A DNA stretch of 64,000 bases from Kondoa subrosea (Eukaryota), in the NCBI GenBank assembly GCA_039545335.1, contig BCIN01000001.1, positions 1,162,604-1,226,603 on the forward strand, written 5' to 3'. Shown piece after piece: positions 1-64,000 of the stretch. The notes beneath the pieces were generated by a model. The model did no database searches. It saw only the letters and a list, made by a program, of their open reading frames with translations, and was not told the DNA's origin. Position 1 is the first letter of the stretch. Each line of letters opens with the position of its first letter. The translations under genes and the position numbers were made by a program.

Positions 1-16
1 AACAAGCATCATTTGA

Positions 17-1281
17 ATGTCCAGTTTTCGCAAGCGAGCTACAGCTGCAAATGTCGCACCAGCTGGCTGTCGCGTTTCAGCTTACAATGGTCAAATCCTG
101 CTGAGTCTTGGTGTTGCTTCTTTGGATGATTTGCTGGGAGGTGGTCTGCCTATCCATTCGTCTGCCATAGTTGAGGAAGACGTGAAATCATCTTATGCTC
201 GACTGCTGCTCAAGTATTGGATAGCTCAAGGCTTGACTTCAAGTGATCAGCAAAATGTCATAGTCATTGGATCGTCTCTGGATGGTATGGGTGGACCTCA
301 AGAGACTGTAGAAAGTCTCATGGCAAAAGATTCTGTCACTGCTTCGGTTCCTGTGCCAAAGAAACCTGCAGAAGATGATAAAATGCGTATTGCTTTCCGG
401 TATCAAGATCTCGCTTTGCATCAGTCTACAGTCAATGATCCGTCAACTACTCAGGGAGAAGATGAATATTGCTCGACGTATGATTTGACGAAGAAAATGA
501 GCTTGAGCGAGAAAGATCGAAATAGATTGCATTTGTTGGATATTTCTTCGGATGGTGTTATGCCTATGTCTTATGTTACAATACTGGGAGAATTGGAAGA
601 GCTGCTGAAGAAGTACGCTTCGCGGGATCAGTCAGTCAACCCAAAGTGTGATTGGGTTTTGGCTGAACTTAATACAGATCTTCAAGTTCCACAACACCTG
701 CAGTACCAGTACGAATAGCAATCCAGTCGTTAGGATCATCTCTTTGGCCAGTAGCAGACAAACATGTCAGTCTCGAATTTCTTCCTTTTATCGCTCACTG
801 GCTGATTTCCAGTCAGTCCCTCTTCAATTTCTTCTTCACTCTGCGAAATCTTCTCAAACGCTACAACGCCTCGACAATGACAACTCTACCACTCATTTCT
901 GACATCCATCTTCGCTCACGTTTGAATTCCGCAGTCGATGCTTCTATCCTTATTCAATCCTTTGCAGACTCTCCGCATCAAGCAGCTATCTTCCCACGAT
1001 ATCAAGGTTTGATCGACGTACCTCTTTTACCAACACCTTGTTCTCTCGTTCCAGCTTCAGTCAAAATGTCCGTTCTGAGAGGATTGGCAGCTGGATCTGC
1101 TTCTTCGGCTGGAGCAGGCGGGATGAACAACAATTTAGCTTTCAGGTTGAAGAGGAAACGATTGGTCATTGAAACGCTGCATTTGGATAGTGGGGAGGAA
1201 GAACCGGTTAAGAGTAGTGCAAAGGAGAAAGAGAAGAAGGTGATACCGGATGCGGTAAAGGGGATGACGGAGGAGTGGTAA
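17..1281 (+). CDS. ELP4: Elongator complex protein 4 (3 exons)
   Basis: N-terminal MSSFRKR, 'SLGVASLDDLLGGGLP', 'LLKYWIAQG', 'MRIAFRY', 'YCSTYDLTK'; spliced middle exon RIAIQSLGSSLWP; C-terminal 'NNLAFRLKRKRLVIETLHLD'. Two GTCAGT..AG introns join ORFs 17..718 and 877..1281. Confidence 0.93.
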
Positions 1282-1767
1282 TACAAGCGGTCAGAGAAAG
1301 CAACCATTCAAGCATATGAGTCGACTTTGGCGGCACTTTCGAATTTATGAGCTCGTCAACGCAAGCGAGGAATATCAAAAGGTAGAGTATCGTTTGTGAG
1401 CTCAAGGTCCTTACGAGCTGGACATTAGCTTATCTTCTGCTTACAGCTGACAGCCATAAGCGCGTCAAGCAACAAAGTTCAGCTGTTCAGCTGTAATTTT
1501 CAGACTAGACGACGAGGGAACTAGCGAGTTGCTTTGATTAAGTACAGTAGCTATTCTTGTATGCCGTGAGAGAAGCGAGAAGGATCAAGGAGATAGATCA
1601 CCTGACCAAGAGCCATATTTTGTAGCATTCACCTCAAGTCACGATTTCGAGTCGCAAGCTTTAATGTCAACCTCATCCTCAGCAACCAAAGCCCCTCTAC
1701 AGGCGTATACCCACACTCGTGTATTCCACTCTTCTCTATCTCTCTAGCTTGCTCAATTACAATTACA

Positions 1768-3158
1768 ATGGACAGCGCAAGCTCTTCATCAACTGCGAGT
1801 TCTCGTCTTTCATTTCGAAACGATGCTTCGAGCTGAAGCTTGCCTGTTACTGCCCACTACAGGGCTTTGATTTCTCCAACGTGCTGCGTAACGCACACAT
1901 TCAAAACGCTGCCTCGAAGTCCCATGCTCGTCTACCGAAGGCTACATCTACGTATGTCGAGCTCCTCTTCTTGCTCGCCTGTTCAACTCAAAAGATTTCC
2001 CAGCGGTACGACAATAACGGGTGAGTATGTAGGGGGACGAGAAATTCAGAACACCGCTGATGCTCATATGGACAGGATGTTTGTACGATGGTGGTGTAGT
2101 AATCGCAGCCGATACACGGTCAGTAGCTGAAACTTTCAAGCATTCATGAGCTGACCCTTGCTTCCCGTTATAGAGCAACCGAGGGACCGATTGTTGGTTA
2201 GTGGCATTTCTCGGGAAATTGCATGTCAGCGCTCAGAAGTTGCGCAGCCGATAAGAACTGCGAGAAGGTGCGTTCAGGCCAATGATTCGCCTCCTTACAA
2301 GCTCATTGAAGGGACCAGATTCACTACATTAGCGATAACATCAAATGTGCGGGAGCTGGAACAGCTGCTGGTCAGTTCAACATTTCGATATTCAGCCTCA
2401 AAACTGACCCTGCTATGCCAGATACCGAATTCACGAGTGAGTGTGGCTATATGCATGAAATACACAACTCAATGGCTCCGCCTATAGCTGCCATGATCTC
2501 TTCCAACATGCAGCTACATGCTCTCTCGACAAACCGACAACCGCGAGTCGTTACCGCCCTCACTATGCTCAAGCAGATGCTGTTCAGGTTCGCTTCCTCT
2601 GCTCCATAGAGACAAGGACTATATTCTGTCACAGATATCAGGGACAAGTCGGCGCTTATCTCGTTTTAGGGGGATGCGACATCGACGGGCCTCAACTCTT
2701 CACTGTAGCGGCGCATGGATCAACAGACAAGCTGCCTTACGTGACTATGGGATCTGGATCAATGGCAGCCATGTCCGTCTTTGAGACCCGTTGGAGAGCT
2801 GGGATGACTCGTCAGGAAGCGATTGATTTGGCTGTGGATTCCATCGAGAGCGGTATCTTCAACGATCTGGGATCAGGTAGCAATGTGGACATCTGTTGCA
2901 TCGAAAAGGATGGAAGCGATATGTACAGGAATTATAAGAAGCCCAATGAGAGGGTATTGAAGGAGTTGAGCTACAAGCCAAGGAAAGGTTTGTTTCTGCT
3001 TTCTCATTGACATGACTGGCTTGTACTGAAGCGCTCTCTGTTTAGGTGCAACGGCTGTCAAGAGATTCGAGGTCAAGACTCTTGTAGTCCACGAAGAGGA
3101 GACCAAACACTTAGATACCACTGCCGCGCACGCAACAGCAATGGAAGTAGATGCATAG
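1768..3158 (+). CDS. PUP1: 20S proteasome subunit beta-2 (~10 introns; first intron GC-AG at 1795-1862)
   Basis: Spliced translation GFDFSN...[43 protein letters not shown]...[13 protein letters not shown]...[16 protein letters not shown]...[13 protein letters not shown]; catalytic Thr follows the propeptide Gly. Confidence 0.96.
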
Positions 3159-3380
3159 GGATAAGCTTTGAGCAATGTAATCTTTCATCTTCTTATTGAA
3201 AACGTTTGCTCGGTGGCACGACTTGTTCGCTCATTTTGGCACAATGACATGATGATGTTATTCTGACACCAAACAAACGTCTGCAATCTAATCTGAGGTC
3301 AATGGCGAATACCTGAAGCTAGCATACCCCTCACCAGCCTTTGATACCTCGCTAAGCCAGACTATTGGAGCAAAGCAACA

Positions 3381-5885
3381 ATGCACAAACGAATTATCTT
3401 TCTGTTACTACTGACTCTATGCGTCCTCGCTCTGGCATTGGGCGCCTACCTAACAAGACAGAATCTGATGCTCAGCCTTGTCGTTGGCCTGCAGAACCTT
3501 TCCAGTTGTGGTTCATGTTTATCATTACTCATGCCATTACAATTACTGGCCAAACTGGGGGATGATGCTTTCACTGAAGCTCTAGTCGATGTATGCGTTG
3601 GTATGGATGTTAGTGTTCTAGTTCTGGACTGCGAAATTCATGAAGGCTGAACGTTTGGGCTGTGAATAGATTCAAGACGAAGATGTCTGTTCTGGTGCCT
3701 TGCAAGCTCAAGGACCAGTCATAGCGCATGCTTTACGATCAATCAGTCTCAGTAAACGTACTGCAACCCTCTTCTGCTCTGAAATACTGGGATTATGTCC
3801 ATATCCTGCTGTACCGCATTACTCCTTTCCGCTAGCTAAACCAACACGCAATGTAACCATACCTCTTTCTGGTCAGAAACCAACAATCAAGTTTCTACAT
3901 GTATCGGATGTGCATATGGATAGAGAATACCTCGTTGGATCGGAAGCGAAATGCGATAAGCCCATTTGTTGTCGTGGACCGATGGAGGGCGAAAAAGTGG
4001 TCTCGCCTGCAGGAAAGGTCAGTCACAGGAGCTGTTTGCGCTGCTTGTAGCGTAGTTTAGGCTTTTTGTTGATCGACAGTTCGGCAATTACAACGTGCGT
4101 TTAAAGTTGTTAGACTTAGGCTTAACTAACATCATGCGCAGTGCGATACTCCTGTGGCCCTCTTTGATAGCATGATGGCTGCCATAAATCAGTTAGTGAA
4201 ACAATCATGGGATATAGACTTTGCTAATTTTCTCCTGAAGGTATGCTGGAAACGCAGAAGGTTTACTATTTACCGGCGATGTAGTCGATCGTACGTAGCG
4301 TTGCTTTGTATCATGACCAGCTAATACCCGGTACAGATGCTGTTTGGCAATCGAGCGAAAAAGGTGTAACGGAATCTGTTGAAGCGATGTATGCTTCCAT
4401 GCTACAAAGTCTGCCGATGCCAGTCTACGGAGCAATCGGTGCGGTCTTTCGTCCGATGCTTTTTCCGTGTCGCTGATTAGCTATGCAGGCAATCACGATG
4501 TTCACCCTACCAACGCTTTTGCCCGAGGTCCAGCTGGTTCAGCATCAGCTTCGCAATGGGCCTTAGATCTACATGAAAAAGTATGGACGCCTTACATTGG
4601 ATCTAAAGAAGCTGGTCGCTCCGCGTCTCATCAATCTGGCTCTTATTCCTACTTGCACCCAAATTCAAACTTGCGCATCATTTCCTTCAACACCAATTTC
4701 GCTTACAAGGCTAATTTCTGGTTGTATGATTCTGATCGTTGGGAACCGGATTCCAATGGCTTGTTCACTTGGTTGGCCGGAGAATTGCAGAAAGCGGAAA
4801 GCAAGGATGAACGAGTTTGGATCGTCGGCCATATGAGCCCTGGGAAAGGAGACTTCATGAGAGATTCTAGCGCAGTTTATGATCAGGTCAGTTTTCAATG
4901 ACTATTTGGGTCACTAGACTGACGATTGCTTTACAGATCATACAGAGATATCGGAAGACGGTAATTCAGGACGTCAGTACTGCAACTTATTTACTAAGCT
5001 GTCTCGTGTGTAGATTTCCGCTCAGTTTTATGGGCATACACATCGGGTAAGTCAAGTCACTTTGGAGACAATTTCTTTAGGCTGAACTTAGAACGCAGGC
5101 TGAGTTCGAGATTGGCTACTCTAGCTACGCAAATCGAGCAGAAGATACCGCTACAACAATCTCCTACATTGCGCCGGCTCTTACACCGAGTAGTAAGTCG
5201 TGCAATTATCGATGTCTCAACGCATCTGATCATCGGCAGGCGGCAACCCCGTTTTCCGTATATATGAAGTAGATCCAGACTCTTATGCGATAATGGACTA
5301 CGTCGAGATAATCTCCGATTTGCAAGCACCTACATATCAATCTTCACCACAATGGGTACCATATTACTCTGCGAGAGAATCTTATGGTCATCTACTCTTC
5401 GATCGACCTTTAGCTGCACATGAACCGCTCGATGCGTCTTTTTGGCATCGAGTGACGGAAATCTTTGAGCAGAACAATTGGGCTTTCAACCTGTTCATGC
5501 AGAGACTGTACCGAGGAGCGCATCGAGTTCATTGCTGGTCACCCCAGTGTAAAGCAAGCTGGATCAATAGCTTAAGAACAGCAAGATCAGAATATGCTCA
5601 TTCAGCTGTACATCCTCATCAACCTTGGCGAAAGCGATCGCTGCATGATCATGATGATGAAGAGCTAGAAGAAGATCCTCAAAAGAGTGGGTGTGCTGAC
5701 AAAGCGGAAGATGCTCGATCGATATTCAAGAGTATGGCGAACGGTTTAGACGCTACAGTAAGCTGCACTACCTATCACTATCGACGACAAAGCTGACGGC
5801 TGCTTTACAGACCATACAACGCTTTCTTGACCAAAAGACAGAGCAAACTAAGCAAATGAGCTGGAAAAGGTGGTTGACTCGATGA
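3381..5885 (+). CDS. Acid sphingomyelinase-like phosphodiesterase (saposin-like + metallophosphoesterase, secreted/vacuolar)
   Basis: Signal/anchor peptide, saposin-like Cys (SCGSCL..VDVC..DVC..FC), motifs HVSDVHMD, CDKPICCR, FTGDVVDH, GNHD, WIVGH, FYGHTH; multiple GT-AG introns. Confidence 0.92.
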
Positions 5886-6742
5886 GAAAGGGGATTGGCT
5901 GTAATGTGAGCAATATTTTATTCGTTCTGTTTAGATCATATGCATAGACTGTACTACTGTTGTATCAATATATCTTCATGACAAATCTAGATCGAATTAC
6001 TAAATCTGCTTTCAGAAATAGCTTTCACAATCTTATACCGAGAGATACAGCCCTGCCCAAGGTCTTCCTGTTCTCCACGCAGTGACTTTGCGTGCGAGAC
6101 ATCAATCGCTCTCTTATATCTTTCTCAATCGCTCTCTTCATCAGATTATTTTCGGCCGGTCTAGGATTTGACTTCTTCTCAACCGTCCAATCATTTTTCT
6201 TTATCTATTCTTCATATCGCTGATTGCTTTGAACATTCTGGCTCTTGCCCTTGGACCTGATGGCTGCAAAGCCTTGGCCAGCGATTAATGCGCATCTGAA
6301 TTGGCTTCTGAATCCGCAATCCAATCGTTCTTCGACCTCAGTTGGTCCGCGGCTGGATGATTGATCTAAATTTGGTTTATCATCGATCAGATTGGGCAGA
6401 GTACAAGAAAGTCTGCTCATGCGAATTCGTTCCTTTTGGTCCTTGGAAAGATCGAATAGTTTACATCTGTGAACCCAATACCAGACGTTCGACAAGCCTG
6501 TGCCTGTGCAGACCATCGTTTCTCGCGCATCCTTCTTTGGCCAGCAACAGTTTTCACTTTTCCCAGACATTATATTTCTGCGAAGCTCTCCGAGCCCCGC
6601 TATCTGATAATTGACGGGCATCTATGGCCTTTTCGAGAAGTCTGGACTGACTTTAATTCGAAGCACAGCCTTTGTGGCTATTTCTGGTATTTCGAGGTCA
6701 GTTGTATCTTGGCGTTGTCATTTATTGATTTTCAACAACGAC

Positions 6743-7673
6743 ATGGACAAGCGCGTATCTATCTCACAAAGTCATCACGACAGTACGTTTGCTTACTACC
6801 TTCGTGTATGCCGTTGATGGCTCGACAAAGTCTATGCTCTGGCTCATGGTTAGACTCCTTTTCTCTCATCAAAGTCGGCCTACCTGACTGGCAGGCCCAG
6901 CTATCACTGCCAGCATAGCAAAATTCGTTACTCTACCTGTTGCCTTACTTGCTGGTCGATGTAAGGCCTTGTCTCTCAGCCAGAATGCATTTTCCTGACT
7001 TTGTTGTCAAGATAGCAGGAAATACTCTAAATGGATCCTTGTACATATGATCTTCAACTCACTCACAGTCATTCTTGTCGCCGTTTCCTTCGCCCTCGCA
7101 AATATTGCTACAGACGGCGCTGGTGAAGTCAAGGTTGGCGGGAATGATGGAGGCGACGAGGGCACAGACTGGCATCATGATGACGGGAAGGTAGCTCTTG
7201 GCGCCGTACTACTCACTGCTGTTGGCGGTATCTGGGCAAAATTCAGGACTAATGCTCCGCGCTATAACATCGTCGTTCTCCAAAAAGAAAGGTCTTGGAT
7301 TCGCTATCTTCACATTGCATTGGGTATCGTGTCAGCTGTATTGCTTTGTAGGTCTTCTTTTCATCTGTAGCTGCCCATTCTCATCTTCTATAGACGTGCA
7401 AATTTACACTGGACTTGAGTAAGTTTTCGATTCAAGAACATGACGTGTACTGAGATCGATCTATGTAGCGAATGGAACGACACTAACGAATCGGAAACCA
7501 AAGTGCCTAATGTCGTCAGAATTCTATTCTGGATTTTGCTAGCCCTTGAAGCGGGTCTTTACATTGGTGGCTGGCCTTACATGGAAATGCGTGCAAGAAA
7601 GGAGAGAGAAATCGAGTTGATGAAGAGCGACCACGCAATGGATCATTTAAGTCTGAAGAGCAATGTGCCATGA
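6743..7673 (+). CDS. Cytochrome b561 / ferric-reductase-like transmembrane protein
   Basis: Spliced model MDKRVSISQSHHD-IYALAH-AITASIAKFVTLPVALLAGR..KWILVHMIFNSL..DWHH..RYLHIALG..EW..; about 5 hydrophobic helices with His at b561 heme-ligand-like positions. Confidence 0.7.
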
Positions 7674-8142
7674 AGGGGGAAACGAGGCAAGAAAGGACAA
7701 TCATAAATCACAACGATTATCGATACCCATAGCAATGCTCAAGGACAATGGATTATCACCGTATAGGTACGGTCGGTGCCTCCGCTTTCTTCTCCAGTGT
7801 GAACCAAGTTGAACACTCTTCCCAAACGCAACTTTGCGAAATTGCTGGGTTGCGTAAATTTGCAGATACGTTCCTGCCTTTCTGCGATGCTTCGAGCAAG
7901 ATATTCAGCTGCTGCAGTCCGACGTCTGTTCGATGTCACGTCTTTTATCTCTTTGCCGTGCAAAACCTTCTTTTCGTTGTTTCCTTAGGCTATCTATCTC
8001 TAATTGTCACAATGTGTCAGAATATGTACTTCCAATTCAGTGTGATACTGTATTACTTCAAGTATGGTGGCATGTAACCGCCAATTGCTGATGAACTCTT
8101 CGAGATCGCGCTTCATTCTGCAGTCTCGCCTGCGATCTGTTT

Positions 8143-8232
8143 TTGATGACAGAAGACAGAAGAGAAGGCATAGGCATAAGCATAGGCATATAATGCTATG
8201 TCAGCCCATTCGTTGAGTGAGATTAACGACCG
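8143..8232 (+). repeat. Direct repeat X, copy 1 (partner 9722-9823), with internal (GCATAR)x4 tandem
   Basis: TTGATGACAGAAGACAGAAGAGAAG is identical at 8143-8167 and 9722-9746; second block 8186-8232 is similar to 9777-9823. Confidence 0.9.
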
Positions 8233-8250
8233 AATGCATTCAAAGCAAAA

Positions 8251-8542
8251 GATCACGATGAGAAGAGCATGAAGAAGATTCTCAGAAGAGTGGATGTGTG
8301 GGCAAAGCGGAAGATGCTCGATTGATATTCAAGAGCATGACCAACGCTTGGAATGCTTGTCATGCAGACCACACAACGCTTTCTCGACCGAAAGACAGAG
8401 CGGAAAAAGCAGATGAGCTGGAGAAGGTGGTTGATGCCATAAGAAGGGGGTTGGATCGTGAGCAATATTTTATTCAATCTGTTTAGATTATTTGCATAGG
8501 CTGTATAACTATTGTACCAACATATGCTCATGATAATCGAGA
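8251..8542 (+). pseudogene. Degenerate duplicate of the 3' end and 3' UTR of the sphingomyelinase gene (source 5647-5991)
   Basis: Colinear similarity (AAAGCGGAAGATGCTCGAT, GATATTCAAGAG, ACAACGCTTTCT, ATGAGCTGGA, GTGAGCAATATTTTATTC) with indels; most of the last intron is deleted. Confidence 0.9.
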
Positions 8543-8664
8543 CTCAAAATTTCGCATGATCAATGACCAGCATTGTCAAGACCATGGCCTGTTCTTGCGA
8601 GTTTTAGCAGATGTATGCCAGAGCAAGAAACCACATACATCCTGGGCTGGCAAGCCAGAAGGTG

Positions 8665-9484
8665 TTACGTATATCGGATAAGATTCATCGCCGGACATCT
8701 GGCGCCATCCACGTAGAAGTCCGTCAGAAGTCGAAAGTATTTCTGTAGACGAGACTTACCCCGTCTTCTTTTAACAAGCGTTGATTCGATGCCAGAAGTA
8801 TATCTGACCCCTTTGCTCTGACTTCCAGATGCGTTTCATCAGAATAAGGGTCATACCTTCACAGGATTAATGTAGAAACCGGCGGACATCAGCTACTCAC
8901 AGATGCTCTGTCACTTTATAGGCTTTATGACTGAACTCCGTCGTGACAGCTCTTCCAAATGTCCCCCGTGAGCATACATCAACGAAAGCCGCTTTTAATT
9001 TGATCGATCCTAGACTAATCGAAACTCTGTGCGAAAGTGAACCGATGTCAGGCAGTGAAGTAGTGACGTACTGGGCTTTCCTCGGTATATGTGTGCCTTT
9101 TTCCTGAGGCCAATAACCTTCGAACACATTTGTTCCGCTGTGCCCTCTGCATATCGAAAGCGATCCTGCAGAGCCATGGCATGTGTACATGAGTTCTTCG
9201 CCTTCTGAACCAGCTTGGACCACCGAATACTGCATGTATCAGCACTCAGTACCTTTCCTTGCCAAATCACTTTCTACTCACAGTGTAGTTTCCTTTGCCA
9301 TTATCTAGCGCGGATCTACGAAATCTTTCGTTGGCGTATGAAAGAAGACTAATAGGGTTACAGACCTTCGCTGGAAGCGCTTGCTAAAACCTTCAGGTAA
9401 CACAAGGTCCTCCGTTTCGCCATAATTCGCCTCTTCGCCTTGATCTTTCGACTTCAAGTGGACGTCAAATGAATCGAACGGCAT
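8665..9484 (-). CDS. Hypothetical (orphan) protein, ~180-190 aa, 4-5 introns
   Basis: Frame-preserving GT-AG introns give MPFDSFDVHLKSK...RRSALDNGKGNYT-YSVVQAG...RKAQ-VSISLGSIKLKAAFVDV...EHL-YDPYSDETHLEVRAKGSDILLAS...KEDG. The stop is at 8756 or, if the last intron is spliced, 8665. Confidence 0.6.
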
Positions 9485-9721
9485 AGTATCGCTTGAATGT
9501 AGACGGAACCGCAAGCTTAGTCAAGGAGACTCGCCAACAAAAGACTGAGAGACAGAAAGTATAGGACGGCAAATGGGGAAAGTCAGAAGGGGAAAGTCGA
9601 GGATCAAGCAGAAGTCCACAAGCCAGGAGCATCAGTCCCGGACCTCCTCAAGCGTGCTGGCCGGAGACAATATATATGAAACGAAAAAAGAGCCGAGCAG
9701 CATCCGAGGATGAAGGCATGC

Positions 9722-9823
9722 TTGATGACAGAAGACAGAAGAGAAGACCTTTCCTAATTGTATTTATGCGCCGACCGCATAGAATGCTGTGTCAGCTCCT
9801 TTCGCTGAATGAGCTCAAGATCG
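9722..9823 (+). repeat. Direct repeat X, copy 2
   Basis: See 8143-8232. Confidence 0.9.
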
Positions 9824-9980
9824 TAGTCGCAGCGCTTTCGATGAGTCAAGACGGGGTAGTCCTGACAGGCTACAGCTTGAGATGCGACAACATTCACTTC
9901 TATACAGCTCATCCAGTATGATACATTCGTTATAATTTTGTTGCCGCTCCAGCCATTGAAAGCCGTCTCTGCAGCAGACC

Positions 9981-11388
9981 TTATGCAGGCATTTCTGAGA
10001 TGCTTTTTGGGAAACCAGCTTGTTTCCCGTTCAAAGCTGATCTTTGATCTCGAGACTGTACAGCCGCAATTAGACGAAGCATCAAAACGCGTGGAAGGGC
10101 ACTGTACCTGTTTATACACCTGCTTGCGAAGCCTGTTGATACTGCCAAGTGGTTTATGCGCTTCTAGTCCATTGAATGGAGTCCTATTGTACAATGTGAG
10201 CACGTGACAGGCGGTAGACATGCAACTAACAGAGCAATGTGATCCTCCCACCATTTCAATCGCTCTTTCGAAAACGAATCTTGCTTAGGAAAAGTCACTG
10301 TTCCCAACTCGAACCAAGGAGCAGAGCTTTCAGGCCAAACGACAGATGCATCCTCTACCGGATGTTGAGTGAGAGAAGAACTGAATTGAGCCTTGAGTGT
10401 GTAATTGCCAGATCTGGTTGAGAAGTAATCTTGCAACAGGTCTCTGTGTACGTCGGGCGAAGCATCAGATGAGATTGAAGTTTGACCCAAAGCGACTTGG
10501 TCTTCGGCAGGGAACAGCGCATAGTGAGCGATATAAGGTCCGTGAGCAAATGCAGCTGGACAGCGCATTAGTGTCAAGTGATCAAATGAAGATATGTACT
10601 GACATTGAGTGTACATGGTTTGAGACATCAGGTGAGTGTTCGGCAAAGTGCCAGGAGCTAATTGCTTTTTTGAGTCAGACCGCTGCAAGAGCTGTTTCTT
10701 CAGCTCATCGGGTTGCTCCCAGTACTTCAATCGCAAAGAGAATATTTCAACGCAGGTATGAAGATCAGTGAGCTCCAGCATAGCAGCATTATTGAAGTGC
10801 AGATCTTGCGTCGAGCCTTCGGAGTCTTCAAGGAATCGTCCGTGAACGTCGAACACCTTGAGACCGAGACCTCGAGGCGCATTTTCAGTATCTTTGAGAA
10901 TGTGAGATGGCTCGATAGCATATCTAGCAGCAACATAGGCTCAACATAAGCCCCATAAAGTCAACTACGTTGAGAAGCCTCTTCACCTAGCAGCGACAGG
11001 ATATATCTTGCCAGGCTGGAACAATCCCTGTTGCTGCCATTCGGGTAGATCGGACTTGACTGTGAGTTCACCCTTGACTAGAGCTCTTGTCTTAACGTGA
11101 GTGGCTCTCTGCGCATGACCATGTTCCGCATTATTGCGCTCGACGATCTCTTTGACCATTGCAGCGACCTGCTGTATCTTCTCCTGCTCGCCTTCGACTG
11201 GCTTTTCAGCTTCTTGAGCGTACAACAGATCCCCAGGAACAGAAGGGGCCAGGGAGCCAATAGGAAGTCTGCCATTCGGTCAACTTCAGGACTTCTTGGA
11301 TATCAAGAGCTCGTTCGCCGTACATGCTGGCTCCTGCTACTTCAGCGCTCGTAACGGCATCTGCTACTTTCTGTTTGATGGTTTCCAT
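9981..11388 (-). CDS. Heme-dependent catalase-like (small catalase-superfamily) protein
   Basis: HGHAQRATHVK (distal His), GLFQPGKIYPVAARY, PRGLGLKVFDV, QDLHFNN, PVEDASVVW, HKPLGSINRLRKQVY (proximal R-x3-Y); 5 introns. Confidence 0.88.
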
Positions 11389-11845
11389 GTCTTCGTGGCT
11401 CGAGCACAAGTCAATGTCTGCCTTAATAAGTTTGTTGAAATGATAGCATGACATGATAGGGACTTGCACTTCAGATTCTCACTTCAGATTGTCTGCGCTA
11501 CCTTTGCAGTGATCTGGCTCAGATACAAGAATCTATGGGCTTCTCCTTTCGGGTCCATGACCTAATTGGCATTTCGATGCTGCAAGGCATAGTTTGTCTT
11601 CATCCTTCCTCTGAAAGACCAATGATCCACGATCCATAAGAACTCATTATCACAACCCCTGTCATGTTTCCTCGATTATCACTCGCCGAACCTTGTTTCC
11701 CTTTCACTAAATTACTGTTTACTGTTCGGCAGACATCGTCTCTGTTCATGATCATCTGAGCTCTTGCCATACCTCATTCGTTCTCTCTTACTTCTCTCTT
11801 CCTCTCAATCATATTTCCTATCCATTTCTTCTCAGCCTCTCCCAT

Positions 11846-12830
11846 ATGAAGCTTTCGATCACCCTTCTGGCCCTTCTGCCTGTAGTTTTGGCTTTGCCTA
11901 GCTGGAATAGCTTCGATTGGAACGCCCAGCAACAGCGTGGAGGACAAGTTGCTCCAGCTCCTGTACCAGTCTCTGCAAGCGTCCCGGCTCCAGTTAATCA
12001 ACAAGTCGATACTTCCAGCGGCGGAGGAGAATCTCTGACGATTAATATCACCAATAGTCAGTTCTCTTTCTGATGATCTTTTTCTTGCGCTGACTCGGAT
12101 TTAGGATGCTCTCACCCTATGAAGTCCATCATTATGCATGGCTCAACTGTCGATCGAATTGGTGACTTCATCCCCGCTGGCGGCAGCGCTCCTACATTCT
12201 CTGCTCCTAACAAACGAGACTTTGCTGGTTTGAGAGTCTGGGGTCATTCAGAACAATCCAAATGCGCCGAACCAGGTAAGAACATCCTCTCGCTTTCAGG
12301 AGCGTGATTTCTGATCTGATTTCTAGATGGCGGTGGTTGCGGACTAGTGGAATGCGCTTTCAATGCTGCTAACGAGCAATGCAAGTAAGTTCAAGTACAT
12401 TCTCCAATCCGAAGACAGCTTCTGATCGTTTCGAGCAGTCTATCAATTGTAAGTTGACTCTACAGAAGGTTCTATGAGCTTTCGCTCATTATATTTCAGA
12501 TTGGAGGTATTGAAGATCCCATCAGTCTTGAATGGCCGTGCGCAGCGCCAAATCACGAGCCCGTCATCAATATTTCTTGTTCTTCTCTTACTTGCAATAC
12601 TGTGAGGAATTCGTATTCTACAGTGTGATGCCGCTGACAATTTTACAGGCCTGGTATAAGTCAGCAAGTGGCGCAGAGGTCTGCCCGGCCAGGACTGCCA
12701 GAGCTGTCACTGCCTCAGGATCCGGTAAGCTTACATTACAACATCGCGTCCATTGGCTAATTTTCGCGAAGACTGCCTCTACGACTGCTCTACTCAAGGT
12801 CCTCAACACCTGAAGGTTTACTTCTGCTAG
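11846..12830 (+). CDS. Secreted cysteine-rich protein, divergent thaumatin-like fold
   Basis: Signal peptide MKLSITLLALLPVVLA; spliced mature region LTINITNRC..GLRVWG..KC..GCGLVEC..CNLSIIGG..HLKVYFC* with 12 Cys; includes a 10-nt exon at 12439-12448. Confidence 0.7.
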
Positions 12831-13036
12831 GGATTTCTTTACCATGTTATATTGCTCTATTTTGTACTTTTATTGCTTTCGGGTTGTCACAAAGATTGAA
12901 CACTGTACTTTGTATCGTCTTTGGTATCTCGAATACTTTCAATGCATGCTATGCTGAATACTGACAATTTTCAAAAGATCACATCACATATAAAAACTAC
13001 TACATCATCACACATTTAGGTTTCCTTTGTTAGGAC

Positions 13037-15820
13037 TCAAAGCTTTCGTAGCAATGACCTGTACCTCTGTTCATACACTTGATAATTGAAATGATAGGTA
13101 GTTCCAACTCGTTCAGCCAACAAACGAATCTCTTGCTCAAGTGGAGTGAGACCACTGCGTTTAAGAAGGTCGCTCAGAATGGGACCATTACTATCGAGTG
13201 ATCCTTCAAGTCGACTGCGCTTTCCACTTGGCGTGTCTGCGTCATCTTCCTCTATCTCGTTTCGCTTGCGCTTATTGAAAGATTCAGAGGCCATGGGAAG
13301 ATCGGGGAGAACGACACAATCTCTAGCCTTGGGTAGAGGAAGAGAGGGCGATTGGAAGGTGATGAGCGAATCGACTACAGCCTTCAATCGAGTCTGCAGA
13401 AGAACAAATAGCTTGCTGTCCGGTCGCAAATTGTTCTCCATCCAAGATGAAAGCATTACGAGCGTTGACGCGTCCGGTGTAGGAAGAGTAGAATCTTCTC
13501 GTAGAGCGAGCTTGACAGTTTGTGCTCTTGCAGCGATTTGTAGCATGACGTCGCTCATTTTGCTTCTCCAGCGAGGACAGGAGAGTTTTGGCAGGCCTGA
13601 CCTGATTGGCAAGTCCGAACTTGATCCATCAAGTGCATTCATCAACTCCCAGACCTCAATGCGCATATTGTTGAGCTGTTCTTCTGACACCGAGACTGGA
13701 GCTGCCATTTGCCGGAACAGCATCAAACACAAATAGACTACGGTGAGATCTGTCGCATCCGAGTGGAAACTTTGCAGGCGAGTAAGATCCATCTGCATGG
13801 TTTCTGGAACAAGAGCAAGAGGAACTGAATTACGCTGAGACCCGGAAGAAAGAATTGAAGGAGTGAAGACCAGGTTGAGGAGACCTTCTTTGGCAATATT
13901 CGCTACATCCAATTGGCCGCTTGAGTTCCCGAGACGATCCGCTGCTTCCGACAGCCATAATTTGGTCTTCTCCCAAGACGTAATGTTGGTATGAGCAGCA
14001 ATCTCCTTCTGGTTCTTTCTTTCAAATTCTAAAGCTGTTTCTACCAGGTAGGGTCTCAAAGTGCGCAATTGATGATTGGCAATGTCCTATCACAAATCTC
14101 AGCTGCTTGAAAAGAACGCATCAATACGCAAGACTTACCAGTTTCATGAATTCCAGGATTTCAAAGCATAGACGCAGGCCATGTGCAACATCTCTCCTGC
14201 CATGCTCATCGCCTTCAACCAACGTGACCATATCATCAACCAATTCATCCCTCATCGGAGCGCAATGCATCTTGAGTGTCCGAGCCATGAAACGTGCCAA
14301 GCTTGTAACGTCCAGAACACCATGAGCCACTTCCTGAGCAATCAATTCCGGATCCAGAGTAGCCATAATTTGTTCGTGCGAAGTGTTAGGCGATAAGAAA
14401 TCGTTTTCGCCTTCGGGTGTAGGCAAGAGTGAAACAAGGACAGCTCGTAGTTCTTCCACCAAATGAGGGATTCGACTGGGTAAACGAGAAGAAAGAGGTC
14501 GAGCGGCCAATCGAGAACTTTGCCTTGCTGCTGATCTTCCACCTCGGCTTAGCGTAGACACTGCATCTTGCGACAGACCGGGACTTTGACAGATGCAGGG
14601 CAGGACCGCTCCAGCTGCTGTGTATGCTGTACAACGGCAACCATCGTCCAATTCCCGTGCTACTGCTGTCCAATACCGAGACCCGGCTTCGAGCTTTCTT
14701 CGACCTCTACAACAGGAATTAGTAATGTTATAAAATGTAAAGGGTCTGAACTCACCGATCGCCATCGAAATTAGGGCGAAACATGAGATTCTGATTGAAG
14801 ACAATATCATGTCTCAGTTGAGGGTTCCTCAAAATCTGCGAAAGATCCAATTCATGCAAGGTCGCTCTTGTAATTGGTGGAGTAATAAGAGGAATGTAAA
14901 GATTGGTTATCGATACTGCTGCATTTGAAGAACGATGGCTTGTTCGAGCTGACATATAGCGAGCTGAGTGGGAAGCGGAAGAGAAGAAAGCTGGTCGAGG
15001 AAGATGGAGGTTATGTAGCGTGAGCAATTGATGATGAGATAGAGGGGGGAGAGGTTGCGGTGAAACAAGCTCAGATGTAGCACGCTGAGGAAACTCAACA
15101 GCTGATGCAGAGCTGCTACTTGGTGGAGTTGGTGAGCTGTTGGGAGGAACACTGCTTGCTCGATGGCGACGTGCTTCGATACGTAACTCCTGCTTATGCT
15201 TGGTTGCAGAAAGCTTTGTCTGAAGGTAAGATGATGTATCTATCACAGCAAGATTAGTCCGGTCAATAGTATCGATCAGTGAGATGCTTACTGTCATTGA
15301 TCAAAACATGCGCATTTAAGCTGCCGACCGATACATCCATACATTGAGAAGGCCGTATCGGAGTAGACGGTAGAGATTGACACTGGCTATCTTGAGACAG
15401 AGCGATGGAAAGAGGTGAAGCTGCAGAAGAAGCTTGAGCCAGATCAATTACGTCTGTCTTGCTCTCAGAAGCTTGACTCGAGACGACATGAGGAATGTCG
15501 ACCAAAGATTGCTCGAGCGAAGAAGAGATGATCGTAGTTGTTCTTGGCCTTCGGGTTAGTTCGCCTTTGCTAGAAGCAGGTGATGTTGCTCGTGATCGAT
15601 CTTGTCCAGATGAAGAAGGGTTCGCCGAAGCATTGTAGTCGGTGCTACCAGAAGCCAAAAGATTCGAAGTTGACGAACAGCGAGATTCAGCTTCTTCAGC
15701 AGCTTGTTGCAGAGCTGCATCTTGAGCATAGACCAAAGTCATATGATCTGATCGATCTGGTTCAGTTGACACTGTTGTAGGCTTGCTAGAAGAATCGACA
15801 AAGGGTTTGCCAGCTTCCAT
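13037..15820 (-). CDS. SOK1: TCP11/Sok1 family protein
   Basis: PPITRATLHELDLSQILRNPQLRHDIVF..FRPNFDG, YWTAV, LKMHCAPMRDE, FEILEFMKL-DIANHQLRTLRPYLVETALEFE, VPETMQMD..RL; 3 coding introns. Start is uncertain (probable 5'UTR intron upstream). Confidence 0.9.
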
Positions 15821-16924
15821 GATGGCTTCTTTCTCGTGTAGGGTCGAATGCGATGACCCGTCTAGGCGACAGTAAACGAACGTAAGTTGCTTGCTTGAAG
15901 ATGACCGTCGTAAGAGCAAAGGCTGGACTTGCTATGCGCTATTGAGGCGTAGTGCGAATCTTCGGAAACGCGCGTAAAAGTTAACTTGGGCAATGCTAAC
16001 TAGCGGAACGAGGTAGAGAATTGCAGGACAAGTCTGATCACATGAGTAACAGCGCCTAATAAGTAAAGCGGTCGGTATGTAAGCGGAGAATAGCACTGAC
16101 CTGAACCACGCGACAGTTTTTTCCTACTCAATCGTCTCCTTATATCTCGACCGCCCCGTTCAATGACCGTTTACTATGCTGGTTGTACGAGTTAAAGACC
16201 GAGAGCGAGGATGAGGCCTTGCGAAGCGTCGTTGTTGGTTCACCGCCTGCGGTTCGAGCTTTGATTCTTGTCGAGCTTGTTACTTCGGATCAAGACAAAC
16301 AGTGGGACTGAGAGATGTAAAGAGTGTGGAATGGGTGAATAGAGGGAACTTTGAAAGAGCCCTGTTGACAGAAAAGACCCCTTGCCCTAGACGTCTAAAA
16401 GACCCACAGCTGATGTTCTTTAGGAATGTTCTGATAGAGCGAGACTTCTACGTGTAATTGTCTAATGTAATGGGTCCAAGACAAGAGAGACGCCCCTATG
16501 CATGCACGAGATCAAGAGGAGCTTCGAGCGTTTGATGACTTTTGCGCACAATGCCACGCTTCAGTGCCCGTCGAAGGTTCGAGCTGGGCTGTCTCAAGAC
16601 GATGCGAGAAGAGAAAAGGAGTGTGGGATGGGTTGAAAAGGAGAGTAAGTTTCAAAGTAGGACAGACACAAAAGGAAGAGAGTCGCCAGGACCAGCGACT
16701 TTCGATATGAAACTGAGTCTGTTTTTCACTGCAAGGCACAACCAACTCCTGTCTGAGCTGGTCCGGTCCTTGACTGCTGTTGTTGCCATTGGCGATTGCA
16801 ACGCGTTGTACCATCCTGATGGTAGTTGAGACAAATGCATGAATCTTCAGATCTGGAGAAAGGAATCTAAAGCGGATGCAAAGATATCTACTCTATATAC
16901 TCTAAAGCTGTCCGTCTACTTTCA

Positions 16925-19064
16925 CTACAGCAGCTGTTGAACTTCGCCGACCAGCTTCTTCCCGTTCTCATCTTTCAGTAATGCACCTTTGGTCTTGACT
17001 CTCTCCTTTCCCTCCAGCGCTTCAACCAAAGGTTTGACTTCCGAATGGGATGAAAAGTATAACAACAATCCCAGAGTCGCAATCAATCGGTGAACTAGGT
17101 CAAAAGTTCAGAGTCAGGTTCATGTCTCTCTTAAATAACGGAAGACAACTTACCAACATCATTGTTCTCCTCTTGAGCTAAAGACTCCAGTACAGCTGAA
17201 ACAGCTTCAATTTCCCATGCTTCATCTTTCTCATCTTCTTCTTTAGGAGGTGTAACCCATTCTGTTCTTCTTCCGAATTCCAGTTGAGACATTCTGAACA
17301 TCAAACTTGCGGCAGGGGTGCGAACGGAAGCTTCTTGATGTAATAATCCATCAATTGCTAGCCTTGTTAGACCAGTTCGATGTTCCCACATGACCAAAGG
17401 CAATGCATTAGTGAAGAGCTTGAGTGACGTAATGAGAGTAGCTTTCGGTATAGAAGCTGCTGCTTCAATCGGTGCAGATACTTTGTGCAGACATGTGATG
17501 ATCGAGGGAAGTAGACCTTGAGCAAGTTGAGGTGTTAAAATAGCTAGACGGAGAAGATCGACAACAGGGAACCATTCGCTTTGAGGAGTGTTACTAAAGT
17601 AGTACTCGTTGGCAGCGTTCCATCTCTGTACTGTATCAGACGAGATTGCGGGGAGAGGTGAATCTTTGTTTAGGATAGGAACGATAGTTTGGGCGAAGAA
17701 TTGCTTCGTTGAGGTCGATTGTGATGTTGACTTCACATCAAGAGCAGAAGAGATCTTGCCTAAAGCTGCTGCGAGATTGGGTTTACCAGCGAATTCTGCT
17801 GAAGCCTTTGATAATGATCTAAGGGTTGGCAAACGAAGTTGGGCATGAGGATGAGCTGTACCACAGCATCAGATTGATTTGAACAGATCCGTCATCAAAT
17901 GGATAATTGGACTAACGAGGGTAGGCAGTATGTAACAGTAGCTCTATTTGGGTCTTGAGTTCTCGCTGATCGGCACCTTTGAGTTCATGTATCTGCTGAC
18001 CCTTGTGGAAGAAGAGGAAAGTAGGAGTAGCAGTGATGCTGAATCTTGACGCGATAGAGTAAGATGTTGGTTGAGTAGTATCGACCAATGCGAAACCTAT
18101 GCTCTTTGCTGATTCTTTGGCTGCAGCCGAGCTCGTCGACTGATTAGGATTATGTGAGAATTGCGTTGCGTAGTCTTCGAATACTGGCTTGATGGCACGA
18201 CAAGGCGGGCAATTGTCTCGAGTGAACATGACTACTAGACAGTTCTTGGAAGATAGGAGAGAGTTGAAGGAGGTGATGTTTGTGCAAATAGTAAGACCAG
18301 AAGTAAGAGATCCAGCTGCTGTGTTGATGCCATTCGATTGTTGTGCTGTCGCATGATTCTGTAAAAGAGATGCTGCTTCACTTGCAGATGGAGCAGCAGC
18401 CGCGTTTGTGCCTCTAAACATTTGTTCTACGAGTTGACCTGATCAGATCGAGGTGCTATGCACAACAACATAGAACGCTTACCAATCATAGGTCGCATAC
18501 TTTGACCAAAGGGAGTAGATAGGAACTCGTTTGGTAGATCAATAATATCCTGAGGTATACTTCGACCACATAGAAAGCCAACAACATCATTTGTGAAGGT
18601 ATTCTATCGCAAATCTATGAGCGCGACTCAGTCAAAGTAGCAATGAGCTTACGCAATTGAATTCTATCAGCAATAGGTGTTACGTGAGCGAGATATATCG
18701 CAAACAGTCAACCCTTAGCTGACCTAGCAAATGATCTAATCACACAAATCAATACAATCTTCGTATTACTAATCATCAACTCACATTTTTCTGCCTTGTA
18801 CAAATCCCTTAAACCAGTCAAGTACTCTTGAAAAGTAGCTTCATCTATATGCGTAATGCCCATATCCAATCGTTTGAGAGGTTGTCCATGGTGTGAAGTC
18901 CCAGGCCTGACGACACTGATTCCTTGACCGAAGAAGATTTCTTTGCCAAAACAGACTACAGAAGTGTGCCAGATCCCTTCAATATATTTTCCTGTTAGTT
19001 GTCGAGACATTGATCGAGCCATTCCATTCGATAAGTCATACACATAGAGTTCGACTTTCGACAT
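16925..19064 (-). CDS. PPPDE (DeSI) peptidase - thioredoxin - PUL domain fusion protein
   Basis: [33 protein letters not shown] (His/Cys dyad), thioredoxin [22 protein letters not shown] linker, PUL-like [20 protein letters not shown]. Confidence 0.88.
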
Positions 19065-19334
19065 TATGTAGCGAGAGCAGAGAGCAAGCAGGGGAAACAG
19101 AAACGACAAAGGTGTACAGCAGAGCGGTTTTGGTATAAGCTGCGTGGTATACTTTCAGTAGGGGTAGTCAGACGAATGTCGTCGCAAGTGGCAGAAAACG
19201 GTGACGAGTACACTCGTTACTCGTTACAATTTCGGAACATGTCAGGTCGCAAGTTGTCGCAGGCCTCCGTTGCAGGCACGAAAGCAGTAGTTATGGTAGA
19301 TACGATGATGGCATTGGAAGTAATGAAACCAGAT

Positions 19335-20312
19335 CTACTCGTCGTCATCTTGTTCGGAACCTTCCCTCTCAGCTTCCTGTTGATTGCCGCGACATTAGCA
19401 CAAGAGCAGTGCAGGATAAATCGGAAACAAACCAGAAGCGAACTGGCAATTCGGTCCAGATCTCGCTGTCCGTCTTGAGAGATTCTTCGTCCACCTCGAG
19501 CATCCATTTCCAAAACACCAATCTTCTCTAATGATTGCATGACTTTTCGCTCAACAGATCCTATGCGTAGAAGAAATCTGGTCAATCACCGGAATGACTA
19601 TACCAGATTATGGTGCACACCTGAAGCGGTGGTGTGGTGATGAGGTCTGTTTCCTCTGTTTTTGGCACCACCGTGCACTTTTTGAAGTTTGCCTACACCG
19701 ACGTGCTTGCGAAGGTAAATGTGACGGGCGACAGCGGCTGTCAACAGTTGCAGCTAAAAATCAGCATCGTCCTAATTTCCGCTTTGCCCGACTGACCTGC
19801 TCTTGTGTAGAACCAATCCTGTACTCGCCATAAGCAAAGATTCAGTGATATCAACGGAGACGTACAGGATCATAAGGAGCCAGTTCCTTGTGGGTTCCGG
19901 TCTTGACAAGATCGACCCAAGTTGGGATTTCGAGCTTGCCTGTTTCGAGACAAATATATGAGCTTCATGTTTTTATAATTGTGATATCCCATGTAGACGA
20001 GAAGTGGGTATATCCTGCGGTATCATGGCACGCCTTTGAATGACTTTTACTCCGACTTTTGCTGCCATGTTCAATCGAAATTGTCCTGCCTATCGCTCTA
20101 TCCTTTCTTTCCCCAATTCCGTGCAGCAGGGGTATATGGGTATATTCACGACGATCTTGAGGTCTTAGAGGTAAGGACCTTACCTGATCTCTTCAAATGT
20201 GCGCTGTAGGCATCAATAAATTGATTTGCCGCGACGTCTCGTACACCACTGTGATTGTTAGAATCAGCATGTCTGCCATGACACTACGTGTAGCTGCTAG
20301 AGCTTACGGCAT
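19335..20312 (-). CDS. RPS19: 40S ribosomal protein S19 (eS19)
   Basis: Spliced [66 protein letters not shown]...[35 protein letters not shown]; 6 introns. Confidence 0.97.
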
Positions 20313-20435
20313 GACTGTTACTTGACTATTGTTCGCAAGAGATTTTCACGCAAGTCCTCAGACACAAAACTCGGGTCAACCGGGTCCACCAATCTTCGAT
20401 CTTCAGCATTTTAGAGCACTCTTATACGCTCTATA

Positions 20436-20444
20436 TAGCCCTAA
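20436..20444 (-). promoter_or_regulatory. TTAGGGCTA telo-box-like (Tbf1-type) element in the RPS19/POP5 divergent promoter
   Basis: Plus strand TAGCCCTAA, 124 nt upstream of the RPS19 ATG. Matches the element known from fungal ribosomal-protein promoters; single copy only. Confidence 0.45.
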
Positions 20445-20445
20445 G

Positions 20446-21079
20446 ATGGTTCGGATCAAGCATCGTTACCTTTTGGCTGAGTTCTTGTTCGAATCTTCAC
20501 TTCCCTCTCATGTCTCTTCTTCCTCTTCCAAACCTGCTCCTACTGTCAATGAGGGTACAGTGATCAATATCATTCGGGAATCTTTATCCTCCAATTTCGG
20601 TGATGTAGGTTGGTCTCAAGTAGGTAGTGCTCTCAACAGTCCGTCTCATCTTCTTCTTCTTCCCCTATACATTCTTTGTTGATTTGGAGTTGTAGTCAAA
20701 TACTTGTCACCTACTACAAGAATATGTATTATACGTACTTCAAGATCGACTGAGAATTTGGTTCGCGGTGCTTTAACTTTCGTCAGATCGATCAAAGGAG
20801 TAGAATGTTGTGTGAGGATCCTACATATCGGAGGTGCGTTCTCTTCTTGTCTATCGTATACTGATGAAACCTTGCTCACGGAAGAGAGAAGGAACGATAC
20901 GCAAAACTCAGCAATCTGCTGTAGTGCATGATCGGAAAGTCATCCTGGCCGCTAAGTCGGACGCGAGAGGTCAGGCTCTTTCGTCTCATTCAGTCGATCC
21001 CGCGTCTAACAACTATCATCCAGTGACAGAACAACAGCTGGAAGCATCAAGATCTGCTATCATGGCTCTCAATCCTTAG
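20446..21079 (+). CDS. POP5: RNase P/MRP subunit Pop5 (Rpp14/Pop5 family)
   Basis: MVRIKHRYLL..IRESLSSNFGDVG..KYLSPTTRICIIR..ILHIGGTIRKTQ; 2 introns. Confidence 0.92.
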
Positions 21080-21303
21080 TGACATCCGTTGTCTTCTCAA
21101 TTATCCATCACATGAGAAACAAGACACATGAGAGACAAGCCCCAAGAGGCTCGTTTCGCAAGAGCGAAAGCAAAAGTATTGTAATAAGAAAGATTTCAAG
21201 TGGTGTAAAATAGATTCTTGTGTACAACATGAAGTGAAGCAAAGGGATATCATGCATTGTAAAAATTGGTCATCGCTCTACGATAAGTCTAACATCTATT
21301 TCC

Positions 21304-22131
21304 TCAAATCCAACCTCCTGGTCTTGGCTGCACAATCATGTTTATCAGCTTGTAAATTCGTAAAATGGAGTCAGAAAGAGAACGCACGCTTCTTGCGCTA
21401 GTAGGCGTTGCAGCTAACATCTCTCTAGGAGGAGTATTGGTATACCCAGTAGATTGACTATAGATAGAAGGAGAAATAGGTCTTGCAACAGCAACATTGG
21501 GAGAAAGTAACATTGATGGTTGATTTCGCTGTCTGGGGATAGGCGAAGGAGCGTTATCGAAAGCAACACTTTGATTAGGTGTTGGATAACCAGCATTCGG
21601 AGTTGTTAATGGAACATCTTCCATTTGAGGCTGTGCGTTTGCAATAGTCGGTTGTCTTTGTTGGGTTGCGTAACGTTGTTGAGCTCTAGCGTTATGATCT
21701 TGATAATTAATTGTAGCTTGATGAGTTTGTTGCATTCTTCTATTCATTTCAGTAGGCCAATTCGTTTGCGTTTGAATCATTGTTCTTCTCTTCTTCATTG
21801 CTTCTGCATCTTTGCTTGGAGGTAGGACTTTGTATACTCCAGGTAAACAACCACAAGACCTCCTAACTTTCTCACCACGAGGAGAATCATGATGGGAAAT
21901 CGCTTGCAAAATTGCATAGATGAAAGATAAGACGAGAACGAAAAGAATGCCTCCGACAATACAAGCGCCAATGACTAATTTCTCACCTTTGATCAGCATG
22001 AACTTCATGACAAAAGGCAAGAGCTCACTCTTCGTCTGCTTTGACATAGGGCTATTAGCATCTTGAGCTAGAGGGATGCTACCAGTAACAGAAGGAGAAG
22101 GAGCGGCAATAGTACTGCTGTTGAGAGTCAT
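21304..22131 (-). CDS. Hypothetical single-pass membrane protein with Q/P-rich tail
   Basis: 275-aa ORF with one strong hydrophobic helix (LVIGACIVGGILFVLVLSFIYAIL); probable in-frame intron near the 3' end. Confidence 0.7.
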   Translation of the reverse strand: MTLNSSTIAAPSPSVTGSIPLAQDANSPMSKQTKSELLPFVMKFMLIKGEKLVIGACIVGGILFVLVLSFIYAILQAISHHDSPRGEKVRRSCGCLPGVYKVLPPSKDAEAMKKRRTMIQTQTNWPTEMNRRMQQTHQATINYQDHNARAQQRYATQQRQPTIANAQPQMEDVPLTTPNAGYPTPNQSVAFDNAPSPIPRQRNQPSMLLSPNVAVARPISPSIYSQSTGYTNTPPREMLAATPTSARSVRSLSDSILRIYKLINMIVQPRPGGWI

Positions 22132-22695
22132 CCGCCAGCGGGAATATTATACCAGAGAAAGAGATAATAGATAGAGAGGAAGCAAGAAGTAAATGAAAAG
22201 AATGACCAGAACGGGGCTATGATTCGAGGCAATGCTAGCTAAAGAGGTCTATAAGAGGAAATGAAGACTTCTGCGACTCTTCATCGCTCGTATGACAGCT
22301 TTCCAAGAGAAGCTTTATCTGTAGAATGCTCGAAATGGCCTTCTTTGTCAATCGCATTCATGCTTCGCACGGAATTGATGCAGAGACAGCAGAATGAGAG
22401 GATGAAGAAGCGAATACTCGCAGAGACACAGACAATCAACAGGGGAAAGCTTAATTACGAATCGAGTCTAGGCGATTTTACTGAATCCGCGCGTGAAGAC
22501 AGGCGGAGCACTAAGCTTACACAGCAGCCCAGAGCGCAGCATGTACTTGTATATATTCGCACTTCACATCATCGTGTCGGGAGGAGAAATCTTTGATGAA
22601 GGTCTGTTCGAGTTGACCACTTTGTACTAATAGTTCTCTTGCTTGTGACCTTGATACCCTTCAATCGGATTCCCTGACACAAAGACACAGAGATT

Positions 22696-25600
22696 ATGAG
22701 TGGGACCGAAGGCCAGCTGAAGGCAGATGATGATAATAACACCGGTCAAGAGCAGCAGCAAGAATCGTCGTCGCCTGTCCTGTCAAGGCGCGATTTGAGT
22801 CGGACAGCTTCCGATTCAAGCACAGCTACAGCAACAGGTCTTTCTACAATAGGAAAGGGAAGGCCAAGTCATCCACAAGCCGAAGCATCTTTGGCTTCAG
22901 TTCGAACTGCTAGCTCTTCCCAAGCTTCTACTCCAGCTCGTCTTGATCCTCAGACTGGTGGAACACCAACCACTGTCAAACCAAGCGCTACTTTACCATT
23001 CTTACCCATTTCAAATCAGAAAGGTCCCGTGTCAGCTCTCAAACCACCTCCTGTCCTTGGTCAAAGATCCTTATCGTCTGCTTCAAGACCTGGAATGTCA
23101 CGTCCGCTCTCTACAGTCAGATCATCAGCTGGGAACAAGGGCAAAGCAAGACGAAGATTAGCTAGTTCCACTTCAGCTTCAGATGAGGAGTTTGATGTAC
23201 TTTCTGAAGGTGGCTTCAGTTCAAGAGCTGCTGGTGATGCTGGTGATGGCCCGAATGTATCAAGAAGAAGAACAGTCGAACCAGATTCGGGAGATGATGA
23301 GGTTGTAGCTGTAGATCGAGGTGAAGCTCTGATCAAGAAACGGATGAAAGAGCGTCAAAAGCAGAAGAAAGTAAGTCTTGACGCGCATAACGATGTATGC
23401 AAGTCCCGATGTTATCATCACAGGAAGCGGAAAGAAGAGCGAAACAGAAAGCTCAGCAATCAATGAGAACACCTTCAATGTCTCGAACCGCTTCAGCAAC
23501 TCGTGAAACTTTCCCCCGACCTTCAATGTCTACTCATCCTTCTCATCGCGATTCCTCCATGACTAGCGCACCAGAAGTAACCGATATGGAAGCTTCCGAA
23601 GCGGATGAAGATGGTTATTCTACAAGCGCTCCTATGTCCGCTCGACCTGTCATGTCGCCTCGTACCATTACAAATGATAGTATGGCAAGCACTCCTAGAA
23701 GTCCAATCGCTTTCAGTCTGGAAACGACTGGAGAACACGCTCGACCTTTAGTTGGCAGTTCTTCTTCCGCTGGTCGAAGAGTCAGCTATGCTCCTTCTGC
23801 TACTGGATCGATCGATGGAGGAGAAGCAACGACACCTACTGCGGATGTTTTCAACAACAATCATCCCAGCAACAGCGCAGAGTCAACCAGAATACCCGCA
23901 GTTGAAGAATCCAATCTGGGCGATGTAGAAGAGGAGCAAGAAGGGGAAGAAGAAGCAGAGGAAGAATCAATGCAAGATCGAGGAGAATCCGATTCGGATG
24001 ATTCACCTGCTGAAATTGGCGACGATGATGTTGAATATACTTTAAAAGATCGACAAGATGCTATCAATATCGAACATCCTTTTGGTTTACCTATTTGGAA
24101 ACCCGCTCTGTACAAGAAATCAAGAACCGTTACCAGGAATGCGGAAAACGAATTGCACCTCGCTCCTTCTTATTCAGCTGAAAGACATCTCTTACCAGGC
24201 AATATTCTTTGGACTTTACTCTTTGGTTCTTGGTTATGCGTTGTGTGTTACATTATTAGCGCAATCTTATGGGTAATACCTTGGGGTGGATCAAAATACG
24301 GAAGAGTCATCTTCGAATTAGGAGGTTACCTCTTCTGGCCTTTCGGTCGTTACGTAGAAGGACCAGATGATTCACCTTTGAGCAAAGGACAAGAGAAAGC
24401 TGAATCAGTGCATCATGGCTACGATGACACGGATGAGGAAACGGAAGTTGGTGATGTGGAACGGAGTGGTTCAAGATCAGCTAGCAATGGAAGTGGCAAG
24501 GCTACTCTTCGCGCTCATCAATCTCCTGCTGCTGCTGAAAGAAAACCTTTGGTATCTCGATCGTCTGACGGACCTACAACTCGTGATTATGGCGCTACAG
24601 CTCCCGCTTCAAGATCTGGTTCAGAAACCGCAGTTGCTGAAGATTCACCAAATGGACACAAGTTCATTGATCTAGACGAACATCCAGCTAATATATACAA
24701 TCAAGACGACTCTTTCCGCATTCGTGCATTGGGTCGGATCTGCTATTGGATCGTCTTCTATCTTATCGTCGCACCTTTGATGCTATTGGTGTGCACGATT
24801 TGCTGGGGATTGGTCTTCACTATTCCAATGGCGAAATTGCTCTGGGTTCTGCTCTGTCATCTCGCTGTCGAACCTTTGGCTCTCCACTTCCGCTCAGCTC
24901 CCCGATTCCATATTTCACCTGACGCGTCTGCTGAAGAAGCTGGTATACCTGCGCCTCCTCTAAAACCTGGTCAATTGGCTCCTCGCCATTCTCACAAGGT
25001 CTATGCTGCAGATATCGATGCCGGTCGATTGGTGGCACCTCGAAATAAAGTCCTGCTCTGCACTTACAAAGCTCTTGGTCTGCAATACTACAAATATACG
25101 GTAGATGGAGTCAACATCATGTTCATTAACCTTTTACCCCTAATTCTGTTCGTCATCTTCGACAATTTTGTCCTTCGACATATTGCTCAAAGGCATCCTA
25201 ACAATATCTTTCTTGCATTCCTTGCCGGTCAAGTCACGATCTTCGTCTTGGCTTTGCTGAGTGTCATCCCTCTTTCGTACTTCATCGGAATGGCCGTCGC
25301 TTCCATCAGTGCTCAATCTTCAATCGGAATGGGAGCAGTCATCAATGCCACATTTGGTTCAATCATTGAAATCATCCTTTACAGCATCGCTTTGGTCGAA
25401 GGCAAGTCGGAACTAGCTGAAGGATCTATTGTTGGCAGTTTGTTGGCCGGCGTGTTGCTCATGCCTGGACTCAGTATGGTCAGCGGTGCCGTCAGAAGAA
25501 AGGAGCAACGTTTCAATGCCCGAAGCGCTGGCGTAACGAGCACTATGTTGATTATGGCTATTATCGGCACACTCACCCCGACGCTCTTTTACGAAATATA

Positions 25601-27341
25601 CGGAACTGTGAGTTTTCAGACTGATGGTTAGATTAGAGCTGATCATCAATTTTAGTTCCAATTATCGTGCGACGGCTGCCCTGTTGGTGGAATTGCAGGA
25701 GAAGCTTGGCGATGCAGTCGCTGCGTCTATGAACACGTCGACCCGGTTGACGATCCTTTCTATCAAAACACCGTGAGATGGTTGAGCTACTTCTGTGCTT
25801 TCATCTTGGTTTTGGTCAGTCGGGTCGTGCATAGCTGTGCCTGACAAACTAATTGACCTCTGTAGTCCTACTTGATCGGTCTATGGTTCTCTTTGCGAAC
25901 ACACGCATCCCAAATTTGGCAAAATTCACAAGCTTCAGCCCCAAGCGTGCCGGCTACAGCCACGACTATGGCACCTTTGACGTCTATCCTTGAACATTCG
26001 GCCAATACCAATCGTCATTCTCGTTTGGCACCCAATGATTTGGCCAATAAGCTGTTACCTCAAGCAAACAGGGTATCGTATCCTTCCGAAAGCTCTGCTG
26101 GTCGGACTAGCGGAGGTTCTCGCGAGCGACCCTTCAGCTCGATGTCAGTGGCCAGCACACCTCAAGCTACACCAGGATTCGGTTCCCTGCAACACCAACA
26201 ACAACAGAAAGCTTCAGAACAAAGAGCCGCCTCGCGTCAATTGCATCTCCCTCCTGGACTTACAGCGGAAGAGTTCCATCGCGCCGTCGAAGTCGTAGCA
26301 GCCACTGCATCTGCTTTGCGACCTGAATCACGACATCCGACTGCTTTTGAGCATCCAGGCGGACCTTTGAAAAGACAAGTTTCGCACGTCTCGCACGCGC
26401 GCGATCTTTCAAAAGGAGTAACGGAGGCTGCTCACGGCGATGGAGAAGCGCATGGTGGCCATGACGCACCTAATTGGAGTCGACTCAAGAGTTACAGCGT
26501 GTTGATGGGTTGCACGGTTCTATATGCTATTATCGCTGGTTAGTCATTTCTTTTTTAACGAATGATATCTGATGTATTGCAATAGAGATTCTTGTTGATG
26601 TCGTCGACGTCGTCCTGGACGGTTCTGGTATACCGGAGAAATTCCTTGGCATCTCGCTCTTTGCTTTGGTACCGAACATAACTGAATTCATGAATGCCAT
26701 CTCTTTTGCCATGAACGGCAACATCGCTCTGAGGTGATTTACTCGTGTGTATAGCCTTTGCACAGAACTGAGCTGCTTATCTATTTAGTATGGAAATCGG
26801 TTCAGCTTACGCTCTGCAAGTGTGCCTGTTGCAGATCCCTGCTATGGTCGCTTTCACCTACTTCTATAGCAAGGGAAAAGACAGCATGATACACCACGCT
26901 TTCACCTTGGTGTTTCCTCGGTGGGAGTAAGCTGTTTTTGAATAAAGGCATTGATAGATGCTGATTACTCGCTATCAGCGTAATCGCCATCTTGTTCTCA
27001 GTTTTCCTGTTGACGTATGTCTATTTGGAAGCAAGAGCAAATTATTACAGAGGCAGTATCCTCGTGCTCAGGTGAGCACAGTCGTCATTATTTAGCAGTT
27101 AGTTGATTCCCGTGAACACAGTTATTTGGTTCTCATATCCGGATTTTACTACGCCCCAAATGGAGCAGACACTGAAGTCAGCTTTCGTCCACTATGTTGC
27201 TGAGCCTTGCTAATATTGTTTCAGGACGACCCTCTTCTACTCCTGTCTACAACAATATATCCTCTTTCTTCTAGTCTTCGTCAACCGACATTGACTCTCG
27301 TCCAGCAAATACAAGCATTCCTCTACTCTCTTTGGTCGTAA
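22696..27341 (+). CDS. VNX1: Vnx1-type (CAX type II) cation/H+ antiporter
   Basis: TLKDRQDAINIEHPFGLPIWKPALYKKSR, YccF-like GNILW..YLFWPFGRYV, YYKYTVDGVNI, alpha-1 GAVINATFGSIIE, alpha-2 LVPNITEFMNAISFA..MEIGSAYALQV. Confidence 0.93.
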
Positions 27342-27816
27342 AGACACACCTTCTGATCTGTCGCTATTCACCCTCAAGCTACCCCTATTTTACAAGCATT
27401 GTTATTATCTAGAGTCGGGCATCAGTATTCAAAGACATTCAGACTATGGGCAATATATCGTATACACTTTAGAGATACCGCTCCTCCTTTTTAATGATGC
27501 ATTTCCAATTCTTGCTTACCAGTCTCGTCATCGTGCTGTGGTCATTTGCCTTTTCTATTCTCAATCAGTTTGTGGTCAAGTGTCAAGGTCAAGCAGTACG
27601 GTGCGATGTGTGCAAATCAAGAACTATGACATTATCAAGAAAGATATACCCCAAAAAATTGCCCGCTATAGTTTACAAATCACAAGAAACCTATGAAGTA
27701 TATGTGGAAACCTAAACAAAACAACCAATAATGCAAATAAAAACAATAAATTCAAGTGTTGAAGAACTCCATATATGATGTATTTGAAGAGTGCGTGTAT
27801 ATTTTTCTGGCTTGCT

Positions 27817-30043
27817 TTAGCAATAAGAAGGTGTTGATCTTAGAGCTTCAGCATAGCAAGGAGGCGGTAAGATCCAAGGTTCTCCTTCACCAGGACCTTG
27901 AGTTGCACAGCGAGAAGTGCAATCTTCACCTTCCCTTGTTGAACCTCTTTCTTCGCCTGCGTATTCTTGCGCTGCTTGTTGAGGTGGGCGAGGTCGAGGA
28001 GCTTGGAACCGAGCCAAGGTTGGTTCAGCTACTGAGCCGATCGTAACTGGTACCAAGAGTTCTCGTAATTTCCCAGGGAAAGCAGGTAATTTGGTAGAAG
28101 CGGGATTATTGGAGCGTCGAGCAGCCCAAGGTGAAGGACCTTGACAAGGTAAGAATTTTCCGGACGTTTGACTTGACAAAGAATGAGCATCCGAAGGGAA
28201 GAAACCGATTTCGACAGCAATAAAGAATCGAGAGGAAGCGTGGTAGTATTTGTCCCAAGATTTACTGTTGCTCGATTGGATGGTTTCGAATACTGTAGGA
28301 GAGAACCAAGAACTTTCGCCATGTCTTAAACTTGGTTTACCGGTACCAGGTTCCAGATCGAGCCAAGTAGAATAACCAATAGGTTGAGAGGAAGATTGGG
28401 AAGAGAAAGCTTGAGCCAAATCGATGGAAAGATCATCAATAATGGTACTTGACGTTGAACTGGAGGTAGAAGAAGCGGGTAAAGAAACCAGACCCCATTG
28501 TTGACTGATTTCCCGTTCTTCCTTTTCCCATCTTTCCCAAAGAACTTCTTCAGGGAAACAACCAGATAAACCCATACCCCAATCATTCTCTTTCTCTATT
28601 GGTATCGATGATTCGCGAACATAAAGCCGACGAAGCAGAGTAAGGCGAACAAAGATTTGTTGCCTTAGACCAGCCAAAGCTTGAGATTGATTGACAGGCG
28701 ATCGAACAGTGAGAGAGACTGGAATAGAACCAGAAGGAGAGAAAGAAGAAGTAGGTAAATTGGTCTTGATGTGCCAATCTTGTTCTACTTTGACTTCTGG
28801 TTTTTCTGGTGAAGGTGGCGAAGAACCGAAGAACGACGAAGCGCCCGTGTACTTCGCTACGGAGCTGATGAGGGATGTTGCAGATGGTAAGAGACCCGAT
28901 GGAGGTGAATGGATCAGCTCAGGTAGACAAGGTGGTAAAGAAGGCAGAGTCGCTGGAAGAATGACGAATGGCATGTGACACATTCTGAGCACTTTGGGTT
29001 TTGTTCCTTCTAAGAGAGTAGCTGAAGTGCAGCCAAATAGTGCCAAAGTCATTGTATACCGTAAACGAAAATGTTCGGATTCGAAAGACGGGGGTCTGCG
29101 TGCACAAAATCAGCAAACTGTGAGAAACCAGGAATCATCGAGACGACTCACAATTGATCCGAAGCAGGAATCTTCATACTCAGAGGAAGCACATAGCTAC
29201 CAACTGGTAAATAATCCTTTCGATGAGCCCTTTTCCTCTTTCGCGTTGGTTCCGTTTCTTCTTGTTCTTTGCGAACAGTAACCATATTTGCGTCCTTTTG
29301 CCAGATCTTGATCCCATCAGTCAAATTGGTACAGAAATCAGCAATGAGTCTACTGCTTTTGACTACCTTCTCTTGAGATTTCGCTGATCGGGAAGGAGCT
29401 CCAAGTACTTCAACTACTCCAGTGACGGAAAGCATCATTCCACATAACCTATTCTCTTCTGTTGAGTCGTCTACCGATTCAACAGTAGAAGGGATAGAAG
29501 AAGAAGGAAGCAGGTCTGAAGCGATTCGGAGTGGTGAACCAGACAATAACAGCTTGGGAGCGAATGCTACCCGTTGACAAGGAAAGAAAGCAGGAGGAGC
29601 CATATCTTCTTTAGCTGGAGGAGGAGGTGTAGCGCCAGATCCGACAGCATGACCAGAAAGGATGAGTTCCAAGCCGAGTTTAGGTTGACCAGGTTGTCTG
29701 ATAGCCTTCTCTGTTGTAGCTGTGCGACCACGCTTGTAAGGTTGAGGTGAAGCAGGCGGTGTAGGTAAAGGAGTAGACATTGCGGAACTCAGTGCATCGC
29801 TTTCTTCATCGCTTGAGCACTGAGATCCAGAGCTTGACGATCCTGATGTAGAAGGTATAGGAGAAGAAGGTTTGAAGATGCTAGCTGGTCTTGTATCGTG
29901 TACTGAGCCACCTTGCTTGCCATGAGCAGATGAAGCAGTGGTGGTTTGCTCCTGAGCAAGGAATGTAAGGAGTTGCGTCCCACTGGGAGAGGGATCATCA
30001 AACTCACAGGTAGCCTAGCAGGATATGACATTGTGCGCGACAT
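27817..30043 (-). CDS. Arrestin-like protein with C-terminal PPxY motif
   Basis: Spliced GSYVLPLSMKIPASDQLPPSFESEHFRLRYTMTLALF resembles the end of an arrestin-N domain; 'FSPSGSIPVSLTV', 'VPVTIGSV', C-terminal LPPPCY; 2 introns. Confidence 0.6.
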
Positions 30044-31549
30044 GTATGTAAGACAGTGCTGCACGAGTGTTGGAAACGTAAAAGAGAGTGAGGTGTCGAA
30101 AATGAAAGTGGATTGGTTCGCAAAGAAGAGCAGGTCGTCCTTGTTCTCGGCAGACTGTGGCTTCCTATATTGGATATCAACAAGCGTGTACTGCTTCTTC
30201 GTTTGTCTACGTGAGTTGATAGACACTCAGAATTCTTGAGAAGACGCCGGGGTAAGAATGACTTGAAAGAATCGAAGGCGTGTACAACTCAATGAGAGTT
30301 TGTCGGATGATCGTGGAGCGTGAAGAAGGATCGTTAGAAGGGTTGGAAGCCTGAGAGACTGTTATGGTTGTGGCCACAGCGCCCGAGTCACTGTCTCTGA
30401 AAGAGAAAAGCGGGTAACGACGCTGAAACGACAATAGGGCGTCTCCGATCAGGTGTCCAAGTTTGACTGATGTGATCTCCTATTCCCAATTCCACAAGCA
30501 ACATCCGCCTGCCACATTATCAGTCCCTCTTTCGTGATTCCCATTCCAAATCAAAAGACTATCAAATTACGCGACGTTGCCTGGATCGCGCAAATTCCCT
30601 TTTGTGTATGGTTGTTTGTCCCTAGATCCGCTCAGACAACTCGCTTTATCCCCACGCTTTATCCGAAAAGTCAGAAACTGCGCTTCAGTGCGCTCAATAA
30701 GGCATTTTCACAAAAGACATTAGATTTCTGAAAATGGCCTTTGGTCCGGTTATATGTCTCTCTCTAGTAGCTAACTTCATATGCCCTGTTGTACGCTCGA
30801 GCATTGCAATCATGTGGTCCATTATTCGGTTCAACCAATCGTCAGGCCCAACGGCTCAAACGGAAACCGATTTTGCCTATTGTTTCGCTGCCTTCTAGCC
30901 CACTGTGAACAGAGACCTCTTCATAGCCCAGTTTATTACGCTTTCTGTTTGTCACAGCGAATTCATTATTCCCTTTTTATTTATACATCAATATCGAGAT
31001 CGATATGCTATGTATTCGTCCGCCTTCAGCAATGATTTGTTTAACTACCTTTTGCACTGGCTTGCAAGTCTCTTCCTTGTCTGATATCGATCTCCCTTCA
31101 AGTCACTCTTGGACTGCTTCTCTCGTTTGGCACACTTTTTGGTTATAAAGGTTCGATTGCGTGGGTTTCCTTTCCTTCTCGTATGTCTGGGAGAGCTTTG
31201 TGTTTCCTTTTCAGCGAGTGTCTGAGTGGCTGCAAGGGCTTCTTGATGAATGCTGAAGACCGTAGTAATATTACGTAATCAGGGGTATACATGCTTGATA
31301 TCGATCTTACTGTACTACGATGCTTCAGATACTCTGTCAACGTTCTGCTGCTGCTGCGACGAGAGCAGCCTCGCGGCCACCTTCGATTCGGAACGACGCG
31401 TCGATTTCTCTTGACACGCGTTTTCCAAAAGTGACGTCGCTCAGATTTTCCCTTCCTTTTGACCACCAACGGAGTCTACCTTGCCAATTTCACGAACTAA
31501 AGCACAGCTCAGTTATTTCTCACAAAGACACACTCTCAGCCCTCTCGCT

Positions 31550-32642
31550 ATGTCAGACTCAGTTCAGAAAACTTCAAATACCGCAGCGGACGCTGCTCAA
31601 AGTGGAGCAGATGCACCAGCAACAGAGAAACAGAAAGCTTACGTTGAAGTTTTGGCTAAGAAAGCTGGTGTAGAAGTGGACGAGGATATGAATCGAGGAG
31701 AAGCTTCTGATCAAATCAACGCGTTGAAGAATGGCAAAGTTCCTGCTAAGAGGTCTGCGGAGGACAAGAAGGAGGATACTGATGAGGATGAGAAAAAGGA
31801 AGACAAGGATGAAGAGACTGAGGAGCCAAAGAGCAAGAAAGCTAAAGTCGGTGCCCCCTCAAGCGACAAGAAAGTTACTGCAAAGACTAATGGTGAAGCT
31901 GGAGATGAGGTGCGTCGCAGCTCAAAGATTGTCACCGGTATGCTAAGTATATGTACAGGCCAAGTATCAAAACACTGAAGAAGACAATAAGAAAGCTGGA
32001 GGCGATGTAGAGGCTACTCACAAACAGGCAGCTTTCAGTATGTTTCTCATAGCTCCATCGTATGCTATCTAATGGTAATCTCCATAGTCGACACCCTTCG
32101 CGATCAAGCCGGCGAGGAGAGTGAGAAACCTGCTGCGGAGGAAAACATGACGCGAAACGAAGCAAGTGCAGAGATCGAGCGATTGAAACGTGAATCTATC
32201 ACTCTCCATTGTCTTTCTGTGCTGACTGACGGTGTCTAATCCTTCTAGCCAAAGCGGATGAGAAACAGCCATCTGCCTTAGAAGCTGATAAGACGCCTGC
32301 TCCAGATTCTCGTTCGTTCTCTTTTCTTTTACTACATAGACTTGTTTGATGATCTTGTGCAGATCTTGCTCATCCTGAGAACTGGGCCACTGGCGGCGAA
32401 GCTGCAACCAGTCAGTCATTTCAATGTTTTACTAATGCTACGGTCGCTGACTCCGGGTCCTACAGCCAAACAGAAGAACTACATTGCTGTCCTAGAGAAG
32501 CAAACTGGTGAACATGTGGATGTAAGTTCATCCTTCCCGCTCCTTTGTCATGATTTTCAGCTCAAGGCGATACAAGGCCGGAGCTGGTCTCAGCAAATCT
32601 GAAGCTTCTGAAAAGATTGAAGAGCTCAAGCACAGCAAGTAA
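31550..32642 (+). CDS. Protein with three DUF3072-like repeats
   Basis: PATEKQKAYVEVLAKKAG..MNRGEASDQINALK; EATHKQAAFIDTLRDQAGE..MTRNEASAEIERLK; NWATGGEAATTKQKNYIAVLEKQTGE..LSKSEASEKIEELK; 6 introns. Confidence 0.8.
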
Positions 32643-32777
32643 AAGCTTGAGATCAAGGGGAAAAGCTGCACAAAAAGACTCTGGGTAGTCTGTTGGCGAG
32701 CAAAAAGCGGTATCATGGTAAAATGTAAAATAGTCTTTGAGAATGGGTCCATGCAGTACAATTGGAGGGTCCGACTT

Positions 32778-33709
32778 CTAGGTTCTTGTACTCGCACTTG
32801 ACGAGCTTTGCATCGCTACAGGCTTAGGATAGAAGATCTTTGGATCGATGCGAGTTTGAATAAGAACAATGTCCTGTAAGAAACTGAATTGTGCGCACAA
32901 ATAGCGAAGGAATTTGACGTACCGCATCACCTGTCCAATTGTAGCCTTCATTCCCCGCATGCTTGACACCGTCAGACAGGTTGAAACCGAAGCAAGCATT
33001 CAACAATCGCTCGTGAGCTATACCTTCTTCACGTTGAGCTGGATGTGCATGATTTGCATATACTGCGACTGATTCTGAACACCGGAGCTGGTCAGATGAT
33101 TTGTTATCGAATAGAATGATATAGCTTACGATTATGGCTGAAAACGATTGAATGCCAGAAACTGGTATGATCCACATGCTCAATCATTACATAATGAAAG
33201 ACGTCCATCTTTCTCGTAGGCTTGTTTGGATGACACAAATGCATAATAGTTTTGATGAAGAGAAAATCGCCGGCTTGCGAAACGGGATTGGTGGTTAGAT
33301 CAGTTTGCTGCTCCAGAACAGGACAAGCAGTGCTTCGAGTGAAAGAATAAGTGAATTGACGGAGTTTTTCCCCAAAGACTATTCTTTTTCCAAACTTGAG
33401 TCCTAGGGGAAATAGTAGGATAAACCAAACACTCTTCAGAAGCGTTGTACATCAGAGCCAGTTTTCAAGAGCTCTAAGTTCCAAGAATTGTTTCAAGGCT
33501 CTGTAGAGTAATTGAGCAAGCATAGCCACGCAATTGAGATCGCAGTCGGCTGGTAAAGGATCGTGCTTTATAACAAAAGAGTGACGGTCAGCATGAGCAA
33601 GACCGCTGGGATGATTCTTGTCGGTCTCGTTAGGTCCTGCTACATGCTTGAAAATACCGACGGGCATTGATCTAGCGAGGTTGAGAAGCTTAGAATGGTT
33701 GTAGGACAT
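32778..33709 (-). pseudogene. Hypothetical spliced gene with one in-frame TGA at 33452-33454
   Basis: The same frame is open for 85 codons before and ~107 codons after the TGA; two clean GT-AG introns then preserve frame to the stop at 32778. Confidence 0.5.
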
Positions 33710-34153
33710 CTTCCGGATGAAGACAAGAAAGAAAGTCAAGAAATATGGCAAGAGAAATGTAGAGGCGACCGACAAGGATAGAGCGATAAGAGAGAGAACA
33801 GGAAGCAAACCGATTCTTCGAAGCACAAAGGGTGCAATTTACAGGCGAAAGTCAACGAGAAGCTGCAAAGTTGCGATTGTAGCTGCGGCATGTGAGCCAC
33901 ATGTACAAGAGGAAGATCAAAGAGCATAGGACTAAATAGGATTCAATACTGTTCCAGGACAAGGGCTTCCAATTCTTGATCTTCAGCGACCGCCCTCGTA
34001 TACCCTCTTCCGCCTTGTAATACGCGTTCACGACGAGCTGCTTTGGCTGGACCAACAGCTGATAACGATCCTATACGAAATTGCCTTTTAGCGCACGCAC
34101 CTTTATCAAGTTTCTCAACTCGTGTTGTTTGCACCTAAGAATTCTTGTTTGGA

Positions 34154-37100
34154 ATGATGGATGAGTACGGAACGACAACCACTGCACCTCAGGTGATAAG
34201 GTATCAAGGGCAAGCCGAGCTAGGTCGAGGGTCACCGCAAGCGTTGAACGGTCTTCGGATTGACATGCAGCAGCAGCAAGCCCAAGCCGTGTCTCATTCT
34301 TCTGTCATGGAGGAAGACTCACCTCAAGAGTCTCCTGATGAAGAAGACCAGTTCTCCGACGATTTGTCTTCTTCACCTTCCGTCCCGAGCGAAGACATTG
34401 ATTTTGACCAAGTTTACGCTTTGCACACTTTCTTAGCTACTGTTGAAGGTCAAGCATCTGTGTCAAAGGGAGATAACCTGACTCTGTTGGATGATTCCAA
34501 CTCGTATTGGTGGCTTGTGAGAGTACTCAAGACTCAAGCTGTTGGTTATATACCAGCAGAGAACATTGAAACTCCCTATGAACGATTGGCTAGATTGAAC
34601 AAGCATAGGAATGTGGACGTACGTACCACTATCTTGCTCACTGACATCGTTTGCTCAAAACGTTTGATTTCACAGCTCGCTGGAATCACATCAGAAGATC
34701 ATTTGACTGGTCCTACTTCAACAACAGCCGTAGCTCGGATCACACCTCCAGTCCATGTACATAAATCCAAAGCTCACTTACCACCCAAGATCAGACCTGC
34801 AGCTCCTCCAGGTGGTCGATCAGTTGCTTTCACTGCACCTACTTATTACGAGCATTCCGGATTCGAATACACTACTGAAGAGGAAGAAGAGTTCTCTAAT
34901 GCTGGTTCAGGTGAATTTGAAGATGGTGGCTTTGAAGATGAAGAGGAAGAAGAAGCCGAACGGAGAGAAGGCGAAGAAGGTGTTTCCAATCAAGAGCAGA
35001 GACAGCTTCTGAGCAACGAAGATGGTAACGATCCTACCATTACGCCTCAATCGGTCAGAAGAGGTGAACATCATGATGAGGAAATGGATGCTGAAGATGA
35101 AGATGAGCGAGATGGAGCTGATTGGGAGAATGAGCAAAGAAGAAGAGCTAGAGCTCAAGCTCACGGTCAAGCTATGCGAGCTCAGGCAATCGCGTCTCAG
35201 CAAAGAGCTGCATTAGCTGTAGCTCAAACAGCCGAAATCGTCGATGGAGATGAATCGTTAAGAGGCTTCCAACAACAACACCAGCAAGCTACTCTTTCTT
35301 CTTCAACTTCTCTCGACTCTAGATCTCAACAAATGCAACCTCAAACTTCAAACGAGAGCGCTCGTAGACCTTCTTTATCTGATCAAACCAATACCTTCGA
35401 CGTCGGTTCAGAAACCCGCAAAATCTCACTCACTCCTCGTATTGCTCTGGACGAGTCTGCCGAAAATAAGCAACCTGATCAGCGCGGCAATCGAAACCGT
35501 TCACCTTCCGTTTCTTCCGAGAATGCGCAAACTGTTACAATTCGCCGATCTCGGGAAGAAGAACGCATTGAAGGCTCACCACAGGACGAAAGTCCTCGTT
35601 CACCTGGATCACCAGCAAAGAAGTTGCGTAAGACCAGTGCGGGCAGTATCAGCAGTCAGGAAACGGATGATGGTGGTAACAAGAAGAAGAAATCAGGTGG
35701 CATGTTCAGCGGTTTGTTCAAGAAGAAGGACAAGAAAGATTCAAACAACGGAACTCGTTCATCGGAAGAAACTCAGCGTGCTGCTTCACCAGTCGATTCT
35801 AAATCAAGGTCAAGACAAGGGGCTACCTCACCTATAGTGCGATCTGGAACACCTATTGCTGAACCTCAGAAACGGAATCCGACGCAACAGCAAATTCAAC
35901 AAGAACAGCGGGAAACTAGTGATGCTTATCTGGCTGATCAAACACTCAAACAACAGCAGATCGAAGCCAAGCAAGCTATGTATAATCAATTTGGTATCAG
36001 CCGCTCACCTGGAGATTCGAGCAATACTTTCACTGGCCGATCTGCAAGCAACGGATCTTCCAATGGAGCTACTCTCTCACCTACCATGGCCAACACGCCA
36101 GCCCGTCCAGCTCGACCTGGCAGTTTGATTGGTTCACCGGGAATGGCTGTATTGGATGTTCCTGATCTCAGCGTCTTGCGAGTATTTGCTGGTGATCGAG
36201 TTCAAGCAGAAGCTACTTTCAAGACTGTTCTACTGAGTGAAGCCACTACCACGACCGAATTGCTCCGACAAGCTTTACAGCGCTTCAGATTGCCTCTTGA
36301 TCAAGTACAAGATTATTACCTTTCAGTACGCGAGCAAGATGGAGAAGAACGCCTACTTGGCAATGAGCAGAAGCCTTTAGGCATCATCGAAGAGCTTAGC
36401 GATGCTTCAGCTGAGCCTCAAAGTCTTCCTTCTGTTAAACGCTCGTCTGTTTCTTCAATCACTTCCGTCTCCTCAAATCTTTCTATGCACCCTGCTATTG
36501 CTAAATTAGGTATGGGTGACTTCAGTGACGATCACCTTGTCAAAATCTACATCAATCGCAAGAATGGACTTTTGAACAATCAGCGAGAATCGAAAGATAT
36601 CGATGATTCGGTTTCCGTCAATTCATCTCACGGCACACTCACGCCCGGTGAAGGTGTCAGCACTCCAAGAGATAGTATTGTCCTTTCTTCCCCGTCTATG
36701 CGATTCGCTATCAAGGTTGTCATTCATCCTCATGATTTACCTGATGGCATGATTTTCGATCCTCAAAGTCAAGCTATCGTCCCCAAAAGTCATGTCAATG
36801 AACGGCTGGGCAGCTCAAGCAATCTCAACGCGACTCAAGGCGTTTCGCAAATCGTTAGGGAGAAAGTCTTGTTCTTCCCCGCTAATGCGAATATCTCTCA
36901 AGTCATCGAAACGAGTTTGGATCACTTTGGTGTGGTTGGTGGTGTGGTCGATGGAGGTGATCAAGTAGAAGATAAGCTTTCCAAAAGAAGATCCATATCT
37001 AGGATCAGATATCGCTTGGCCGCAGTTGACCAGTCAGGCAACGGTCAGTTTTTGCGAGATCAGATCATCTTGAGTCAACTAATGGATGTGTGAATAGAAA

Positions 37101-38755
37101 TCTCGTTGCATCCCTCTGGTCGAGTGCTCGATGCCTATTCTCGTCCGCCTCTATTCAAAGCAAATGACAAGAACTCTAGACGTCGTTCTTCAGATCCGAA
37201 TATGCTATCTGGTAACTCCTCTGATCTGCAGCAATCTGATCCAGTCTTCGTACTTCGAAATGCTCATCCAATCCGCCGAAGCCCTTCGGATCGAAACTCT
37301 CTACAAGCACCCGTCCGACCATCACCTGAACGCAATGAGACTGCTCAATCCAGCATGTCTATCTACGCAACACCTATGACAGAACCAACTCAGCAGATGG
37401 TTGAACTTATGCCTCCGGTTCAGCATCAAGGGCCTGATCAACAGCAAAAGCCCTCACAGCAAGATCAACCCTCGCGACAAGAAATCATTGCTGCACAAAG
37501 AGCTGCTACGAGAGCGAATCAACGTGCAATGCTTTCAGCTCAAAAGAATGCAGATCAGGGTGTCGATATCCTGCTGAGCGACAGAGGTACCATTAGAAGC
37601 TCTCGTCAGATGGGCAATGATGCCAAAGTCCGCTACTCGTACATCGACAATGCTGGGGCAGAGTATGACATCAGCGAGATCGTCGAGGCGGAGTGGCAGC
37701 ATACCGAGCAAATGGAAGAACTCAGTGAAGGCAAACCTCAGCCGCAGCATCACGGCAGAGCTTCTCAAGCGTCTATGACCAGTAATGCTACTACTCAGCT
37801 CAGCAGTGGAGACCAGTATGAAAGTGCTCCAAGTTCACCTCAATCCAAAGTGTCCGAATCAGAAGAGGAAGATAACGAAGCTGTCAACGCTTTGCGATCT
37901 GCACCAATGGACATTGGCAGCGAGCCATCGCCAGGCTTCAAGAAGAGCAATAGCGGAGATGTTTTGCAAGATGCGCTGAATCGGCCCCAAGCAGCTAGTC
38001 CAACATCAAATGAAAATCTGGATGATCGGATCAACAGAGTTCTGTCTAAAGTCAAAGGTGGTCGTTCAGCAAGCGGTATAGCTTCCGCTCTTCGCAAAGG
38101 CGTGCCAAGTGGTCGCTCATCTCCAGCTTCTGGTCGTTCTTCTCCAGCCAATGTTTCTCGAGCCAAATCGCCAGCCATCGTCGTTCAGACAAGTGGCGTG
38201 CCTTCTCCCAGGTCACAATCTCGCTCGAGTCCATCAGATATGCGAAAATCACCTCACAAGCATCATGGCAGAAAATCATCTCTCACTTCCAATGCATCCG
38301 ATCAATCTAGCGTCTTGAGCAACTACAGTCCAAGTACCACAAACACCGCTGTTTCAGGCATGCAATCTTTCACTACCGTTTCGCCCAATACAAGAAATGG
38401 AAGCAGTATGTCGAACAGAATGGTATATAGGGATGATTTCGGTCTGGATTTCCTTCTGGCTATCGTAACCGATGCTTCACTGTCGGCCAAAAGAGCGACA
38501 CCTCAAATAGAGGAGAGACCTGGAATGGATGAATTGTTTGGTCCTGATTTGCATGAAGCGCGAAAGCATATTCAAGATCCTGGTGTGCAGCAATGGTTTG
38601 ATGTTACGCATGAGAGAGTCGCTGCGATGGAATCGGTATGCTTGCACGCTCGTCGAAGAGACAGACCGAGAGCTGACCTTTTGTTCCGTTAGCGATTGGA
38701 CGAATTGCTGTTAGATCTGATGAACAATCCACCTCAAGAAGAAGAGCAGGCGTAA
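34154..38755 (+). CDS. tea4: SH3 + Ras-association-like polarity scaffold, Tea4/Bud14 family
   Basis: EDIDFDQVYALHTFLATVEGQASVSKGDNLTLLDDSNSYWWLVRVLKTQAVGYIPAENIETPYERLARLNKHRN; PP1-docking RSVAF; RA-like VLRVFAG..TFKTVLL; 3 introns. Confidence 0.88.
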
Positions 38756-39164
38756 TGGGGCAAAGCAATGGATGGAGACTGTTGTGTATCTGTACAGGGT
38801 CGTTATGTTTCATAAGGGAAAGACATTCTGCATATCTGCACTATTTATTATTGTTCTCGTCGAATTTACGAAGTAAGAGTTGTAGAAATCTCCAGCTCCT
38901 CTTCTCCCTCTTCTCTTCCTCCTTCTTCTTCTTTGAATAACCGGCTCGATCGGCTCGACAGCCACACTCCATGCCATTGTTGACTTGTTTTGAACTACCA
39001 TAGCTACCTCCGCTACACAGAGCTACGCGTATATCCAACAGCATATACCCGATCACCGCAAAAGAGCAAGATTCCTACTTTTCTTTTGCAGGCATAAATA
39101 AGCAACGTTGCACCCGAGCGAGCAAACACAGGCCTCTTTTATACGCTTTTGATCAAAGAACACA

Positions 39165-40692
39165 ATGGCAACCCGATCTTCAAGCAGAACACGCGCTTCT
39201 GCCAGGTCTTCACCTGCTCCTGCATCAGTCTCCAACTCAGTTCCTAGATCTTCTCGCAAATCTACTACACCTGCTTTAGCTAGCACTGGCGTGACTGGTC
39301 GTCCTCCTCTACCTCTCATGGCTGCCAACAACCTCCTCAAAGTACCTGGCGCGAAGACAAATTCCGTCAAACAACAAACTTTGGAATTAGAGAAAGAAAG
39401 GCTAGTGATTGTTAGGCAAAAGGTGCCTACGCCCAAGGTGAGCATACTCAGGTCAACGTGTTTTGGAAATTACAGTTGACAAAAGCGCGTGCCTTCTAGG
39501 GAACAAGTGGTCACGTTATTCGAAGAACCGATACTGATGCAGTCTCCGCAAGCTCGCTCTTCAGATCAGCTTTCCCTGATTGCTCAGATGAAGAGGAGAA
39601 GACGGAAATGGACTGGTTGAGATCGACACATGATACCATTACTGCAGGCAGGGAAAATGACCCGAATGGCAAATTGACCGGGACAGTAAGATGCAATGCG
39701 CAATCTAAGACTTGCGCAGTGATTGACTTAATCGATAGTGGATTCCAACAAGAGACGCTTTCGCTTTGGCCGAGGAGTACGATATTCTGCATTTCTCGCG
39801 AGACTTGGTGCGTCCGCCTATGTAGTGGAGACTATAAAGTCTTACAGTTCTGACCAACGTACAGTTCGATTACGATATATCAGGTCTTCGATCCGTAATC
39901 ACTGCGATGATCTCCAACACTACAACAACAGAAACAACTGTAGTTGTTCCAGAATCACCAGTAGTTGAAGTTGTGAGTCTTTGTCCTCTCTCTCTCACGG
40001 ATCTCAACGAATGTCAGCTAATTCTTTGGAACGATAGGATCAATCGACAGAATCTAGTCCAGCAACCCGCGCTTCCAAACGCCAACGCAAAGAAGCTCCT
40101 GCAGGCACTTCACCTCTCATAGTACGATCGGATCCAGCCTTGAAGAAGGGCGGGGTGACTGTCGAGCAAGAAATCATTACCGATCCGGTTACAGGTGTGC
40201 TGCATTTGTATGCCTCAATCCGCTATTGACTGAACATACTCTGCGAAACACAGGCGACAGCGTGGAGACCAATGTTGTCACTGTCAGCGCTCTCAACTCT
40301 CACACAGCCATGTCAAGCGCATCATCAGAAATTACAGCAGAAGAATCCATCGCGTCTGCTAAACAACTTGTGGAAGCTCTCAAGCAGGAGCATATGCTCA
40401 CTGATACCTCTTCTGCCTCTCCATCCACTTCTTCGAAGAAGAACAAGCGCAAGAGCGAATCAATGGATCTTGAAGATTCGAGGATTAAACGCAATGGTGG
40501 TTGGATGAGAGCGAGACCTGTTGTCGCCCTCAAGACTGTGACGGCACCTGTAACTCCTGCTAGAAGACGATTGATCGGTTTCCTCGGCCTGACTGTTGTT
40601 GGTGCAGCAACGTGAGCTCCCAGTACCCTTTCATCTTCCAGTACTGATTCTGTTGATTTAGTGCTGTTGCACCTTACCTGTTCGGTGCATGA
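39165..40692 (+). CDS. bqt4: APSES/KilA-N-like domain, tail-anchored nuclear envelope protein (Bqt4-like)
   Basis: HVIRRTDTDAVSASSLFRSAFP..EEEKTEMDWLR..GTWIP..AFALAEEYDI; C-terminal RRRLIGFLGLTVVGAATAVAPYLF hydrophobic anchor. Confidence 0.78.
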
Positions 40693-41081
40693 AGAAGAGT
40701 ATAGTAATGATTATATTAATTTACAGAGAAGGGATTTAGCTTTCGAAGCTTGGAACGCAAAAAACTGGGTTGTTGTACTTCTATCATCTCCGAGTCCTCT
40801 TTTATCTTCTTGCGTGCAATTAGTTTAGTTCTTACCGTGTCGTATTGTCTTGTCGCTGCTTGACGTCAAGAGCGCTACATCTTCTAAATTCACCGCGTCG
40901 AACAATGCGCGCTGACTCTTTGCTTGCTCTTTATTGACGTCTAACATACCCATTACGCATTTGCGCGAAATACACGCCCTCTTCAGCTCAGGCATTCCCG
41001 ACCTATTTATTGAAATTCCCGCGCAGGCCATAGCGACGCACCCACCTGTTTCAGCGAGTGTATCAGTGCACTCTGCCTCAT

Positions 41082-44000
41082 ATGCTCTTGTCCTCAAGCG
41101 ACCATTATCGGTCTTTGAGCTCTGCAGCTAATTCATCCAACGATTCTTTCGTACACATTGATTCGTCTGACGTACCTGCCAAACCAGAACTTGATAAGCA
41201 AAGAAAACGTACTTCCTGGATAGCCAGCTACAAGGAGAGGCGGAATTCCAAGATACAGATGAAGAGGAGCAGTATGTCTCAAGACGAGCAGAATCAGCTA
41301 AGCAATAGTTTTTATGGAGAAGTCGCTTCACCTGTTAGAGTGCCGGTAAGGGAGAATTCAAGGCAGAGTTTTGAGGCTGCCCGTAAGTCGCTGCTTTCGT
41401 GATGTCTGTAATTGCTTACATGATTCATCAAGCATACTCTTTAGGCGAAGCTGTTTCGCCTACATATGCTGCTCGTTCTTCCACTCGCGACTTTTCTCGT
41501 ACACCCAGCCCGGAGATCTATATGAGACCTAGACCAAGCACACCTCCAGCAAATGGTCAATCTACTTTATTGAATTCGAGTCTCGGCGCTTCTTCCCCTA
41601 TATCTCCTTCAACTTATAATCCAATGGCCGCCTTCTTAGGTCTGGCTCAACCTACAGCTATATCACCACCTATTTCTTCAGCAGATATGCTTGCCATGAT
41701 CAGCTCATCACCAGTCCCAATATTTCACCACGAGAGCTCGGCTCAAGCTTCAGTTCTGGCTGATCCGTTCCAAACGCAAACAAGAACCTATCCTAACCAA
41801 TCGCAGCGTAGCGAAGCGCAAAAAGAGAACCTTCCACTCTCTGCTTCATCTAATTCTTCGCTTAACAAACCGAAATCTTTCCCCTCATCTGGTATCGAGG
41901 AAGACAGACCTCACTTACGACCCAAGAGAAGCTCTTCTATGATGAGGAAGATCAGCAATGCGTCGATATTGGATGTTCCTCCTTTACCTTCTTTAGCCAG
42001 CGGTATAGTCGGACCTGCAAGCCCTGTTCGACAAATAAGCTTGCCTCAAGAGACTATAGTACCAACTAAGCCTTCACCCACCAAATCAACAGTTCCATTG
42101 CCTCGCCGTCGCTACGATAACGCAAGTTTCTCTTCGTCTTTCCCTCCGTCTTCCTTCACAAGACCTCAAAGCTACAGTCCAGTACAGAACACACCTAAAT
42201 CTGAGGATGAAGAGCAGAGCTGGATACCAAAGCTCCCAGTCAAGTCGCCGAGGAGAGAATCAGTAAGGCGCAAACTGCCAGAACCCCCTGTGAAAGCCTC
42301 GCATTCAAATTCTGGACGAGCAGAACCTTTGCATCCTGCTTTCGACCCTACAACTCGTGAATTACCTAATCCAACTTCGCGTCATCCCTCTTATGGGGAA
42401 AACGGCACACCTTTCGAGATATTCAACCCACAAGACCTACATACCTCTCATAAACCTTCAGCAAATCCTTACTCTGAAGCTCAACGCAATCAAGTTCAGC
42501 ATCCTGGGACGGGAAGGCCTGCCGAACAAAATGTTGAAATGCATAATAATCAAGCTGTGCAAAGATCAAGGCAACCTGTTCAAGTCTCGCATCCAGCGAT
42601 CGAAATGAAGTCTCAAGATTCGGCTCGCATGTCACTGCCGCGCGAGTCTCGGGTTCAATCTGTCCCGTCTTTACCTCAGCCAAAGCGACAAGAATCTTCT
42701 GCCTCGCAATCTTCTGCTTCTTCAGCAAGAACCAGAGAAATTTCAATATCTGATAGAAGTCAGCGTTCTATGACCAGTGAGCCAGAAGAAATACTCATCG
42801 CGCAATCTAAACCTCTTTTCGATTACGCATTCTCGCATTGCGCATCTTTGCTGCTACCATCAATGTTATCGCATTTGGATTGGCAGTCTGTTATGGCTCT
42901 ACGCAATGTATCACAAAACTTAAGAACAACTTCTGACTCGCCTCAGATCCGCGAAATGATTCTTGAGCACTATCTTTCCCCCTTTGGCTACTCAAGTATT
43001 TCCGGTCGTGATCGATCTAGCCGAGCGCTTCCAGTCAACGCGAAACATTACAGCGACAAACGGATCTCGACCTCAAATGCTACTTTCAATACTAGCACTG
43101 TACCTTTTACTTTACGAGATATGGAAGCTTTGTTGATTGGTCTGAGCTTCGAGAAACAAGAGTACTCTCAAATAGCCAAAGAATACAAGAAAAGGCGGCT
43201 GGATAAAATGACGGTTCGAATGCTTCAAAGAACTTGTCGTGCTTACACGAAATTCGTCCTTCGAATAAGACAGCAAGATGGACAAGGTCCGAAAGCTACT
43301 AGACCTCTATTCAAGAATGGTAGAGCTTTGCTGCTCAGAGTCTGGATACCAACTCACAGTGTTTGGATGTCAGACGACGAGGTAAATTAATCAAGGGATC
43401 GTGAATTGGCATGATAATCTGACATGCTTCTCAGGTTATTGAGTGTGAGAAGGAGTTGTGGAGAGCTGGTATATGGCAATTACTGTCAGTTTCGTTACTG
43501 TGCATCTGCTTTATTGCGCTCAATCATCATTTGCTCTAGTCGAAGAGGAGATTGTATATGGAACTGTGCTGTTGGAGACTTTTCCAACGAAGGAAAGCTC
43601 ATCAGCGATGGTGGGTAGTTTTTAAATGTCTATTTGGTGTCACTCAGAGCTTTATACAGGCAAATACCTTCGCGATTTGAGCTATCAATATGATGTCGTG
43701 GGGCATCTGCCATCAGTACGCATTACCTTACACTACTCTAGCTTGCTGATAGTCTCTTGATAGTGGGTCAATGCAATGAATTTCAGCCCGCAATACTGGC
43801 ATGGAGTCTTAGCTGCTACTTCGACTGAAGGTCCTTTAGCCTACAGTACGTCGTACCAATTGTTATGTACTCTAGCTAATCCTACAAACTAGTTGATCTA
43901 TCACCATTTGGTCAAGCGATAGCCTCGACCCTTGCTCTTTATCAAGACAAAGTGGATGTAAATTCACCTTCAGGTCGATATCGTGTTGCGAAATACGTTT

Positions 44001-44327
44001 ATCGAGCTGTCGTATCCTTGAAGACGGGTCAGATACTTGGCAATACAGCAGGAATGAATGGATCTGGTGCAGGCGGAATAGATGCAGTCGTAAGTTCCTC
44101 GTTTCGGCATGGAGGGTGATTCTGACTCATGAGTATAATAGCATGAAGACTGGGCAGGAAGCTTGATTATCGAAGTCGATGGAACGACAGAAAGCGCCAA
44201 TGCTCTGCATCATCTATCGCATCCTGCTCGGTCTGAAAAAGCGCAACTGTGCGCTGTCCGCATACTAAGGGCCCGGAGTCGACCAGGAAAACTAGTTATC
44301 AGGCCGTGTTTTGATGCGGAACGGTGA
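41082..44327 (+). CDS. Hypothetical protein: long S/P-rich region, F-box-like segment, globular C-terminal domain
   Basis: 663-aa ORF plus spliced exons VIECEKELWRAG..GDCIWNCAVGD..NEGKLISDGKYLRDL..GHLPSW..HEDWAGSLIIEVDGT..RSRPGKL. The exact 3' end is uncertain. Confidence 0.8.
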
Positions 44328-45545
44328 GTAAAATTCTGTCTCGGTCTCGCAATGGGCCTAACGTGGTATTGAGATTGCTATGAACCTTCCTCGACACCAG
44401 ATGTGATTTATGCCTGCCAGCTGCAACATCATTCAACGTACAACGCGCATACGTATTGCTGCGAATGATGTCTTGGCTTTTAATACGTTCTGGTTGTCTC
44501 TTTAGTCCTCAGTCCGCTTTCACCGTCTTACCGCAGCAGCCTGTCTTTTCCCATATTTATGCATGCTTTGACTTCTGCGGACCGCAAATCACCTCGTGCG
44601 CGCATCTATGCCACATATTAAGTGGTGAGATAGATTACCTTCTGGTCGATTCCCGTCAAATACCCGAGTGGGAGTGTCGTCTGAGGTTTTGTCGACGCAG
44701 CTGAAATTTGCAACAGCTGAACCATAACTATAACCTTCAACCTCTCTTGGTATACCCTTGTGACAAAAGGCATCCTCTATTGATTGCACCAAACACCCTT
44801 GTGACGTAAAGCGCAGAAAATTCTGCAAAAGAGCTCAGATTCTCTACAATTGGGCCTAAAGACGATATTGCTGCTGTTCCGCGCTCTCTGGAAGTACTCA
44901 AGAGACAATAGACGCGTACGACCCACACCACATACGCGTCGCGTAAGCAAAGCTATTTTTCGCAAAGCTTTCAAATTTCTCTCTCCGTCTCAACGGCAAG
45001 CTGTGGACAATCTGGCACTGTGCGCACATTACATAACTGCAAATTCAAGCCTTCCTCGCATTCAAGGACCTCTGCAAGATCCTTTTGCCTCCAATTTCCG
45101 GCCCAAGAGTCTTCGCTTTTGACACAGGCCTTCGTACGATTGTACCGGTTCAAAAGATAGCAGTGTCTAGAGCATCACGTCAGTGAGCTGATACTTAGCG
45201 ACAAGTAGATTCCTTAACATTTCGTGTTTGACTGTAGGTCAGGTTTCAGATCAACATCCCCTTTCTCGTTTCTTGCTCTTGCCCATACAAAGCTCAGGCA
45301 GATCAGCTAGCTTGCTTGAGGTTTAGCCTACGCAAGTGGCTTTTCGTATCAGCTCGCGTGGTAGAGGCTGTTCTCCTTTCCGTCACTCGTACTTTGCCAT
45401 TCATCCAAGATTTCAAATCAACCCCTGTTTGACATCCACTGTGCTTCTTTTAGTGACGACACAAGCTGGTGCTAAACATATAATCTGGCTCTTTAATCTC
45501 AACCAGCATTTACTTACGACCTGTCACGACTCTTAACGACCCAAA

Positions 45546-47735
45546 ATGGTATGTCTGGTCAAGGTTCCATACGTTCTGTTGAGCTGATAGTCTACTAGAA
45601 TACACAGGCCACTATGCGCCCATCTGATCTTGCCAGCTTGCAATCAGCTACAGATTTCGCTGCCCCTTCCAGTTATAGCAGAAGACAACGCAAAGCGATG
45701 CCTCGATTCTCTATCAAGTACATCAGTGTCGTTCATTACACCAAAGTTCACGCCAAGATCTTCTTCGTTTGTCGTATCCTAGGAGAATCGCACAAGGAAT
45801 ACTACAACATCAATCGAACTTGGGATCAATTCATCGATTTGCAGCAGCGACTCCTGGAAACCCTTCCTCCTTCTTGTTTGAAGCAGCTTCCAAGGCTCAA
45901 CAAGAAGATGGCCCTCTTCGTTACAAAGTCTACTTTGACACAACGAAGCGATGATTTGGATCTATGGGTGAGTTCTTCTTCGCATGGCTGTTTTTCGATC
46001 GGGCAACATGGCTAAATGAATTTCTTTTAGGTTCGCCGGATATTTGAAGTAGAGGAGGTCAAGCAGAGCAATGTCTTTACCGCCTTCTTCAGCTGCGATG
46101 AAGCCATGCGACCTGCTCCATTGCAGCTTGCCGACAACGATGCTACTGTTCGAAGTCACCAGCATGGCAGTCGACCCAGTCTTTCAATCCCTGGTCATCG
46201 CAAAGACGAATCTCTTGGTCGCGAGCTCTTTTTGGCTTCTCCTCCCGCTTCTCCCGCTTACCTGGGAAGACCGCCTTACCGACCGGGTCTGCATCAGAAG
46301 CGATCTACGCCTAATCTCCGGTATTGCCCAGATGAATTAGAGTACGACTTGCCGCCAACGCCTTCATTCTTGCCTTCCAGCACCTCTATAACTTCGGATA
46401 CGGGAGCAAGCACTCCTGTTGCAAATCAAGATGCATTTGCTTGTGGTCCTTTGGTAGCAAACGAGCAAGAATGGCAAGCTCTAAGCTGTGACTCTCGTCG
46501 ACCTATTTCACCAGCTTCAAGATCTATTCGAACGATTCAAACCAGTCATCGACCTTCTTTGGATTCTTTGGCTCGCAGCTTCTCAACAGACCATACTGTT
46601 ACCCCTCAATCGTATTACGCAGCAAGCCAGTTGGCAAAGGATTTGGAGAACGATATGGATGATGAGGATGAAAGCAGGGATTCGCCTCCACCTGAATTGC
46701 CTGCAAAGATGCTGGAAAGACCGAAACAGCTTCGACATTTCGCTTCATTGCAAGATATCGTAAGTCACCAGTCGCGCCTTTGTTACTTCCTGCTGACAAT
46801 GCACTTTACAGCGCCAGAATGGTTCTGCTTTGCCCTTGCCGTCTTTCAAAGCACGGCCTTATCTCTCGCGTTCTTCTTCCCTTGCATCTACTCAAGATGT
46901 TCAAAATTATTCTCTGCCTTCTACTCCAGCTCAAGCTACTTTTGTATATCCAGAGCGCGTCAACGGTCAAAGTCGTCTCGCGACTCCTGCAGCATCCAAT
47001 CGTCCATATCGATCTCACAAGCATAGCAACAGTGGTTCCAGTACTCATTCGTATTCCCAGTCAAATTCTTCGATTTCTTCTTCTATCGATGCCTTTGAAG
47101 CAAGCATCGCTTCCAGCGTCACCAGCTCAAATCAAGGCGACTTCTCTCCCTTGTCTCGTAGCGATTCTTTCGATCGCTCAACCGACAGCTTCATTCCTGC
47201 TACTCCTCCAACGCCTTGGATGGGTGATAGTCCGGTTCTTGGCTCGAAACTAGATGATCATTCTTGGTTCACTGGCGGAAATTTGGTTCCTCTTCCAGCT
47301 TCTTTCACTTTTGGCTCACCTCGTGCGCCGTCATCAAGCTCAAGATCTCGTTCTGGTTCTTTGGTCCGAGTTCCGGGTTTGGAATCCATTGCCGGTTCAC
47401 CACCTCTTGGTCAAGCTTCTGCTTTCAATTCCCCTTTAGCTTCTCCTGCGACACCTTCTTTCGATACCGTTACTCTCAAAGTCCGACATCCTACGGCCAA
47501 TGTAGTTTTGAAAGTCAGCCGAGATGCAACTCTACATGAAGTGGAAGCCAAAGTACGGGAGAAGTTGCGAGCGGCAGATGCAGAAGTGATTGAACCTCTG
47601 GTCCTTCGAGAACATGGCAAGACAGGCAGCGATGTAGTTGACGCTTTGCTCCAAGATGACTCGCAATGTCTGCGAACCGATGCGGACTGGCGTCGTGCTG
47701 CAAGTGACAAGGCCAAGATTGTATTGATCTGTTAA
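45546..47735 (+). CDS. PX-domain protein with C-terminal PB1/ubiquitin-like segment
   Basis: YYNINRTWDQFIDLQQRLLE..LPRL..QRSDDLDLW-VRRIF..VFTAFF (PX pattern); C-terminal VTLKVRHPTANVVLKVSRDATLHEVEAKVREKL. The first coding exon is the ATG alone. Confidence 0.75.
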
Positions 47736-47994
47736 CGAGAAGAGATACTTATAACAATGTCTGTATTATTTAGCATAGGATCGTCTACATCACATTCGTT
47801 TATTTTTATATCTTGATTTATATATTTGTGTATATAGCTATAGCACAACAGCATGCAAAGAGAGTCATTCAAATGATTCATTGTCTGGGTATCTGAGACG
47901 TGTATAAAAGTACGAAAGTCCTATATGCTTATTGTACAGATTACCCCTCTTCTGATGCCCTCTGTTGAAACCCTCATTGATGCCGGTCTACTCT

Positions 47995-50900
47995 TTAGTA
48001 CTTGATCTCGATTATGACATTGATAGCGACAAGGAAGAGATAGAAGCAGATCAAGACTGCGTCACTGTGTCAGAGGAGTAGAAGATTACAGGAGCTGCAA
48101 ACGTACATATGCCATATTTCTTCGTCATCACATAGTCGTTTATAGGTATGAGTATGAGATTGGCAACTACCTGGAGAGTGAGCCATGAACAGAATCGGGA
48201 ACACTTGAACTTACGCAAGACCACTATCAAACCAACACATGTAGCCAAGAGAGTGGGATCAAAATGAATATGATAAGGACGTCCCGAAGCATTGATGTAA
48301 TATGTGCCGGAAACTCCAACACCCAGAAGAACGTTGAGCAAAGGCGAACCGAAACAAGCGCTTATCGCCATTTGAGGATAGCCCATGCTGGCAATAGTAA
48401 GATTTGCTACTAGATCTGCCGTGGAGTTGCCCAGCGCGAAGATGGTGACGCCCAGGATAGAATCCGAAAGACCAAAGACGTGCCCAACAGCCTAAAAGCA
48501 TCTCAGAATGAGTGTTTTAAGCCGGATCATGCAGCTTACCTGAAGTACGCCAACCACTTCGTTAACAATGGTCAATAGCCAAACCATTGACACAACGAAG
48601 CCGATGACACAAAGCAGGACCCTGCCTTGCGGCCATTTCATCACAATAAATTGCGACAATAAGCCAAGAAGAGCTCCTACGCCTATGGAAGCGACAAAGT
48701 ACCAGATATTAGGATCGTCACTGGTCAAGGCCGCTACGCAGAATATAGGTGCTGCTGTACATTGAATGCCGGTCAAAGAGCGAGAGACGATTCGGTCTGC
48801 TCTGCTCTGTTCTTCGTCGAAGAGAGGTGTTGCTGGAGGAGAAGGTAGTTGACTGTCTATTGGATGAGCCGAAAGAGGTTTAGATGCTGCTGAGTCGTGA
48901 CTGAGCTGTCTGAGTGATCTGTCCAATTCTCTTGCGTCTACGGAATCGATATCAAAGTAATCGTCTCGATCGTGATGGTGCAAAGCGACAGGAGAATGAA
49001 GTTGATGAGCGATATGTTGGCCACGTAATCTTGATTCCTGTCTTTTCCCTTGCATGTATTCTCTTTCCTCGTCTCCATCAGGCAGCTGAATTGGTCCTTT
49101 TTCACCCAAATCAGTAGATGTAGAACTTTCCTCTGATTCTTCATCCACTACAGGTAAAGTAAGAACGAAGCAGAAAATCGCAGGTACAGCAATAACAGCC
49201 AACAACGCTGCTGCCCAAGATTTGCTCCGGAAGTCATCGAGGGAAGGAAATAGTGAGCCATAAAGAGCTCTTGTCAAACATCTCATCCTGCGCCTCTTCC
49301 TTCCATCTGCTGAGAATGGGGAAAGTGCGGCTGCGAAAGTTGCTGTTCTTGATAAAGGTTTGATTGGAGTACCAGGTACATCGACGGGAGATATTTGGCC
49401 TGATTCGTTCATGACCACGATGGAAGGGACTTTGCGCAGTGATTTCTTAGGTGTGCTTTCCGCTGGGGTCATTGGAAAGGGAGAAGAGGTAACAGTAGAT
49501 GTGTCGAGTTCATTTGGAGGGATAGAGAGATGCAGCACGTCTTTAGGTCGAATGGACCCTCGAATAGTCGAGGTAGAAGGGGTAGATTCGCTGCTACCCT
49601 CTGATTGATCGTGGTGGTGAGCTATTTGATCGTGATCTTGTTTCCAAGGATTGACAGAGGGGTCGAATTCCATCAGATCAGCTTCAGAGGAGTCGGATTC
49701 GTGTGTATAATGATCGTGATGTGAACAACCCTCGAGTCCAGCTATTGACTTGCAGCGACGATGAGGGGTAGGTCTTGATACGATTCGATCGTGAGAGTGC
49801 CGTCGATCCGAATTTGTATGATGTTGTGAAGATATAGTTCTTGAAGATGACCAGGGTCGTTTTTTGCTTAGATCGTCGTCAGATATATTTGAAAAGGCCG
49901 CAAGCTGTTTAGCAACTCCAGAGTCGGCCGCTAAAGAGTTGACGACGTCTCGGAACTCGACAGCACCCAGAAGCGAAGGTCTCGTCCGCCGCACAGAAAG
50001 AGATTTCGACCGAGATCGAGATCTAAGTGCTTGCTGTTGTCTGTTTCTACCAAAGGTTGGGGATGGAAGCGCAAAGAGATGTTCGTTCTCGTCTTCAGAG
50101 TCCTCTCCAGCATCTGCGTCCGCGAAATTGATCATGGGCGAAACGGCAGCAGAGGATAGGCTTCGAACAGGTGTATTTGCTTTCGGTGTGAGCACCCCAT
50201 TCTCATCTTCCTCTTCCAACCCTTCTGCATATTCAGCTCTTGCCCTTCGCAACAATTCCCTTTGCCTTTCCCTTCTTGAATGCCACCAGCTTTGTACAGC
50301 TACAACAATGACATAGATTATATAGAGCACGATCATTGCCCCAGATTCCAAAGCAGTAATTCTGTTGTCCCAAAGAATGAATAAAACCAAACAGGCTGCA
50401 GTAGTGAAGAAGGAGATATCTCGAAGAAAAGTATGCTTCTGAATCTTGAAAGGTTTGACTAATGTCATTGATCCAGCTACGACTGAGACGATAAATGTTG
50501 CTGCTCCTAGTAGTTCTCCTATTGCTAGTGAACCGGAATTGGCACCCATTGAAGCGAAAGTCGAAAAGACATCTGGCGAGCCGTTACCAAAGGCTAAGAG
50601 TGTTGAGCCGGCCTGTCGAATGCGGAGCAGCTGAGCACAGCATCGTCTGTAGTAATACGAAATACACTGACAACCGACTCTGAGAGCCCAAGCTTTGAGG
50701 ATATGGTTGAGAGCTAGATCTACAATTAGTTAACATTTAAGCAGAGCGGGTAAGGTATTCACGTTTGGGCAGAAGAAGTCAGCTGCTACAGTCCCGACGT
50801 ATGCAAATAGTATGCCCAACCAGACTGTGAGTGCTCCAGCAAAGAGTATTCGGCTGTGAGTCGTGTGCAATGCTTGATACCATTCCATGTAAGGAAGAAA

Positions 50901-51101
50901 AGCAGGCGAATCAAAGGGTTCCTCCTCATGAACAGTAACTGCAGCAAATGCTCTTCTTTGCAGCCCATTGGATTCGCTTAGCGCATGACTTCGAGAATTA
51001 AGCGACGTCAGAGCTTCATGTTGAAACAGGAAATGGATGACCAGGACAACGACAGCCAGTAGAAGCGACTGCCGCAGTATCGGAGGCTTGCCTTTGCCCA
51101 T
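47995..51101 (-). CDS. Cation/Ca2+ exchanger (CCX/NCLX, Ecm27-like)
   Basis: AADFFCPNLSTISSKLGLSESVAGSTLLAFGNGSPDVFSTF (alpha-1); ILGVTIFALGNSTADLVAN..MAISACFGSPLLNVLLG (alpha-2). Confidence 0.92.
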
Positions 51102-51367
51102 ACAGGTGAGGTATAGCGCTTTACAGGATATTATGCATTGGCGGTGCAAGATCAAAGTCACAAATCTCAAAGCTCAGCTGGAAGAGCAGCGACACTGTTC
51201 TCGGCGAACGTCTACAGTGTCTCACAAATGCAAGTCAAAAGTAACTTAACCAAGCAATGCATTACAGGCCATGTGAATATATGATGATGATCGGGGAACC
51301 TAAGTTCAGCAGACAGTGAGCTCCCAGAGCCATCGTTGAAGATGTCCTGTAGCCTAGCTTCCAACTT

Positions 51368-51725
51368 CTAGGGCAAAAGTCTCCTTCTTGATCTGTTGAA
51401 TAGTTTCCATTCAATTGCCAGTACAAGAGCTGCTTCCACTTGCAAATACGTTTCCTCATCACCAACTTTCCATCTGCGAGCATCTGTGTAGTTATTCTCG
51501 CCATGTTCATTGATCAAACAAGCAATCTTGAGGTTATATAGCCTTTCGAGGATGTTTTCCAGAAGTGTTTGATTTGCCAAATTCTAAAGATCTCGAAAGT
51601 AGCGTCACTGGAAAAAGATTTTCCATTGAAGTGGTGGTCATGTCCGTCAATAGCAGATCAGACGGCATTGAATTGATGGATATGGCACCCTCTTCTGCAG
51701 GACTCTGCACCTCCATAAATTCCAT
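51368..51725 (-). pseudogene. Possible frameshifted F-box-like gene remnant
   Basis: ISINSMPSDLLL..SMENLFPVTLLSRSL continues as LANQTLLENILERL only after a one-base frame change near 51581-51590. Confidence 0.3.
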
Positions 51726-52127
51726 TCGACCAAATTGAGAGGTTATCTTTTTGCATGTGATACCAGGTAGAAGATCTAAGCTGCTGTGAGCTGAGCCGCG
51801 ACACAGCAGTAGGTATGAGAAGGCAGAATACAGCTTAGTACAAAGACTACTCGATATTCGCAACCAGGAGGAAGGAGAAAGCCAGGCTCAAGGGAGAGTG
51901 TAGCAAAAGACAAGCGAGAAGCAGGACAATGAGGTCCTGTGCAAAGTTCCTGCTGGTACTAGAAGCCCTCGACCCAAAATTTGCCAGGCATTCAACTTGC
52001 GGCGCTGGACTTGTGATGCTGTAAAATGAAAGCGCAGGGTGTCTTGACAGGTCGTTATCGAGCTGAGTTCGCTTGATTTACCTCAGCGTTCACGGGCAAA
52101 GTGTCATTTTCTTAAACACAAGCAGCC

Positions 52128-54193
52128 ATGGATCAAACTGTAGGAGTACTCGGTAAGGCTAGACCGTACAATATCTCTATAATCCTCTTAGCTTTCAGTT
52201 TAGGCGGAGGCCAGCTTGGCCGTATGTTGAGCGAAGCAGCATCTCGCCTGAACGTTGCCTGCATATTCTTGGATCCAGCTACAGATTCTCCTGCTAAACA
52301 GATCTCTGCTTCTACTTCTCACTTGCATGGCTCTTTTTCTTCTTCTGAACATATTCGTAAACTTGCTCAGAAAGTTGATGTCCTGACTATTGAAATCGAA
52401 CATGTGGATGCCCAAGTGCTGTCGCAACTGGAACAAGAGTATGCTACTCAGGGAGGCAAATCCAACAGAGGTATCAAGATCTATCCTTCGCCCCAAGTCA
52501 TTACCATCATTCAAGATAAGCTGAGGCAGAAACAACATTTAGCCAAGCATGGTTTCCCTCTTGCTGATTTTCTGGATCTGGCCGGAGAGAAAGAAGCAAA
52601 TCAACCTGTACCATCTACTTCTTCTTCCTCCAACGCTTCAGCAAATTCAAGTAGTAAAACCAACCTAGCAGGTCTATTGAATCTATCTTCCGCTCTTCCA
52701 TCTCCATCAACCGAATCTGCACCTCGTCCTTCTAAATCTTCCTCCTCTTCTACCAAACCAACGGAAGAAACTATTAAGAAGGCAATAGCAGCTTTCGGCC
52801 TTCCTTTAATGCTCAAATCCCGCACTTTGGCTTATGATGGGAAAGGCAACTACGTCTTACGCTCAGACTCTTCCGAAGATATTCAACAAGCGATCCAAGC
52901 GCTTGGTAATGGATCTAGACCTCTATACGCAGAAAGGTTTACCAAATTCAAGAGAGAAATAGCAGTCATGGTCGGCAGATCAGCTCAGGGACATGTGCAG
53001 AGTTATCCTGCTGTGGAAACGATACATCAGAACAATATCTGTCATTTGGTACATGCTCCTTTAACGAGCTCGATACCCGGTGTTAGCGAAAGGGCGAAAG
53101 AGGTTGCAGAGAACGCTGTAGCCGCATTAGGAGAAGGAGCTGTAGGCGTGTTTGGTGTTGAGATGTTTGAGCTGGATGATGGTGCGTATAATGCGCTCTC
53201 AATGGCTATCAGAGCCATTCTTTGAGCGCGGCGTTCGCACAGGCTCAATACTTATTAACGAAATTGCACCTCGGCCGCACAATTCTGGTCATTACACTAT
53301 AGAAGCCTGCTCTACGTCACAATACGAGAATCATCTTCGAGCGATCCTATCTCTACCGTTAGGCGACTGCTCGCTCAAAGTCGGTGCCGCATCTATGCTC
53401 AACCTACTAGGCTCTTCTTCCTCCATGCAACCAATCACTGATCTAGTCAACAAGTCGCTCTCAATACCAGGGACGACTACACATCTATATGGGAAAGCTG
53501 AAGCTCGTGAAGGTCGGAAATTAGGTCATATCACTATAGTCGGGTCTTCTTCCGCTCAAGTCTTTGACCGTCTTTCTCCACTCTTGGATGAAGCAACAGC
53601 AGCACCGAAAGAAGGTTTCTCTCATCCTCGACCTCTAGTCAGTATTATTATGGGGTCCGATTCAGATCTACCTGTCATGAAACTCGCTTCCACTTTCTTA
53701 ACCCGATTTGAAATCCCACATGAATTGGAAATCGTTTCAGCTCATCGAACACCTAAATTAATGTTTGATTTTGCAAAATCAGCAAGTGAAAGAGGTGTTA
53801 GAGTTATTATTGCTGGAGCTGGAGGTGCAGCTCATTTACCCGGAATGGTAGCTGCTTTGACTTCTTTACCTGTTATTGGCGTTCCTGTCAAAGCAACCCA
53901 TTTGGGTGGAGTTGATAGTTTACATTCGATTGTTCAGATGCCGGTCCGTTTTCTTCTTGCTTCGTTCTCGTCCTTAAGACTGATCGAGTATGGGATGAAA
54001 TTAGAGAGGCGTTCCAGTTGCTACTGTAGCTATCAACAATGCTACAAATGCTGGACTGTTAGCAGTTCGGATTTTGGGCAGTTCGGATCCGGCAATCAGA
54101 AGTCGAATGGACGCTTATATGGACAGTATATCGAAAGAGGTCGACGCAAAAAGAGAGAAGATGAAAGAGACTAGCTGGTTTGAGTACAAGTGA
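52128..54193 (+). CDS. ADE2: Phosphoribosylaminoimidazole carboxylase (PurK-PurE fusion)
   Basis: [98 protein letters not shown]. Confidence 0.98.
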
Positions 54194-54461
54194 ATGCAGA
54201 TTTATTATGCGAAGTATGAGAATACTGTTGGTTGGATTGGGACTGAGTGGGCAAGATGATCGAATTGCACGCTTTAAAGGCGATAGTGAGCAAGGCAGAT
54301 TACTCTACCATAACGTTGTGGGCAGTGATCACATATCGCTCGGAGAAGACCAACAAGCTTCGCGCGAAATGACTGAGGTTGCACCAAGACCGTCATGTCT
54401 TGCATCGCGATACCACTCAAGCAGTAATAGAGGCATTGACTTGACCTTTTCTCAGAAGCAA

Positions 54462-55447
54462 ATGGAACCAGAGCCATCAACAAGCTCCGCACCACCCATT
54501 TATTTTCCATGTCCTCTCCTGCAGCCTTCAACTTCAAGAATCACTCCCTTCCCTGTCCAGCCTAAGCAAGATAGGACCAAGACTAGCGGAACACAAGACT
54601 TACTAGGTCGCTATGATCTCATGCCAGCTTACGAAGAGTTCTGCAGACCATTTCAAAGACCACCTCGAATAGCTGGTGCAAACAAGGATAAAGGGAAAGC
54701 GAAAGCTGTTGACTTTGGTGGTGCGGGAGAGGCCAAAGTTGAGACTGCTGCGGATACAGGAATAGAGGACAAGGGTCGGAAAATGGATAGGACTTTCACT
54801 CATCTCGTTGCTGATCTACCAGGTGCGTCAAGGCGTGCTGACTATCAGTTATCGACTGATAGTCCGGTACTATCTGATGCACAGGCACGTACAGCAACGC
54901 AAGAGATCAGAACATGCAATACTTGATTGGCAATCCCGATTATCAGCCTGTGCAAATCTATCCTTTCGACGATCAAACTCTGCGTGACGCCTTTAGCTTA
55001 CAACCTGGATTGATTGATAATGTTCGCTTCCTGCATCTGAGGTTGCTAATCTGCTTACTAATCTGCTTGACCGATAGTGGGAAGCGATCATTGCTGGACC
55101 GCAAGAATCAAAGAGTAAAAAGGTAAGGAAATGGTGCCTTGTACATGCACAGAGCTTACGCGGTATTTGACTATTACAGAAAAGGAAGAAACGTCGAAAT
55201 AACAATGAATCAGTCGACATGTCAAACACGTCTACGTCTAAAATCGCAAGTACAATACAGAACGGCTTGCAACCAGATTCGACGGGTACACCGAATACGG
55301 ATGGTGAGCCAAGTAAGAAGAAAAGAAAAAAGGTAGGCTATGATCTGCTGCGCGTTTCAATCTTTTGCTCAGCTGGATTCAGCAATGAGGAAAGATTCGC
55401 ATGTTTCGATTCCGAGGGAGAAGCTGGTCTTGCTCCCATTCCCTTGA
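54462..55447 (+). CDS. MED19: Mediator subunit Med19 (Rox3)
   Basis: SGTQDLLGRYDLMPAYEEFCRP, KMDRTFTHLVADLPG, FDDQTLRDAFSLQPG, Lys-rich tail. The last acceptor is ambiguous (stop at 55388 or 55447). Confidence 0.8.
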
Positions 55448-55524
55448 TCTGCTTGCTTATTACGTTGCGAACATACGAAGTAATTAATGCATTCATAATG
55501 ATACAAAAGTCCATTCGACCCAGT

Positions 55525-57257
55525 CTACCCGAATCTATCAGGTAATACTACAGGTGCCTGCTCAAAGCATTAGCTTGTTCCATGCAGACGCTCGGGGAAG
55601 ACTTACAATCAGACTCCAAATATACAGAGCCAAACCTGTCATCTACCTCAGTACTGTGCAGAGGCAGCAAGTAAGGGCACATACATATCCAACTGCTGAC
55701 TATCCTCATCCACATAGCTACACCTGATCTTCCTATTCTCACATAATCGCCTTGATCATCTCCTCCATCCATTGGAATCACGACGTTCCTAAAAACATCG
55801 AGCATTAGTTCACTTTCGCGTCATATCAAGGACAAGAGCTCACCAATCCGTCAAAAGCATCGACACATACATAGCGGCCAGACAGAAAATCACATGAAAC
55901 CAAGAATAATTATATCTCGTTCCACTTCGCTCATCATCTCTATCACTAGCACCAGGAGCTCCTTCGTCTACGCCATCATCATCTTCGTCGTCGGAGACTT
56001 CATCTAAAGCAGAAGCAGGTAAACTTCCAGCTTCTACAGCAGCCATCAAAGCTTGAATTCTTAACGAATCTTGTTTGGTAGGTTGTTTGTTGATGACTGT
56101 ATCCATTTCACCTTCTACATCGGTATCCGAAGGTAATCGGATCGCTCCTGATTTGGATGATTTGGAACCTTTCTTGCCTGAGAAAGCTTTGGAAGAAGTT
56201 GCTGCTCTTGAGGTTGAGTAAGCTATAGCTAAGAAAGTGAAGATAGCTCCCAAGATGACCATAGATGAACGAGCAGCGTTTGCTTTGCGTGATAGAGGAT
56301 TGCATTGGCCTGATTTATCTTCGTGATTCGCTACTGCTGAAGTGACAAGGTAAGTTGTGTAGATTCCGACCATGCCTGATTGAGCTAGACCGGATCGAGG
56401 ATTCGCTTCTTGAACAGCAGGTAGAACAGAAAGGAAAGTTGAGATAAGGCAAAGAATGATGTTGAAGGTGATGAAAAATTGGTTCAGTCCACATCCGGAA
56501 GTACCAAAGAAGACATAGTCCACTGTAGTCAACGCAATGACGCCTCCATATTCTGCCAGGGTTGAGCCAACCAATATATATTTCCATAGCTGCGAATCAT
56601 CTTGTTCCCATTTATCGATGCAAGTTTCTGACCAGGTATGAACAAAGTCGACCAGAAGAACCAGACCGATGAGGATGAAGATGCCTGATCCAAAGACCGC
56701 AATGTATTTTGACCAAAACATAAAGAACCCGTTTGGAATAGCAAATGACATGACGATAAGAAGGATCCAAGACAACACTTTAGGGCCCCACCATCCATTC
56801 TGAATAGCTGCTCTTTTTGTTCGTGTGTCTCTAACACCTATGAGCAGTAGTGAGAGGATGGTGTGAAGTAATGCGAGAGCGAAGCAGATTCGATGAACCT
56901 GTAATCATAGCAGACCATCCAGCATACTTTGCGACAAGAGACCGTAATACTCACTGCCAGAACACCGTAACATTTGCCTCCAGAACAACTCATCTTGATA
57001 TAATCATAGCTCAAGGATTCAATCTTGTGTATAGCCCAAGGCGTCAACATGATCCAAGCGACCATAGAATTGAGTAGGAATATAATAGAGTAGCCTATTC
57101 GAGTTGCTATAGAGGACGAACAGTTGCACGACTTGCAGAATGCAGCTGCCGCCTGAGATGTACAGAAGAAGGCTAAACCTGCCAAAGCGCTTGATACGAC
57201 TGTCCCTCCAATGCCTACTATCCCGCCCAGCAATGGGATGGACAGAAGAGCTCCCAT
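55525..57257 (-). CDS. TMS1: Serinc/TMS membrane protein
   Basis: MGALLSIP..CNCSSSIATRIGY, CYGVLAVHRICF, IQNGWWGPK, QEANPRSGLAQS, RYNYSWFHVIF..MLLTDW, IVSSWIC..WSLIAPVVLPDRF. Confidence 0.95.
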
Positions 57258-57588
57258 AGCTTTTTCTTTTTCTTATTCAGGCTAATGAAATCAAGTCAGG
57301 TATATTCCAGGTAATTCCAAGCAAGCTTTATGGGGGATGATATCGTTGGCGGTCCTTAAGTGGTATATGGAGACGAGCAACTGAGATAACGCTGACGCTC
57401 GTATGGGATAGATCTGGCCGAATGGAATCAAGATTAGCATTGTTGTGGCGACCCTGAAGGCCAATGCAAGCAAACGTTGGATGCATATAATACTAGATGC
57501 TTGTTACTACCTGCAGCGATACGAGCCGCGAAAGTTACAGATCTGCCCCAGAAAACGCAAGTCCAGCTTGCGTACCCTTTTATCCTCT

Positions 57589-59314
57589 TCATTTCGAACC
57601 AATGTACGCCAGGCCTGGAGCGTTCAACTGACTTGCGGTCACGAGTTGACCAAACCCAGAATCGAAGGCACCTGCAGTGTACATCAGCCTGGTCTAAAGT
57701 CATCACTCAAAGTAGGACCAACCGAAAGCACTGTATCGCTCAACGAAAGAAGAGGACTCTAACCATGGAACGACAGTATTGAAGAAAGTCGCTTTCTGTG
57801 CATCGGTTCCGTCGGTTGGATAGAATTCAGTCGGCCAGATTGGACCCTTCAGTAAAGTGGTTGCATTGGTGAAGTGATTCTTGAAATAGCCAGTGTTCGA
57901 GCTAGTCTCATACCAATGAAGTGCGTAGGCATGAATGCTGCGGAGACATAAGTCAATTTTGTGGCTGCTGAAGAGGCTCTTGACATACCTGCATCCGGTA
58001 CAGTAGGATTGAAATTGAAGCAACCCTGCGCAAGCCGGTTCATCAGCATGTGCGCGAGTTCAGTAAAACCATGAAACCTACAGTCAATACCATAAAATCG
58101 ACCTGTTGCATCCATTCCGTTGCCATTCGTGACGGCAGGTGAGATCAATTTGACTTGATTAGCAAAAGGCTCCATATAGAGCTTCCATACTGATAGTCGA
58201 GTCAGTATAAACCTCGCATTGTGAACAGTACTTACGAGTGGCTGCAGTCTTTGGGTCCATGTTCGCTTGACCGGGCAAATCAGGTTCATTGAAACCCAAA
58301 AGGGCGGTTGCACCATTGTTGATAGCAGCTTGAGCACTGTGCAGATCAGGCTTAATCTATGTTGCAATACTTGTCACCAAAAAAACCCTACTTCTTCTGC
58401 CAATTAGCGAGTCCGGTCTGATCATTCACATTGGCTTTCCAGAGCATCGGCACAATCTCAAGTCCAGTAGGTGTAGTACCGAAGTTGCTATCACCCCAAT
58501 TGTACGCCCAAGAGATGCCGCTACCAAACGGCGATAAGAGCGCAGCATTGTTATAGCCTATTCCGCGTTTCTTGCTTGAAGTAGCAGGCGAAGTAGGTAC
58601 GATCACAGCTGAAGAAGTCTTGACAGGAGTAGTAGTGACAGCCGAAGTTCGGACCGTGCTCGAAGTGGTAGATCGAGTAGAGGTAGTCATCTTCGTCTGC
58701 CTAGGATGTCAGATCTGCCAGGTCTAAGTAAAACGTCTGACTAACAGATGTGCTAGTGGGAGGGGAAGTCGAGAGTTTGAAGAGAGTTAAGCGATCCGGT
58801 CCTCCGCCTAACAGACGTCAGTGCAAGATATTTCGAGGTGGGAGCAACTCACAAGTTTGGCTGGCGTTACCTCGACACTTCATGTTGCATGAACTAACTG
58901 CAGCCTTGGTAGACTTGCTTGACAGCTGATTGCCATACCAGCATTCTTGGGCATACTGAGAACAGCAGGAGGTCAGTATAACGGTATTACATAAGAGAAA
59001 CCGCATGCCTCAATACCGCAGTAGACCGCTTTCTTTGCAGCACAGATAGCCAGACAGCGTTCGACGGTCACTGAGAAGAGAAAAGTGGTCAGTTTACGTA
59101 AGGACAGAAAATGTAGTGCATTACTGGTTGAGGCGGACGAGTAATCAACAGATGGCAATGCTCGGCCAGCGACATTATCGGTGAAGCAGCCTTGATTAAC
59201 GTATGAGGCAGCAGCAGCAACAGCGCTGTTCCTCGAAGCTCTTTTTGGTTTGTGAACTTTGGCTGCAGACGAGGCGACCAGCGCGCATAAAACGAAGGAG
59301 AGGATTTGCATCAT
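57589..59314 (-). CDS. Secreted WSC-domain + GH128 (Asl1-like) beta-1,3-glucanase
   Basis: Signal peptide; WSC (YVNQGCFTD..RAL..MTVERC..C..EYAQECW..CNMKCRGNASQTCGG); S/T linker; KRGIGY..SWAYNW..VPMLW..LGFNEPD..LISPAVT..LHWY..PIWPTEF..VERYSAFG. Confidence 0.9.
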
Positions 59315-59608
59315 GCAGGAATGTACAAAGAGGTTGTCGAAAGTGAAGGTGTGAGGAAGAGAGCACCTCAGAGCTGTGTGATTTATATCTGAAACGATAG
59401 AATGGAAGCCGTTGATTGTCAACAAAGAAGGTTTCACACACGCGACTTAAAATAGCCATTTGCGGTATATTGCTGTCGAAGTTTGATGTCGAGCGAGCGC
59501 TAAAGAAGGGCAGCTAGAGAGTAGTCTGCACGATACTCGCAAATGGTACGAGCTGGATCATTACCACGAATTGTCACATTACGTAATCGAGCGTTGCAGC
59601 CTTCATGA

Positions 59609-62600
59609 TTAAATTGATTCACCGATACTACCTAGCTTTCTGCTCAAGTAGTCTCGCACCTGGAAGTGATGCGTCAGCAATCCTGAAAGCGTGTCATTCG
59701 CGTCACGACTCACCGCTTGATTCGGATCCTCTTCAGCGATGGCACGCATTCTCGCTTGTCCGTCATCACTCTCTGCAAGAGCAGACCATCTACCAAGATC
59801 GCACATCAGCCTTTTGCCTTCAACGACAGTCTAATGAATACTGACAAAGCATCTAGAGCGGCCAACATCGAATCAGCTTTTCGTCCTTTCTTCATGTTTA
59901 GAGTCGCGTCAGTGAGTTTTTGGGCAGGGCTACTTCAGAACTCAGCATATTCTGGAGGCAAGGAGGCTGCCTTACCTCAATACCAGACCATTTGCGCTCG
60001 GCACAGCTCTGACTGCCAGAGCAAGCAGATAGCAAGCGGAGACGCTTTGCGTTGATGGCGGCAAGCTTGCCAATGTGAGAAGATCTTGAATCAGCTGACG
60101 TTGTAGCTCTACGGTGGAGCAAGAGAGGAAAGAAGAGATATCGGTTGTTGTCTGAGTAGGCGAAATATTTTCTGCTGGCCCAAAGTTCGACAAGACGCCT
60201 TGCAATAGCTCTTCACGGTATTGATCAACTTCCAACAGCGGCAGACACAGTGGGAAGATAATGCCAATGCTTCGGCCTTCCTCCCGTTCGAATCTGGACA
60301 AAAATGTCTGGCGAGAGAAACGTAACAAATCAACGGCAAACTCACACTGATGCTAGCTCAGTGATAACCAATCGTCCGTGAACTTTTCTCTCATCTTCGT
60401 CTTTTCTAGTCAAGATGCGGAGCAGACGACCAGCACTTTCTCGGACCGCATCCATCTTTTCCACCACTTGTTTCAGTGATCGACTGATCAGAATGTCAAG
60501 TTGCGGCTGATCCAAGCTGAACTGTCTGGTCTGGAAGAGTCGAGTGAAGATGTCCAAAGCGGTCAAACGACATTTAGCTCCAACATCGCCTCGCATATCC
60601 GTTGTGTAGTCGCTCAATGCAGCCAGCAGAGCTTTGATGATAGATGTAGATCGATTTGCGGTCGCACTATCGTTGACAAAAGATTTCAACATTGCTTCCT
60701 GTATACGCCCAATGGTGATCAGAGCATTCCGCCGACTTTCCGTCGATTTGGCAGCGAGTTTGTGACCACTGTCCAGTAGCTTGAGAATACGACCAAGAAA
60801 GATGCCTTGATCTGCTGCCGAAAGCTGATTGTAGTCGAAAGACGAGCAACATAGGACAAGAGGAGCTTGAGAAGTCATAGTAGCTCTGTCCATCAATCTC
60901 AGAGTAGCCTTCATCTCAGCAGCGAGATCAAGATGAATGGCTGCTCGACCTAGCAAATTTGCTGCCGCTTGATGGCAAATTTCCTCCGGTCTTTTCAAAG
61001 CGAGATCCAGAAGAGGCCTCCATGTCGTTCCACGTGATGCAGTCTGGTGACCTATGATTCGACTGAGAAGGCTGCAAGCGGAAGCCAGAATCATAGGGGC
61101 ATTATAGCCCTTGCGATGAGTTGGCGATATGCTTGTTATCGCTCCAAATAGCTTGATATAAAGAAGGTCACAGCAAATTCTATTGTTCAATGAGCATGAC
61201 GTACCGCTTCCTTGTCTTCTTCGTTCAGTTTTTCGCTGATCTGCGCACAGATGCATAAACTGCCATGTACATCTGCTACGTTCTCGCTTTGAATTCTTTG
61301 TAGCTACGTAACTATTAGTTGTGATTGGCTGGAGATAGCAGGAGAAGTTACCAGTACACTCGAGTGTTCTGACCAGAATGCTTCAATTTCGTTCTGACAT
61401 ATCCGAAACAGAGATGCAGCCCCTAATTCCCGTACTTCTGGGTCATAATGTCTGACCGAAACAAGTAGAAGATGCTCGAGGATTTTGCTGCGATATTCTG
61501 CGAATCTATTAAGAGATGTGTCAATCTCAATACATCGAATGCAACATGTCAGCCTTACTTCGCCACGCCCGGAGCTGCTACCAGGAAAGCCGTTCTTCTG
61601 ATGCTAACCGTGTAAAAATTGACTTGCTGTAAAACATTGATGCCATGTGGAAAGATATTCTAACCCAACGACTTCAGATGAGCCAACTTTGAGTTATGAA
61701 GTCGATTCACTGACCAATCGTCCTTCTAGTTCCTGAAAAGCTGCACTAGCTGATCTACGAATCTGAACATCGCGATCGAAAAGAGCAGCGACAACGAGTT
61801 CATTCGCCAGAGTAACAGCAAAGGGTGCAATAGCCATTCTATCGAAAGCTCGACCGAAAGACCAGCAAGCATAAGAGGCAGCATCGCGAATAGATATGCC
61901 GATCGATTGTTTGCCTTTGCGAATATCTATATGCAAGGCCTATCGCAATATGAGTACGTATTGTGCTGCTCATGAAGCGATGGTCAGCGGACTTTGATGA
62001 TCCATCGTATGACCTCCGACAGTCGAGCAGCTGGTATCAGGCGGGCGCGACTCAATTCCGCTATTGCCAGACAAGCGCCATTCCAAGCATTATCGGTTGC
62101 GGTGGAAGCAAAAGAGCCTGATGTAGATCCAGTTCGCGAAAATGTCTCTAGGATCGTATCCACAAGCTGGGCAATGCTTTCTTCTGGCAAACGCTTGGCC
62201 ATTCTTGCTGTATATTTGGCTGCAGAATAGCGAATAGTACTGTCCTGCCAAATGATGAGCTTTCAGTGCACAGAAAGAAGACTTCAGCTCACTCTATCTT
62301 CCAAGCAATCAAGAACACCTTGAATATGCTCGGCAACTAATTCTTCTTGTCCTTCGCTATTGTCAACACTTGAACTGGTCGATAGTGCCAGCAATGTGAG
62401 ACGACCAGTGGCTTTGATCTGATATCGATTACTCCAGTTACTGTTGAGCTTCTTCTGCATGCTTTCGGCTTCCGCGAGTAAAACAGAGATACTGCTTGTC
62501 AAGGGAGCTATTTTTTCGAGCGAGCCTAGCTTGAGGAGCTGACAAATGCATTGTACGATACCGCTAATCTAGTACAAAGCCTCAACAAGACAAACGTTTG

Positions 62601-63439
62601 CCACATGTCCACACCTACAAGAAAGAGGTTTTGATTCGCATGCACCTTCTGTACAAACATGTTGAGATGTTCTTGCAAGACGGTTGCCGAGGTATCAGGT
62701 CTAGTAAACGATTATCTTGAGCGAGGAGATCAACACACGTGTCGACTGACCTGGACAGTAATACGCCCAATAGATTTGCAGAAGCGTCTCTTTCCTTACC
62801 AGGGCAATCCAAATAGCGCATGGCAATGCTCGAGAGGCTGGTGAATGTAGTGACATTCTCTGATGAGGGCCCAATAGCGGCATTCCATACATTGAGATCA
62901 AAGGGTAGCTTGCAGACCAATGACAGCCAAAGCAGAAGGATATAACGAGATTGCCATGTATACTCCTCTTGCTTCTCACCTGAGTTCATGCAAGATAGAA
63001 GAAGAGGAAGATCTGATACTTCGTGCGTCAGGAATCGAGCTAAATTCTATATCAAAGAATGTACACTCGCGGAAAGCTCGAAAGCTGACCAATTGTTTTG
63101 TACCCGCGAACTTTGGTGAAGTGATACAGCACAGCAGAGAGCGTATTGACTCGACCGATAGCATCAAACCCGCCAGCGCAGGATTCGCGAAATTGCAGCA
63201 CAATAGGTTCAAGCCAAGTGTTCAGGTGAGCGTCAAGTAGGTAAGGGTCTTCTTGATACACATCCAGCTAGCCAGAAAATGTTTGGAAGGGTGCTGCTAG
63301 CTGTGCCTTTGAAGCTCACGGCAGAAGTGAACTTATTCAATGCATTCGACTCACTGCCTCGAAGCAGCAGTATGTTCAGCGCCGATGAGATCTTTGCGGT
63401 ATCAACAGTAACAGGGGTATCATCATACTCTTCCTGCAT
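59609..63439 (-). CDS. TBCD: Tubulin-specific chaperone D (Alp1/Cin1/TBCD)
   Basis: YQEDPYLLDAHL, KVRGYKTI..FLTHEVSDL, WQSRYILLLWLSLVCKLPFDL, WNGACLAIAEL, IRDAASYACWSFGR, FDRDVQIRRSASAAFQELEGR, DYTTDMRGDVG, EKMDAVR. Confidence 0.93.
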
Positions 63440-63523
63440 GAGAGCAAGAGTGTTTTGGAGGCTACTGATCAAAAAAGCAGGTAAAAGCTGAAACCAGCAG
63501 CTTGCTCTAGTATTTACAAAATA

Positions 63524-64000
63524 TTAGTACACTTCGTCATCCGGCACGGCTTGCAATTGTTGCATCTCTTCAGCAGCTTGCGACCAATATTTGCTTAGAA
63601 GTCGTTCGCTGGAACAAAAGGTGGAAAGTTCAGCATATAGTGCACCGATGGAGGCTGCGTTGCGTCCAGATGGATGAGACAGGAAGAGTCTATTTGGCAG
63701 AAAGTTGAAGCCTTTGCCATCATCTTGTATCTGGACCAGCGCTGCACCGCTTGAATGGATGAACTGCGTGCTCATGCAAGGTGTCTTCCGATAGCTGTAC
63801 GAGACTTTGAGTTCTGGCGGAAAGCGATGGTCGGCTTCAATACTGTTAATCGAGCTTAGCCAAGCCTCTCCTTTTCCTTTCAGACTTACTCTATGCTAAA
63901 GTCAGAATCTCGACTTTACTGGGAGGGCAAATAGCTCACCTAGTATGTAGCCAAATTTTCTGAGTAAGCAGTGCAGATACTCCTCAGAGTCTTCATTTGG
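63524..64000 (-). CDS. IML1: 3' end of Iml1/DEPDC5 (GATOR1/SEACIT subunit); partial, runs off the window
   Basis: Spliced LLRKFGYILDIEADHRFPPELKVSYSYRKTP..TQFIHSSGAALVQI..GFNFLPNRL..FCSS..L..YW matches the C-terminal domain pattern of fungal Iml1 as I recall it. Confidence 0.8.

What the first reader, a model, noticed from the sequence alone, without database searches (positions are those of the whole stretch)
63843..63940. Apparently obligatory single-nucleotide exon in IML1/DEPDC5
The minus strand reads ...ATA CTA G | GTGAGC..CTGAC..CATAG (intron 63939-63891, 49 nt) | A (63890) | GTAAGT..CTAAG..AACAG (intron 63889-63843, 47 nt) | T ATT GAA GCC. Two complete introns of typical size for this window flank one base. 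Keeping that A makes G+A+T = Asp and gives FGYIL-D-IEADHRFP in frame with the C-terminal domain. Removing the whole 97 nt as one intron, or using the nearer TTAG acceptor (6-nt exon), causes a frameshift. One-nucleotide exons are very rarely documented and gene finders miss them. Skipping could act as an NMD/truncation switch on a TORC1 regulator (inference).
Basis: partly seen in the sequence, partly recalled or inferred. Interest (0 to 1): 0.85.

Follow-up and report, generated by a model that had tools for sequence, protein, structure and literature searches.

The report
One-base exon in fungal IML1 gene
Near the end of a fungal IML1 (TORC1-regulator) gene, a single A between two ordinary short introns is needed to spell a nearly invariant aspartate codon; it is probably a real one-base exon, a rare oddity already described in plants and other fungi.

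Summary
The sequence is exactly as described. On the minus strand the exon ends in G (63940). A 49-nt GT..AG intron, one A (63890) and a 47-nt GT..AG intron follow, and the last exon starts with T (63842).

G+A+T gives Asp. In 101 orthologue alignments that span the junction, 99 are gapless there; 98 of these have Asp and 1 has Glu. An intronless metagenomic orthologue and yeast Iml1 of solved structure 8adl read through the same Leu-Asp without a break.

An orthologue profile scores them 19-22 bits below the one-base-exon model, and a non-canonical TG-AG model 5 bits below. Skipping the A, a 6-nt exon, or retaining either intron all give early stops.

No RNA run was listed, no whole genome is held, and no DNA of a close relative was found. 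The case therefore rests on comparison, not transcripts.

One-base exons are already documented: Arabidopsis APC11, Fusarium CYP621A, and 13 in Coprinopsis cinerea.

Verdict: probably real (about 0.85), a new member of a known kind, of moderate interest. The proposed regulatory switch is untested.

The parts
63940..64000 (-). End of the upstream IML1 exon, cut by the window edge: 20 full codons plus G 63940, the first base of the Asp codon
   Evidence: Residues 5-20 align with the conserved stretch just before the Asp in the orthologue profile.
63891..63939 (-). Intron 1, 49 nt, phase 1: donor GTGAGC, branch-like CTGAC at 63905-63901 (A 63902, 11 nt before the acceptor G), acceptor CATAG. A nearer TTTAG acceptor ends at 63896, only 6 nt after the branch A.
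   Evidence: The donor GTGAGC also appears in candidate introns of the neighbouring gene. Retaining this intron gives in-frame stops.
63890..63890 (-). One-nucleotide exon, A: the middle base of the composite Asp codon G-A-T
   Evidence: Asp in 98 and Glu in 1 of 99 gapless orthologue alignments. This model has the highest profile score, 128.2 bits.
63843..63889 (-). Intron 2, 47 nt, phase 2: donor GTAAGT, branch-like CTAAG at 63859-63855 (A 63856, 13 nt before the acceptor G), acceptor AACAG
   Evidence: Retaining this intron gives an immediate stop.
63524..63842 (-). Last exon, coding part: T 63842 (third base of the Asp codon), 105 codons, and the stop at 63526-63524. It encodes the extreme C-terminus of Iml1.
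   Evidence: A phmmer search gave 121 hits at E<=1e-3, among them full-length proteins of 1033-2619 aa matched at or near their C-terminal ends. The profile also hits yeast Iml1 8adl_W at residues 1453-1574 of 1584, E 2.6e-13.

Best explanation
This is the 3' end of an IML1/DEPDC5 orthologue in an intron-rich fungus. Its nearest named relatives are the Pucciniomycotina Atractiella and Mixia. The codon for a nearly invariant aspartate is split by two separate canonical spliceosomal introns, one after its first base and one after its second. The middle base, A 63890, is therefore an exon of one nucleotide.

Shown: the anatomy; the need for exactly one extra base; and the match of G-A-T to the conserved Asp with no gap on either side.

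Inferred: how it is spliced. Each intron has its own donor, branch-like motif and acceptor, and a typical length of about 50 nt, so each is probably recognised on its own by intron definition. U1 pairing at the second donor (AGA|GTAAGT) covers the acceptor AG of the first intron. The two introns therefore cannot be engaged at once and must be removed one after the other, much like recursive splicing except that one base is kept.

Any other outcome gives an early stop and an Iml1 that lacks its last 105 residues. Those outcomes are joining the first donor to the second acceptor, using the nearer TTTAG acceptor, or retaining either intron.

The likeliest origin is that a second intron was gained one base away from an older one. 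Both halves have normal intron size and the two are unrelated in sequence. This origin is inference.
For: Sequence.

Family: the 105-aa C-terminal piece gave 121 hits at E<=1e-3. Named ones are Mixia osmundae 'Vacuolar membrane-associated protein IML1' and an Atractiella rhizophila hypothetical protein. Both carry PF12257 IML1 and PF00610 DEP. A profile of the region hits yeast Iml1 8adl_W at residues 1453-1574 of 1584, E 2.6e-13.

Junction: of 101 alignments that span positions 16-26 of the spliced peptide, 99 are gapless; 98 of these have Asp and 1 has Glu at the composite codon. The 2 gapped ones also show Asp in that column.

Model comparison against a profile of 91 orthologue segments:
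- one-base exon: 128.2 bits
- non-canonical TG-AG 96-nt intron (Gly): 123.1
- 69-nt intron: 108.8
- 63-nt intron: 108.0
- 54-nt intron: 107.3
- 138-nt intron: 106.5

Intronless marker: locus L001 is one open frame of at least 1177 aa that reads ..GYILD-VEGD.., with GAC for the Asp and no interruption.

Chance: an internal AG-A-GTRAGY that splits a 97-nt intron into two halves of at least 38 nt arises in 145 of 200,000 shuffles.

Alternative products all end early.

Precedent and mechanism:
- Arabidopsis APC11. The authors propose intron definition plus one-after-another removal (PMC4674806; abstract, Discussion).
- Fusarium CYP621A, with read support (PMC12940212; passages, Discussion).
- 13 one-nt exons in the long-read annotation of Coprinopsis cinerea (PMC12230235; passage).
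Against: There is no transcript evidence: no RNA run was listed, so read laying could not be used.

Only 61 nt of the upstream exon lie in the window, and no whole genome is held. The rest of the gene, and its integrity, were not seen.

No DNA of a close relative was available, so conservation of the two-intron layout is untested. The only related locus found (36% identity) has no intron here.

The intron-pattern adjacency by itself is not rare: a 1-nt-apart pair occurs in 15 of 200 shuffled windows, and one 0-nt pair elsewhere in the real window is a chance match.

The branch-like motif of intron 2 (CTAAG) departs from the usual CTRAY, a consensus I recall and did not test.

The non-canonical TG-AG model is only 5 bits worse.

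Most orthologue sequences are predicted proteins and may carry model errors of their own.
Confidence: 0.85

Rival explanations
1. Assembly or sequencing indel. The true gene has one 97-nt intron and one more base in a flanking exon, and the internal AG-A-GTAAGT is a coincidence.
For: No raw reads could be examined (one search listed no runs, no genome held). Removing all 97 nt leaves the frame short by exactly one base.
Against: At 97 nt the intron would be about twice the modal pattern-defined intron length. An internal AG-A-GTRAGY that splits it into two normal-sized halves arises in only 145 of 200,000 shuffles, and in 42 with a branch-like motif as well. Neither exon edge is a homopolymer. 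The retained base happens to give the invariant Asp.
Confidence: 0.05
2. A single canonical in-frame intron is used instead. The candidates are 63939-63877 (63 nt), 63939-63871 (69 nt), GTAAAG..GAGAG (54 nt), or GTATCT 63980-63843 (138 nt). The protein then carries a 9-15-residue insert in place of the Asp, or lacks the 14 residues before the Asp.
For: All four have GT..AG ends and keep the frame open. Such models are what an automatic gene finder would probably choose.
Against: They score 106.5-108.8 bits against 128.2 for the one-base-exon model. 99 of 101 orthologue alignments have no gap here. The 63- and 69-nt models need purine-rich AAAG acceptors that lie past two earlier AGs and past a consensus GTAAGT donor. 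The 138-nt model deletes a conserved block.
Confidence: 0.04
3. One non-canonical TG..AG intron of 96 nt (63938-63843) is removed, which gives Gly in place of Asp.
For: It keeps the frame and the length, and scores only 5 bits below the best model (123.1 against 128.2).
Against: It needs a non-GT donor right next to a good GTGAGC donor. It also puts Gly where 98 of 99 orthologues have Asp and none has Gly. The rarity of TG-AG introns is recalled knowledge and was not tested here.
Confidence: 0.02
4. The gene is decaying, or makes an Iml1 without the conserved C-terminal 105 residues, and the apparent one-base exon has no function.
For: Only the last 126 codons or so are visible. No expression data could be had.
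Against: The last exon is an intact 105-codon frame. It keeps every invariant and nearly invariant residue of a 30-sequence alignment: H29, C76, L82, Y17, S31, G32, N50 and R51. It matches orthologues at E down to 3e-24.
Confidence: 0.04

Closest known systems
One-nucleotide exon of Fusarium CYP621A P450 genes (PMC12940212, 2026; passages and Discussion read)
   Same: It is a fungal nuclear gene in which a phase-1 boundary cannot be joined to a phase-2 boundary unless one base between two short GT..AG introns is kept. The base is the middle base of a codon in a conserved motif. An intronless relative serves as the length marker, and automatic gene models get the site wrong.
   Different: There the base is G (AG-G-GT, Gly of the PKG motif). 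The layout is conserved in 24 aligned genes and confirmed by 18 SRA reads. Here the base is A (Asp), the gene is IML1, the fungus is basidiomycete-like, and neither transcripts nor relatives' DNA could be examined.
Constitutive single-nucleotide exon of Arabidopsis APC11 (PMC4674806, 2015; abstract and Discussion read)
   Same: One exonic base lies between two spliceosomal introns. The authors argue for intron definition with the two introns removed one after another, which is the mechanism I infer here.
   Different: It is a plant gene, and splicing was shown experimentally with GFP fusions in Arabidopsis and rice. None of that was done here.
Micro-exons in the long-read annotation of Coprinopsis cinerea (PMC12230235; passage read)
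   Same: It is an intron-rich basidiomycete with 13 one-nt exons in 13 genes. Leaving such micro-exons out often creates premature stops.
   Different: The genes are not named in the text I could read. The three readable supplementary spreadsheets do not mention exons and the PDF supplements could not be read. Whether IML1 is among the 13 is therefore unknown.
Stwintrons and the one-nucleotide intron shift in Pezizomycotina (PMC5587772; abstract read)
   Same: Two introns at one spot have to be excised in consecutive reactions, and intron positions one nt apart are seen in orthologues.
   Different: In a stwintron the internal intron interrupts a splice signal of the external intron, and no exon base is left between them. 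Here both introns are complete in the primary transcript and one coding base is kept.

Membership tests
Iml1/DEPDC5 (SEACIT/GATOR1 subunit) | C-terminal region homologous to the C-terminus of Iml1 proteins | tested here: met
   121 hits, with full-length proteins matched at or near their C-terminal ends; the Mixia protein is named IML1; yeast Iml1 8adl_W residues 1453-1574 of 1584, E 2.6e-13; human DEPDC5 E 4e-4. The window pieces alone hit no Pfam family.
Iml1/DEPDC5 (SEACIT/GATOR1 subunit) | IML1 N-terminal domain (PF12257) and DEP domain (PF00610) in the same protein | not testable with these tools
   These parts lie beyond the window edge at 64000, and no genome is held. The homologues P0008 and P0003 have both domains.
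One-nucleotide spliceosomal exon | Two complete GT..AG introns with exactly one base between them | tested here: met
One-nucleotide spliceosomal exon | The base is needed to join a phase-1 donor to a phase-2 acceptor, and leaving it out breaks the frame | tested here: met
   skipping the base gives a stop 23 codons into the shifted frame; with the base kept, the frame is open to the natural stop.
One-nucleotide spliceosomal exon | The restored codon and spacing match orthologues, including an intronless one | tested here: met
   98 Asp and 1 Glu in 99 gapless alignments; best score; intronless L001; yeast Iml1.
One-nucleotide spliceosomal exon | Transcripts contain the base at the junction | not testable with these tools
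   One search listed no run, so read laying could not be used.
One-nucleotide spliceosomal exon | The layout is conserved in related genomes | not testable with these tools
   The single metagenome scan gave one distant locus that has no intron here. The closest protein relative (P0001/P0122, 58% identity) has no accessible DNA.
Stwintron (spliceosomal twin intron) | An internal intron interrupts the donor, branch or acceptor of an external intron, which becomes functional only after the first excision | tested here: not met
   both introns carry their own intact donor and acceptor in the primary sequence, and an exonic base separates them.
Recursive splicing at a zero-nucleotide exon (ratchet site) | An acceptor directly abuts a regenerated donor, AG|GTAAGT, and no base is kept | tested here: not met
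   the site reads AG-A-GTAAGT, so one base is kept. It probably works in a similar stepwise way, which is inference.

The most novel reading that the evidence does not exclude
Both the phase-1 and the phase-2 position of one codon are occupied at once. This would be a living intermediate of one-nucleotide intron sliding: a second intron was gained one base from an older one, and later loss of either would look like a 1-nt shift.

Because the two introns must be removed in sequence, production of the Iml1 C-terminus depends on splicing order and speed. Skipping the A would then give a C-terminally truncated Iml1 and could tune TORC1 signalling.
Probability: 0.12. Interest if true: 0.6.

Novelty: new member of a known kind. 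Interest (0 to 1): 0.35.

Why it matters
Automatic gene finders cannot place a one-base exon. At this site they would truncate Iml1, shift its frame, or insert a false peptide into a conserved motif of a central nutrient-signalling regulator.

The case would add a second gene family, in a basidiomycete-like fungus, to the one named fungal example (Fusarium P450). It fits the count of such exons in Coprinopsis, and it gives a clean substrate for asking how the spliceosome handles two introns whose splice signals overlap.

It opens no new kind of biology.

Tried and rejected
Dead ends:
- Own genome: none is held.
- RNA runs: none was listed.
- Pfam on the two window pieces: no family.
- Word-indexed protein search for longer proteins: none scored.
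It was repeated with 5 sequences and gave one distant locus only.
- Earlier findings of this scan: nothing by place or by sequence. The search by words gave only micro-exon cases in other genomes.
- Supplements of the Coprinopsis paper: the three readable spreadsheets do not mention exons, and the PDFs could not be read.
- Literature linking IML1 with one-base exons: in the search, none of the 15 listed of 194 papers joins IML1 with a one-nucleotide-exon term; the one that holds IML1 is an epilepsy review. None of the 27 titles names IML1 or DEPDC5.

Ideas rejected:
- RNA structure bringing the sites together: the fold of 63823-63960 has z = -0.76.
- Introner-like or duplicated introns: neither intron has another copy in the window, and the two do not align with each other.
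- A stwintron reading: no splice signal is interrupted.
- Single-intron models of 63, 69, 54 and 138 nt, and a TG-AG model of 96 nt: all score lower.

Limits of my own controls:
- The regex intron pair on the + strand at 10542-10631/10632 is antisense to a 258-aa ORF, so it is a chance match.
- The heuristic intron sets are noisy. I use them only to say that introns of about 50 nt are common.

Full report
**The observation.**
- The upstream exon ends ...ATA CTA G at 63940.
- Intron 1 is 63939-63891 (49 nt): donor GTGAGC, CTGAC at 63905-63901, acceptor CATAG.
- A single A sits at 63890.
- Intron 2 is 63889-63843 (47 nt): donor GTAAGT, CTAAG at 63859-63855, acceptor AACAG.
- The last exon starts T ATT GAA at 63842 and runs to the stop at 63526-63524.

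Joining G + A + T gives Asp and an open frame to the natural stop. Only 61 nt of the upstream exon lie inside the window, and no whole genome is held for it.

In unspliced DNA the upstream and downstream frames are the same frame, 99 nt apart, with in-frame TGA and TAG between them. Any intron of 3n nt that removes both stops therefore keeps the frame. I found four canonical GT..AG candidates:
- 63 nt, to an AAAG acceptor
- 69 nt, to an AAAG acceptor
- 54 nt, GTAAAG..GAGAG
- 138 nt, from an upstream GTATCT donor

There is also a non-canonical TG..AG intron of 96 nt that would give Gly. So does retention of either intron.

**What the gene is.** The 105-residue last exon alone hits no Pfam family. 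A HMMER search of 1.84 billion representative proteins gave 121 hits at E<=1e-3 and 16 at E<=1e-10. The best is 58% identical over 83 residues (P0001, a 90-aa fragment). Many hits are proteins of 1033-2619 aa matched at or near their C-terminal ends.

Named hits are Mixia osmundae 'Vacuolar membrane-associated protein IML1' and an Atractiella rhizophila hypothetical protein. Both carry the IML1 N-terminal domain and a DEP domain. A profile of the region hits yeast Iml1 in solved structure 8adl at residues 1453-1574 of 1584 (E 2.6e-13), and human DEPDC5 weakly.

This is therefore the 3' end of an IML1/DEPDC5 orthologue from a poorly sampled, probably basidiomycete, fungus. The N-terminal domains lie outside the window and could not be checked.

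**The junction against orthologues.** I first looked by eye at 40 of the 121 hits. Asp directly precedes the [IVLM]-E-A-D block in 39 of them, and Glu in 1.

I then aligned the spliced peptide, built inside a script, to all 121 hits. Of these alignments, 101 span positions 16-26, and 99 are gapless there. At the composite codon 98 have Asp and 1 has Glu. The 2 gapped alignments also show Asp in that column. Asp is the most conserved column of the stretch; the neighbours are Leu 90, Glu 81 and Ala 76 of 99.

A profile built from 91 orthologue segments scores the models as follows:

| Model | Bits |
|---|---|
| One-base exon | 128.2 |
| TG-AG, 96 nt (Gly) | 123.1 |
| 69-nt intron | 108.8 |
| 63-nt intron | 108.0 |
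| 54-nt intron | 107.3 |
| 138-nt intron | 106.5 |

**An intronless marker.** There the gene is one uninterrupted frame of at least 1177 residues. It reads ..GYILD-VEGD.., with GAC for the Asp. Yeast Iml1 reads GFLLD at the same place. The continuity across the junction is thus a property of real proteins and not of gene models.

**Chance.** With a loose pattern (GTRAGY, a branch-like motif, HAG, 40-100 nt), this is the only spot in the window where two complete introns lie 1 nt apart. That alone is weak evidence: a 1-nt-apart pair occurs in 15 of 200 dinucleotide shuffles of the window, and a pair 0-3 nt apart in 38 of 200. One real 0-nt pair, on the + strand at 10542-10632, is antisense to a 258-aa ORF and is a chance match.

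The stronger test asks how often a single 97-nt intron of this composition would hold an internal AG-N-GTRAGY with both halves at least 38 nt long. The answer is 459 of 200,000 shuffles, 145 with N=A, and 42 with a branch-like motif as well.

Pattern-defined introns in the window are most often 40-59 nt: 18 of 43 on the + strand and 22 of 57 on the - strand. The shortest frame-joining candidates in the neighbouring gene are about 48-55 nt. These intron sets are heuristic.

**How it probably works (inferred).** Each intron has its own donor, branch-like motif and acceptor, and a normal length, so each can be defined on its own. The U1 binding site of the second donor (AGA|GTAAGT) overlaps the acceptor AG of the first intron. 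The two introns therefore cannot be engaged together and must be removed in sequence.

The context of the second donor is the same before and after removal of intron 1, because exon 1 and intron 1 both end in TAG. Either order looks workable. The authors of the Arabidopsis APC11 paper propose the same combined intron-definition and recursive model (PMC4674806, Discussion).

In intron 1 the first AG after the branch A (TTTAG) is only 6 nt away and is probably too close. CATAG, at 11 nt, is the productive acceptor. That very near AGs are passed over is recalled knowledge and was not tested.

I found no RNA structure signal (z = -0.76). Neither intron has another copy in the window, and the two do not resemble each other. 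Gain of a second intron beside an older one fits better than rescue by a cryptic exon inside one long intron, the scenario offered for Fusarium. The origin remains open.

**Comparison with what is known.** One-base exons are documented in four places:
- Arabidopsis APC11 (PMC4674806; abstract).
- Plant micro-exon catalogues (PMC8831610, search listing only).
- Fusarium CYP621A. This is a one-base G in 24 aligned genes, with 18 supporting reads. The paper calls it the second example overall and the first in a fungus (PMC12940212, passages).
- The long-read annotation of Coprinopsis cinerea, with 13 one-nt exons in 13 genes (PMC12230235, passage).

The structure is not a stwintron. No splice signal is interrupted and a coding base is kept (PMC5587772, abstract). 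In my searches no paper ties IML1 to such an exon. The Coprinopsis gene list was not in the supplements I could read.

**Verdict.**
- The core interpretation is supported by comparison, but not by transcripts. I put it at about 0.85.
- The rivals keep about 0.15 together: an assembly indel, an in-frame single intron, a TG-AG intron, or a decaying gene.
- The regulatory-switch idea is untested.
- The finding is a new member of a known kind. It is useful for annotation and as a splicing substrate, and its interest is moderate (0.35).

Noticed in passing
window 10542-10700, + strand: Two pattern-complete introns abut with no base between them (10542-10631, then a GTGAGT donor at 10632). They lie antisense to a continuous 258-aa ORF at 10164-10940 on the - strand, so this is a chance match. 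It shows how loose the intron pattern is.
   Followed up: partly
window 63437-63526, - strand: Only 84 nt separate the IML1 stop (63526-63524) from the first ATG (63439-63437) of the next gene on the same strand. That gene is a multi-exon gene with introns of about 50 nt, and its large exon at 60345-61382 weakly hits Tubulin folding cofactor D C-terminal (PF12612, E 9.9e-5). The IML1 3' end and the neighbour's promoter must be very compact or must overlap.
   Followed up: partly
proteins P0006, P0010, P0039: Three short predicted proteins from other organisms begin with residues that are not homologous, right up to the E-A-D block. This would fit an exon boundary about one codon downstream of the site studied here in other lineages. 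No DNA was available to test it.
   Followed up: no
L001 1-3534: A metagenomic IML1 orthologue (36% identity to the window piece) is a single open frame of at least 1177 residues with no intron. It has a DEP domain and a weak DEPDC5_CTD match.
   Followed up: partly
window 55843-56904, - strand: A 354-aa exon encodes a Serinc (serine incorporator) family protein (PF03348, E 1e-125).
   Followed up: no
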